Part shown: positions 1 to 64,000 of the stretch, piece after piece
Layout of the letters: every line of letters starts with the position of its first letter
Numbering within the stretch: position 1 is the stretch's first letter
Source of the DNA: Camelus dromedarius
Lineage: Eukaryota
Reading direction: 5' to 3'
Assembly: GCF_036321535.1 (NCBI RefSeq)
Contig: NC_087436.1
Span: 61,258,001-61,322,000 of the forward strand
DNA length: 64,000 nt
Notes under the pieces: generated by a model
Database searches by the model: none
What the model was told of the DNA's origin: nothing
What the model saw: the letters and a program-made list of their open reading frames with translations, nothing else
Position numbers and translations under genes: made by a program

Positions 1-424
1 ACCTTTTTGTTGTGAACCTGAGATATTTATCTTCAGTCCTTCAATCACATCGTTTGTGCTATTCTGAGTTCTTGTCCAAATGTATGGCAGCTGGAAGTTT
101 GTAGAGTCTGGCTCCCAGAGTGGGATAAGGAAGTAAAAAGCTTTTGGGCAAATGGCCTTGGGGCTTGCAGCCATGGGCAGTAATGGTTTCCTCCTGACTG
201 TCACTTCCCTGGGTCTGAACCTCAGTTCAGGTTTTCCTATTCTTCCCACTCCAGAAATAGCAAAGCTTTGGCATGTAAGGGAAGGGAGCTATCTTTTTGT
301 TTTTTTCATGCATCCCAGGTTCTTGGGAGGGAGCTTCTGAACCCTTAGAATTTCCTATTTGATAGGAGTGTCTTTGTTAGTCACTGTAATATATATATAT
401 TTAGTTTATATTATATACATTATT

Positions 425-640
425 TATATATTATATATATCTAAGATATATTTAGTTCAATCCTTACAATAACCATTTTATTAGATAATATTATTATTCC
501 TTTTCTATAGGTTAAATAACATAGAGGCACAGGGAAGTCAATAATTTGTCTTAAATCACACAGCTGAAAAATGGTAGAGTCAAGATTTGAACCCAGGCAG
601 GCTGGCTGTGGAGTTCATGTTCTTAATCTCTAAGCTATAC
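425..640 (-). mobile_element. MIR SINE
   Basis: Antisense MIR core (gaggcacagggaagt...aaatcacacagct...gatttgaacccaggcag). A second, more degraded MIR follows at ~665-840. Confidence 0.8.
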
Positions 641-2323
641 TGCATCACAGAATTGTGACACTAGCTAACATATTTGGGACAATTGCTATGTGCAGGCATA
701 ATACTTGCCTGCATTAATATATTTAATCTCCACAACAGTCTATTCTAGGGACTATTAGATGATGAACGTAAAGTATAGAGAGGTTAAATACTTGCCCAAG
801 ACCAGCAGGTTAGTAAGTGGCAAAACTAATACCCAGTACTTTGTAAAAAAATTATCCCAGTTCTCTAATTTGCTTGAGGGAGCATGTTTAGGTGACAAGA
901 CTAGCAATGGGAGGGTAGATTTCACTCTGTGGTTCCAGAGGGACATTGCTAAACCTTGTGAAAGAAAAGAAGAGAGGCAAGCAAGGATACTACAAAGAAT
1001 CACTTACATACACACCTAAGAGACACCCAAAACAGTGCGTAGATGGGGAGACAGTCCCTGAGTTACCTGTGTCCCGCATTAGAATAATAAACCCCCCATC
1101 CACATGGTAAAATGTGTCAAGGAGCCCCTTTTCAGCCTAGACTCTGAGAAGATTGTCAAGTGCCCCAGTAATCCTCTTGTTTCTGCTTCTCCTGGTAGCC
1201 GAGAGGCAGATCAGGCTACATTTTTGCTAAAGCTGGTCATTCTGAAGTTTGTTCAGACATGTGATGGTGTATTTCTTCCTTAAGTCATTATGCTATGGAT
1301 GGGAATTACTGACTTACACCCTCTCTGCCATATCTTTTCCACTTTCACAGCTTCTGTTTACAGATCCTAGGGGATCAAACCTTTTACAAAACTGCAACTC
1401 TTCTCAACAAGCTTTTACTATGAAAGGCAGAGGCACAATTCTTTAAAAGTATGCTTTTTAGTTGTTTCATTTTGAGAGAGAAAGAATAAACTATCAATAA
1501 CTTTTACATGGGTGTGTGCACAGATAATTATTTCCCTAAAAAGTAATAGAGACAACAAAGTATGCCTGGTGGGGTGCACAGCAATGTGCTGGCAGTATTG
1601 ATCTGGGGACTGCAAGCTTGTTACCAGGTAAGAAATTAAAAAGAAGGACGGCACAATTCACTCATTCTCGGCATGAGTTTGTAGCATCTGTGCTCTGGGT
1701 TCTGCGCTGGCTTCCCATCTGCTAGGGGACGCAATTCAAGGAGTCAAGGTGGAGATTGTGGTCTATGGGCTCATGGTGATTGGATCCTCACTCCTAAACT
1801 ATGCCCCCTCTCTTTCTTGGCAGGGGCTGGTGACAGCTGAAATGCTGGAGTCCTCTTGGGGAGAATTCTATACTGGGACTCTTCAGGCAGGGAGGTCCCA
1901 GGAGAGGGCCATCAGAAGTAGAATAGATTCCCTGTTATCCCGCAGTAACCTAAATCTGTTGACTTTTCTGGCCCCTGGCAGAGCTGTCAAGCACTAATGT
2001 TGGCTTAAATTAACAGTGATGACTCCTGGGCAGAGGGAGGGAGGTGAAGGCCAAATTGACTGGAGGATAGGCTCAGTGTCCACTCTTTCTTTCCTGCCCA
2101 TGTTCCTCATCTTGTGTTCCCTTTCTCTGTTAAATTGGTGAATTTATCCCAGCACCTGCTATGCTGTTGCCTCAGCTGGGAACCCTGGAATCACTGTCTA
2201 GTTCTATTTTCCTTATTTCCCATGTCCAGTTAGCCATCTCAGTCTCACATTTGACTCTTGCAATATTTTTTCAGAAGAGAGAATCCCTCACGTTATTGAG
2301 ATCTGCCATAGATCAGATTCTTT

Positions 2324-3467
2324 TAAAAAAATTTGTTATTTATTGAAGTATAGTCAGTTACAGTTTCTGGTGTACAGCATAGTATTTTAGTCATACATAC
2401 ACATACATACATTTGTTTTCATATTCTTTTTCATTATAGGTTACTACAAGATATTGAATATAGTTCCCTGTGCTATACAGAAGAAATTTATGTTTTAATC
2501 TATTTTGTATATAGTAGTTAATATTAGCAATAATATTAGCAATTCTTGAACTTCCAATTTATCCTTCCCACCTCCATTCCCCCCCAAGTAACCATAGGTT
2601 TGTTTACTATGTCTGTGAGTCTGTGTTTTGTAGGTAAGTTTATTAGTGGCTTTTTTAAAATTTCTTTTTTTGCTTCAGCATTTGTTTTTTAAAAATTTTT
2701 TAATTAAAAAAAAGTGTATATATATTTATTGTAGTATAGTCAGTTTACAATGTTGTGTCAATTTCTGTACAGCACAATGCTTCTGTTATTCATGAACATA
2801 CATATATTCGTTTTCATGTTCTTTTTCACCGTAAGTTACTACAAGATATTGAGTATAGTTCCCTGCGCTATACAGCATGAACTTGTTTATCTATTCTATA
2901 TATATCAGTTAGTATCTGCAAATCTCTAACTCCCAATTTATCCCTTCCCACCTCCTTCCCCCACCCCTGGTAACCATAAGTTTGTTTTCTAAGACTGAGT
3001 CTGTTTCTGTTTTGCAAATAAGTTTGTCCGTCTTTTTTTTTTTTTTAGATTCCACGTGTAAGTGATATCATATGGCATTTTTCTTTCTCTTTCTGACTTC
3101 ACTTATAATGACAATCTCCAGGTTCATCCATTTGCTGCCAGTGACATTATTTTATTATTTTTTATGGCCAAGTAGTATTCTATTAGTATAAATATACCAC
3201 AACTTCCTTATCCAGTCATCTGTCAATGGACATTTAGGTTGTTTTCATGTCATGGCTATTGTAAATAGTGCTGCAGTGAACACTGGGGTGCATGTATCTT
3301 TTAGGATTAAGGTTCCTTCTGGATATATGCCCAGGAGCGGGATTGCTGGATCATATGGTAAACCTATTTTTAGTGTTTTGAGGAATCATTTGTGGACTTT
3401 TGAATGATGGCCATTCTGACTGGTGTGAGGTGATACCTCACTGTGGTTTTGATTTCCATTTCTCTGT
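2324..3467 (-). mobile_element. Young 5'-truncated L1 carrying two copies of the 3' UTR end
   Basis: T-rich tail plus 'tttattgaagtatagtcagtt...' L1 3' end at ~2335 and again at ~2725. Flanked by an imperfect direct repeat gccatagatcagattctt (~2306) / gccctagatcatattctt (~3468), read as a TSD. Confidence 0.85.
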
Positions 3468-3589
3468 GCCCTAGATCATATTCTTACCATGAGCTGCTTG
3501 CATTAGGAGATCTTTGTAACTAGTTTCTCTGCCATTAACATTGCCCTCTCCAATTTAACAAAAACAGATTCCAGAATGATTTTTCTAAA

Positions 3590-3752
3590 GTGGTGGTTCT
3601 CAAACTTTACTACATATCTGAATCATCTGGGACATTTTAAAATGTCCATATCATATACCTTACCAATTAAGTTGGGATTGGGCCCCAGCATCAGCATTTT
3701 TTAAATAACTCCCCAAGTGAATCCAATGTGTAGTCAGATCTGAAATTACTAT
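3590..3752. mobile_element. MER5-type hAT-Charlie DNA transposon
   Basis: gtggttctcaaactt...aatcatctggg...ccccaagtgaatccaatgtgtagtcag...gaaattact matches the remembered MER5A layout. Confidence 0.7.
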
Positions 3753-4059
3753 CTGATCATATCCATTTCTAATACAGTCAGATTCTGTCACATTGTGTGT
3801 TCCATCCCACGACACTCCTGCACCCTAAACAACTAAATTTGAATAGATTATGATTGACCTTTGGGTTGTGCAAATGTGTGGGTTTAGACATACTCATAGT
3901 GACACCAACCTAAAGTATCACATGGACTACTTCAACTCCTAGCCGCCACCCCATGATCTGCTTAAGTACGTAGTTTTGCCTTTTCCATAATTGTCATAAA
4001 TGGGGTCAAACTGTGAGCAGCCTTCTCAGATTGGATTCTTTCAGTTAGTAATATACAAG

Positions 4060-4718
4060 TGAGACAGGAAGAGGGAAGAGCACAGCCATTCAAGGAATAA
4101 CACAGCAATTAACACCAGAATGGCTAAAGATTCAACCCCCAGGAGGCCTTGAGGCTCAAGATGGTGGGAGATTTGGCTTCTAGTAGACCTTGAACTTCAT
4201 TATACGCCCACTGTAATATATTAACATGGTGAATAACATGCCCACAGGCACCGTGACAGTCCAAAGGCCAGCCACAAAAGGTCAAAGAGTGGGAAATGAC
4301 CAACTTCGTGGGAATCCTGGCCCCTTCCCAGCCCCTTCCCCAGGCTAGTTAGACTGGTCCTTCCACTTACTAGCGTATGAAGCCACTTAGCCCATAAAAA
4401 CTAGCAAAGTGGCTGCTGCTGCCGCCCCCCCTCTTCCTCCCCCACTCCCCCCACTTCAGAGACAACCTGCACTCTGTCTGTGGAGTGTGTACCTACTTTT
4501 ACTCTAATCTGAACACCCAACCTCCATACCTTGTGGCCTTTCTTTTGCCTTTCAGTGTATCTCTCTAAATCTACCTTGACTCAACTGTGGCTCGCTCTTG
4601 AATTCTTTCCTGTGTGAAGCCAAGGACCAACACTTGGTGGGGCATGTCTTGGGGTGGGGCTCAACCAAAGCCTGGGACATGGCCCTCCTCATGCCCTACA
4701 TCCGTTTTTCTTGCATCA
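4060..4718 (+). mobile_element. ERV1-type solo LTR
   Basis: TG...CA termini (tgagacagg...ttgcatca), TATA-like cataaaaa at ~4393, and an R/U5-like segment (ctcgctcttgaattctttcctgtgtgaagccaaggacc). The host L1 resumes on both sides. Confidence 0.8.
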
Positions 4719-4792
4719 CGGGTAAGATTTACCCACGTCTTTCCATGAGTTGATGGTTTAATTTCTATTGCTGAGTAGTATTCCATTGCATA

Positions 4793-5322
4793 TGTATGGG
4801 AGGAAAACCAGTTTTCCTTCTTCCCATCTAGGTTCTTGGATGAGACCTCCCAGCCCCTAATAAGACAGATTACTGGGAGAAAAACAAACAAGTTTAATAA
4901 CATGTGTACCTCCTGTGTGCAGGGTAGATACCCAGGAAAACTGAGTCCTTCCCTGAATGGCCAAAGGCATCACCTCAAATATGGTATTTAGCTAAAAACA
5001 AAAGCGAGGCGGTGGAGAGGGAGGAAGTCCATTATGGCAGGTAATCTTGAAAGCTCAGTAAACAAGAGTGTGTTTGTTATGCAGATTTAAGTTAGGACTT
5101 CTCTATTGACAAGAGTTAGTTGTGATTTAATCAGCCTTCTATTTCTGATACAAAGAGGGACACACCCTTACAAATGTAGATTTTCCTATTAAATGTAAAT
5201 ATCACTCACAAAAGGGCAACCTCTACTCAGTTTTCTATGTTTTTTTTTTTTTTTTAAATTAGCCCACAGTAATCTTTATGCCAAAGAAGCCTATTTTGGG
5301 GTGGCTTACTCTGCTCTTATTG
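4793..5322 (-). mobile_element. MER34-like ERV1 solo LTR
   Basis: The reverse complement begins ...agcagagtaagccaccccaaaataggcttctttggcataaagatta, resembling the remembered MER34 5' end. It interrupts the L1 motif ttccattg|atggatgtac. Confidence 0.7.
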
Positions 5323-6699
5323 ACATGGATGTACCCCAATTTGCTTATGCCTTCATCTATTGAAGGACATCCTGATTTCAAATTTTTAGCCAATATGAAC
5401 AGAGCTGCTGTACATAACTGCATCCTAGTTTGTGTTTGGACATAGTTTTTCGAAGCACTTGCCTAAATACTCGATGCAGGATTTTTGGATCCCAAGGTGA
5501 GACTTGCTTAGCTTTGAGAAAAACGACCAAACTCTTACGAAGTGGCTATGCATGCATTCCACCAGCAATGAGGGAGTTCTGCTGTTCCTCACCACCAGCA
5601 AATGGTATTATCATGTTTTTGGAGTTTAGTGGTCCCAATAGGTGTACCTTGATATCTTGTGATTTTAACTTATAATTCCCTAATTGTATATGATACTGAG
5701 CATATTTTTGTATGCTTATTTACTGTCTGTTTTGGCTGGGCATCTGTTCAGATCTTTACCCATTTTTATTTTAGAGCTCTTTGTTTATTATGAGTCCAAA
5801 TCATGTATCAGATATGTGTTTTGTAAATATTTTTCTCACAGTTTGTGACTTGTCTTTTGGCTTTCTGAATGAGGTCTTTCAGAGTAGAAATCTTTTATAA
5901 AGTCCATAATACTACTTTTTTGTGGATTGGCTTTTTGTGTAGTGTGATAAAACGCAAAGGTCATAATCTACGTGACCAAATCCAAGGTCATGTAGTTTTT
6001 TTTCTGTTTATCTGTATAATTTTGAGAGCTTCGGATTTTAAATGTGTGTGAATAAGTTTGAGTGAATTTGTTGTAAGTTTTAAAGTTTTTGTCTCCATTC
6101 ACATCATTCCTTAAGGCTTCCAATTAATTGTTCCTTAACTATTTGGAGAAGTTATGGATATTTGGCTATATTTCAGTTTGAATTTTCAGTTTAAAGGATT
6201 CAGCATAACTATCCTCATGGCAGGGCCTCTGGTGGCTGTGAGGGTAGCTTGGTTCCCACCTCCCTATCCACAGTGTAGTGGACTGAGCGGAGCTGCCTTA
6301 GGGCATCCCTCCCCCCTGCCCACCCCCTGACTGTCAGGGTGGCTGGGTCTGAGCTTTCCCATTGTTCTGGCAGGGCCCAGAGCCCACCTCTCCCACCTGC
6401 AGTGGGAACCCACTTGGCTTCCTGCTCAGCTGACTGGAACCATGTCTCCTCTGGACCTGGCAGGGCTTTGGGATCACAGGGGGCCATGTCCACGGTGACA
6501 GGAGCCAGTCTCCCCAGGACCCAACAGGAGGTGCTGCACTGAAGGAAAGATGAGGAGAAAAGAAACATGAGGAGAAGTTTCCTGTAAGGGCTGACTGCTA
6601 AGGGGAATCCCTCCTCAGAGGCCCTGGGAGAGGAAGGGCTGGATGTGGGAAACTGGGTTTTAGTCAGGTTTTGTGTGTAGTGTGGACAGTGTGCCATGT

Positions 6700-7405
6700 C
6701 CTTCTTTGGTGTGTGGTGTCTGGTTTTCCCAGCACCATTCATTGAGTGGACTGTCTTTTCCCCAATGTAGTTTCCTGGTTCCTTTCTTGTGAATTAACTG
6801 ACCACATACCCGTAGGCTTATTTCTGGACTCTATCTGTTCCTCTGGTCCATGTCTCTGTTTTTGTGCCAATTCCACACTTTTGGTGACTGTAATTTCCCA
6901 ATGGAGTGTGAAGTCAGGGAAGGAGATACCTCCAGCCTGTTCTTCTTTCTCAGAATCCCTTTGGCTGTTCAGGGTCCTTTGGGTTTCCACACTAATGTTA
7001 GGAATGTTTGTTCTGTTTCTGTGAAAAATGCCACTGAACTTTATTTTATTTTATTGAAGTATAGTCAGTTCACAATGTTCTGTTATTTTCTGGTGTAGGG
7101 TATAGTGATTTGGCAAGACTTGCTTTGAATTTGAACACAGCTTTGGGTAGAATGGATGTTTCCATTTATTTGTGCCTGTTCAGTTTCTTTCCTCAGTGTC
7201 TTAGAATTTTGAGTGTTCAGGTCTTTCACATCTTTGATTAAATTTATTGCTAGCTAATTTTTTAGATGCAATTGTAAATGGGATTTTTAAAAATTGTTTT
7301 CTAATGTTTCGTTATTGATGTATAGAAAGACAACTGATTTTTGTGTATTGATTTTGTATCTTGTAGCTTTACTACAATAATTCATTAGCTCTAACAGTTT
7401 TTTGA
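6700..7405 (-). mobile_element. L1 ORF2 fragments with a small nested L1 3' end (~7040-7110)
   Basis: ttttcccagcaccattcattga..., cctccagcctgttcttctttctcagaat. ORF 6739-6990 resembles ORF2 'AGGITLPDFKLY'. Confidence 0.8.
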
Positions 7406-7979
7406 TGGTTTGATGTGGAAAATTAGAAATCAGAAATCACCCTTTTTGGACTACATCCAGGTCATCTGCAGCACCCAAAACACAGTGGCTCCTAATCTTC
7501 ACAGTGCCTCTGAATTACCTTTGGACTCCTACAAGGGCGATTAGCATCAGCACTTCGGGTGAACTGAATCTGGTTTAGGGTGGGCCTCTTATAAGGAAAT
7601 CTGATGTCTTCTCTGCTTTTTTGGTGTGGTGTTGACATGGTTGTTTTCAAAAGTAATTTAGTTTCTAGTAATTTCAAATGTATAAAATACTTTAAGTAGT
7701 ATTATGCAGTACTCACATTTACTACCTGGCATAAAATACTCCAGTGGGTTTTACCTAAAACTGGGATATGCTCCCAGGGAACCAGCACATAAACCCCAAA
7801 TGAAGAAATTTTATGGTTCCACCTTGGAATCGCATCCACAGGCCCAGTTCCACCTCACCATTGCCCCCAACTTGTGGAAATCCATTTTTCCATTCTGTGC
7901 CAGTTTTGTTTTTCTGAAACTATTACTGAGAGTTTCCTTCTTTTTCAAAATCTTAATGGATTAAAGCAACGAGATGAAT

Positions 7980-10150
7980 ATGATCTGAGTGGCCTCTTCT
8001 GTGTGGCTTCTTTCGCTTAGAATGCTTTCAATCTTTATCCAAGTTGTAGCACATATCATTAGTGATTCATTCACATTTTTCATTGTCATTAAAAATATAG
8101 AACATAACATTTACCATTTAAACCATTTAAATATACAGTTCTATGATATTAACTAAATTCACATTGTTGTACAGATACCTCACCATCTCCAGAACTTACT
8201 CATTTCCCCAAGTGAAACTATCCAGTAAACACTAACTCCCCTTAGCCCCTGGCAATGACATTCTTTCTATCTCTGCATTTGACATCCCTGGATGCCTTAT
8301 ATAAGAGGAATAATATAATATTTGTCCTATCATGTCTGGCTTACTTCACTTAGCATAGTGACTTTAAGATTTAGCCACGTTGTAGCATGTGTCATTATTT
8401 CCTTAGTTTTTAAGGCTGTGCAGTGTCCCATTGTGTATACACCACATTTAGTTTATCCATTCATCTGTTGATGGACAATTGAGTTGCTTCCACCTTTTGC
8501 TATTGTGATTAATGCTACTATGAACATGGGTGCATCCATTTCTGTTCCAGTTCCTGCTTTCAAATATTTTGAATATATACCCTGAAATGGAATTGATGGA
8601 TCACATGTTAACCCCATGTTTAAGTTTTTGAGGAAATCCCATATGGTTCTCCACCATGGCTGCACCATTTTATTCCTTTATATGGCAGAATCATACAGCA
8701 GTTTTTGGATAGATATCCAATTTGTTTATCTATTTAGCCTTTGATGGACATTTCAATTGTCCTACCTTTTAGGCCATTGAGAATAGTGCTGCTATGAATA
8801 TTTGTGTACAATTTTTTTTTTTGTTTGAACACCTGTTTTTAATGTTTTGGGCTCTGTATCTAGGAGTGGAGTTGTTGAACCATAAGGTAACTATTTCTAT
8901 CTTTCTGAGCAAATGACAAACTACACACGGGCTATACCATTTTCCAATTTTTCAAGTAATGTTTAAAGGTTTCAATTTCTCCACATTTTTGCCAATATTT
9001 GTTGTTTTTAGTTTTCCTGGTTATAGGGCTTCTAGTGTGCTTGAAATGGTATGGCATTGTGGTATCAATTTGCATTTCTTTCATGACTGATTTTTAACAT
9101 CTTCATGTGCTTGTTGACTGTTTGTCCTGTCTGGAGAAGGGCCTATTTAAAAAAAAAAATTTTTATTTAATTTTTTTGGGGGTGTTTTTTCCTTTTTCAT
9201 TTTTATTAGGTAGAATTAGTACAGTTTGATTGCACATATACATTATATTGCATGTAAATACATATATATATATAATATACTGCACTTTCCTTTTTAAGTT
9301 TACATATAGAGAAGAGTCTATTTAAGTACTTTTACCATGCTAAAAATTGGGTTGTTTTGTCTTTTTATGAATTGTAAAAGTTCTTCATATATACTTGATA
9401 AAATTTTTTTCAAGCATATAATTTGCAAATATTTTCTTTGATTTTGTGTGCTGTCTTTTCAGTTCCTAGATAGCATCTTTGATGTACAGAGTTTTTAATT
9501 TTGAGGAAAGGCAATTTATTTATTTTTTTCTTTCCTTGCTTGTATTTGCTATCAGATCTAAGAAAATTGCCAAATCCAAGGTCATGATGATTTATCCCCA
9601 TTGTTTCTTTGAGAGTTTATACAGCTTCCCTCCCCATCTGTGAAGTATTGGTTCCAGGACACCCTGTGGATACTAAAATCTGTGGGTGCTCAAATCCATT
9701 ATATAAAATGGTGTAGTATTTGCAAATAATCTAAGCATATTTTCCTGTATACTTAAAATCATCTCTAGATCACTTATAATACTTAATTTAATGTACATGA
9801 TACGTAAATAATTATGAAGAAGATGTAATGTTTTTTAAATCGTTTCTGGTATGCCACAAATTCAAGTTTTTCTTTATGGAATATTCTCAAATTATTATTT
9901 TTATCTGAAGGTGGCTGATTCTGCAAATGTAGAATCAGCAGATGAGGGCTGATTGTCACTGTACCACTCTTTAAATTTGAGCTTTTTATGTATCTTGAGT
10001 TAATTTTGTATGTGGTATGAAGCAAGGATCCAATTTCTTTTCTCTTGGAAGTGAAAATTTTTCACTGGATAGACAATTGCCTGGCACAATTTGTTGAAAA
10101 TACCATTTTTTCTCCAATTTATTGTTGTTCACTGTTGTTAAAAAAAAAAT
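7980..10150 (-). mobile_element. Old L1M (L1MB/ME-like) 3' fragments
   Basis: Repeated antisense L1 3' motifs (ggcttacttcacttagcatagtg, ttatccattcatctgttgatggaca, tttgcaaatattttct). Interrupted by MER2 and by an orphan insert. Confidence 0.75.
9622..9961. mobile_element. MER2-type TcMar-Tigger MITE
   Basis: ta|cag...attggttccaggacaccctgtggatactaaaatc...atataaaatggtgtagtatttgca...ctg|ta, with TA flanks. Confidence 0.85.
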
Positions 10151-10784
10151 CAGTTAGTGCATGGGTCTTTTCACATTAGATTGTTGCTCTGGATATATGC
10201 CCAGCAGTGGGATTTCAGACTTTTCTTGTTTCTGACCTAAACGGCAAGAGGTCACTATGTGGAACCTACACTTCAGGAGAGGGGTATTTAGCTCCACCTC
10301 CATGATGGATGCCATGGATTATTAGGAATTCTCCTGCATAGGAGTTTTCTATTCAATCCCATTTATTAAAAAAACAAACAAACAAAAAAACCCCAACAAA
10401 CAAAAAAACATGTATTTCATCATTTAACTTCACCATTATAGACACCTGCATAGTTATTTTAATCTTTTGATTATAATCCAGCACTACAGATTTTGGTTGC
10501 TCAGTTTATTCCTGCTTTGGCTGTTGAGACCTCTTTCATTGGCTCCTATTTCCTTTGAGATCATTCCTTTTTTTTTTTTTCTTGGTACTTCCTCATTTTC
10601 TGATACAAGATTCAATATTATCCTGGCTCATATATTGACTGTCTCAGTCCTAGTATAAGCCATTTCTTCAAAGAGTCCTGATTCCTTTTATTAGAGAATG
10701 GTATTAAGAACTTACATTCAGGAGGAAAACGTCCTCAGCTGACAATGCAAGGAAATGTATGCCTGTGTTCCCACCGAAGTGTAT

Positions 10785-11240
10785 TGTTGCTCATGGAACA
10801 CCACCTCACCCTCCCCACAAATCTGCCACAAGCACATAGTGTTTTACATTTAAGCTACTTAGAAAATGGCCAAAGCAAGAGGGACACTCTGACTCCTGTT
10901 CTGTCTCCCTAAAAGCAGGAAATAAGTTTGTCACGTGAAAGGTTCAGAAGCCCATGTAAACATAACTTGTTACTTTAATTTACCACCCCAAGCCCAAACT
11001 CTTTTTAGATTCTTCATTAATTGAGTACCCCAAAGCTACATTTCTTTGGGCTGTCAATTCCTAACAAATTTATAGTTTTCTAGATATATAAAATCTGCCT
11101 CTTTTCACTACTTCTTACTTCCCATTGCTATGAGACTTTTGTGTGTAGGAGTTAAAATTTCTTTCTCTTGTGGCTCTGTCTTGTGTTAGTTTTATTATTA
11201 GTCCAGCCACAAGAAGAGTGAAATTTCCCTCTCCCCAATA
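10785..11240 (+). mobile_element. ERV1 solo LTR (MER34/MER39-like)
   Basis: tgttgc...ctccccaata, internal tatataaaa, and a perfect 4-bp TSD gtat (10781-10784 and 11241-11244). Confidence 0.75.
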
Positions 11241-11864
11241 GTATACACTCCTAATTATAAAGATTTCTATGTGGAACTGTCTGTATTCATACTAAGCTGA
11301 AGATGAGATGCCTCCATCCTGATCCATTATCATATGGACAGTGTACGTCTCCCTTCCTGCTTATCTGTAAGTCCCAGTCAGACAGTGAGAATCCTGGTTT
11401 CCACCATCTTCCATCCATTCATTTTTCATTCTACTCCAGATGAGTGGTTTTAACATTCTTAGCTTGTACCCCTGTGGGATGGAACCTTATAGATTCCACT
11501 GTTTGTGTGCAGTCTTTAGTCTACACATTCTGTTCATTCCCACAGTTACTGAGGCCAGCACATTTTGCTCCACCAGCATCAGTGAGTTTTTCTTATATTT
11601 CTAATACATATTCTTTGTTACATTCTGTATTCTATCCTGTGACAGTACCACTTACTTGATTATTTAATTGACTTGTTGGGCCATAGAAAACTATGGATTT
11701 AGACAAATGGATATTGGCAGATGTCCATCACTAAAGTATTTTATGGAATATTTCAAACTCTCACATGATCTGTTTACCATCTCTTAGTTTTCCCTTTCCC
11801 CAAATTTTATATAAATTGGGTTATACAGTGCATATGTAGCCTCTCCAGAGTGGATTCTGTCGCT

Positions 11865-12390
11865 TGTGAAAGGAAAATCAACATGGAGTTGGTTTTGATA
11901 AGAGAGCACTGTAAAATGGAGCCAGGAGCCCATTCAGAAATTGTGACATCACAATTTCACATCTCAGCCTGGAAGAAATCCTAAGCTTTGACCTGATGAA
12001 GTCATCCAGAACATCTGAGAGGAACTTATCAGCCAGAAATCTACTTATTGTACTCTTGGCCTCAAATAATTCATAACAGTCTGTCTACATATTGGATGCT
12101 TACCCTAAATCAACTCATGATTCCTTAAGGACAAATATTTTCTGACTTGAATCAGAGTCCATCACGATTATGGCCATTCAACTTTTAACAACCTCCTGGA
12201 GTTTTGTCTTTATAAGCCTCTGTACTCTTATTCTTGCCTGGAACACTCTAAGGGTTATCTGAATCTGTGTCTCCAAAATGCAATTCTTAAGACCCTAAAT
12301 AAGCACTTTTCCTATTTGCAGTTTTCTGTACTATTATGATTATTTATGATGATGATGGTGATGATGATGATGATGATGATTTTGGTTGCA
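11865..12390 (+). mobile_element. ERV1-type solo LTR with an internal (GAT)n tract
   Basis: tgtgaaaggaaaatcaacatggag...tttggttgca, with ttataag at ~12210 and aaataag at ~12297. The host L1 resumes afterwards. Confidence 0.7.
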
Positions 12391-12481
12391 TAATTAGCAG
12401 TATACATATAAGATTCATCCATGTCTTTACATAGGTTGGTGGTTCATTTCTTCCCATTGGTAAACAGTATTCCATTGCATA

Positions 12482-12985
12482 TGCATGGACAGAAAAATAG
12501 TTTTTCCTCTACCCTTCTAGGATCTTGGTTGACACCCCCTCTGCAATAAAAGATTAACCAAAGAAGTTTAATAGCATGTATGCCTCCTATACACTTGGGA
12601 GATACCCAGGAACACTGAGTCACTCCCATTAATGGTCTAAGTCATCACGTTAAATACCATCTTCAGCTAAAAACAAAGACTTGGGGAAGAGAGGAGGCCA
12701 GTTATGTCAGGATATTGTGTAAAGCATGATATGGTTGATACTCAGATTTAAGACATGACTTTTCCACTAATAAGAATTACTTGAGGCTTAATTATCCTTC
12801 TATGTCTGGTACAGAAAGAGGGACACACCCTTAAAAATGGAAATTTCCTTAATAAATGAAAATGTCCTTCACAAAAGGGCAACCTCTACTCAGTTTTCAG
12901 AGTCTTTTGAAAAAAGTTAATCAGACTGTAGTAGTCATTAGGGTACAGACCTATTTGGGAGGTGGCATATTCTGCTCCCTGTGAC
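12482..12985 (-). mobile_element. MER34-like ERV1 solo LTR (paralogue of 4793-5322)
   Basis: Shares gatacccagga, cagatttaag, gggacacaccctta and cacaaaagggcaacctctactcagtttt with the first copy. Confidence 0.75.
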
Positions 12986-13674
12986 ATGAATGTGCCCTGC
13001 TTTGTTTGAGTTCATCTGCAGAAGGACATACCGATCACTTGAGTTTCTTAGCTGTTATGAATAGAGCTCCTGTGTGGTCCGTGATGCTAGTTTTTCTTTG
13101 AACAGTTTTTTAAAGCAGTTGTCTAAATACAAGAGCTGATTTTATTGGATTTGAAGTTGAGACTGTTTAGCTTTGGCAGAAACTGCCAAAGTGTTTTCCA
13201 AAGTTAGCTGTACCTGTATTCCACTAGGATCTTCAATATATTTTTGTATGATTATTTGCTATCTGTATACCTTCTTTAGCCAGGTGTTTGTTTCTGTCTT
13301 TACCAATTTTTAATGGGGTTGTTTGTTCTAGATTTTGTTGGTGTAATTTGAGTACAAATCCTTTATTAGATATGCATTTTGCAAATAGTTTCTCCTAGTT
13401 TGTGATTCCTCTTTTGTCTTTCTGAATAAGCTCTTTCACAGAGTAGAAGTATATAGTTTTATAAAGTCCACATTATTAATTTTTGTATTAATTTGTAGAT
13501 AGGCAGTTGGTGTTGTGTTAAAATGCATCACCAGACCCAAGGTCTTATAAATTTTCTCCCATTTCCTTTTAAATTTTTTACAGTTTTGTCATTTAAATTT
13601 GTCTATGGGCAGTTTTGAGTGAATTTTGGTATCAGTTGTAAAGTTTGTTTATGTTCTCTTCATTCTGTATGTTT

Positions 13675-14170
13675 TTCATTTGCATATATTTTCTCCCATT
13701 CTGGAGGTTGTCTTTTTGTTTTGTTGATACAAAGCTTAGCTGTGCAAAAGCTTTTAAGTTTAATTAGATCCCATTTGTTTATTTTTGTTTTTATTTCCAG
13801 TACTTCAGGAGCTGGTTCAAAATATATATTGCTGTAATCTATGTCCACGAGTGTTCTGCCTATGTTTTCCTCTAGGAGTTTTATAGTATCTGGTCTTACA
13901 TTTAGGTCTTTAATCCATTTTGAGTTTATTTTTTTATATGGTGTTAGAGAATGATCTAATTAGATGCATTATCTAAGTAGATTCTAATGCTGAAATTAGA
14001 ATGCTCTAATTTCAGTCTTTTACAGGTAGCTGTCCAGTTTTCCCAGCACCACTTACTGAAGAGACTATCTTTTCTCCATTTGTGTGTTCTTGTCTCCTTT
14101 GTCATAGATTAATTGACTATACACGCATGAGTTTACTTCTGGACTTTCTATCCTGTTCCATTGATCTATC
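13675..14170 (-). mobile_element. Young L1 ORF2 fragment
   Basis: ORF 13660-13848 contains '[19 protein letters not shown]...[13 protein letters not shown]', from the L1 ORF2p C-terminal region. Confidence 0.9.
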
Positions 14171-14174
14171 AAGA

Positions 14175-14950
14175 ATATATTTTTAAAAGGCTGCTTTGGG
14201 AGGTATGGAGAAGGTTGGACCTGGAATTCTTAAAGACATATTAGGAGGCTACTATGTAATTAGCCGAGAAGAATGGTGTTCACTGGCGTTGGGGTGACAG
14301 GGGAGCGGCCTCATAGAAGCAGGTGTCTGGCGGGGGTAGGCAGTGAGAAAGCAGCACAGAGCATCAAATGGGCCAGACAGGGAGGTGTGGAGTGTGACTC
14401 CCAGTGTGCTGAATTGTACTTATGCAACTGGAGAAGTGGTGGGAATGTTCGCTGAGAGAGGAAGGTCGTCTTGGAGGAGCACAAGTCTGGAGGTGAAGGT
14501 CGTTAGCATTTCTTTGCACAGCTTGGGTTTGAGGTGCCTGGAGGTATGCATTTGGATGCCATGGGCAGAGCTCTTATAAGGATGTTCGAATGTGTGCAAG
14601 ATTACTCATGGGAAAGTTTAGGATGAGATGATGAGGTGGCCCCCAGCACAAAGCTTGGAGTATTTCCAACAGTCGAAGGCTGAATACAGGGAGATTGATA
14701 AAGCAGATGGAAAAAGAGCTGCCCACGAAGTCGGAGGGAAATCAGAAGAGACAAGGGAATTGAGCATTTCAGGAGACATTGGTGGACAAGAGGGGCAACT
14801 CTCTCATTCAGCAGTGTGAGGGCCAGCGTTGATTTCAGTCGGTGCTGTCATAGGAGATGTGATGAGACAGCCACAAGTGGGGTTCCGTGTCTGAGTTCAG
14901 AGTGAGAAAAGTAGAGGGCCGGCCAGTGCAATTATTTCCTTTCTGCGAGT
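14175..14950 (-). mobile_element. Degraded L2 fragment
   Basis: Purine-rich antisense L2-like motifs (ggctgctttgggagg, ttaggaggctactatgtaatt, gggtttgaggtgcctgga). Confidence 0.5.
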
Positions 14951-16238
14951 CTGTTTAAATGCTCGAGAGAGGCATTCATTGAAAGGCAACTCAAAGGGGA
15001 CCTTAAAATGTCTAGCCCAGTCCAGGTGCAGTCAGGCCATCGCTGTGGGAACAGAACAGAGGCAGATGCACTGCTGATGGTTTGGGTGGCACTTTGGCAG
15101 TTCCTTGAGAATCTGGAGCATGAGGTCTCCAGCCTGCTGTCCTTCCACACTGGGCTGTTTGTCATCGAGAAACCATAGAGCATCAGGGAGTGTCACCCCA
15201 GGCCCCTGGCGGCTTCACAGAACCCACCCTGAAGGACGCAGGAGAAGTCACTGCAGCTTGTGAGTGCAGCCATGCATGTCATGTGATAGCTGGAGGGGAG
15301 CCTCAGCCCCAGCACGCAGCTTTCTGACCAGCCCAACCCTGGCCTTCCTTTGGGGTGATGCCTGGTGAGTACCCCTCAGGCCCTGCTGCTTAGAGCACCC
15401 TGCCAGGTGGGCCATGTTGCCTTCTCTGGATCAGAGGGCACTGACTTGGTCACTCGCTGGTCTCGCAGCTGGTGGAGGACGTGGGAGGGGATTTTGCTGG
15501 GGTGGCTCCTGGGAGATGGATCCCACCCCACCTGAGCTGCTTCCCTGCAGCCCCCCAGCATCCTACTGATCACCAATTCTCAGCGCTGCCTCTTGGAAGC
15601 GGCCACTCCCCTTCACATCTGCCAGCACCCTCCGGTCTCCCAGTTCCCACCTGAATCCTGCTCTTCCTTTCTCTTTCCACCCAGCCCCTCTCCTCCAACC
15701 TAGAGCAGCCACAACAAATACGCCCCCAGTCCCGCAGGGCTTCTGTGGCTCTGAGCTCGTGGCCTGCTGTCTGTGCCCCCTCTCACCATGCCCCTACCCA
15801 GCAGCAGAGAGCACAGCTTGCGCCTCTGTTCCCTCCCCCGCGATTGCTCATCAAAGGCCTACATCAGGCAGGCACCTGGGGTGGAGGGGCACTGCCGCCG
15901 TGGCTGGAGGTCAGAGCCAGAAAGTCAGATGCAAACCCAAGTTTTGCCACAGACTGGCTTTCTCAGGCTGGAAATGGTCTTTGGAGAAACACCAGGAGCA
16001 GACCGTCTGCCTGGTTTCTTTCCATCCCAAGGCGCCCCGCTCGGCACTGGCTTTGGGCACTGACTTTTGGTGCTGGCAGGTTGGGCAGGGTGCTACAGTG
16101 CCGGCTCTCCGTAGTTCAGAGCCGCGGAGGCACCTGCCCGGGGGACAACAGCCAGCTGAAGGGTGTGAGGACTCCGTTTGCTGCAGTCTCCGGGGCCACC
16201 GTCACTCGTGGACACTTGTTTTGCATTCTAACACAGTA

Positions 16239-16244
16239 TTTATT
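16239..16244 (-). terminator. AATAAA polyadenylation signal of the MIA3-like retrogene
   Basis: tttatt on the + strand, about 120 nt past the last MIA3-like codon (TGA at 16366-16368). Confidence 0.55.
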
Positions 16245-16365
16245 GAGAATTCATATACATGTGAAGCTACCCTTCCATGCCCCCTCCCCCCTCCCCTCCC
16301 CTGCACCCGAGTGCACCCCCTGCTGCCTAGGAAAGAGTTCCAGCACAAAAGTTTCTAAAGAAGCT

Positions 16366-17992
16366 TCACTCTGAGGAAACACACAAGAGTCCCTGCATGC
16401 TAACAAAGACACTCTCTAGCTCAGGGACCTCAGCCTCCTGCTGACACCACCACTCCCCCTGCTTCTGCAAGTCCTCCCCCTCCGAGTGATAGTACCTCTC
16501 CTGCAGCCTGTGGAGCTCAGCCAAGGACTCTTCTGTGCTCAGGGCTGGGGGCTCCCCTGGCATGTGCCTACGCCCCTCCCCACACCACGTCCCGGGGCAC
16601 CTGTTCTGCTGGCAAGTTCTTTAAAGGGTGTTCCTCCTCTGAGAAGTGAACAAGTGGATTTCTTCACGTTCAGTTTTCTTCTTCAGACATGCTGTACTTT
16701 TCCTTTAGTTCAGACATTGTCTTGTGGAGATTTTTCTTGCTTGTGTTCACAGCTGTCTTTATGACCTTCAGCTTTTTGTCAAACTGGGCCAAAGATGTAC
16801 CCCGTGCGGTTCACCTCCATGGACAGCTCTTTCAGCTTCTCTTGTTTGCAGCATCCCTTTCCCCTCAACAAGAGAGCTCTCCAGAGAAGAAGGACTCCCC
16901 AGGCAGTATGCAACCAGGACATCAGGTTGAATGTGGTCCCAGGCCAGGGGCCCACCAGCACCTTGGCCCAGTGACCCATCAGGAGGATCATGCTCTGAAG
17001 GGTTCAGAGCACCAAAGTGCTGACGTTTGAGCGCCTGCCCTTGACAAAGGCCACTGTCGCCTCCTTGGACAGCTGCTGCCGATGCCCTGGCCACAGCAAC
17101 AGCAGACAGAGTCTGGCCTGGGCTGGTGGCCTCGGATCTCTCACGTCTTGGTCAGGACTCCCCACGTCTTTCGGTCCAGGTCGCTCTTGCTGCCCCATTT
17201 CCCAGCCTCCAATCTGTCTGGTGGAGTAATTGAACTGCTGTGGCAGGCCGAGCTGGTTGTACCGGTTCTTCCCTTCATGGCTGTTGGGGCTGGGAGTCAG
17301 GGAGGCAGCCAGGCCAAGGTTGCCAGGAGGTGATAGGAGGTTTCTGGGGCCCCTCTCCTCACCCACTGCAGCCTCTGAGCTCAGATACCTGGAGGGCAGC
17401 GTGGGGATGGCACGTATGAGGACCAGAATGAGGTATTCCTCTTCCACCAGGTAGCAGCCTCTTCCTGCCAGCTGACCTAGGTCTGGCAAAGGTGCCGATG
17501 GCCACAGGCAGAAGAGGACTCGGGGAACAACCAAGGAAAGTTTCTGTCTGGATACCCACTGTGCACTTGGAGAGGGTTCTGGAGAGTGTGGCATGGGAGT
17601 CAGCGGCTGCCCTCTGTTTACCTTGGTGTCTGAGTGCTTGGCTGGCCAGTGAGAAGCTGGTTTGGGATGCCAGATGCCTGGGAGGGGTGCTCCCGGGATG
17701 GGCAGGGGTCTGCTGTGCTCCTGTTCTCGGAGCCCAATATCCCGCCATGGGGCTGGAACCAGAGGGAGAGGAACTGGGCTAACCCCCACGGGAGCAGGAG
17801 GCGCCAGGTGTGGGTGCGTGGACACTCCAGCCTGCAGAGAGGTATGAAGGTGGATGCCAGCATGAAAGTGGAGTGTGTAGTGTGGTTGAGGGGCCCAGAG
17901 CAAGAAGGGTGGGCACGGCGTGCGTCAGAGGTGGGCGTGGAGAAGGCAGTGGAGAAGGTGGCAACAATGAGCAAGAGCACCAGAAAGGCCAT
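16366..17992 (-). pseudogene. Intronless, highly divergent MIA3/TANGO1 (cTAGE family)-like retrogene, disabled
   Basis: Joining frames gives TLQSMILLMGHWAKVLVGPWPGTTFNLMSWLHTAWGVLLLWRALLL...QEKLKELSME...SLAQFDKKLKVIK...TERE...LSTEESLAELHRLQERYYHSEGEDLQKQGEWWCQQEAEVPELESVFVSMQGLLCVS. This is colinear with the remembered human MIA3 transmembrane and first coiled-coil region (LENAILLI...PGPDFYGLPW...IFLWRTVLV...SEKLK...SERE...LSEEKVKSECHRVQEE...[34 protein letters not shown]). In-frame stops occur at 17004-17006 and 16621-16623, with frameshifts near 16800, near 16690 and further upstream. Confidence 0.75.
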
Positions 17993-18026
17993 CTCTGCTA
18001 TGGCTGACCTCCGCGGTGTTGCTGGC

Positions 18027-18033
18027 TTTTATA
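18027..18033 (-). promoter_or_regulatory. TATA box (TATAAAA) of the retrogene
   Basis: Canonical TATAAAA beginning 41 nt upstream of the ATG at 17992, which has a good Kozak context (gagATGg). Confidence 0.6.
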
Positions 18034-18081
18034 ACCACTAGCGGTGCATCACAATACCTCCCTGTGACCCCTGCGGCCCCA

Positions 18082-18185
18082 CTGGCCAATTGCCAGGCAG
18101 CCCTCAGCAAGCCGCGCCTCTGGCCAATTGCCAGGCGGCTCTCAGCAGGCCACGCCTCTGGCCAATTGCCAGATGGCTCTCACCG
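18082..18185. repeat. 38-bp tandem repeat (~2.7 units), each unit containing CTGGCCAATTGCCAG
   Basis: Exact 15-mers at 18082, 18120 and 18158. Confidence 0.95.
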
Positions 18186-18193
18186 TGTCCCTC

Positions 18194-18650
18194 TGTAACA
18201 GAAAAGAACAAATCTGTCTCCATATGAGACCAGTTCCTTTGATTCTCACCCTGTTCCCTGTTTCCTGTTTCCTGGGCTTAGTCTTGCTAGCTCTGCACCT
18301 TTTATAAAAGAATGTTGCCTTCAGCCTGAAATACACAGGAGAGCCCATCATCAAGGCTCTGACCTTTAAGGGTATAACACTTTTGCACTCATATAATGAT
18401 GACAAATTGCAGAATAGAAAATAATGTTTGTTTTGTGGGAGGTTTACAGGGACACCAAGACCTGACCCACATGGACAGCTGCAAGGGCAAAGGACTCTGA
18501 CACCAAGAAGTTTGCACAACCAACCCCCTCCGTCCCTTTTTAGTATAAAAGGAGCCTGAATTCTGGCTTGGGGAAGATGGTTCTCTGGACCATTATCCCC
18601 CATCTTCTCAGTCGGCTGGCTTTCCAAATAAAGTTGCTATTCCTTGCCCC
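18194..18650 (+). mobile_element. ERV1-type LTR, 3' end apparently truncated
   Basis: Starts tgtaacag; TATAAAA at 18544-18550; AATAAA at 18627-18632 followed by gttgctattccttgcccc. Confidence 0.75.
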
Positions 18651-18909
18651 CCCTGCCCCTACAAAGTCTAGTCCAACCTTTCCTAAAACGTGTGACACAG
18701 CTTGTTTCTAGATATTATGTGTAGAAATTGGGGTTCAGTCATCAAAAAAGTCAGGAAACGTGGGACTTAACAATAAACATGCTTCTTCCTTCAGGTCTTC
18801 CCAACGTTTAATATCCTAATGGGACTCTGATCTGTAAGAGGCAGACTCCCAGATTACTTCACCTGGATTTAAAAGATCATCTGTATTGTTGACTTTGTTC
18901 CTGTCAATT

Positions 18910-20065
18910 AAAAAAAGTAATAAGGTATTTTTAGAGCAGTTTCAGGTTTAGAAAGTCACTGAGCAGGAAGTACAGAGAATTCCCACGTAACCTGCTCCTT
19001 TCTTGACCACTCACCCCAGTTTCTACATTATTAACAACTTGCACTAATGTGATACATTTGTTATAATTGATGGAGCAATGTTGATACGTTATTAACTGAA
19101 GTCTTTAGTTTGCATTAGTATTCTCTCTCAGCTTTGTGGGGTTCTATGAGCTTTGAGAAATGAGTGATAGCATGTGTCCGCTATACAATATCACAGAGCA
19201 GTTTCACTGGCTTAAATACCCTTTTTCACATCTGTTCACACCCCTCCCCCATAATTCCTGGCACCAGCAAACACTGATCTTTCCATTGTCTTTGTAAGTT
19301 TGCTTTCCCCAGAAAGTCATATAGTTGTACTCATCCAGTATGTAGCCTTTTCAGAATGAATTATTTTACTTACCTATATGCATTTAGAGTTTTTCTATGT
19401 CTTTTTTTGTTTGTTTGGCTTGATACCTCACTTCTGTTTATTTCTGAGTAATATTCCATTGTAGGATGGACCACAGTTTATTTATCCTTTCACCTGTTAA
19501 AAGACACCTTGGTTGCTTCCAGTTTCTCTCTGAATCATGAATAAATCGTGGATAAAGCTGCTAAAAACACTGGTGTGTAGGTTTACTGGGAAAATAAGTT
19601 TTCAGTTCATTTGGGTAAATGATTATGATAATGATGGCTAGATTGTATGTAAGACTGTGTTTAACTTTGTGAGAAGCCACCAAACTGTCTTGTGGAGTGA
19701 CTGGACCACTTTGCATTCCCATCAGCAGTGATGGGAGTTCCTGTTGCTCCATATCCTCACCAGCATTTGATGTTGTCAGTGTTTTGGATTTTAGCTGTTC
19801 TAATAGGTGTACAGTGGTATCTCCTTGTTTTAATCTGTGATTACTTAATAACAGCTGATGCTAAGCATCTTTTCACATGCTTTTTTCCACCTGTATATCT
19901 TCCTTAGCAAGGTATCTATTCATATCAATGCCTGCTTTTTAATTTTGTTGTTTTCTTATGGTTGACTTTTTAATTTTTTTTTTAATACTTGGATACAAGT
20001 CCTTTATCAGCCATGTGTTTCGCAAATATTTTCTGCAAGTCTGTGACTTATTTTTTCATTGTCTT
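18910..20065 (-). mobile_element. Old L1M (L1MB/MC-like) 3' fragment
   Basis: ttttagagcagtttcaggttt...gaagtacagagaattccca, followed by typical antisense 3' UTR and ORF2-end motifs. Confidence 0.8.
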
Positions 20066-23000
20066 AATCTGGGATCTTTTAAATAAGCATAATTGAAAGC
20101 TTTTAATACCCAGCATTTTCTTATTTATTTTCACTGGGCACCATCTATATACTTATCTACATCTGGCTTCAATGGGCAATTCTAAGTCTGCTTTAAAATG
20201 AAGTCTCTTTAGTGTTTTGCACTAACTCTCCACCCCCCCCCCCCCAATGGAGCCTCAAGGAGGAAGGTTGGTGCATGTGAAGTGATGGCACATGGTCGTC
20301 TTCCAGCAAAACTCTGATTGGAGGCATTCCTGTGACTATTAACAGTAGTCAATGTTATTGCTTTTATTTATTTTTTTTTAAATAATAACAGTTATTAGTC
20401 CTTGTTACTTGTGGAAAATGAGACCTTCAGTAAATCAATCACCTTGTCACACCTTTGGTTCCTCAGATGTGAAAGAGAAGTATAATATGAGCTCCCATGC
20501 AGGGCTGCTGTCCTGTTTGAAATGGACAATCATGAAATTACTCGGGGGATGACAGACACAAGGTCTCTGTTCAGTTCAGGAAGGTCATCCCTGCTTCCCT
20601 TTTCACTGGAAGGGTGTTGACCTGGCTGCTGGGTGTGTGTCTGGTCTGGATCCTGGTGCTGAAGAGTTCTCAAGAAGAAAGAAGAATCTTCCCTCTTCCT
20701 GGAACGTTATAGATTTTTTTTTTGACATTTCAAGTTGGCAAATATGATCCTTGTCCTGATGAGATAAAACATATTTGTTGATTATCTCCAGAAACCAGAG
20801 TAAATTCTTGGATAAAAAATAATAATAAAAAAAAAAAGTAAAATGTTTGAGTGCTTTCTTTGTAAACTCAGAAGACAACATTCTAGCAGTTTCTGTACCT
20901 ATTTTGGTGACCATCAATAGAAGCAACTAAAAATTAGTCAACAAAATAACAGCATTAATGGAAAGAGGAGGACGTGGAGCTAGAACGTGGGCCTGTGTTT
21001 CTAAGATGTAGTTTACAGACAAATGGAAATCTGCCTGCAAGTAATTCTCCTTAGGTTGTTAATGAGTAAGTTTACTCCCTCAAACCTCCTCAGTCTCACT
21101 CTGACCTGGCAGCCCACAGACTCTCATCATTTCCCGGATTTGATGATGGGTCCACATTACAGTGTCCTCTCCAGATTCCAGAATGATTTCATCTCTTTAA
21201 AGTAAAACTCATTTCTTTTCCTTCTGTCCCCCATTCCATTCTGCAGCGTGTGCTGAAATTCAAGGTCATCCTTCTCACTTTCCTCATCTCTCAAGGATCA
21301 AAAGTATAAAAGATAAGTGAGAAGCAAAATAAGAGGCAACTGAACTCCTTGGTCTTGTATAAGATGTCAGGGAAAAGGATCTATTGTTTAAAGGAGGCAG
21401 ACTAAAGATTATCAGATAAAACAATGAATCAAATTTTATGTCAAATTATATGTATCTACTGAATATCTAGGTATAGCCAGGAACTGTTACAGACACACTT
21501 CCTTCCATTCCAACAATTCAGTTAATTCATTTAGTCAAGGAGCATTGATTGGAACTTGCTTGGTGCCCGTATTGCAACCCAGGGATGTGATTTCAGAGCT
21601 CACTCTTTCAACTGTATTGTTCACTGCCTGCCTTGATGTACGCGTGTCTCTCCAGGACATGTGCCTCCTTGCTGGGCAGGTTACAGGGTTTGCTTATTTC
21701 TTATTTCTTACTATTTACTTATTTCACTTGGTGTGTAGAAAGCCGCCTGAGACTTCTAGTTGAACTGGAGAGAGATTTCTCTTTTGTCTGTCATTCAGTT
21801 TATTTTTTAAATAATTAAAGCACTAAAGTGGATATCTGATCTCAAATTTTGAATTGATTATTTAACACATTTCAGTTAAGCAGAAAAATTCTAATTAGTT
21901 TCTTCCCTTCAGTTATGGGAACTCAGCCTCTAGAAATATATCTGATACTTTAGTTGCCTTGGATAAAGAAATATGTATGCTTCCGAGATAATTCTGAATA
22001 TTTTGGATCATACATTAGACATAGTTTGCCTGTCACTAACTTATAATGCACTGGAACCCCCCAACAATACACCATTCTAGACATTACATTATTGTTACCT
22101 TAGAAAGTAACAGTGCATTAATCACATGGGGATAGAAATTTCAAAAATACTTGTGTACTAGGCTGTTGCTGCTCAGTGAGGATTAGGTGAGGCTCAGGGC
22201 GTGGATCTCAGGGAAGACAGTCCTGCTGAAAGACCAGCTGTACATGTGCTCCTTGGTAATTCAGCATCTCCTCTGTCTTGCTCTTTTTACTGCCGAGGAA
22301 AGATAAGTTTCTACTTTCTGGTACCAAGGGTGCTCAAGGATAAAACATGTCATTTTTATGGGTACTTTTTGGTGTCAAATGCAGAAATCATCTATAGGAG
22401 CTTTAACTGAACTGAAAAACAAACAAACAAAATCCGACCTAGCAGCTGCTCCCACCAATATGAAACCGGAACCAAAGTATGAGATCCTGCGGGGCTCTCC
22501 TGCATCTCCTCCTCTCACTCACTGTGCTCATTTCTGTGGGATCTGCCCCTCCAGCCCAGGGTCCCCTCGGTCTTGGCTGCGGGTGGAGACCCAGACCCAG
22601 TGAGCTGCTGTGTGTGCCCCAGGACATGTTGGCCAACGAGCTTACTCTGTTTTAGAATAAATACACATTACCATAATCACAAGAAGCTGGATAGATTTTA
22701 GGCTTTTCACTAATATGGGAATATAATTTGCATCATAGGCAGTCAGTGTGTCTTCTCTAACATGTGAAATCCCCTTACCTACATGACAAAGATTTGTCTT
22801 TTTTAGCTTTGTCCTTGTTATAATTGGAAAACCCACATATTTTCTGCCCTAGATGAAAATACTTGGTTTGTGCTGAATGCCAAGTTCAATAATTATCTTA
22901 CACAGAGATAATAGTTTAATAAAAGCAGACAAGTATATTGTAGAATATGAAAATATATCTGATTACTTCATAGGATTGGAATCTGTTCTAAGTATATTTA

Positions 23001-25549
23001 TTCAGCAAATAGTATTGAGCTTCTGCTGTCTATCGGAGCTATACCTTATGAAGAATGTAAAAGTGAATTAGATCTGGTCCTTATCCTCAGAGAACTTGCA
23101 GTCTAGTAGGGGAGATAAAAAACTAGGGTTCAAGAGAAAATATGGTAAGCATCACTGTTGATTGGGAGAGTCATGCAGTGATCCAGGATAACAGAGCTTC
23201 TGCCATTTCAGCTGTTTACTGTGCTGAGAGAAAAGGGTACTCAAGCATTTCTCATTACACTGGCAATTAAATATTCGGCTTAGAATTGACACATGTAACT
23301 TCCACTATAACTCAAGGTCCAAAGAGAGTCACAGGGCCTCACCTGCTTAGGGAGTACAAATTTACCATGTGCAATATTACGTGGCCCTGGAAAGAAGGGC
23401 AGTGACTATTCCAAGAGTGAATCTTCTTGTGTTAAAATATCCAGATGCCCCGATGCTGCGGGAGGAGATTCAGTGAGAAGAATATTTGACAGGGATGATA
23501 ATTTGACTTAAGGTTTCTTGCAACATATATTCAGATATCTGTGCTGTTAGTGTGAATCATACATTTCATATCAAATAATAAAATAGCTTCTTTGCAGAAC
23601 CAACTTAAAAGAAGAGACTTTTATGTCTTCTCTCTTGCTTGCTTTCCCTCTATAATTGCGAAAGACAGCAGTAACTTTTAATGTAAAGCAAATTATCTTC
23701 CTAAGCAAAATAAATTGCCCGAGAGTTCTTAACAAGATGTTTGTTGTTCATTTTCTGTGAGAACAGGAGAGGGTTAAGTGAGTTTACAGGGAGATTTTCA
23801 AATTTCTGTGCCTTCTGGCTTTCTATAGTATGTAGTAGTGTTAGCCCCTACCAGTCTTCTTTTTCAGTTTTTTTCTTGGCTATTCTTGTCTATTTGTCCC
23901 AACATGTGGATGTTAAAATCATTTTTGTGCATTTTTACAGTAATGTTGCACAGACAATAGAAGTGAATAATAATAACTACAACAAAACAACACAAAAGAG
24001 TTAAGTGTGAAACAAGGGGTAAATAATTATGTCCAAAATAATTCTGAAAAATCAAGTGAAAGCAGTGGAATAGATTATGTTGGTTGTTACTGTTGTTCTA
24101 GAAATTTCTATATTTATAGTACTCATTTCGCAAAGGAGTGATCATGTTGGGAATTATAAATGAATTGAAATATGTTGGCCAAATTAATGAAAGTCAGATT
24201 CATAAGTGGCTTCTGAGACAGACTAGAATATAGTTCATCTTTGAAGGTGACCTATGGGAGGACAGATAAGCAAGACCTTCTGGGCCATTACTGTCTCCTT
24301 AAATTCTCCAAAGTCTTACCAGGACAGAGAGAATATGCTTTAAAACCATCATCTGAAAGTTGAGCTAGTAGCTCAATCTTGTTTTCTATCATTTTTCATG
24401 AACCTTCAAGGATTTTTGCTTTTGACATTGGTGCATTAGGTCCATAAATGTATAGTAATTTTGATCTGTGGAAAAAACATGGTTGGGCCTCTAGAATTAT
24501 TCTGCTTTCTAGTGATCCCAAGGGCAACTTCAGATTTGCTCTGCTTTCTGTAAAATCCCTTTTGGGTGAACTTTTACTTTACAAAACCATCTATAGTATT
24601 TCACATTTTGAATCAAATTTTATTTTCTGAATATCTGTGACTTGCTTTGTTACGTATTTTTGAACCATGTAAAGATTAGAGGAACAGTGTTTCTTCTTTC
24701 TTCCTGGGTTTATTTAGTTTAGTCACCTCAATCACTGGAAGCTTGTTTACTTCTCTGATAGGTAGGACCTTTCAAACCATTTTGACTGTACAGAGCTATC
24801 CAAAGCCTGTAGACAGACTTGAGATTCCTTTGGAATATCAGAAATAAAAATTACTAGAGCTTTCTGGTCAAGGACTGAGAAGGTACAGTGTGTTAAGTGT
24901 GTAACAGGGCAACATGCAAAAGTAACTAAAGCTCCCTTCTCTTAGTAAGTGACAGCAATAAATCCTGTATTGTCTGCAGAATATTCCTACAGAATAAGCA
25001 CATTTCAATACAATACAATTATAGCACATTTGCATAACACTCTTCAGTTTATGAAACATTTTCTTGCAGAGTCTCTGAGATTGACAGCAATTCCTTAGGT
25101 AGGTATGACTGTTGTTAGTATGATAACACCATTACTTGGGTGAGAAAATGGAGACTTAGAGGGTGTAAGTGACTTGTCAAGGTACATAATTGGATATAGA
25201 ATTTAGGTCCTCTGAATCCAAACTCAGATCCTCTGAAAACTAAAGGACTGTATCTGTATATTTGTGACCACCTGTAAGATAAAATTTCAGGGCAGGGTCA
25301 CTGATAGACTTATTTATCCCAAAATAGCCCCTCTGCTTCCCCCAGAGTAATGGTAGCTTGTATTCTACTATTAACTTTTGAATGATGCTTATAAAGCATA
25401 TACTTCTGGTCATTGAGAGGCTTTAGAAAATTTAAGGAGATAATAATGTTCTAAAAGGTCTTGCTTGCCCCCTCAGTCCACAACCAATGTTCAGATAAGT
25501 CCCACAGACACTCTTAGATAGCATTTCCCCCAATTGTGCAGATTGCACT

Positions 25550-25780
25550 TGCTAGCTCTGTGATCATGTACAACTCACTTAACCCCTGTGGGCCCAAGTT
25601 CCATCTGTAAATGGGGATGATAACAATTCCTGTTGCACTGGGCTGCTATGAGTGTGAAATGGGTTGATCTATTCAAAACATTTAGAATAGTGCCTGGCAC
25701 ATAGTAGCACTTAGTAAATGTTGGACATTACTAATGCATGCAAAGTGCTTGGCACCTAGTAAGTGCTCAATAAATGAGTT
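25550..25780 (+). mobile_element. MIR SINE
   Basis: tcacttaacccctgtgggcccaagttccatctgtaaatggggatgataac...agaatagtgcctggcacatag. Confidence 0.8.
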
Positions 25781-26762
25781 AAAAAATTAAAGAAAGGTGA
25801 AGAAAGGAATGCCAACTATTCTGAATTTAGTTTTCATGGCAGGCCTTAATAAGTAGAAAGAGCAGAAGAACTAACTTCCCCACACAAACTTACAGTGACC
25901 CTAGTGTAGCTGAACACTGAACCTCTTCTGCTCCCCTACTCTCTGCTAAAGTTTATCACCATCCATCAAGAAAATACCGAAAAGCCACTGGACTGTGATT
26001 CACTGTGCTCATTAGAGCTAGTGCTGGTAATGCCCTCTGTTACTGCCTCCTTGACTGACGTTTGGACTGGGAAACCCAGCCATTTACCCGCACATTTTTT
26101 AGTACTAAGGCCTCTGCCATAGCGAATGGACTTGCACCCACTTTCTCAGCAAAAATGACAGCAGTGCTTTTAGGAAGAATGTTCAAAAGCACATTCACAA
26201 GAATGTTAAACCAGGCATGTAAGTAGTAAATGTGAATTAAGTCATCACATTCTGGCTAATCTCTAAAAAGAATGTGCCCGCCTTTCAGCAGCTAAGAAAA
26301 ATAAAAGAAAGGATTAAATTATTTGCATGCAGTCAGAATAAATGCTAAGTTTGTCTTTAGGGCAAAATGTTTTTATTACTTCTTATCAGGTCTGTAAACA
26401 AGCTGTTGTGCTCCTGGCTAAGAAGATTAAGTGCCCAGCTACCTGAATCTTCAGAACATGAGGTTCTAACTAGTCTTTGAAGAGGAAAGGCTCTTAGACA
26501 GTAAGGATATAGGAAACCATGAGGGATAGCGGCTCTGAGGCTTACGTTTGTATTTTGGTTTTTGCAGTGAGAATTTAAATGGCTAAGGATGATTTGTTTT
26601 TCTGTAAAAGAATGGCTTGTGGAAAACCAAGGCGTCTACTCCAGAGAGGTGAAAGAAGTCAGAAGTAGGCAACTATAAACTAGAAAGTCATGCTAGGCCT
26701 ACCTCCTTGAAGACACCATGTACCCCATTCCCTGATTTGATGTAATTATTTTCTTTCCCCCC

Positions 26763-29700
26763 CTTAAAAAAAAAAACAATAAATTTGACATATAATATTG
26801 TGTAAGATTAAGGTGTACAGTGTGTACTTTGATACATCTATATATTGTAACTTAATTGCTGATATAGTGATATATATCACATTACATAATTATAATACAG
26901 TATTATTGTTTATATTCATTATACTGTGCCTTAAATCTCTGTGTCTTATTTACTACTTGTTGTAAGTTTGTACCCTTAAACATCATCAGCCTTACCCCTT
27001 GTACTTACCACTTGTCAGCCATCCCCTGGTAACCATCTTTTTACACTCTGTTTTTTATAGGTTTAACTATTTTAGATTCTAGATATAAGGGATATCGTAT
27101 AATACTTGTCTTTCTCTGTTTTTATCTTGATTAACATAGTTGCCCTAGGTCTGTTGCAAATGGGAAGATATCCCTCTTTCTCATGGCTGAACAATATTCC
27201 ATTGTGTATTTGTACCACATCTTTTTATATCCCGTTATCCTTTGATGGGCTTTTGGGTTGTTTCCGTATCTTGGCTATTGTGAATAATGCTGTGATAAAC
27301 ACAGGAGTGCATATACCTCACTGAAATCCTGTTTTCATTTCTTTGGGTATGTTCCCAGAAGTGGAATTGCTGGACTGTGTGTTAGATCTATTTTTAATTT
27401 TTTGAGGAACTTCCATATTATTTTCCATAGTGGTTGGACCAATTTACATTCCTATCAACAATGTATAAGGGATTTTTCCCTTTTTACCACATCCTCACCA
27501 GCACCTGTCTTTTATCTTCTTGATAATAGCCATTTTAACAGGTACTATGTGATATCTCATTGTGGTTTTGATTCGCATTTCCCTGGTGATTAGTGATGTT
27601 TAGTATCTTTTCACGTGTCTGTTGGCCATTTTGATGCCCTCTTTTGAAAAATGTCTATTTTTAATCAAATTATTATTATTTGTTATTAAATTGACTGAGT
27701 TCTTTATGTATTTTGGATATTAACCATTTATCTGATATATAGTTTGTAAAAACTGTCTCCTATTATGTAGGTTATCTTTCCATTTTGTTAATTGTTTCTT
27801 TTGCTGTGTAAAGGATGAGTTTGATGTAATCCCATTTGTTGATTTTTGCTTTTGTTGTTTGTGCTTTTGGCATCATGTTAAAAAAAATAATAATCACCAA
27901 GACCAATATGGATGAGCTTCTTCCCTATGTTTCTTCTTGGAGTTTTATGGGATTAGGTCTTACATTTACATGTTTGATCCATTTTGAGTTCATTTTTGTG
28001 AATGGTGTGAAATAGGGGTCCAATTTCACTGTTCTGCGTACATTTCTCCAATTTCCCTGGCACCATTTGTTGAAGACACTGTCTTTTCCCCATTGGGTAT
28101 TCTTGACTCACTTGTTGAATATTAGTTGACTGTATATGCCAGGATTTAATTCTCGGCTTCCTATTCTGTTTCAACAGTTGATGTGTCTATTTTTGTGCCA
28201 GTACCATACTGTTTTTATTACTATGGCTTTATAGTATAATTTGAAATCCAGAAGCAGTGATATCTCCAGCTTTGTTTTTTTCTCTCAGGATTGTTTTGGC
28301 TATTTGGTTTTTTTTGTGGTTTCAGACAAACTTTAGGATTGTTTCTTCTATTTCTGTGAAGAATATCTTTGTATTTTGATGCAGATTATGTTGAATCTCT
28401 AAATGGCTTTGGGTGGTATGGTCATTTTAACAATATTAATTCTTCCAGTCTGTGAACACAGGATGTCTTTCCATTTGTTTGTGTCTTCTTCAGTTCCTTC
28501 CAGCAGTGTCTTGCCGTTTTCAGATATTGCCGTTGTACAGATATTTTACTTCCTTGGTTAAATCTGTTGCTAAATATGTTGTTATTCTTGATGCTATTGT
28601 GAATGGGATCATTTTCTTTATTTCTTTCTCAGATGCTTCATCATTACTGTAAAGAAATGCAATTGATTTCTGTATGTTGATTTTGTATCCTATCACTTCA
28701 CTGAGATCATGGATTAATTCCAACAGTTTTTTGAACAACTCCTTGGAATTTTCTACATATAAGATTCTGTCATCACCAAATGACAGTTTTACTTTCTTCT
28801 TTTGGATTTCGATGCCTTTTATTTCTTTGTCTTGCTTTATTGCTCTGAGGACTTACAGCACTATATTGAATAGAAGTGGTGAGAATGGCATTCTTGTCTT
28901 GTTTCTGATCTTAGAGGAAATGTTTTCTATTTTTCCCCATTGAATATAATGTTAGCTGTGGGTTTGTTGACATATGGTCTTTATTATGTTGAGGTATATT
29001 CCTTCTATAATCAATGTATTAAGAGTTTTTATCTTGAAATAAAGTATTTTTGTCAAATACTTTTTCTGTGTCTATTGAGGTGATCATGTGGTTTTTATTT
29101 TTTATTTTATTGATGTGATGTATTACATGTGTTGATTTGCATATGTTGAACCGTCCTTTCATCTCAAGGATAATTCCCAGTTGGTCATGGTGTAAATCCT
29201 TTTAATGTGTTCTTGACTTTGGTTTGCTAATGTTTTGTTGAGAATTTTTGCATCTATATTCATCAGGGATATTGGTCTATAGCTGTTTTTTTTCCTCTCG
29301 TGGTATCCTTATCTAATTTTGGTATCAAAGTATGCTAGCTTCATAGAATGAGTTTGGAAGTGTTTCCTCCTCAATATTTTGGGAGGGTTTGAAGAGGAAA
29401 ATTTGATATGTTTTATTTCCATTTTCATTTGTTTTGAGGTAATTTTTACTTCCCTTTTGATTTCTTCTTTGACCCAATGATTGTTTGAAAGTATGTGTGT
29501 GTGTGTTTGTCTTTTGAAAGTGTGTTGTTTATTAATTCATCTTTAAATGTTTTGTAGAATTCTCCAGTGAAGCCATCATGGAGTTTCCTGTGTTGGGGTT
29601 TTTTTGGTTATTGATTCAATCTCTTTATTAGTTATTGTCTGTTTAAATTTTCTAGTTCTTCCTGATTTAGTCTTGGTACATTGTGTGTTTCTAGATGTAT

Positions 29701-30620
29701 CCATTTCTTCCAAGTTGTTTAATTTGTTGGCATATAATTGTTCATAGTAGTCTCTTATGATTCTATATATTTCTGTAGTATTAGTTGTGGTGTCTCCTCT
29801 TTTATTTTCATTTTTATTTTCATCTTCTTTCTTTTTTCTTAGTCTAGCTAAATGTTTGTCAGTTTTGCAAATCTTTTCAAAGAATCAGCTCTTAGTTTTT
29901 TTGATCTATTCTGCTGTTTTTCTGGTCTCTGTTTCATTCATTTCCACACTGATCTTTATTATTCCCTTCCTTATGCTAACTTTGGGCTTAATTTGTTCAT
30001 ATTTTTCCAGTTCCTTAAGATGTAAAGTTAAGTTGTTTATTTGACATCTTTTAAATTTCTTAATATATGTGTTTATTGATATAAAATTTCCTCTGAGAAC
30101 TGTTTTTGCTACATCCCACAAAATTTGATGTTTTATTTCCATTTTCATTTGTTTTGAGATAATTTTTACTTCCTTTTTGATTTCTTCTTTGACCCAATGA
30201 TTGAAAGTTTGTTTTTTTATTTTATTTTTTGAAAGTGTGTTGCTTAATATCCATATATTTATAGATCTTCTCATTTTCCTCTTGTTGATATCCAGTTTCA
30301 TACCATTCTGGACAGAGAAGATAGTATGATCTTAATCTTCCTAAATTTGCTAAGATTTGTTTTGTGGCCTATCATATGATCTGTCCTGGAGAATGTTCCA
30401 TGTGCATTTGAGAAGAATGTGTATTCTACTTCTACTGGATGGAATATTTTGTATATGTTTATATGTTTATTTGTTCAATTCCAAGGTTTCCTTGTTGATT
30501 TTCTGTCTAAATGATTTCTTCACTGTTGAAAGTAGAATATTGAAGCTTCCTACAATTATTGTATTGTTGTCTATTTCTCTCTTAAGGTCTATCATTATTT
30601 ACTTAATGTATTTTGGTGCT
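26763..30620 (-). mobile_element. 5'-truncated L1 (~3.9 kb), degenerate ORF2 plus 3' UTR
   Basis: ORF fragments 'LWDVAKTVLRGNFISINTYIKK...INNLTLHLKELEK' (29906-30301) and 'KLLELIHDLSEVIGYKINIQKSIAFLY' (28520-28738) match L1 ORF2p; the frame has many stops. Confidence 0.95.
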
Positions 30621-31118
30621 TGATAAAATTCTTTATCTTGAGAAATGCAACATGGATTTAGTTTAACTTGAGTTAGTGCATAAAGGGAGATTATAAAGTA
30701 CTTTACAAAGAAATTATGATGACAACTCTGAAGGGAGGGCATTTCTTCCCTAGTGAAATCGTTTGATGATTGTAGGTTTAATTCAGGTTGAAGTCAGGTT
30801 ATTTTATTACTCACTGCTCCTTAACCCCAAACTAATTTTGACTTGCTTTTCCTTTACTCCAGCTTCCTTTCAGGATGTCAAAATATGTTATAATACCAAT
30901 AACACTAATAATAAAGATAATACTTTAAAAATAGCCTATACATCTGGAGTGCTTGTTTTGTGTCAACACTTTTCTTTATACATATTTCACTTATTTCTTT
31001 CAGCAATCTTAGGAGGTAGATGTTTTTATTAACTCCATTCTAATATAGGAAATTTACATAGTTTTTCCAATCTCATTCAGCTGGTAAATGATAGTGTTCA
31101 AATCCAACATAGCTCTTA

Positions 31119-31306
31119 ACTACTACTACTACTTCTATGACTATGATGACAACCACCAGTACTACTTACTGCCATTAACTATAATAACTGCAATAACAAT
31201 AACTGCTACTACTACTGAAATAGCTGCATTATTGAGACTATGACTACTACGACTCCTACCCCTACTCCTACTACTACTACTAATCCTACTACTATTGCTA
31301 CTACTA
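31119..31306. repeat. Degenerate (TAC)n low-complexity repeat
   Basis: Runs of actactact visible directly. Confidence 0.85.
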
Positions 31307-33282
31307 AGTATGAACACTTATCCATTGTCACTTTAAGTTCAGTGATACAATAATCTTGAATTAGATCCGAGGCTTTTTTATTAATGATGCATCAGTAACG
31401 CCTCATACTTTTCTATTGAAGTAGCCCTAATGACAGATGGAAGTGAATTGAGGGGTTAGGCATGGCCCAAAACAATCCTACAGAAGACTAGAACTATCTA
31501 GAAGTTTTGTATTTTCTTTAAAAACCCCCCTCACATACTGTTTTTTCTGTCATAATTAATTTGTGTTGGTTTTAATATAATAAGAATATTTCCCCTAATA
31601 GATTGTGAGTGAAATTGACAAGATGGAAACTGTGCCAAGTAATCTGGTGACTGTATTTTCCCAGTGTCCCTAGGTGTGTGAGTTTGTGCATAGTAGGCTG
31701 ACAAACATTGATGCATGATGACAAATAATTGATTGGCTGACTTACATAAAAGGCTGGAAGTTAATGCCAGCTCAACTTTTGAGTTCTTAGTTCAAATGCT
31801 ATCTCTTGAAGAGAAAGGCTTCCCTGCTTCCCCTTGTTCCCATAACTTTGTCAATTCCTCTTTTATATCCACTCCTTCCCAGCCACCAATTTTTCTTAAA
31901 TATTACTAATCCTCAGTAGCTCATAAAACTTTTGTAATTTTACAAAAAGTAAATTACATGAAGTCAAAAATCATGTCTAGTTTTTTCCTCCACTATTAAA
32001 TTCCTGGATTTAATACAATGCCTGACACATAGTGGGGCCTGAAAATGTCACATGCATGAATAAGAGAATGCATGAACATTTTGCAGAGTCATCTTTTCTT
32101 GGCCTCAGCTGGGCATGGATATGAGCAGCATCTTTGGGCTTGGCAGTCTCCCTATATCCAGAAACAGTACAATTGATAACTCATTTATTGGTCATCTTTG
32201 GGGAATGAAATGGGTCCCATGTGTGATGTAGCCGTATAAAGCGAAACATGTATTTAAGTTTTAAAACTTAAAACTACAGCCATTTGGACAGGTGCCCATC
32301 TGGATACCCTTTACTGGCTACTGATAACTTTTTGGTACAAGATAGAGCAGTCCCACTGTTCATCAGCATGCGTCTGTACTTTGCTTAGGTGGTATGGGGT
32401 GTGGTGGGATGTGGTTAGGTAGAGAAGATTGGTGCCTGTCCATCTTCTTTAAAAGCTGACCACTACATCCTTGCAACACTTGTTTTCTTAATGGGATGTT
32501 CTTCAGGAATGACAGATTTACCTTTTTTGGCTAGTTAATTTTATAGAAACTGTAGAGAAAGGGGAATCCCCCGTAGGTTTCTCTGTTTCTTTGGCCTAAT
32601 ACTAACATAGTCAGCCCATGCTGGGCTGTTTAAATAACGCTGAAATTCTCACTTATCTAGCAATATGGGGGGATAGCAGTGTTCCACATAAGTGGATTTT
32701 CCAGATAACTGAAACTTATCTTGCTACCTTGCAAACTTAAAAATTTACCATTTCTATAAACTCTTCTAAAATATATGATACCTATCCCTGCCTTCATTTT
32801 ATATCAGAGTATACTGAATATATTTTACCTTTATTTTGATGGCTTAAGGTCAGAAGTTTGAACATAGAATCATAGGATTTTAGAGTGTGGTGGGCCTTGA
32901 TGAAGACCATCTGATTCAACTCCATCCTAGTAGACAGGAAGAATGAGGCCCAGAGAGCTGGCATGACTTTCTGAAGACTGCACAGCTGGGCAAATAGAGA
33001 CCAAGATGAAAGTTCAGCTCTCAGCTCTTATCTTCCCATTGTCCTATATGAAAGGTTTAGGTATGTAGGGTTTTTCATCTCTTCAATAAGTAACTCTAAA
33101 CTACTATGTTTATTAAGTTGTTATTCCTGATTTTCCTTTCTTCCCCCTGTATCCTTTAGTTGAAAAAGTCAGTTTTCATTTCTTGCTTTCGTCGTGTATT
33201 TGCCTCTATTTGTCATTGTATTTGGGGTACTTCAGTACTTCTTTAATAAAGCAGGTGGTGGTAATGACGGGAGTGAGGACTT

Positions 33283-33372
33283 AAAATTTTTTTTAACTAA
33301 TAAACTTTGTTAGAGCAGTTTTAGGTTCACAGGAACTTGAGTAGAGAGTACAGAGGGTGCCCAGTTACCCCT
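33283..33372 (-). mobile_element. Very short L1M 3'-end insertion
   Basis: ttagagcagttttaggttcacagg...gtacagag, the same motif as at 18930. Flanked by ggagtgaggactt / ggagtggtgactt. Confidence 0.6.
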
Positions 33373-33959
33373 GGAGTGGTGACTTTTTAAAAAGACTTTC
33401 TTCTAGTTCCCACAATTTAGCACAATGTCTTGTGTGTAGTAAGCACTTAATAAAATACTTGTTGAATGGTGGATTCTATCAGCTGTGGGCTGGGGAATCA
33501 AATAGTGAAAGTTCTTTGAAGTGTATTTTAAATAAGAGTACATTGTACTGTAATGAGGTTCTGAGAGAGAACCTGGGGGGCAGATTGTAAATAAAGTATA
33601 TTAGCTTTGTGACACCACTTTGGCTACTCAAAGTCCTTGTTTGCTTACTTCTGAGTTTTCAGGCCATTCTGGATGATTAAAGCCATTGGATAAAATAAGC
33701 ATAACTATGGTAGGAGTAATAATAAAAATAACAACAACAATAATAATATTCTATATGAAAAATGCTTTAAGCTAGATTTGGGAGTTAGATTTTAGAACTA
33801 ATTGTGACACCACAACATGGATAGGTCATATTTACAGTTGTAACCTGGTATCTGGCCCAGCACCTGGTTTTAACCTGGTGTCTATTACGGCTACTAGTTG
33901 TAACCTAGAGACTAACACAGTGACCTGTGTAGCACAGTACATAGGAGGGGCTCTAACCC

Positions 33960-36900
33960 TTAGAGGAGGCACTGTCTGACTTGAATTCTGAAGAATAAAT
34001 TGGAGTGAACCAGGTAAAGGGAGTGGTTGCCTTTGAAAAGTACTTTACTCAGAGGGAAAACCAGTTACAAACTCCCCGGTGGGAGAAAACCCCTTGAGAA
34101 TAAGGGGATTATAGTCTGTGCCACTAGAAAATAAGCAGAGATACTCATGGAGGGTCTGAGGAATTTCCTAAGGAGCAGAAATTTTATTTGGAAGTACAAT
34201 AAGGAGTCACTGGAGCATGTTAAGTTGGGAAATTATGTGGTCAGAGTTGTTTTAGAAAGATCACTTGGGCTTCATGATGGAAAATTTATTTATTCTACAA
34301 ATATACATTAAGGATCTGCCTTGTGCTAGACACTCTTCCAGGAGCTGGAGCTAAAGCTCTGATTAGTCAACTCCCTAATCTCAGGGAGCTCACATTCCAG
34401 TGCCTTTTTATGTTTATGGTGGTAGAAACAGAGATGGGGACAAGTGGACAGATATACTTACAACTTCAGATAGTGGCAGGGGATCTGGAAAAAAAAAGAA
34501 CAGAGCATGAGAAGGTGGCTGGGGTAAAGAGAGTATTTGGGTTAGATGATCAGGAAATATCTCTGTGAGATGGGAGATACAATGGAAGACAGAGAGTGGG
34601 GAGACCAGGTAGGAGACTACAGATTTCCAAATGAGAGTGGTAAAAGGCTAAAGGTAGAGGTAGTGGTAGCAGTAATGGAGAAAAGGACCCAATATTGCCC
34701 AACACATCAATGTTTAAGAAGGTAGAACCTGTAAGACTTGAGGAATGATTAGATGTGAGAAGTGAAGGTTACAGAGTAGTGATGGTGACAGTATCAGCAG
34801 CAGCCACCTCTGGACCAAGCCTTGCGTCCTGGTCCATGTCACATTCTGCACAATGATCTGGTGCCCCATGCTGCCCTGTTAGTCTTGGACATTTTGGAAA
34901 GATTGGCGGTACTTATGGATGGTTCTCTTCTCCTTCCAGGAACTTGGAAGACTAAATTTTGTAGCCCTCTTGCAGTTGCATGGAGCAGAGGGAGCTGGGA
35001 AAGAGTCATAGGAAGTGATCTCAGAGATTTTGTGAGGACCAGCTCATGTGGGACTGATGGGTCTTGAAAAAACTCTGGCTTTTATTCTGAAAGAGATATG
35101 GATATCCTGGAATATTTTGAGTAGAGAAATGATCTGAAATGACTAACATTAAAAAAAATTACTCTCGTGGCTCTGTGAGGAAAGAAATATAGGAGTTAAG
35201 GGTAAAAGCAGGCAGTCTGATTAAAAGGTGATTGCAAAAATCTAGATGATGACTTAGACTAGGGTAATAGTATAGGTTATAGGAAGTGCCTGTATTTGGC
35301 TGTATTTTTAAAGTGGCACCAACAAGATTTGCTCTTAGGTTGGATGTAGGAGGGAAGAACAAGAGGGTCAAAGATGATTTCAAACTTTTTGGCAAGAGCA
35401 ACTGGACAGATGAAATTGATTTTTTTTTTTTTTGGAGAGGGGCTAACTGTAGGAGAAACAGGTAAGAGGGAAAAATTAGTGTAATTGCTGTATATGTTAG
35501 ATTTGAGATGCTGTTGTCCATCTAAGTGGCAGTGTCTTCTTGGCAGTTGGAGACACAAAGCTAGAACTTGGGGAGAGGTCATGGCTGGAAGTAGCAACTA
35601 TGAAGTTGTCAGTTAATAGTTGGATACTCAGCCTGGTTGCCAAGTGAAAAAAGTATTTCAATGAATAAGTAATAATAAGCCCTGTAATATGCTGCCACTA
35701 TAAGAGGTTAGATGAGAGTTGAGATATGACTATTGTTATGGTGGAGATTAAAAGCAGGTACACTGAAATGGTGGAGACAAAGTCTGAATCAAGAGAGAAT
35801 TGGCAGAGAGGAATTTGCCACTGCAGGTATAAATAACTTAAAAAAAATGAGATTTGCTATAAGGGAGAGCAAAGAAGTGGTGGTTGGAGGATAATCTGAA
35901 ATCTGGGGAGGAATATTCTAAAAGATAAGTGATATTATCATATGTTTGTATACTGATGAGAATAACCCAGAGGGAAAACTTGAAGATATTGGAGAGAGGG
36001 TGTGCAAAATCTTCTCAAGAGCAAGAGCAGAAGAGATCCAAAGTACAAGTCAAGGAGTTGGCCTCTGATAGGAGTGTAAACAGTTCATCCATTTGAACAG
36101 GAGGGAAGGAAGAGTATATGGGTACAGATGCAGGCAGGCTTGTGGCTGTAGGAAGATGTGACTCTCTTCTGACTGCCTCTGTTTTCTCAGCGAATAAGAA
36201 ATCAGGTCGTAATTGAGAGAAAAGATAGCAGGAGAGATGTTGGGAGTTTGAGAGAGAAAAGAAGATACGAATGTTCTTCTGGAGAGTGGGAGACTGACAA
36301 CAGATTAGAGAAATAGAATATGCATGTCAGGAGGCAGTAGAGTTTGTAGTCATACGTTTGAAGCAGGGCGAATCAGCATAATTATATATTCACCTACTCA
36401 GTGGCTTTGGTGCCTGTGATTCAAGTGCAGCTTTGGAGTGGTGTTTGCAATTATCAGCGTTGGGGGTGGGGAGGGTAGGGCATGTGCAGTACAGTGATAA
36501 TAACGATGGGTTGTGGAATCTAGGCTAGGGTGGGGAGGGAAGGTGAAAACATGGATGAGTTCAATAGATTGCTGGAGTTAGGGTACCAGAGGGAGTGAGC
36601 CAGGAGGTTAGCAGATGGAGCTCAGAGAGTGGGATGCTTGGAACTGAGCCAGCGGAAGCAGTGCAGTCATTTGTAATGATTGTGTGTAGAAAAGAGGGAA
36701 GCTGAAATGGGGTGGTTGGAAGATCAGATCATTGTAGTTAAGAAAGCAATGAAACTAAAAAGCCAAGATACTGGAAGGAAATCCAAGTAGACACTGAAAT
36801 CACCAAGAGTAGTTGTGGAGAGTTACAGTGAGTCAGGTGCTGCCTCTTTAAGGGATGAAGAGAATTAACCTGTGGGTCTGCACATAAGTACAACAGGGAG

Positions 36901-36970
36901 GATGAACAAGATGATAGAAGATTGGTAGCCTGACTTTGAAGAAGTTGGGATCCAAGGGGTTGAGGAAGAA
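33960..36970 (-). mobile_element. Long, fragmented L2 LINE sequence
   Basis: Purine-rich antisense L2 motifs (tttagaaagatcact, gttagatttgagatgctgttgtccatctaagtgg, ctgactgcctctgttttctcag, cactgaaatcaccaaga). An antisense L2 3' end lies at ~34285. Confidence 0.7.
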
Positions 36971-38858
36971 ACATTTGAACTTTACCTAGCACCTTGTATA
37001 TGTCTTCATGATGCTATCTTATTCTGCATTTTGATTTAGTCTGTGCCCTTATTCTGTCTCTTTTAGAAGCCTATCCCCTAACTAACTTGTGAGTTCATTA
37101 GGTACAGGGACTGTATTCTCATTTTTAACCACCACAGTGCCTAACACAGTACCCACTCTATAGCAGGCAATTACCATTTGTTGAATTAGATTGTACCAAA
37201 TGTGCAAATTTAAAGATCAAGTGGCTAACAACCTCAGAGGATATAATATTGAAATGAAATTTACACCTAGATTTATTGTGTATAATAAAAACATAGCACT
37301 GTCAGCTAATCATGTAGTTCCAATTGTTTCTAGAGTTCCAAAGACATTAAAAAATATAATTTGATCATAAATATTGCAAAGAAAAGCCTGAGGCCATTCT
37401 GTTTGCATGGAAAGGTGCCATTTCCTTGTTTCTATGCTTCAGGAATAAAAATATCTGGGAAAGAGAAGACGTTTACTAGCTTTGATCATTTTCTGAACCC
37501 CCCAAATATTTGTTCATCCAAAATCACTCTTTGAAAGCTAAAGAATACTTAATTTTTATTTTGCAGAAGGAACGATACCCCTGATTTAACCATGCCTGTG
37601 GCAAACTGGGCAATGCAAAAACACTATTCTTGAAAATCTTCTCACTGTGTAATGGCATTGTATATGATGAATAATAAACATCATAAGAAAAGAGAATTTT
37701 TGATTGAAACTGTAAACTCAACTTAGATTTGCTTCCATAACTTATTTCTGCAGCATCTAAATGTAAATTGTAAGGGTGAAAAACTGTTTTATGTCATGTC
37801 CAAAATTGCCTTTTGAAAACCATGATGCAGTGTCAGCACTTTGGTTCTACCATTGACATAGGTAATGGAGAGAGGCTATGTACCTACCACACACTGTCAC
37901 TTTCCGTGGGTAATTCACATTCTCCTTGTGTCTTTCAATTACTTCTGACAAAAATGTGTAACTAATCAACTGAGATCAAAGATACTTGATTTGTACTCTA
38001 TCTTTCTTACCTCTCTCACCTCTTGCTGTCTTCTTTCCCTCTCCCTCCTCCTTTCCTATGTGCTCATACACCAGAATCACTTAAAGATAATAGCTCCTTC
38101 AAAAATGCAGCTCCAAGGATTTAATTAAACCGTAAGTCCAGACTGGCCTGGGGAGGTTGAAGTAGTGTAAGATGAATCTTTGTTCAGAGTGAACATGGGA
38201 GTCTAGCGGCTTCAAAGTATCAGAGATCAAGTACATTAGAAGAGAGATTTGGCTTGTCTCTGTATGGATTCAGCGAGTTAAACAGTGGGCTGGAGAGTTA
38301 GCAGTCCTCCCTTTCGTGTGACCTTGGTTATGGCAGTATTCTTTTTCCAGCTTCCTTACCTGTAAAGTGCACTTTGAATACCAACCTTAAACTCTCTTGT
38401 TGCTTAGGAAACACCTTTTTAAACCTTGGCCCAATACTTTTTTATTTGGTTTACAAAGTCTAATTAATTATATGTGAGATATTTCTGTTGTTGCAGATAT
38501 TGAGGTAAAGATGAAAGGGATTATTTTGTTAATGGGTATCTCATGTTCCAGCATATCTTCCAGGGTCCTAGAGTAAGGGAAACTGCATCAAGACAGAAAT
38601 TACTGTACCTCTTCTATAAACTGTATACAGGACAAAATGCTCATAGGAAAACACTATTCTTAAAAAATCTCCTGGATGGCAAAATGATTATAATAGCTGA
38701 CATAATGCTTACTATGTGTAGAGACTACTAAAACAATTCATATGTAGTAACTTATTTATGCTTTATAACAATTCTCTATGATAGATGCTGTAAATTATTG
38801 CCATTTATAGACAGAGACAGAAAAGTTAAGTAATATGATCAAAGATCCCAACAACATG

Positions 38859-39347
38859 TGTGTTAGTCAGTGTTCTCCAGAGAAACAGAATCAATAGGAC
38901 ATATGTATAAAGAGATTTAATATAAGGAATTTCCTCATGTGATTATGGAGGCTGACAAGTCTCAAACTCTTTAGCCAGCAAGCTGGAGACCTTGGGGAAC
39001 TGGTGGTGTAAATTCTAGTCTGAAGGCTGGCAGGCTCAAGACCCAGGAAGAGCTTATATTTCAGTTCAAGTCCAAAGGCTGGGAAAAACAAATATTCCAG
39101 TTTGAATAATATCAGGCAGGAGAAATTCTTACTCCTGGGAGGGCCGGACTTTTTGTTCTATTCAGGCCTTCAGCTGATTGAATGAGGCCCACTACAGTAG
39201 GGAGAGCAATATCCTTTACTCGGTCTACTGATTCTAATGGCAATTTCACGCAAAAACACCTTCATAGACACATCCAGTATAATGTTTGACCAAATGTCTG
39301 GGTGCCCCATGGGTCAGTCAGGTTGACACATAAAATTAACCATCACA
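38859..39347 (-). mobile_element. MLT2-type ERVL solo LTR inserted into a MIR
   Basis: The reverse complement starts TGTGATGGTTAATTTTATGTGTCAAC and ends CTGGAGAACACTGACTAACACA. The 5-bp flanks are acatg/gcatg. MIR halves lie at ~38690-38858 and ~39348-39420. Confidence 0.9.
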
Positions 39348-39859
39348 GCATGTAAGTGACTGAGCCAGGATTTGGGTCAAGACAGATTGGCTCCAGAGCA
39401 CATACTTTTGGCCTCTACTTTTAACCCCTCTGTGGCCTTAGAGATCTTTTCTATCACTTACTCAACATGAAAGTCGAGCAGTGCCCCTGGTCAAACTTTA
39501 ACAAAGATTTTTATAATTTTCAAAATTACAAATACCTACCCTGTTTCCATAAACAACATGTCACGCTAGAGGGATCTTACAAAGAGAGAGTTTGCTGCTA
39601 GAATATTTGACCTTATTCCCAGGACATCTTGTTTTGTCCTTTAATATTTCAAATTGGTCCAAATTAGATCCTTGGTTGCCTCATACCAGACCTCAAACAC
39701 TCCAAATTGGATATTTCATAAACCACAGAAGGAAGAACAGACGTTCTTTACTTTTCCTTCCTAGATCCTGATAATACAGAAAACTGTAACCGGGCCACAG
39801 GTCTGAGGTCTGGGACTTCCTGCCTGATTTCGCTCTTCTGGAAATACAACGCTGCATGA

Positions 39860-40570
39860 AAGAGGCAAAGACCATATTTACCTGCTTTACAGTGAGGGAT
39901 GCAGTCAATACATAAGTAAGTAAATATAAAAATATATAACTGAATGTGGATTAGAGATAAAAGTCCTATGACAACAACTGAGCTGGGAAAAGGAAAAAAG
40001 ACAATTGAAAGTTGTGAGTGAAGTAAGTGGCTGTTAACAGGGGAGTCAGAGAAGGCTTCTCTTGAGCAGGTGACGTTTGAGCAGAGATCTGAATGAAATA
40101 AGGGAGTGAGCCATGAGACGATCTATGGAAAGAACTTTCTATATGGGAGCTTTATGAGTCAAGGCCCAAGTAGGGAGTATGCTCTGTGGGTTTAAGGAAC
40201 AGTGTGAAGAAGGTGGGGAAAGGAAGGTAATGGAATCAGAGGGGCAGCCGGGGCCAGGTGATGTAGGGTCTTTTGATTAATGGAAAAGACTTTGGATTGT
40301 GTGATGGCAAGACATTGAAGGGTTTTGAGTAGGACAATAACATGACCTGACTTACACTTTTAGAGGATCCATATGGTTGCTATAAGAGAATAATTAACTT
40401 GGGAACAAATATAGGAGCAGGGAGACGAAGTATGAAGCTACTGCAGCCATTCAGGTAAGAAACAATGACTTGGGCAGGATGGGTAGCAGAGGAGGTGGTG
40501 ACAGTTATGTGGATTTGGATTACACTTTGAAGGTAGCATGAGGGGCCTTGTTGATGGATTCACTGTGTGG
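39860..40570 (-). mobile_element. L2 fragment
   Basis: agggagtcagagaaggcttctc...ggtgacgtttgagcagagatctgaatga...tttgagtaggacaataacatgacctgacttacactttt. Confidence 0.8.
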
Positions 40571-41621
40571 TGAATACTAGACCAGTGTACAAAGACCTTA
40601 TAACTTAGTGGATTTATGTGCAAATGAGTGGGTTGGACTAAATGGTATCTAAGGTCTATTTCTTCAACATAGTGATTTTAATCACATTTGCTATACTCCC
40701 TGAGATATAATGACACTCAGCTATTTTCAGTTGCAGTTAACTTTATTCTTTCTGTTTCTAAGTCTCAGCACATCTTCTTTGATCCAGGGAGATTTTTAAC
40801 AGCAACGTTATTAGTCCACCAAAACAGCAGCTGGAGAAAGAAAATGAATGAATTCTCAATGCATTCATGGAAATGACAGGAAAACGTACAAAAATATTAC
40901 AAAAAAGTTTTGAGGATGTGTATCTTTTAAATAAATATGAGAGAAAGAAACCCATGAAGAGACGAAAAACACATAACATAAAATAATATGAAAATGGCCC
41001 TCAGGGAAAGACCAAAGAAAGGATTATTTCATTTAGCAGCATCAGCATAAAATCGCCTGGCTTTATATCAGAAAAAAAAAAATCCTCATAATCCACTTTT
41101 AAAAGCGCTTGCTCCATATATTATGCATGACATTTCCAGGCTGCCAAATTTCTGATTGAGCTGGTGATTAGAAGACAATACAGCACCTCCTTTTCTCTTT
41201 CTTCCTTTCTTGGAAGCAGCATTGCCTCAGCTCTCCTTCTGAATATCTCATGGAAGTCAGAAACAGAGAAAGCAGTGAGAGAGACATGCATCAAAGAGCT
41301 GATTTGGTTAAAGAGAAATACCTAGCGGGAATGTGTAACAGCTAAGACAGGAAGAGTTGGCAGAGGGGAGAAAGGGAACGAGGAGGGTCAGGAAAGAGTG
41401 GTTTTACCTGCAGTGTTGAAGGTCACAAAAGTGTCTGATATTGACAGTATCTGGGTTAATTGCCCCGACTGCAAATGAAATAAAGCGCTGTTCGATTTGC
41501 AGGCAGCTCTGAGGAGAGATGGCTCATTTTCAACCTGCATGTTTATATCACGTTACTTAATTGGCCTATTGAGTCATGAGGGCTGCTGTGAGGCTGCAGT
41601 GGGAAGGGAGAGGATGCGTTG

Positions 41622-41650
41622 GTGTGTGTGTGTGTGTGTGTGTGTGTGTG
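41622..41650. repeat. (GT)n microsatellite
   Basis: Visible directly. Confidence 0.95.
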
Positions 41651-44600
41651 ATGGAGTTAAAAGTGGTAATTTATTATGATTGCTTTCCATGCTCACCATA
41701 ATAGACCACTTCTGAGCAATCAGGTTGTGCTCCTGCAGGACTTGGGGTGGCACAGGTAGGCATTATTTAATTCATCTGTGAGAAAGTGAGCAACAGAGGG
41801 AGATAAAGTGGATATTAATCAGAACTGTATGAGATGTGAGATGCCTGCATCTAAATCAATCCAAGGAATCGTCTGGGAAATCAACTCCCTGTTTTCAGCT
41901 GGCTTACGCATTTTATTCTGGTGGAGGGATATTAGAAGCTTTTTTTCAATCACTTCTTCCCAGTTTGGTTCATCCTAATAACCTCCAGAAAATTCATAAG
42001 TCAGGGTGAATTTGCTCTGACTGGAATTTCATTCCACAGTCTCTGAATACTGATAACCGGTACGCATCACTGGGATGTTATCTGATAGCCCGAGTCTCTT
42101 CTGAGTTTTTTCTAGGCACTAGCAAGGATTTCTTAATACCTCCTGAAGCACAGGGTCTGGCTGTGCCAGTCTGAGAGCTGTGGTCTAGTCAATGCCAGTG
42201 ACAGAGCACACCTGAAATGGGGGATAAAAATGAAGAACCAGGAATGAAGTGCCAAAGGATCTTGCTCTGCGCTTAATGTGCAGTATGGAAGCAGATTAAT
42301 TAAGAAACATTTGCCTTGATTTTTGATCATGGAATACAAGAGATATCCTCACTGGCCTTGAAAGAATGTTTTGAAGAGGAAACCTGTTAGTTTGGAACTT
42401 ACCAAGACTGAAGAATAGGAAGAGAAATGCTGTCTGTTGATTCTCAGCTTTTGACCACATCCATGGCACCCACACCTGAGCTTGCCTAGTACCATCCACA
42501 TGTGGACCTCAGGAGGTTTGAGAAGCCTTGCATTGAAAGTTAACTGCCGCCACTTAAGGTTATCCCCACTTAGGTTATCCCCTCAATTGTAAGGGGCACC
42601 CAGATAATCCAGAATTTTCTCATACTGTTTTTGAAAGATCACTGAAAAGAAAACATGCAGTACATAATCATAACAGCTAAAGATTTTCCAAAAACATATC
42701 CATGGATTTCTAGGAGTCCATGAGAAGAGGCACCTGGCTGTAGGATTTTTCTAAAATAAATCCTAGGCCATGTAAACTACTCCTTGGGAGTCATTAGGTA
42801 GGATCTCTGGTGGACAAGTGTATTCTTTTAGGTCTTCTGGGCCTGGTGCTATGAGTTGATGCCCCAGAGCACTTAATGCATGCCTTCCCAATGTCCCCAT
42901 CGTTTTCCACCTCTTATGTTCCAAGGGACCCAGAAAAACTAGTAGGCCATCTTTTATGGCCTAATATAATAAAAATTAGTTTCATGACAGGACTGATAAT
43001 TTCAAAGATAAATTTACAGGATCCAAAGCTTTTGAAACATAGTTTCAAATTAATAAAAATAAAAAGATTCCTGTGAGACAAAGCACTTTGTTTACCTTAA
43101 TACGAAAAGATTCTAATCAAGGGAATGGTAATAAAGCCGAAATTATAATGTTTGGTTACTAAGTCCTGTATCCATTCCAGTATTGTGAAGTACCTCTTCC
43201 CAACTGGTTGGTCTTTTCAACTTGTCTATCTCTTTTGGCATATGTGTTGCTTATAGACATCAATAAAGATGGTTAAGATGTATCAACCAGAATGTATTTT
43301 TTAAATATATTTATTCTGAAAATACACATTGTTTTTCCAAGGCAGCATTTCAGGCCACACATAAATCAAAGTTGCTTTGTATGTTATTGACTCAGTGGGC
43401 TGCTGGGGATTTTAATGGACCTCTAAGCTCTGTTTGGTTCATCTTTCCATGTTTAAAAAAGAAGGAGAGAGAGAGAAAGAAAGAAAGATCTTTGATCTCC
43501 ATCTTACCTGGGGAGAGGAGAGTGGAAGGGAGCCAGAGATAAGAGAACTAAATTTACCTTTTGAGAAATGCAAGCAACAGAAAATATTAGACACAGCTCT
43601 AGATATTGAAGGAAAGTGGCTTTTGTTGTGGAGAAGTTAAAGAAAGAGAAAGAAATAGTTTTTCTTGCTTGCCCAGTTCTGCTTTCCTTGGCCTTCTTTC
43701 TCTGGTGATTCTGATGCTTTGTCCCATATGGAGATGATAGTGCCATTCTGGGTGCACACTGAGGCAGAATTAGTCCCATTCCCTGTTCAATGGCCCTGGT
43801 CTCAGCGAGGCAAACCAGATTCAGACCCAAGGGAAGGAGGTGGAACAGACTCAAGGGTAAAGGTGGGAGGCAGCAGAAAGGAGCAATCTGCCAATGTCCA
43901 GTAGTGTCAACCTGAAAACCTGTTTGACAAAAATAAAGCATGAAAGCTGGAGCTGATTTTCTTCTTTTAGGCGTTATCACTTCCCACAAAATCCTAAGGT
44001 GTCAGTGTCTCTTCTGAGTGCATTTCCGTTCCCTCTCAGATAGCAAGTCCATTTTCAAGTCAGGCCTTTGCATTAATCTTTGTATGTTCTTAGTTAATGA
44101 ATAATATTAGAAACAGTATCAGCGCTTTTAGACACGTTATGAAAGCAGGACATTGAGCTCCTGTTTTCATAGTATCCACAAATAACTGAGCTCAGAGTGG
44201 AACTCTTTTTCATTCTACCCAGAGCTTTGATTTGGGGATGTAAAGTGTCTTCCATGCATCAGTACTGCATGTTAAACTGTTCAGAGAAATTCTGTTGGTT
44301 CTTTTGAATCTAAATATTTTGCAAAGAAATCTGAGCCCTTTCTTTTCTTCTTATTCTGGATTATGAAGATAGAACACAGTCCTCCTGGTCCATCATATAT
44401 GATCAGCTCTGATTTTATCCACCTGTGAAATACTCATTTTGTAGATTAACTGGGGAAGTGGAAATAGCAAGATGACCCTCCATTTGGCATAGGGGTGTTG
44501 CCAGTCTGCATTCTCCATGCCATTTATGATATATATTCAGGAAAAATGCAAACTAATTTTAATATTAATTGAAGAAAAATTATAAATAGGAAGATAAATT

Positions 44601-46149
44601 CTATGCAGAGACTCAAAATCATTCTAAAGGTATGTATATAAATTGTAGATTTTCCCAGGTTGGTATTACCTGAACCATGGTTGCTCTTCAGTGGAGCTGA
44701 AAAAGCATATGAGGACACAGAAATATGTATATTTTAAAATTGGTGTTTTCATATTTTTTTCCTTGATGACCTAAAGTCAGTATAGATAAGCCAGAAGCAC
44801 ACATTTTAACAATAATTGGTAAAGGCTGTTGCATTGTTGCACCTACAGATACTTTGCCTACAGGATTATTGACCCCATTTATTCCTGATGTGTTACTCCA
44901 ATTCAGTTCAGTTAGGAATATTTAGGAAAATGATTCAAAGTGAAGAGCTATTAAAAAATCTCTTCACATGTTGAATTAGTGAGAGTGAGACATGACATGA
45001 TTTTATTAGATGAAAGATTATCTGGATAAGATTCCCCATGATTTCATAGGGTCAGAATTCTAGTTGGTGTTTAATTTTGTGACTTTGCGAAAGGTTACTT
45101 GGCCTTATAGACTGAACCTCTCATTGATAATCTGACCCCTCTCTGCACTTACCTTTCATTATACCCCTTCTTGCGCTTGGTGTCTTAACCTCAAGGAACA
45201 CTCAGCATTTGCTAAGCTTACCATTCACGTTCCTTTCGTGGAGTGTTGTGTTTTTTTTAATTGTCATGTTTTTCTTTCAACATTAGGACCCTCTTTTGCT
45301 TCATTTTCTAGACTGAAATCCTACTTTAAGACCCAACTCAAGTGTATCATAAAAAATATGATTCACTTCTCTATTTGGAATAAATTGTTTCCTTTCCTTC
45401 ACTCTTTTAGCACACTGGTTCTTGATCCTGGCTACACATTATAATCACTGGAGAGTTAAAAAAATGCTGATGCTGGAGCCAAACCTCCATACCTACCTTT
45501 TGTGCACCAGATTCTCACATTAAATCTGAACAATGACCAGCAATAACTTTTTACTCTTTACCCAATTCTTTCTAGGCACATGTGGGTAATATCTCCTTTC
45601 AAGGCAACTTGAAGGTACCCGCTGATATATCAAAGTGAGTTTGGATGTGAGTGAATGGGAGCAGCTCAGTCCCTTGGGTATAGTGGTCTTCGATACAGCT
45701 GCCCCTGCTTGCCACTGCTGTACCAGCCAGGTGAGCATGCTTATGTCACGATCAGTGAGGTACATGAAAATATGGATAGATGTATATGACATGTGTGTAG
45801 AAAATTAAGTTTGAGGGGTCCACTTTTTAAACATTACAATAAACACTTCATGTTTTCTTCTTCATGTATAGGCAGTGAATCACACAATTCTACCGCATTA
45901 CCATAGTTGAATCACTCTTGCTTCTGCCATTTTCCCTTCCCTCTTCTGCTTCATTATGACCCTCTGTACTGGGACATCTGCCATCCTTAAAAAAAAAAAG
46001 TTATCCCTTGACCCTTCATTTTCTCTATTAACCTTTTGTGGCAGCTTTGATAATGTGCCGGCCTATGTCCTACTAAAGGGGGTCTGTCCTTCACTGAGGT
46101 CGTCAACTGCTGAGCTTTGGAATCTATCCTGTCTTTGTACTAGTCAGTG

Positions 46150-46480
46150 CTTCCTGTAGACTGCTCCCTTTCAATGACTGAATTTGGCAGGGATACTAAT
46201 ACAGATCCCATCTTGGTAGGCACAGGACTCCTTTATTGGCCAGCTCTGGCTCAAGAACTGATACTTTGTCGAACATTTGGTGGACTGCATGGCATTCTAG
46301 GAGGCTTTCACTCAACCCTCTCCTGTCTCCTTCACTCAGTGTCAGACTTACATTGTTGTCTGACAGCTCTCCTCACCCTCTCCAGCTCCCTCTATCTCCT
46401 TTCACATAGGCATTCCCCCTGTAAAATCTTTACATGTTTAATCCAGGCTTGGACTGTCCTTCATGAAGGACCTAGACAAC
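46150..46480 (+). mobile_element. LTR16-like ERVL LTR fragment
   Basis: ccttcactcagtgtcagact...ctgacagctctcc...ggcattccccctgtaaaatctttacatgtttaatcc...ggacctagac. Confidence 0.55.
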
Positions 46481-46699
46481 CTCTGGCCCCAATTTCTCTA
46501 AGTAAAAGTGGAGTGGAGTAAGTAAAGTGGAGGGGCTAGCTGGTATAGGTGGGTATCAACCTCCAGAAAGAAAGAAGTAGGCAGTGATGGGAATCTGAGA
46601 AGGTGGATGAGATTTGTGATCCCCACACACCGTCAGTAACAGAACTCTGATTTCTTTCTCTTTCCCAATTAGTCTCTGTAGCTTTGCCCCATCAGACCA

Positions 46700-47292
46700 T
46701 TCCTAAATAGCAGCCAGAATGACCTTTAAAAAACCAGATCATATATTCACCTGCTCAGACCTTCCAATAGCTTCTCATCACATGTAGAACAAAATCCAAA
46801 GTCCTCCTAGTGGCACAAGCCGATGTGGAAAGGTATCTCTGGCTTCATGTTCTGTAACTCTCCTTATCCTTCTGCTCCAGCTGCCTTCATAGCTTTGCTG
46901 TCCCTCAAACACCAAGCTTGCTCCCACCTTCAGGTCCTTTCACCTGCTGTTCCTGCTGCCCAGAACTCTCATCCCAGGTTTTCCCATGGTTCATTCCCTC
47001 ACTTCATTCATTTCTTTTTCTCTTCCAGATCACCTCTTCAGTGAGGCTTGTCCTTATTATTCTACAGAAAATTGGAGCCATTTTCATTCTCTTTCCCTTT
47101 ATCCTGCTTTATTTTGTTCTAAGCATGTGTATCCCCAACATTATACTATATATCTATTTTTACAATTGCCTGTCTCCCACTAGAGTATTAGCTCAATGGG
47201 AACTGGGACTTTGTGTTTTCCACTGCTGTTTCCTCAGTAACCAGAATAATGCCCAGCACACAGTAAGCATTCAGTATTTATTGAGTGAATTA
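46700..47292 (+). mobile_element. L2 3' end
   Basis: cagccagaatgacctttaaaa...aaaatccaaagtcct...gcccagcacacagtaagcattcagtatttattgagtgaat. Confidence 0.85.
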
Positions 47293-49009
47293 ATTCTGGA
47301 ATATGAAACATACATGCCAGGAGGATACAGAAAGGAGGAAGGGAAATGGTATGGATCATTTATCAGAATATGTCTCCAGATAGCTTTTTCCTTTTTCTCT
47401 CCCCCCCTTTTTTGTATTATAAAGAGATCTACTCACCACAAACAGAAGAAAGTTCCATTATATGAACGCCAATCATATAGTGCTAACAGCATGCTTAAAG
47501 GGTCAATTTCCCCCAATTTTTCATTAAACAGCCTCATGTGTCACTAGCCTCCTGGTTACAATGGTTGCAGATTTACGTTGAGTAACATATGATGGGGGGC
47601 TGGGTACTGAGTGGACCTGGCAGTCCTGTTCTTGGGTCTTCATTGGCTGCTTCCGGTATGGCTTTTTGTATTATGTCAGTGATGCAAACCAGAGGTCCTT
47701 GGGTGCCCAGAGGTCCTGCAGAAAGAGACATGGGCAGCAGGCTCAGCCCAAGCTTTTTTAGGCGGCCCTCTATGTGTGACTGGAATGTGACTGGAATGTG
47801 AGGAACACAGCTTTCTGCTGGGTAATGAGAAGAAAACATTCTAATAAGGACTCACATTTGCAACATCTGTTTCATTTGGGTAATTTTAGATGGCTAAAAT
47901 CTACATCTCAGAATGACGAGAGCTCCTATCATCTTACAGATGTTTGCGGTGACGTCTCAAAGCAACCCCCACAATAATGGACTGTAAGGGTAAAGAAGGA
48001 ATAGGACCCTTATTAAGCTTAGGAAACAGCACCCATTTAAGGCAAACTGATACAGAAGAAAACAGCATAATGGTCTTTCTTTCTTAGAAAAGCCTAGAAA
48101 AGTCTTTTCTCTCTTTTTTTAGAGCTGTAATGGTGAGTTAAGGATTTTAATACTTATATTAACTCTTTCCTTATCCAGGTATCTATACTTAATTAATCCC
48201 TACCACTTTTCTAAAGAAAAGCTACCTCATTCAAAGAAATTTCCAGGGATAAAAATTGAATATTCAAGATTCTGACCAAACCCCATTGTTATCAGACCCC
48301 CTTCTAAAGATAGCACTTAGTAGAAATGATAGCACTCTTGCTCAGATTTTTCTGGGTAGAAACATGAGGGAGATTAGAAGCTGTTAATTGTATTGCACAG
48401 ATGATGAAACTGGAGGCCCGTAAAGGATACTTCCTCTTCTTTGCCTCTCACAGCACTTCCCATCGTGCTGTCAGCCAGTGCTTAATAGACATATCTTGAA
48501 GAAAATGCATGGCTACAAATGTAGATAATAGTGGCAAAACAGGAAGTACAACTCTGATTTCATAACATGTGGATCCCCTTTTATCCAGCAAATTTTATTC
48601 TCTTTTAAATATCAAAACAAAAAACCCTCCAATGGAAAGCAGGATGATGGAGTGCTCACTTTACAATGTGAGAACTTAAGTACAGTCTAAACAGGCTCTT
48701 TGTCAAGCCGATTCCTCTTTGTATGGCTTTGTGTAGTAAACAGAACACTTTAGCATACGTGATCTCATTTGAGATCTTAATCTCTTCTGAGTTGGATCCC
48801 AAAAGCCTTCCTTGACCCAGAAAAGGTTTCAGAATATTTCATTGCCACCTGGAGACTGATATTCTTTCAGTGAACGTGAAGATGAAGTGTTCTTTGAAAA
48901 GGAGCTGTTTGGTCATCAAGACTTTTCTGCCAGATACCAGTCTATTGGGTTCTTTTTGCTGAGGTTAACGTGTAGATATGTTAGCCTTCATATACCAGGC
49001 TATGTTATG

Positions 49010-49380
49010 TTATGTTAACCAGGGTAGGATAAGTTATGCTGTGTTAATGAACAACTCCCATATCTCAGTGGCTTAACAGAAGAAATTTTTGCTTCTTGCT
49101 TACAAAGGTGAACTGCAAATCCAGGTGACTCTGGGGTGACTCAGTGGTCTGGGATGATGAATGTGCATCACCCTGTGACTGCACCCTAAGGAACACAGAT
49201 CTCCCTGGTCATTGTAGCAGGGAGGGACTGGGCTGGGAAGTCCATACTGGCAATTAAATGTTTTGTCCGGGAAGTGACACATATTTCTGCTTACCTGGGC
49301 AAGGAAGTATCATCTTCCTCTGTGCCAGGAAGGAGAGGCAAATCAGATGTCGGTGACACTTAGGGATTCCTACTACATAG
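49010..49380 (-). mobile_element. Old MLT1-type MaLR LTR
   Basis: ggataagttatgctgtgttaatgaacaactcccatatctcagtggcttaaca...ccgggaagtgacacatat. Confidence 0.65.
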
Positions 49381-52300
49381 GTTTTTCTTTTATCAATCAG
49401 TTAGGAAGTATTAAGTGTTCAGCTTTAAGTTGGAGTAGACTTAGCAAAATTTGTCAAGGTCTATGGCTTTCTTCCACTGAATGTATTAAAATCGTTACTC
49501 TAAACGGTGGAGCCAACTCCCAAATTTTCTCTGATAACAGGCTATGGTGGTCTCATCGTGAGGCCAAAACCACTCTGTAAATTCAGTGAATTCATTGGTG
49601 AAGAAAATTGGCCCTGTGGTTTTGATAGTGTGTAGAATAAATAGCTGGTTGATTGTCTGCAATATTCATTTTCCAGTGTGTCAGTGAACAATGTGAGAAA
49701 TGTTTTTTGCCTGGCCTTTTCTTTGCGTAATTTTGGAGAGCCTGAAAGCCAGCAGAAGCAGGAAAGACTGAGGGTCATAGATTAGACCCTCATGGGTTAT
49801 GACTTAGTTCTTGGGATCAAATTGCTGTCTCTTGCAAATGTGATTTTGGCCTCCTGCACATTGATCTTACACCAGCTAATAAACTTGGTTTAACAAATCA
49901 TTGATCATTGAACAAGAGTGTGTGACTCTACCTAAAAGTGAACTCCCTGTTGATTGTTTTAGTCCAAAACTCAATCATGAGGTTTTAAATCCTGAGATTT
50001 GTGTAAGAATCATCTGAACAACTTGTAAAATTAAAATTACAGGTCTCCATTCAAAAATTTTGAAACACTGTTATAGAGCCTAAGAAATCATTTTTAGCAA
50101 GAATGTCAGTTGATTCCGATACTTGCTAACCTAGAGGCCACATTTTAAGAAATGAAAATTTGAGAAACACTGAACTAAGTCAGAGAACTTAGATTAGCCA
50201 GGAAATGGTCAAAATCTTGTTGTGAATTCTAAGCAGCCCTCAAAAAATATCTGTATTGTCATGTAATTTGTTCAATATCCTATACAAAGGGCTTGGAAAA
50301 CAGTCTGCATAGTAAAAACACAATGAGCTTTCCAAGGCTTGACTGCTGGAGACTGCTGTAAATTTTCTAAATAATCTGTACAACGGTTTTAGGCATTTCT
50401 TCTAGTTAATATTGAGGGCTTTCCACCCACTCCATTTACTAGTGCCCTTCAGGATTGTAGAAAAGAACAGTTGGCCCTCAATGAGGACAATGGAAAGCAA
50501 GTTGAATGAATTCCAAAATGGCATATTTTACTTGAAAAACATGCATTATGCTCTTTTCCAAGTAAACTGCACAGAAAAATGTAAATGAAGCATAAAGCTC
50601 TTATGAATTAGGCCCTAAGCGTTTTTCTTTTTAGCATATAAACTGCCACTAAGGATGTGATAGGAATGCATTTTCTACTATTTTTCAAACTGTAATTACG
50701 TTTCCCTAGTAAAACTCAAATACTTGATATGGTCCTGTTGCAACTGTACCAGACAGGTAATAATTGGAAAATTTAACGCAGAGCTTTATCTCTTAAATGC
50801 TAAAAGGTACGGCTACTCACAGCATACAGAAGAGTTGGCATTAAATATAAAAACTGTGAACCTGGTGTTTCTCTATGATGTTAATTTTGCATCTGGAAAT
50901 ATGTTCCAAAGCTGTAGCACCCTTTTAAATATAAAAGAATAAAAAGACAATTCCTTCCCCAACTTTTACCTAAAAGAACCTATAATCTCCATCTGCCATT
51001 CAGTGGTTCCATTTTTTTTTTTCACATTTACTGTATTTCAGGTTGGAATGTGATGCATGTAAGTCTCAGCAGTAAATTAACTTATTTAAGAAGCAAGAGA
51101 ATAAAATGAAGCAAAAAAGAGGAAAATTCTCTGAAGAGCAGTGTTCAATTGTGTATCTAAAGACCATCAGAAATGGGCACACAATAAAACTCGTACAGTG
51201 AATTAAAGAGATTTGAGCAATGCTCTTCCTATCCATCACTATGGTAGACTTTGTTAGCCAACATTATTTTTTTATTACTGTCTTTTTTCAAAATTCAGCA
51301 ATTCTGTGACTTATACTACATTAAAGATGTGAGAACCTACACAGATAATGAAAGGCTCCCCAAGTCTTCCATATGAATTGATAATACTATTTTTGCAGAC
51401 AACGCAAATTAGTTTCCACATGGGCACATCATATGCAATTTGTATGGAAAAACCATAGAGTCACAAATTTAGGACAAAGCACATCATTGTCTGGAATGTG
51501 ATCTTACATTTTAAGATGCTTAGAAAAGCAAAATCTCTGAAATAATTTCTGATAAGATCTTTCATGAAATCTTCATCCTGACTTTGCATTTTCACTTGGG
51601 AAATCTTTGATTTTTTTCCTAGTGCATGTGAAACGAAAATCTACAGCCCTTTGACAATGGTTCATCTGTACTTGAATTTTTTATGGATTTCATTCAGAAG
51701 TGATGCAACTCATTTTTGTGTCTGTCAAAAGAAATATTAATTTATTTCCGCATGCCACTTTTCATGTCTCATTACTGTGCACATCTGATTTCAAAGGACT
51801 TGCTACAGGACAACTTTGTAACTGTGAATTAAAGTTATGATTTCTGAAAGCATTTATCAACTTTGGATGCATAAAAACTAAACTAAGTATAACTGAAAAC
51901 AGTACAACTTTAAACCTCTAATTAGTAGTTGCAGTCAATATTCTCCAGTAAGTCAGAGTGGAAATCATCTCATAAGTGTAAATATGTAGCTTTTGACAGT
52001 CGGGGAGGCAAGAGAGTATAAAGATCAATAGCTCAGAGTTTGGAATTAGACAAGGGTTTCAGATCTCTGCGTTAACATTTACCACTAGTCCTGACCTTAA
52101 GCTTGTGCTCTTTGAGCTCAGGTTCCCTCATGTATAAAATGGATAAGATAGTAGTTATAATATTTAGGATGTGCTAACTGTTGTATCCCAAATGTATAGT
52201 GGTTCAAACACAATAGAAATTTGATTTTTATTCACTAATGGTAGTTGATAGTGACCAAGGAGCCTCTTCTCCAGTTAGTCATTCAGAGACCCAGGCTGGC

Positions 52301-52743
52301 AGCAGTTCTACTGTTTTAATCTCTTTAGGAAAAAAGAAAAAAATTGAGAAATAAATGATCTCTCCATCATTTAATCTATCAGAGAATAAAAGAAATCTTA
52401 GAATTGGAAAGTACTTTAGAAACCATGTAACCAACTTCCTATGAATGGATTTTTGCTTGAATAGTTTAAGTAAAAAGGAGGCAGTGCATTTTCTTATTGT
52501 GTCTTGAGTCCCTGAAAAATTTTATTGCAGGCAAAAAATTTGTATCCTCCAGCTGTCCCATCCTGCCCACTAGTATTTGCTTTGACCTCAGACATTTTTA
52601 CTCATTAATTCACTCAACTGATGTTTATTGAGTGCCTAAGGTACATCTGAGATAGTATGCTGGGCTCTGGATATTCAAAATCAAATGTATACTCCTTACC
52701 TTGAAATACTTGAAACATTCTACCCTTCATAAAGCATGAACTT

Positions 52744-52851
52744 GTGCTCGCTTTGGTAGCACTATACTAAAATTGGAACGATACAGGGAAGATTAGCATG
52801 GGCCCTATGCAAGAATGACACACAAATTTGTGAAGCGTTCCATATTTTTTT
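52744..52851 (+). pseudogene. RNU6-like: Full-length U6 snRNA retro-pseudogene (5' part of a chimera)
   Basis: gtgctcgctttggtagcac-tatactaaaattggaacgatacagggaagattagcatgggccctatgcaagaatgacacacaaatttgtgaagcgttccatattttttt matches U6 with about 9 differences, including in the ACAGAGA box (acaggga). No PSE/TATA was recognised upstream. Confidence 0.97.
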
Positions 52852-52942
52852 ATTCTAATCTGAACACCCAACCTCCACACCTTGTGACCTTTCTCTTGTA
52901 GCTTTAAATAAATCTACCTTTACTCAAAAAAAAAAAAAAAAA
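52852..52942 (+). mobile_element. ERV LTR R-region fragment plus polyA, fused to U6
   Basis: Near-identical to ~4501-4585 of the solo LTR in this window. AATAAA at 52907-52912 and A17 at 52926-52942. Confidence 0.9.
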
Positions 52943-53306
52943 TAGGCAGGAACTTGTGTCTTAGCCCTTATTGTTTCCCTAGCCCCTAGCATAGTGCAGG
53001 CACTTAGGAAGTGCTCCCTCCATAGTTGTTGAATAAGTAGGTATCATGGTGGAGACAGAAAAGGAAAACAGGCAATGTCAGAATAGTGAAATGTATAATA
53101 TTAAGGAGGCAATGACTGGGCTCTGAGGGAGCAGCCAGGAAGGGCACCTAACCCATCTGGGCACTGCAGTTAGGAGGAGGTGATATTTGAGCTAAGTAGT
53201 GAAGAATGTGAGAATTTACCATGTTATAGAATGAGGGAGGGAAGTTTCTAGAAGAGAAAAATAGCATGTTTGAGGCCTAGAGTTGAGAGGACTTGTCAGA
53301 GTGTGA

Positions 53307-53757
53307 TGTAACAGGTTGAACAGTGTCCACCAAAAATTTACACCCCCTCCCCAGGAACATAAAAATGTGAACTTTTTTGAAAATAGTCTGTTTGGAGATG
53401 TAATTAGTTGTTACAATGAACCCAGATGGTCTTAGGGTGGGCCCTAAACCACTGAGTGATGTCCTTGTAAGAAAGCCATTTGAAGATGCACAGACAAACA
53501 CCGAAGGAAGACAGCCTTGTGAAGACAGAGGCAGAGTTGGAATTATGGTGCCACAAGCTAAGGAACTCTTAAGGGTTGCTGGGAGCCCAGATGTCAGAAG
53601 AGGCAAGGATGGGTTCTTTTCTAGAGCCTTCAGAGGGAGCATGGCCCTGTTGACACCTTGAGTTCTGGCCTCCAGAACTGTGAGAGCATACATTTCTATT
53701 GGCTGAAGCAGCCCAGTTCGTGATAATTTGTTACGGCGGCCCTAGGAAACGAATACA
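53307..53757 (+). mobile_element. MLT1B/C-type MaLR solo LTR
   Basis: tgtaacaggttgaacagtgtcc...ctagagccttcagagggagcatggccctg...ctccagaactgtgag...ggaaacgaataca. Confidence 0.9.
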
Positions 53758-55275
53758 GATAGTGTTATCAATGTACAGTCAATGGAGAATTGGGAAGAAG
53801 GGGTTAGCAATCAGAAATGCTGTCCTATGAGGCTCATCATTGATATAAATATAGTAGGAACTTTTGAAAACTGATTTACCAGATGAACCAGAACTCTCTG
53901 TGCCCTCTGTATAAGATGCTTGACTGGACACTTCTAGTTAGTAGGTTACTCTCTAGTTTGCCCAGGTCCTTCTGCTCTCAGAAGTTGAGCTATATACTTA
54001 GCAAATCTATTGTTCCCAAAACTACTTCTGTCTATTGTACTTGTAATTATGCAATATTATTAAAATATGTTATATATCTTATGGGTAAATTATGAGAGTT
54101 ATTTCTTTGAAAAATGATGATATGTTTTGGAAAAACTGGAGTATGATTAAAACATTGTAAAAATCAAGAAGACTTATGCAGTCAGAGTGCTTTTCAAGTG
54201 TCTTAATGTTTTGCATGTTAAAGATACCAAAGCTACAAATTGTAAAGGATGCATTTTAGGAGTGGTTTATACAAAAAGAACTTTGAGGAAGTTCAGGCAG
54301 TGGCAATGTATACATGCATGTTTGGAGTTTAAGTAAAATACCTAAGGTATGTATTTTTAAATGGCTTTCTGCTTGAACCAACTTTTATACTTAATTTTCC
54401 TGATTGCATTGATTAGGAAAGTTTCTTTTGTACTTTGGTAAAGTGACTGAGTAGGAATGTTAGCAGGTACTGTCTTCAGGATTAATGAGAACTTTCTTTC
54501 AGTCACACTGAATGGGGAGCAAATTTCCTTCTTACCTGGCAAGTGGCTGTTTTAAGAACTGGGATTTGGATTCCCAGCATTCTGAAGTGGGCCTGATGTT
54601 CCCTATATAAACAGCATAATAAATGGTGTCTTGTTTTTCAGCCCTGGGAATTGATTTAACCCAAGGTCATAGAGCCAGAAATGCAAACAGTTTCTTCCTT
54701 TTTTTTCCTTTATCATGTTCTTTATAACATGCCTCACCAACACAAAGGAAATACTTTGCCAGTCACTTTTTAGTGAAAACAGTATTTTCTTTTTCTTTTT
54801 CTTTTCTCTTCATTTTCTTCCTCCTTTTACTTCTTTAAAATACATGTTTCAGGATCTCATCCCTAGTTTACATACAATCTTTTGGAACACCACACATTTG
54901 CAAGTTGGAATAGTCTTCTATGTTTACTTTTTGTTTTTAGCATATTTAAGTTTCAAACTATATTTTGTTTGTATAAACATTAGTATTTAATGATGATGAT
55001 GAACATAAATCAGTTGATTATTGGGCATGTGGTCTAGAAATAGGAAATAGGTCAAATGATAGGGGAATTTAGCCTGGGTTTGAACTTTAGTCATGAATTC
55101 AACAATGAATAACTACAAAGTTATTAATCAGTCAGCAAATATTATTTAAATGTCTAATTTGCCAGGTACTGTACTAAGTGCTGACATATGATCAGTATGA
55201 AGATGAAAGACTGTCAGGTTCTGGAGATTCTATATCAGCATGATCTCTGTTTTCTGGGATCAAAACTAAGATTGC

Positions 55276-56663
55276 TAAGAGAAGACACTATAAACCTCTT
55301 AGAAGAAAATATAGGCAAAACATTCTCTGACATAAATCTCAGCAATGTTCTCCTAGGGTAATCTACCCAAGCAACAGAAGTAAAAGCAAAAATGAACAAA
55401 TGGGACCTAATTAAACTTAGTAAGCTTTTGCACAGCAAAGGAAACCATAAGAAAAGCAAAACGACAACCTACGGAATGGGAGAAAATATTTGCAAAAGAT
55501 GAGACTGACAGGGCTCAATCTCTAGAATATATAAACAGCTCATACAGCTTAACAAGAAAAAAAAAAAAACAAACAACCCAAACCAGAAATGGGCAGAAGA
55601 CCTAAACAAGCAATTCTCCAGTGAAGATGTATGAAGGGCCAACAGGCACATGAAAAAATGCTCAGTACCACTAATTATCGGAGAAATGCAAATCAGAACT
55701 ACAATGAGGTATCACCTCACAGCAGTCTGAATGGCCATCATTCAAAAGTCCCCAAACAATAAACGCTGGAGAGGCTGTGGAGAAAAGGGAGCCCTCCTAC
55801 ACTGTTGGGAATGTAGTTTGGTGCAGCCGTTATGGAAAACAGTATGGAGATTCCTCAAAAAACTGAAAAATAGACTTACCTTATGATCCAGCAATCCCAA
55901 TTCTGGGCATATATCCAGAGAGAACCTTAATTCAAAAAGACGCATACACCCCAATGTTCATAGCAGCATAATTTACAATAGCCAAGACATGGAGGCAACC
56001 TAAATGTCCATTGACAGATGACTGGATAGAGAAGTTGTGGTATATATATACAATGGAATACTACTCAGCCATAAAATAATAAAATAATGCTATTTGCAGC
56101 AACAAGAATGAACCTGGAGAATGTTCTTCTAAGTGAAGTAAGCCAGAAAGAGAAGGGAAAGTACCATATGATAACATTTGTATGTGGACTCTAAAAAAAA
56201 GACAAATGAACTTATTTTCAAAACAGAAACAGACTCATAGACATAGAAAACAAACTTAAGGTTACCAGTGAGGGAAGGGATAAATTAGGAGTTTTCTGCT
56301 TGACCCAACTTTTATATTTAATTTTTCTGATTGCATTGAATAAGGAAGTTTCTGTTGTAATTTGGTAAAGTGACTTGGTAGGAACTTAGCAGGTACTGGT
56401 TTCAGGGTTAACAAGAGCTTTCTTTCAGTCACACTGAATGGGGATACTAACTAATATACACAAAATAGATAAACAATTTCATACTGTGTAGCACAGGGAA
56501 CTATATTCAGTATCTTGTAGTAACCTATGGTGAAAAAGAATATGAAAACGAATATATGTATGTTTCTGTATGAGTGAAGTATTGTGCTGTACACCAGAAA
56601 CTGACACAACATTGTTAACTGACTAAATTTCAATAAAAACAAAACAAAACAAAACAACTCCAA
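55276..56663 (+). mobile_element. Young 5'-truncated L1 (ORF2 end, 3' UTR, A-rich tail)
   Basis: Sense ORF2 C-terminal motifs and aataaa at ~56632. TSD aaaactaagattgc (55262-55275) / aaaactgagattgc (56664-56677). Confidence 0.95.
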
Positions 56664-57304
56664 AAAACTGAGATTGCCAGAGGCAGTAGCTGTAAGCCTT
56701 AAAACCCTGCTGGAAAAAAAAAAACAAAACCCAAAAAACCCTGCTGGAATATTTAAATGCTACAGGAGGTGGCATTCTCCACATAAATGCTATCAGAAGG
56801 AGAGAGTGTGCTAACATTTAGGTCCCAAGATTTAAGAAGGCACTTTCCATGTTTAAAATCCCCAGTTAACTATTCAGGAACTTACAAAGTGCTTAGCATA
56901 ATACTCCCTTTGAGTTAGTGTGGTGTGTTGTAAAAAAACACTATAGAGAGAAAAAGAAGACAGTTTCCAGTCTTGGCTCTGATAGTAACAAGCTCTGTGA
57001 CCTTCGGCAGTTCAGTTTGATTCTTGGGTCCCCATATCCTCCTTGGTAATGATTGGATGCGGTGATGTCTACAATCTCTTCCTGTTACAAAGTTTTCATT
57101 TATTGTATAATTTCAAGGCTGTTTGAAGGACCTAGAAAATCCTTTATAGAATTTTTGAACTACTTCATACTTTCACCACACAGCATGATATTTGAAAGAA
57201 TAGTTTTTGTCGCAGAGACAGTATATAATCTAATCTGCCTTCTTTCACCCCATTAGTGCTCCTATTGGAGGGAGGAGGCAACAAGAGGCCAGTATCTGCT
57301 TGCT

Positions 57305-57835
57305 GACTTGAGGAATAGTTGAAGGAATTAGAAATGTTTAGCCTGGACTAGCATGACCTTCGGAGAAATAAAAGCCAATGTGAAGTATTTGAATGGGTGT
57401 CATCAAATGTAGGTACTTGTTACACAAAGACACATGCTTTTTGTCCTCCAGAAACTCACTTGGTTGAAGAGATAGACACACCAAAAACATGTGATAAGTC
57501 CTAACGTCGAGACAGAAAGGGCTGGCTATTAGAAGATCCTGGTAGAGATAAAATGGAAGTACAAAGGGAAGAGTGAGTTTTAGTCTTTCCCCAGATAGCA
57601 GAATAATAATATGTTGGTGAAAGGAACAGAGGACAGGTTTGGCTCAAGTATAAGGAAAGGCTTTCTAATAATAATTAGAGCAGTTCACCAGTGGATGGTG
57701 CATCCTAGGAAGAAGTGGAAGACTCTGCTTTGCACTAAACCAAAAGATTCTGGACACATCTATTGGACACCTCTACCTGATTGGGGGTGGTGGTTAGGTA
57801 ATCTCTAACTTGCCTTTGCCACTCAGACTTTGTGA
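57305..57835 (+). mobile_element. L3/CR1 3' fragments
   Basis: gaatagttgaaggaattagaaatgtttagcctgga...gtatttgaatgggtgtca and ggctcaagtataaggaaaggctttctaata...ttagagcagttcacc. Confidence 0.6.
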
Positions 57836-57922
57836 GACCCTCTCAATTAAGCAAACAGATTTCTTTCATTGGAGTCATCTTGTAGGAAACCACAGGGCAG
57901 ATTTCATGTTATCACATGAAAA

Positions 57923-57925
<3 letters not shown>

Positions 57926-57958
<33 letters not shown>
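57926..57958. repeat. (CAG)11 trinucleotide repeat
   Basis: Visible directly, flanked by CAA units. Confidence 0.95.
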
Positions 57959-57963
<5 letters not shown>

Positions 57964-60029
57964 ATAGAAAAAGGAGATTGTTCTGATGAAAACGAGAGTG
58001 ATTATTTCCATTACCATTGCTATCTTCTCCATTAAATAACTCTTATTATCCATAGAAAGAATGCATGACCCCAAACCAGGACAATGGATACATAGAAAAG
58101 TCCAAGAAAGCCTCATTCCTTAGCAAGTAGTGGACTCCATGGCTTCTGAAATGAGGGATGCTGGAATGCAGCTTGCGTAGAAGGTGGCTGTGATAGGTTT
58201 TACTCCAAAGTGCTAAGCTCGGTAAGCTAAGATTTCCCGAGCCTGTTGCCTTTAAGCTGCATGACTCACCCGAAAATTCACAAAACAAAAATGTGACCAC
58301 CATGGATTATGCTGCCATTGCTGTTAACATGCTGGCAATGATTGTAACAGGACTTGCCAAGCACACATTGACCCTGTGAGTCACATTGGTTCCTATGGAG
58401 ATTAACACCATCAACGGTGAGAACAACAGCCCAGAAGTGCGATCGGTGTTAGACAGGGAGGAGAAAAATGACAATATGATCCTCCAGAAATGCAGCAATT
58501 GGAATGAAAAAGGAGCATAGGGTGGCGCAGCTCAGGAGAGAAAATGACCCGTAATGGCATTGCAATCTACTTCTCTAGCTCTTCCTGAAAATGGCTGGGG
58601 AAAAAGTGTGGTTCCTGGCAGATAGGCTATAATCTACTTTTATTTATCTGACCATTTCCAGCAAGTTCTCTTCTCATTCCAGATAGCTTCTCTCTTCAAA
58701 GGAGTCTGTCCAAGGTGACCTCACCACACACCAAATGGTCCTGATGCTGAAACTACACGTCTGATTAACATGTTGGGATCCATGGGTGGGAAGGACATGG
58801 ATTACTTAGATGTATCTTGGTAGGTTTTAGTTTTCACTCTGAATAAAAAGACTTTTACTTCTATTCAAAGAAAACCATGACCTGAATTTTACAATTTAAA
58901 TGTTTCATCTATCTTAATAGAATAGTTGGGTTACTGAGAGTTAAGAGTCTGTTTTTTCCCTTGGAAGTTGTGGGGAGGGTATGTGCTGGGAAGACCTCCA
59001 GCCTCTCCTGTCCTTTGTAACCAGTTCTGTCTGGGCACCACCACAAGCAGCTTTGTACACAGGCTTACCCTGCTGGTGTCTGAGTCTCCAGCCTCTTTCC
59101 TAGGAATAAAGAGAAGGGAGAAGTCTGGAAACATATACATTTTCCAAATTCAAGATATGTGACTCATGCCCAGCTCAGATTAATCAGGGTGTATAAGGTG
59201 AGCTGTATTTTTTCCTGTTTTTCTCATATCAGCAGTTGTAGAAAATGCCTGTTAGTTGCTGAATGATCAAACAGATGTAAGAAGAGTAACTGGTTTCAAG
59301 CAAAATCAGATTAAATTGCATCAAAAGTAACCAAGCTGAAATGACAACATGTCACCCTGGAAAAGAAAGATGAAGGTTTTCAAAGAAATGACAAAGCATT
59401 TTTGGAGAAAATTAGTGTTACTAAGATAGTTGGAGATGGAAAAACGTACCGCTATTCTCCAAATGTTGGTTGATGATGACTATTCTGTTTAGTAGGGGAT
59501 GTAACTTGGTATACAGGAAAGTGCACTGGGCTGTGCATGATTACAGAATCAGCTGACCACTGACTGTTAGTAGAGTCTTAAGCAAGTCTCCTAAGTTCAC
59601 TGGGCCTCAGTTTACTAATCTATAAAGTAAAGAGTTTGTAACCACATAACTTCAAGGAACTGAACACAGTCTCTGACATAAAGTAAAACAATAAATGCTA
59701 GTGATTAGGATAATGATGATTTTGACAATGGCAACAATGATAATGGTGATGATGAAGATGATATTGATGTAATGATCATGACTATCAAGGGGTCTTTCCC
59801 CTTAGTTCCAAATTCTATGATTCTGAAAAGAGAACTTTATTTGTTATAAAAGTGATTTTCAAGAAGTTGTTTTTTGTAAAGGTTCTGCTTTATAGGAAGC
59901 TCAGAGAGTTGTATTTTTCAGTAATTTAAAATCAGTCTTATGCTCTAGGAACATGCTTTTCAAAGTCTTTTGTCCTCTGACCTTCCTAAATGGGTGTCCA
60001 TTCTCACTGTACTACATTGTGTATATCAG

Positions 60030-60285
60030 AGAAGCAGCCTAACATAGTGCTTACCAGCTCAAGATCATGGTAATATTCCTGCTCTGCCACCTACCAGCTA
60101 CGTGACTTTGGGCAAGTTACTGAACCTCTCGGTTTCAGTTTCCTCACCTGTAAAATGGGATGGTAATAGTCATATTTCATAGGGTGTTTGTGAGATGACA
60201 TGTATTAATACACATTAAGTACCTAGATAGTACTTACCTGAGTAAATACACAGAGTACACATTCAATAACTATCAGATATTATTA
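60030..60285 (+). mobile_element. MIR SINE
   Basis: gctctgccacctaccagctacgtgactttgggcaagttactgaacctctcggtttcagtttcctcacctgtaaaatggg. Confidence 0.9.
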
Positions 60286-61388
60286 TAATTCTTTCTGAAA
60301 AATTAAGGATATAAGGAAGATACTGCATTTCAATCTTTTTCATTTATAAATTAACTTGTTGTGAAACTTTCCAGAGAATACCTTTAATTTATGGTACGTT
60401 TGTACTTGTCAACTCAGCTTTGGGTTTTGTTCTCAAATCTTCCTTGAAAAAGGCAAGTGCGTGTGAATGTGTGTGTGTGTAAGGAGGAAAAAGCCTCTGC
60501 GGGTGAATGCTGATGCCATGTATCTTCCCACAAGATGGCGCAGCTCTCCTGCCATTGTAACGTTCAGCAGCTACCCAGAGGGAGGCAGGGAATTTTGATC
60601 AGCATCCAAAGAATCACCTCATCTCTCCCTGCAGAGAGCACAAGACTTCTTGTTCTGTCAAGTACATGTTGCTGGTTCTTGCTTTTGATTTCATAGGAAC
60701 TACAAAAAAGCTAAAGCTACTTTAGCTTTTAATTTTTTCCCCAGTATTTTATTCCAGTCTAAATTTGACCTTTCAAGAACATGTTTTGTTGGTGGCTCCT
60801 TGTATCTGAAGGATGGGATTAGAATGAGAAGATAGAATCTGTCTCTTGTGTCTCTAGATCGACTATGGGAAACAGACAATTAACAAACAGACACCACAGA
60901 AAACAGGAGGTAGAGTATTGGTGGGACTGCCTTTGAACACAGTATTACGGAGGTGAATTTTGTCCTGCCCCTTCCCTCTGTTGCAGCCTCTTTTCTATGA
61001 CCTTTAGGTACCGCTGGACCTGTGCTGCTGGGACCTCGGGACCTTGATGCTCACGCCTCATTCATATCCACCCTTCCCGGCTCCTTACTGTTCCCTCATC
61101 AAAGCTTAACTCTTAAGAGACTCATCCCCTCAGGGCCCTTCCAGTTTAATGAAACTCATCTGTTAAAATAATCCAGTCTCCTAATGGATTATTGTGCAGT
61201 GATACTTTCCTGACAAAGAAACACATTTATTTTTTATTCAAAGTACTCATAATCCTAGAAATTGAGAGATGGGGCTCTCTGTGTAGACTCTCTTAACAGT
61301 GTAGACTCTGTTAACTTTTTCTAATGGGCTATATTATTTTTGCAAGAACTCTGCATTTTAGAAAAATTATTTATAGAACTAATGAACT

Positions 61389-61605
61389 TATTTGAAAGCT
61401 GTTAAGAGAGTAGGTCTTAAAGGTTTTTATCACAAGAAAAAGAAATTTGTAACTATGTGAAATGTAACATCCAGTGATGGATGTTAACTACACTTTTTGT
61501 GGCAATCATTTCACAGTATATGCATATATTGAATCCTTATGTTGTGCGCTTAAAACTTACACAATGTTATATGTCAATTATATCTTAATAAAACTGGGGA
61601 GGAAT
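61389..61605 (+). mobile_element. Short L1M (L1MA/MB-like) 3' end
   Basis: acaatgttatatgtcaattatatcttaataaaactgggg terminus. TSD agaactaatgaact (61375-61388) / aaaactaatgaact (61606-61619). Confidence 0.85.
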
Positions 61606-62571
61606 AAAACTAATGAACTAAATTAACTTGATCTTATATATGTATCACATATGTATCATATGTGTTTGTGTGTTAGAGGCTTCTCAGATTGTGTAAAATT
61701 GCCCCTAAGGTGAAGAGACTAATGTGATGCTAATGGAAATCAAATGACCAAGCTCAGCTTTCTGTTAAGAGCTGGTCTTGGCTCCTTCCTTGCCAGACCT
61801 AGCCAGACCTAGCTGGCATTACTCGCTATTTTCCCCTCCTGTGCCATGTGAAATCTGTGCCCTGAGCCTGCTGGCAGCTTCTAAATCTCTTTATTCCAAA
61901 TTTGGCACAACTCTCCTTCATCTGTGACTTTGGAGTCTTCTTATGTATTCCCCGTGATTTAGGCTGGAGATGGGAACTATTTCATTAACTTAACTAGTTC
62001 CCATAATAAAGAAACTTTTTACCCCTAAAGAATCTGAATGACACACCCCTTACACAAATAAATTGTTCATTTATCATTTTGAAGACTATTTTGAAGTCAA
62101 GGTTATTGTATGTTGCCCTCTTGTAGCAGAGCAGAGTGACTTGTATTACTCATTTTCATATGTTCAGCCTTCCAATCTAGTCACTCCAAACTATCACACT
62201 GATCTGTTAGAAATATCAATTAGGTAATTTCATGACTATGGTTAAAACTCTTTGTAGACTTCCTGTTCTCTGTCCCTGACATCTTTATACATTTGCTTCA
62301 GGGCACTAATAACAGTCTATAATAATATCACTTACTCATTAGTTTACTTGTTTATTTTATATCTTCTCACCTAGAATGGAGGCTCCATGAACCTTGCTGA
62401 TCTTGTTCTCCTTTGTATCCCCATGAGCTAACAGAGGGTTACATGTAGGAGACACTCCATAAATAATTGTGGAGCAAATATAGTTCTTTAATGGTTAGCC
62501 ACTTTTCGTGACCTAGAGCTACCAAAGTACATAGCCAAAGAAGATAAAGTGATGATAATGGGGGGGGGGTC

Positions 62572-62760
62572 ACCATTTATTGAGCACCTACTATATGCCA
62601 GGCATTTCAGTAATTTTGTATCTTGGATTTCACAAGGTTGATATTATTTCAATTTTGTAGATGATGAAGGTGAGGTGAGGTGATGGACTCAAAGGCACAG
62701 ACCTGGAATAAAACCCACATATTTTTGGTTTCAGAGTTGATACTTCTGTTATTCCAGGCA
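62572..62760 (-). mobile_element. MIR SINE
   Basis: catttattgagcacctactatatgccaggca...tttcaattttgtagatgatgaag. Confidence 0.7.
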
Positions 62761-64000
62761 TTGTCTTTATTGCATGATCCTTACATTTCCCCTGATTCTG
62801 AAGATTGTAGTATTCTTTCCAATATGGGGTGCAGTGACACACAGATAAATGTAGCATATACTTGCATATTTTCTATCCTTACTACAGACATAGATATATT
62901 AGGGAAAAATGTATTTTTTTTAATTAATAAAGTAACTATGGTGCTCTCAAAGATTTTTCAAACTGTAAAATATCTTGTAGGCTAGATTAGTGGTAAACCC
63001 TAGGATCCAGAGGGAAGGGCAATTCTCTGCATAGCCAACAGTTTCAGGTACATCCATCCGTGACCTAGCTCCCATTTATCTGGGTTATGGAAACAGAGAA
63101 GGCTGAAGGTAAAGAGTCTAAAGAGGTAATTTCTTAAGAAATGGGAACCATCAAGGCACAAGCATTCCAGTTTGGCTGTTCTTCTGCGGGAGGTAAAGAC
63201 CCAAAATGGAGAGAGACATTCCTCCTACATTCCCCTATTAGAACTTAAGCAGTGCAGCAGTGCAGGGGGAGAGGCACTGCTAGTTGGTGGACAACTGGTG
63301 CCCAGTGGAAGATGCCAAGGGATCCTGCCAGCAGTGGTGGTGCCTGGTGTGTATACTGGCACACAGCAGAAGGGCCTGTGTCCAGCAAAGGTGGCAGTTC
63401 TGGACAGAACTGGTAGCCATTCCTTAGTGATCCGTGCCAGGCAGAAGGGGGAGTGATATCTGGGAGATGCCAAGAGGTATCTGACCAACTGGTTTTGTGC
63501 ATGAACCAATGTGCGAAAGCCTTGGAGACAGAGAGAGATATATGTAGGAATTTTATAGGGGTTGTATTCTGTGCTAACTGATGACAGCAAGATGATTACT
63601 GAGGATGTGACACACTTTGCACTCCCAGGCTGGGTTAGCTTGTTCTAGGGCATGAAGAATACTCCTGTCTCATAGGACAGTAGTGAGGACTGAAGGATAT
63701 ATGAAATATTGCTTAATGCCTGGCATATAGTAGGTGATTAACATGGTTAATCTCCTCCCCCACCCTTACTGTGGTCTGTTAGAAATACAGACTACCAAAG
63801 GTATTGTGTCATTGTGGTATTCCTACTTAAAGGTACTTTTTAGGAAGAGTGTAACAATTTGACATTCTATTGAGAACATTAAAATAAAATACCAATTCTG
63901 AATGTACCAGGGGCCATTGTAAGTTCTTTATATGTGCAAATGTATTTAATCTTATTAGGTGTATACTTTTACTGTCTCCATTTTATAGAAGAGGAACAGA

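Follow-up and report, generated by a model that had tools for sequence, protein, structure and literature searches.

The window analysed here, a stretch of 64,000 nucleotides of the dromedary camel genome, carries on its minus strand the remains of a single-exon gene together with its control elements. An earlier note, made from the letters alone, had described a TATA box, an ATG, a TGA and an AATAAA on this strand, and all four were found at the places it gave:

18194..18650, plus strand: high-copy LTR-like element adjoining the promoter, common to most copies of the gene and with the same edge
18082..18182, strand not assigned: 38-bp repeat unit in 2.7 copies, with a CCAAT-type box in each; 1-3 units in every surveyed copy
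18027..18033, minus strand: TATA box TATAAAA, 35 nt 5' of the ATG; retained in 18 of 21 surveyed copies
17992, minus strand: start ATG with G at -3 and +4; retained in 17 of 21 surveyed copies
16366..17992, minus strand: broken single-exon reading frame, 542 codons from start to stop, with five frameshifts and three in-frame stops
16368-16366, minus strand: stop TGA
16239..16244, minus strand: poly(A) signal AATAAA of the sense transcript, with cleavage near 16217

The layout is beyond chance, because TATAAAA and ATG are mostly retained among the copies and because the A-tails of the paralogues L011 and L023 begin at the equivalent of window 16216-16219, just past the AATAAA. No poly(A) remnant or target-site duplication of the founding insertion is visible behind the AATAAA of the window copy. 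The GC content of the gene block is 55-60% vs 39% for the window, and the LTR-like element at 18194..18650 has many genomic matches at 82-85%. Frameshifts lie at about 17631, 17313, 17241, 16803 and 16552, and in-frame stops at 17004, 16670 and 16664. The alpaca protein P0001 aligns to the window by tblastn as three collinear pieces in three frames, in line with the previous description of some 540 codons spread over three frames. The window copy is a pseudogene today, as the note had held. Sequencing error is an unlikely source of the damage, since there are eight separate lesions, three of them point changes.

Remnants at 13680-14170, 27000-31000 and 55276-56195 are presumably LINE-1, a label taken from the translation at 29906-30331. 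A GC-rich patch at 22369-22625 is the 5' end of a 6.4-kb stretch common to L023, and the sequence beyond it differs. Window 3900-7200 and 12843-13676 belong to a block that has copies near the ends of most chromosomes, at 80-88% identity; the window block is a relocated subtelomeric segment, sitting mid-chromosome at 61 Mb of a 123-Mb contig. Locus L029 (G000:C36:13243995-13246099) is a copy of window 13676-19670 minus 15339-19172, the whole gene and the LTR. It was considered as a retrocopy and rejected: the joint from window 15338 to 19173 is without splice signals, and we read it as a deletion.

A DNA search of the 2.3-Gb camel genome gave 41 matches in 23 loci on 12 contigs, at 69-91% identity. 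We retrieved 21 of the 22 loci outside the window, and surveyed TATA box, ATG and frame in the window and L009-L028 (21 loci). A full frame of 432-440 codons is present in three of these, L014, L018 and L024 (the last starting with GTG), and the other 18 copies are broken or shortened. L019 has a stop-free frame of 441 codons, but two 1-nt deletions past the ATG, and L022 a single stop in frame. Four copies, L025-L028 (on C18, C33 and C35), are cut at window 17741-17748 and retain the promoter; 98-123 codons are readable past their signal sequence, with a similar 123-codon frame in three, and small secreted products are possibly made from them. A tree of 15 copies sets a long type (window, L009, L010, L011 and L023; group A) apart from copies with a 252-nt deletion, which is carried by L012 and nine group-B rows. 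All long-type copies are broken. The window and L009 are sisters in this tree, with support of 95/96.

Named protein relatives occur in camelids only: an uncharacterized 435-aa alpaca protein (cluster of three) and a wild-camel prediction that is 99% identical to L009 across 72% of the query. Full frames are found in two genera, camel and alpaca, with a protein identity of 77-80%, so the intact members of a poorly described family that the earlier note anticipated do exist. A profile search of 1.84 billion proteins with HMMER returned 12 matches, all of them family members, namely two camel sequences and ten fragments that are only 37-47% identical to any retrieved copy; MIA3 was not among them. 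For nine of the ten fragments the source records were checked, and these belong to Logan, ENA or JGI. They probably represent host DNA of other mammals, and hint at a family extending beyond camelids. JGI metagenome scans found no family locus.

The origin of the gene had been placed in TANGO1/MIA3. We located a candidate parent in the host by short motifs; 16 of its exons, spliced, give 1461 codons without a stop, and its exon 2 matches the solved TANGO1 (PDB 7r3m, E 4.3e-23). Two profiles were compared to it, A3 from camelid sequences only and A4 including the distant fragments. Profile A4 is collinear with the membrane exon and first coiled coil (CC1) of host TANGO1 at 21.4 bits. A4 carries a coiled-coil bias; in controls, none of 500 ten-residue-window shuffles reached this score (shuffle maximum 12.3), the reversed sequence scored -16.7, and six windows of unrelated coiled coil scored -7 or less. 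Profile A3 gave just 4.5 bits on the host parent, reached by 4 of 500 shuffles. In pairwise comparisons with host TANGO1, the distant fragments P0015, P0003 and P0005 matched at E 2e-9, 7e-9 and 8e-8. The last ORF of the window has 17 identities in 52 positions with the spliced host gene (pairwise E 1.4e-4), which upholds the likeness to human MIA3 noted before by manual alignment (about 20 in 58). Together the matches span eight junctions of AG/GT-bounded parent exons, and the piece therefore passed through mRNA: it is retro-derived with its introns lost, as the note had proposed. At the DNA level, similarity to the parent was not detected by nhmmer, and pairwise similarity was marginal (window 156 vs a shuffle maximum of 151; L009 and L010 inside the shuffle range). 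GC3 is about 0.7 in the family vs 0.35 in the parent.

The link to MIA3 is visible only by direct comparison with the host gene. Pfam searches gave no MIA3, and generic coiled-coil matches below the cut-off only. MIA3 was likewise absent from a PDB search with profile A3 (best E 0.1), from word-index searches, which returned camelid proteins only, and from an ESM Atlas search, which returned assorted coiled coils at low recognition. Searching the unspliced parent with the profile one exon at a time gave nothing significant. The profile or BLAST match that the note expected was thus obtained by direct comparison and in no library search. This silence of the libraries would fit a chance match of hydrophobic and heptad patterns. 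It has also to be asked whether the parent was the paralogue on C5, which we take to be MIA2/cTAGE5, since by score the camelid members do not tell the membrane exons of the two genes apart (24-30 vs 25-34). Set against both possibilities are matches collinear over eight junctions, scoring above shuffles that retain local composition, and the three distant fragments, which score higher on the MIA3 exon than on the paralogue exon (55-60 vs 37-47; one exon compared). We regard chance likeness or a cTAGE5 parent as extremely unlikely, and MIA3 is more likely to be the parent than CTAGE5.

A TANGO1 derivation is demonstrated for roughly the final 230 codons and no more. For the first 300 residues no match could be detected in the spliced parent (N-terminal profile) or in Pfam, and the order of membrane region and coiled coil claimed earlier stands for the last part of the frame alone. 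An assignment of family residues 150-175 to parent exon 1 was rejected, as the similarity was reached by 254 of 1000 shuffles for protein and 36 of 300 for DNA. Residues 154-174 of the L012 ORF, which begin with Met, look like the parent N-terminus by eye and are not significant vs shuffles. Weak genome matches on C29 and C4 were rejected as parents, being an unrelated long coiled-coil exon and repeat sequence. The protein encoded by the window copy before its lesions can be divided as follows:

17942..17992, minus strand: hydrophobic N-terminus, a probable signal peptide from its hydropathy
17004..17941, minus strand: Pro/Gly/Ser-rich region, predicted largely disordered, without match to parent or Pfam
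16800..17003, minus strand: two moderately hydrophobic helices and coiled-coil start, homologous to the TANGO1 membrane region
16673..16798, minus strand: coiled coil derived from CC1, first part, which every intact camelid copy has lost by deletion
16378..16563, minus strand: last part of the CC1-derived coiled coil, containing the 17/52 identities with host TANGO1

By model and hydropathy the N-terminus of the intact protein is hydrophobic; 280 residues rich in Pro/Gly/Ser come next, then two helices of moderate hydrophobicity, and a further helix lies at the C-terminus. In intact copies the N-terminal stretch has a 19-residue hydropathy of 1.9-2.3, and the L018 model shows it as a helix. 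This model is of low confidence (pLDDT 44.5); residues 21-300 contain 52 Pro, with pLDDT mostly under 50. Homology of the membrane region is based on the alignment of profile A4 and the fragments P0003, P0005 and P0015 to the host membrane exon. The two predicted helices have a hydropathy of 1.2-1.5 vs 1.8 and 2.15 in the parent, and would be weak membrane helices. For the stretch at 16800..17003 the values are 1.2-1.3 vs 2.15 in the parent. Intact copies have lost most of CC1, with only the last part left. All frames end shortly past the CC1 match, and CC2 and the proline-rich domain at the C-terminus (PRD) are absent. No Pfam match was found in the window ORFs or P0001, and SH3 is absent.

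In TANGO1, passages of PMC5851698 assign collagen to the SH3 domain, cTAGE5 to CC2, and Sec23/Sec16 to the PRD; the same passages attribute self-association and NRZ tethering to CC1 residues 1255-1295. With SH3, CC2 and PRD absent and most of CC1 lost in intact copies, a TANGO1-like role is unlikely, and the family protein would be an improbable organiser of ER exit sites. A more modest role can be imagined, in which a shortened protein, anchored in the membrane and carrying what is left of CC1, attaches to TANGO1 or to the NRZ tether and adjusts bulky secretion. The activities assigned to residues 1255-1295 and the retention of most of CC1 in group-A copies speak for such a modulator. However, protein identity between family and parent amounts to 22-35%, a gap in the profile falls at about the 1255-1295 segment (numbering transferred roughly), and this segment is deleted in all intact camelid copies, which also lack CC2 and PRD. 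We consider a modulator of TANGO1 highly unlikely.

The copies spread by more than one route. An A-tail behind a poly(A) signal is present in 5 of the 21 retrieved paralogues, and three of these have a target-site duplication: L009 (14/16 nt), L030 (13/14 nt) and L011 (9 nt). L013 and L023 have an A-tail only, and no target-site duplication was found for them. Two insertions are in sense orientation (L011 and L023) and three in antisense (L009, L013 and L030). L009 consists of window 4421-4721, 6430-6549 and 15016-19521 joined to each other and followed by an A-tail, the whole bounded by a 16-nt duplication with two mismatches. The corresponding features of the window are:

4060..4718, plus strand: LTR-like element, TG...CA, the probable promoter of the antisense RNA
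4421..4721, plus strand: antisense exon 1, matched by L009 at 82%; GT donor at 4722
6430..6549, plus strand: antisense exon 2, matched by L009 at 86%; AG acceptor
15016..19521, plus strand: antisense exon 3, in which the gene lies complete, together with its promoter and the neighbouring LTR; the end of the exon is the site of the A-tails of L009 and L013
18772..18777, plus strand: alternative poly(A) signal of the antisense RNA, the one used in retrocopy L030

Antisense exon 1 begins inside the LTR, about 25 nt past a TATA-like box, and more than 20 chromosome-end copies of the block around it lack the LTR-like element at 4060..4718. The donor of exon 2 is AT in the window and GT in 5/5 paralogous blocks retrieved; the other joints are on GT/AG sites. 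ATTAAA lies 20 nt before the A-tail in L009 and L013, and its window equivalent is GTTAAA at 19496-19501. From the exon joints, A-tail and duplication of L009 it follows that the window locus made a spliced antisense RNA that was later reinserted, and the window locus is the donor of this retrocopy. No disabling lesion is common to the window and its daughter L009, and hence the window gene was probably intact when L009 inserted. The spliced junctions, poly(A) signal with A-tail and target-site duplication of L009 are those of LINE-1-type retroposition, and these hallmarks point to LINE-1 as the source of the enzymes. Retrocopies are heritable only if the RNA is present in the germ line or early embryo. 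An LTR retroelement with a captured host gene was rejected, as self-comparison of 21 loci found that the promoter-side LTR is not repeated behind the gene.

Group-B copies have kilobases of both flanks in common at 85-98%, and an SH3 exon lies 5-6.5 kb upstream of eight group-B loci (L032:530-712 and seven more). For these two reasons we ascribe the multiplication of group B to segmental duplication. The upstream SH3 exons were considered as part of MIA3 and rejected; the one tested is SH3YL1-like.

We computed dN/dS with transition correction for 12 pairs of copies. In 11 of the 12 it was 0.69-0.95, compared to 0.77-1.31 in other forward frames, and in nine of those 11 pairs it was below both other forward frames. 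Residue-level constraint is therefore weak. The twelfth pair, L014/L018, had a dN/dS of 4.0 (16.5 nonsynonymous vs 1.5 synonymous changes), and positive selection between these copies was rejected as not significant (P 0.06). At the level of the frame, the path to L018 remained open across a distance of about 0.2 substitutions per site; in 3000 simulations (frameshifts excluded), the probability that a neutral frame of 440 codons gains no stop across 0.20 substitutions per site was 0.0013. Indels on this path net to multiples of three. Long-type copies have many lesions over just 0.07-0.13 substitutions per site. For the group-B lineage, though not for the window copy, frame-level constraint is thus clearer than residue-level constraint. 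The fast-evolving functional retrogene of the earlier note is supported in so far as the frame was kept open and the promoter conserved, while the weak amino-acid constraint and the non-significant positive selection do not bear it out; dN/dS near 1 counts against it, yet the intact relatives it called for exist.

L018 is partly present in 20 sequencing runs, 8 of them recorded as RNA and coming from 2 studies. Four runs were mapped to L018:2600-7400, two as contigs (X1 and X5) and two as raw single-cell reads (X21 and X24). Contig depth, a poor measure of expression, was compared between 8 ORF bins and 10 non-repeat flank bins (12 repeat or boundary bins excluded). Depth over the L018 ORF relative to the flanks was raised 7.8x in X1, which carries the label 'reproductive system metagenome', and 21.5x in X5; since contigs are strandless and DNA may be present, it is only suggestive of expression. 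In X21 and X24 depth was under 1 over the ORF. In RNA-run contigs one 38-bp promoter unit is skipped and a 15-nt in-frame repeat unit is missing (L018:4050-4089 and 4787), and from these variants several paralogues or alleles are present in the RNA runs. Both ATG and GTG starts occur in the contigs over L018.

Many of these observations would also be expected of transcribed pseudogenes, with a founder that was functional long ago and present open frames that are leftovers multiplied by recent segmental duplication. The dN/dS of 0.7-0.95, the 18 of 21 copies broken, the group-B flanks in common at 85-98% with their SH3YL1-like passenger, and the missing signal in two raw-read runs all agree with this. 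Such leftovers do not readily account for an L018 lineage that kept its frame across about 0.2 substitutions per site (P 0.0013, counting stops only), in which fixed indels net to multiples of three whereas group-A lesions are many over 0.07-0.13, or for full frames in two genera at 77-80% protein identity. Relic frames of this kind are, in our judgement, improbable, and the family is probably alive although the window copy is a pseudogene.

The explanation that we favour begins with an old mRNA-derived piece of TANGO1/MIA3, comprising membrane helices and CC1, that would have come to form the 3' third of a new gene of one exon, equipped with a signal peptide, a Pro-rich region and a TATA/CCAAT promoter of its own. 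In camelids this gene multiplied in two ways: long sense and antisense RNAs, promoter included, were inserted by LINE-1-type retroposition, and segmental duplication added further copies. The window copy was a donor and probably a working member, dead since, and the sub-family with the 252-nt deletion retains open frames in camel and alpaca. The intact protein is predicted to enter the ER; its lumenal or surface part would be disordered and probably glycosylated, with a weak hairpin in the membrane and a short helix on the cytosolic side, and COPII recruitment is presumably impossible. In germ-line or reproductive cells it may serve a role of fast turnover, as thought for primate CTAGE genes. 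On balance we find it fairly likely that the family encodes a secretory-pathway or surface protein under birth-and-death evolution, with reproductive or germ-line cells as the presumed tissue and site of function. A bolder version, possible though doubtful, is that of a TANGO1-derived gene predating camelids, missed by mammalian annotation and encoding a germ-line membrane protein under rapid birth and death, in which LTR-driven antisense RNA repeatedly moves gene and promoter together and new retrocopies can be expressed from the start.

The family resembles TANGO1/MIA3 in how its membrane helices and CC1 are ordered, in the weak match of their sequences, and in its N-terminal signal sequence. 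It differs in having a single exon, in lacking SH3, CC2 and the C-terminal PRD, and in its new 300-residue Pro-rich region. CTAGE copies stay close to CTAGE5. The camel family is far more diverged and restructured, is camelid, and underwent further retroposition that carries the promoter, unlike the primate CTAGE cancer-testis family. Both are TANGO1-family retropositions followed by DNA-based duplication and lineage-specific expansion, the order of events for CTAGE being that given in passages of PMC4949931. Promoter DNA carried inside the copied RNA is a likeness to Pgk2, Drosophila siren and LINE-1/SVA transduction; AMAC is an example of such LINE-1/SVA transduction. In contrast to these, the camel carrier is a spliced, LTR-started antisense RNA enclosing the whole gene, with two poly(A) sites across three insertions (L009, L013 and L030); two sense insertions exist in addition. 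Inheritance of parental regulatory regions by retrocopies is known and rare; in mouse and human it concerns about 3% of them, according to a passage of PMC5470649.

No report of a MIA3-derived camelid family or of a MIA3 retrocopy was found in searches of openly available full texts. The family presented here is an undescribed retrogene family that expanded in one lineage, in parallel to primate CTAGE, and has a presumed protein function. It provides an origin for 'uncharacterized' alpaca proteins that no library search places, and a clean, dated-by-structure case of whole-gene duplication via spliced antisense RNA in which the promoter is retained by the retrocopy. It would be the second case, independent of primate CTAGE, in which a retrocopy from the TANGO1 family was recruited into a gene family expanded in one lineage, and such a second recruitment makes it testable why the membrane-plus-coiled-coil module gets reused.

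Follow-up and report, generated by a model that had tools for sequence, protein, structure and literature searches.

A copy of the U6 snRNA and a fragment of an LTR at positions 52732-52958 of the DNA analysed here very probably arose together, through one insertion, driven by L1, of U6 fused to an RNA that had been polyadenylated in an LTR and cut at its 5' side. The DNA, referred to as the window, is a stretch of 64,000 nucleotides from Camelus dromedarius. The anatomy of the locus points to a single event, and we likewise infer L1 as the enzyme and ligation as the joining step. The locus displays the anatomy of a U6 chimera, with a full-length U6 in sense, 7 T at its end, a partner in the same orientation, 17 A, and one outer duplication. 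An earlier reading made from the sequence only had proposed a chimeric L1-type retrocopy on the grounds of a full-length U6, a T run joined directly to an LTR piece, a run of 17 A, and flanking repeats, and each of these features was recovered. The features to which the text refers are as follows.

4060 to 4718, + strand: solo LTR with TG...CA ends, a relative of the partner piece (ends, weak flank repeat, flank alignments)
52732 to 52746, + strand: left target-site duplication, start possibly at 52731 (13 of 15 positions shared with 52944-52958)
52744 to 52851, + strand: U6 snRNA copy, full-length with a 7-T end, pseudogene with one change in the ACAGAGA box (Rfam RF00026, T run, no TATA)
52852 to 52925, + strand, as U6: LTR piece, 5'-truncated, 3' half of the inferred R region (blastn to 4497-4584, blocks of 41/45 and 17/18)
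52907 to 52912, + strand: poly(A) signal AATAAA, with cleavage 13-15 nt further on and no counterpart in the solo LTR (sequence)
52926 to 52942, + strand: tail of 17 A, the first two possibly templated by the LTR (A run, match of block 52910-52927)
52944 to 52958, + strand: right target-site duplication, start possibly at 52943 (13 of 15 positions shared with 52732-52746)
52949 to 53039, + strand: 3' end of an old repeat around the right flank (aligns to in-window remnants)

The U6 part is the sole Rfam match within the 64-kb window. Model RF00026 is matched over its entire length (positions 1-105 of 105) at 52744-52849 on the + strand, so that U6 lies in sense at the 5' end of the element, and the score of 90.1 bits compares with a gathering score of 44 (E = 9.3e-22). 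The copy is closed by 7 T (52845-52851) that abut the LTR match directly, with no A tract between, which agrees with the earlier claim of a full-length U6 joined directly through its T run. A functional U6 gene needs an upstream TATA element and an intact ACAGAGA box. No TATA element was found at -40 to -15 of the copy, and the Rfam alignment places one change in the ACAGAGA box. By these marks the copy is a dead pseudogene without a promoter, and the chimera as a whole bears no sign of a function.

The partner is a piece of about 74 nt in the same orientation as U6. Comparison of 52840-52930 with the window by blastn gave one strong non-self match, in which 52848-52927 aligns to 4497-4584 within the solo LTR (77.8% over 90 columns, E = 1.1e-16; the runner-up has an E of 0.014). 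The ungapped blocks of this alignment are identical at 41/45 and 17/18 positions, the second being 52910-52927 against 4567-4584. The local score of the piece against the solo LTR is 77, and shuffling the piece 40 times gave at most 33 on the remainder of the window. In the chimera, 13 nt separate AATAAA (52907-52912) from the run of 17 A (52926-52942), exactly as had been read from the sequence, and the LTR match ends at CA, at a point where the solo LTR runs on into G/T-rich sequence. Poly(A) sites usually have this arrangement, with cleavage at CA 13-15 nt past the hexamer and G/T-rich sequence following.

The match ends at 4582 and is followed in the LTR by two A, so the cleavage point can be mapped only to 4582-4584. 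The sequence-only reading had set the match at about 4501-4585; the strong match to the solo LTR stands, and its end is revised to those three positions. For a single source locus, the cleavage point of the partner RNA is thus mapped with a precision of 3 nt. Position, together with what we take to be a likeness to the MER4 group, suggests that the AATAAA site was the normal poly(A) site of the family. Speaking against this, and against the preferred account of the locus as well, the solo LTR is the sole family member compared and contains neither AATAAA nor ATTAAA anywhere in 4060-4718. Two earlier claims are narrowed by these results. A stop just past AATAAA, where the LTR continues, holds for the layout of the chimera but not for the signal in the solo LTR, and the poly(A) site said to be mapped for the LTR family is placed within 3 nt for one source locus, the sole LTR compared in the window being without the signal.

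The solo LTR, presumably an ERV1 element of MER4/MER41-like type, has a TATA-like motif at 4393, and G/T-rich sequence lies past 4584. Its flank repeat is weak (4 bp, with 2/4 matching). The two flanks align to adjoining parts of another remnant, 19294-19382 and 19386-19469, with 0/300 shuffles as good in each case, and it follows that the solo LTR was inserted into older, L1-like sequence; against other L1 remnants, the left flank aligned significantly to 1/3 and the right flank to 3/3. Taking the TATA-like motif and the point at which the match of the chimera ends as bounds, the R region of the solo LTR would run from about 4425 to 4582. Where the chimera has a 15-nt stretch with AATAAA, the solo LTR has 23 nt without the signal, and beyond this 8-nt length difference 5/63 aligned bases differ. 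Because it has no AATAAA, the solo LTR is a relative, in which the signal decayed or which belongs to another subfamily, and not a demonstrated source. A 20-mer shared by both LTR copies occurred in none of the viral contigs. Six metagenome loci with the shared 20-mer matched the LTR over 28-39 nt only and were dismissed as chance.

These differences bear on the proposal that break repair copied the LTR piece at the DNA level into a U6 already present, with the solo LTR 48 kb away as its template. Such local copying has a parallel nearby, in that 54366-54518 is repeated at 56293-56444. Nevertheless, the 5/63 differing bases and the 8-nt difference in length, the presence in the piece of an AATAAA absent from the solo LTR, and a stop precisely where an RNA would be cleaved make a patch of this kind very improbable.

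The insertion is framed by direct repeats. The copies at 52732-52746 and 52944-52958 match at 13/15 positions (core 12/13), and the last 3 nt of the left copy are the first 3 nt of U6, giving a 5' microhomology; both the repeats and this overlap had been described from the sequence and were confirmed. Random pairs of places scored as well in 5/3000 cases, under a null that kept tandem repeats and the locus itself, and the duplication may be regarded as good, though not overwhelming, evidence on its own. The left copy also matches 2873-2887 with 2 mismatches in 15, once more in the 128 kb of both strands; that match lies in an L1 3' UTR stretch and was taken as chance. If the duplication starts at 52731, the bottom-strand nick reads CTTT/AT, which is near but not the L1 endonuclease consensus, and three other starts are worse. 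The mismatches at 2/15 positions, the uncertain start, and a nick short of the full consensus therefore count against the single L1-driven insertion. Around the right flank lies an old repeat 3' end, presumably L2-like, and 52949-53039 aligns to 3/3 of the in-window remnants tried (0/300 shuffles as good in each case). The left flank, by contrast, aligned to none of these L2-like remnants (0/3), and this lack of support for a continuous target on both sides of the insertion is a further point against the preferred account.

In favor of a single L1-driven insertion, one outer direct repeat surrounds both parts, and no inner one was found between the left flank and the LTR piece (best 5/6). The partner also stops 13-15 nt past AATAAA at CA and passes into 17 A. 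The same anatomy could be built by two nested insertions, a U6-poly(A) retrocopy and a later L1-made retrocopy of an LTR end placed into its T/A border, although we consider this improbable. L1 endonuclease would find a good target in such a T/A border, a second duplication consisting of A could not be made out within the tail, and U6-poly(A) copies are common, making up 27/36 of the copies analysed in alpaca according to Table 2 in the portion of PMC4476161 available. However, nesting predicts that the T run and the LTR piece are separated by a run of A. The single A found there matches the solo LTR's own A at 4501, and either a blunt insertion or a later loss would have to be added to the scheme.

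An A tail together with a long duplication is the signature of L1, whereas integrase gives a duplication of 4-6 bp. The locus has neither U5 nor TG...CA ends, its A tail sits at the cleavage point, and its duplication is of 15 bp instead of 4-6 bp. A retroviral origin, in which U6 was packaged in ERV particles and retroviral reverse transcriptase switched between R and U6, is for these reasons very unlikely, even though retroviruses package host RNAs and may make snRNA pseudogenes (as parts of PMC4997597 state) and snRNA copies beside LTR elements are credited to Giles et al. 2004 in a passage of PMC4476161.

A single L1-driven insertion would have proceeded through several steps. An LTR in the solo LTR's family would have supplied the R/U5 border at which some RNA was cleaved and polyadenylated, and a second cut would then have fallen about 74 nt before the tail of this LTR-ended RNA. 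The U-rich 3' end of mature U6 would have been joined to the resulting fragment, most likely through RtcB ligation prior to reverse transcription. Acting in trans, L1 ORF2p may then have bound the poly(A) tail, made a nick at a CTTT/AT-like site within an old L2-like remnant, and copied through the LTR piece and then the whole of U6. The 5' end would have been joined at the 3-nt microhomology, leaving a duplication of 15-16 bp, and the inserted copy, having no promoter, would have decayed afterwards. Several steps have precedents. In the available sections of PMC6789731, genomic U6/L1 chimeras consist of a full-length U6, 5-7 T, and a 5'-truncated partner within a TSD of 6-19 bp, a T range that includes the 7 T at the present junction. 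The same sections describe RtcB joining U6 to L1 and GFP RNA bearing a 5'-OH, and joining to non-L1 RNA takes place in extracts. As for the other end of the element, L1 retroposes ERV RNAs whose 3' end is R followed by a poly(A) tail, as related in the accessible part of PMC5016936.

How the two RNAs came to be joined can be graded less firmly. Ligation by RtcB is our favored step, and a template switch by ORF2p, from the LTR RNA to the 3' end of U6, is a possible but less probable one that is compatible with the rest of the scheme. An A run in the new cDNA would then pair with the U tail of U6, and this would replace prior ligation. In the solo LTR, 4 T stand immediately 5' of the junction, which fits template switching equally well. 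A junction with at least 4 T would result from only 10/158 break points in the inferred R (6%), and one with at least 3 T from 18/158 (11%). This T-run test is post hoc, however, concerns one event, and uses a relative instead of the source LTR, and cleavage at U runs by an endonuclease generating 5'-OH ends would give the same picture under ligation. Also weighing against a switch, the 7 T are within the U6/L1 range and no partner motif was found at U6/L1 junctions in the portions of PMC6789731 available, which nonetheless leave template switching possible for some U6 chimeras. One fossil can neither decide between ligation and switching nor name the source RNA.

As to which RNA was the partner, a proviral RNA and a solo-LTR or host RNA appear about evenly matched. 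A 74-nt R end is common to proviral RNAs, short solo-LTR transcripts, and LTR-ended host RNAs, so a proviral template is neither demonstrated nor excluded. There is an even chance that U6 was joined to a host transcript (mRNA or lncRNA) or to a short RNA from a solo LTR, with its end at the LTR poly(A) site, which is compatible with the single L1-driven insertion; the element would then be, with that same even chance, a U6/processed-transcript chimera of the ordinary sort in which the final 74 nt come from an LTR. Solo LTRs are far more numerous than proviruses, and the piece holds R-region sequence only, with no U3 and no internal proviral sequence. U6/cellular mRNA chimeras have also been described (section 6 of PMC4476161 and PMC6789731, each in the part available). 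Nothing direct speaks against a partner of this kind. Proviral RNA would on the other hand be abundant while a family spreads, and the divergence of 5/63 is about that of the element's own decay, which may fit formation near the active period of the family. The earlier attribution to a polyadenylated ERV transcript is in this way upheld for an RNA polyadenylated in an LTR and reduced to a possibility for a proviral origin, for which a 74-nt R end is non-diagnostic. Germline transcription of an LTR family that spread would be expected in any case.

The age of the insertion can be roughly estimated from its decay. The duplication copies differ at 2/15 positions and the LTR piece differs from the solo LTR at 5/63, while the U6 copy has about 10/106 changes, 4 of them at CpG, against what we take to be the mammalian U6. 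A slower alternative rate for such decay is 2e-9 per year. Using either this or the mutation rate of 2.5e-8 per 5-year generation quoted in an available passage of PMC8605555, the insertion would be roughly 10-30 million years old.

Presence of the locus in sequencing data was assessed with 130 words sampled from 52000-53300, and sequencing runs with all or part of this region made up 20/24 rows. Fourteen genome-sized runs from one organism and 5 studies, one of which is maybe the source of the window, held 0.92-0.93 of the 130 words. The element makes up about 1/5 of the region, and at this word content it is probably present in the 14 runs. An assembly artefact or a private allele seems unlikely. 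Two RNA runs of one study held 0.78-0.79 of the words, flanks included. Their contigs come to about 840 million letters, which points to carried-over DNA or to intronic RNA, and they do not count as evidence that the element is expressed. Further rows, left out of the argument, held 0.45 and 0.36 of the words, or, in a second organism, 0.13 and 0.05.

The surroundings are mammalian repeat-rich DNA, and 9 ORFs searched against Pfam for a host gene matched 0 families. The L1 3' ends in the window have what we take to be a camelid-like look. Self-comparison of the window revealed no young SINE family among 25 repeat pairs, which fits the accessible text of PMC8605555. Several other features were seen along the way. 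The repeat at 56293-56444 is a 152-nt copy, 88% identical, of 54366-54518, 1.9 kb upstream, and is embedded in the 3' end of an L1. A related L1, at 2725-3387, is without the copy and has about 12 other bases there, so that the copy looks like a locally templated repair insertion. An antisense L1 remnant contains an internal duplication, 29398-29534 and 30120-30249, that is 87% identical. The stretch 15500-18200 is G+C-rich (53-58% in 14001-18000). Its minus strand has a TATA-like box near 18030, CCAAT-type motifs repeated at 18080-18170, and a frame from 17992 whose first residues form a hydrophobic run resembling a signal peptide. The ORFs tried there had no match in Pfam, and the stretch may possibly be a small secreted-protein gene or pseudogene. 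Adjoining its promoter-like part is a second LTR-like element at about 18195-18700, labelled by eye, with a TG start and AATAAA near 18627; it had no blastn match to the solo LTR. A CAG-type trinucleotide repeat of about 11 units lies at about 57925-57965.

In the literature covered, which is incomplete and does not establish absence from print, no U6/LTR-R-poly(A) chimera was found. None appears in the available portions of PMC4476161, PMC11838501, PMC6789731, PMC5016936, PMC4997597, PMC2104539, PMC11727581, PMC8605555, PMC13247085, and PMC2912911. Work that pairs U6 or snRNA with LTRs or ERVs, going by titles and abstract openings, turned up only as CRISPR editing of HIV or SIV, and a list of U6 partners was not found in the searched parts of the supplements to PMC4476161. 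As its accessible sections explain, that survey kept only U6 copies of at least 97.5% identity and tested their flanks against all of Repbase. Such a cut-off places old copies like this chimera outside the survey, and its "Repeat" class, as described in the same sections, could hide LTR partners.

With this locus, LTR-ended RNAs join the list of U6 partners, and a single historical cleavage site of an extinct LTR is placed within 3 nt. The ligation model predicts that partners can be any polyadenylated RNA with a 5'-OH end. A much bolder thought, which we rate as improbable, is that U6/LTR-R chimeras form a recurring, overlooked class in which a host nuclease cut ERV RNAs at U runs close to their 3' end, RtcB capped the resulting 5'-OH tails with U6, and L1 fixed some of them; at its boldest, the present copy would be one member of a small multi-copy family headed by U6 and tailed by an LTR. 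If true, such fossils would record a germ-line decay route of retroviral RNA and map the R/U5 borders of extinct families.

Chimeric retrocopies of U6 were reportedly described by Buzdin et al. 2003. The U6/L1 and U6/processed-pseudogene chimeras in the available parts of PMC4476161, PMC6789731, and PMC11838501 resemble the present element in their full-length sense U6, 5-7 T, 5'-truncated partner, poly(A) tail, and one TSD around both parts. The partners of described U6 chimeras are non-LTR retrotransposons or cellular mRNAs, however, and here the partner is the R-region end of an LTR. Group IV in the accessible text of PMC4476161 is defined by a non-LTR retrotransposon partner (LINE or SINE), and the present partner, which matches the solo LTR at 4060-4718, places the element outside that group in its strict sense.

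Giles et al. 2004, as cited in PMC4476161 and PMC4997597, reported snRNA pseudogenes next to LTR elements, for which retroviral packaging was proposed. They are alike in having an old snRNA copy next to LTR sequence, but the present locus bears the marks of L1 (A tail, 15-bp duplication) and none of those of integrase, having neither integrase ends nor a 4-6 bp duplication.

The closest parallel at the other end is with ERV pseudogenes processed by L1. HERV-W RNAs retroposed in this way end at R, have a poly(A) tail, and are flanked by a TSD of 5-15 bp, as set out in the portion of PMC5016936 available. The present element shares the end at R, the absence of U5, the poly(A) tail, and the long TSD, and its match ends at 4582-4584 while the solo LTR continues to 4718. 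In contrast to the HERV-W type, as that portion describes it, the element is limited to 74 nt of inferred R and lacks the U3, internal, or 5' R-U5 sequence that would make it colinear with a proviral RNA, and it has U6 at its head. The chimera thus combines two known things, U6 chimeras and L1-processed ERV RNAs ending at R.
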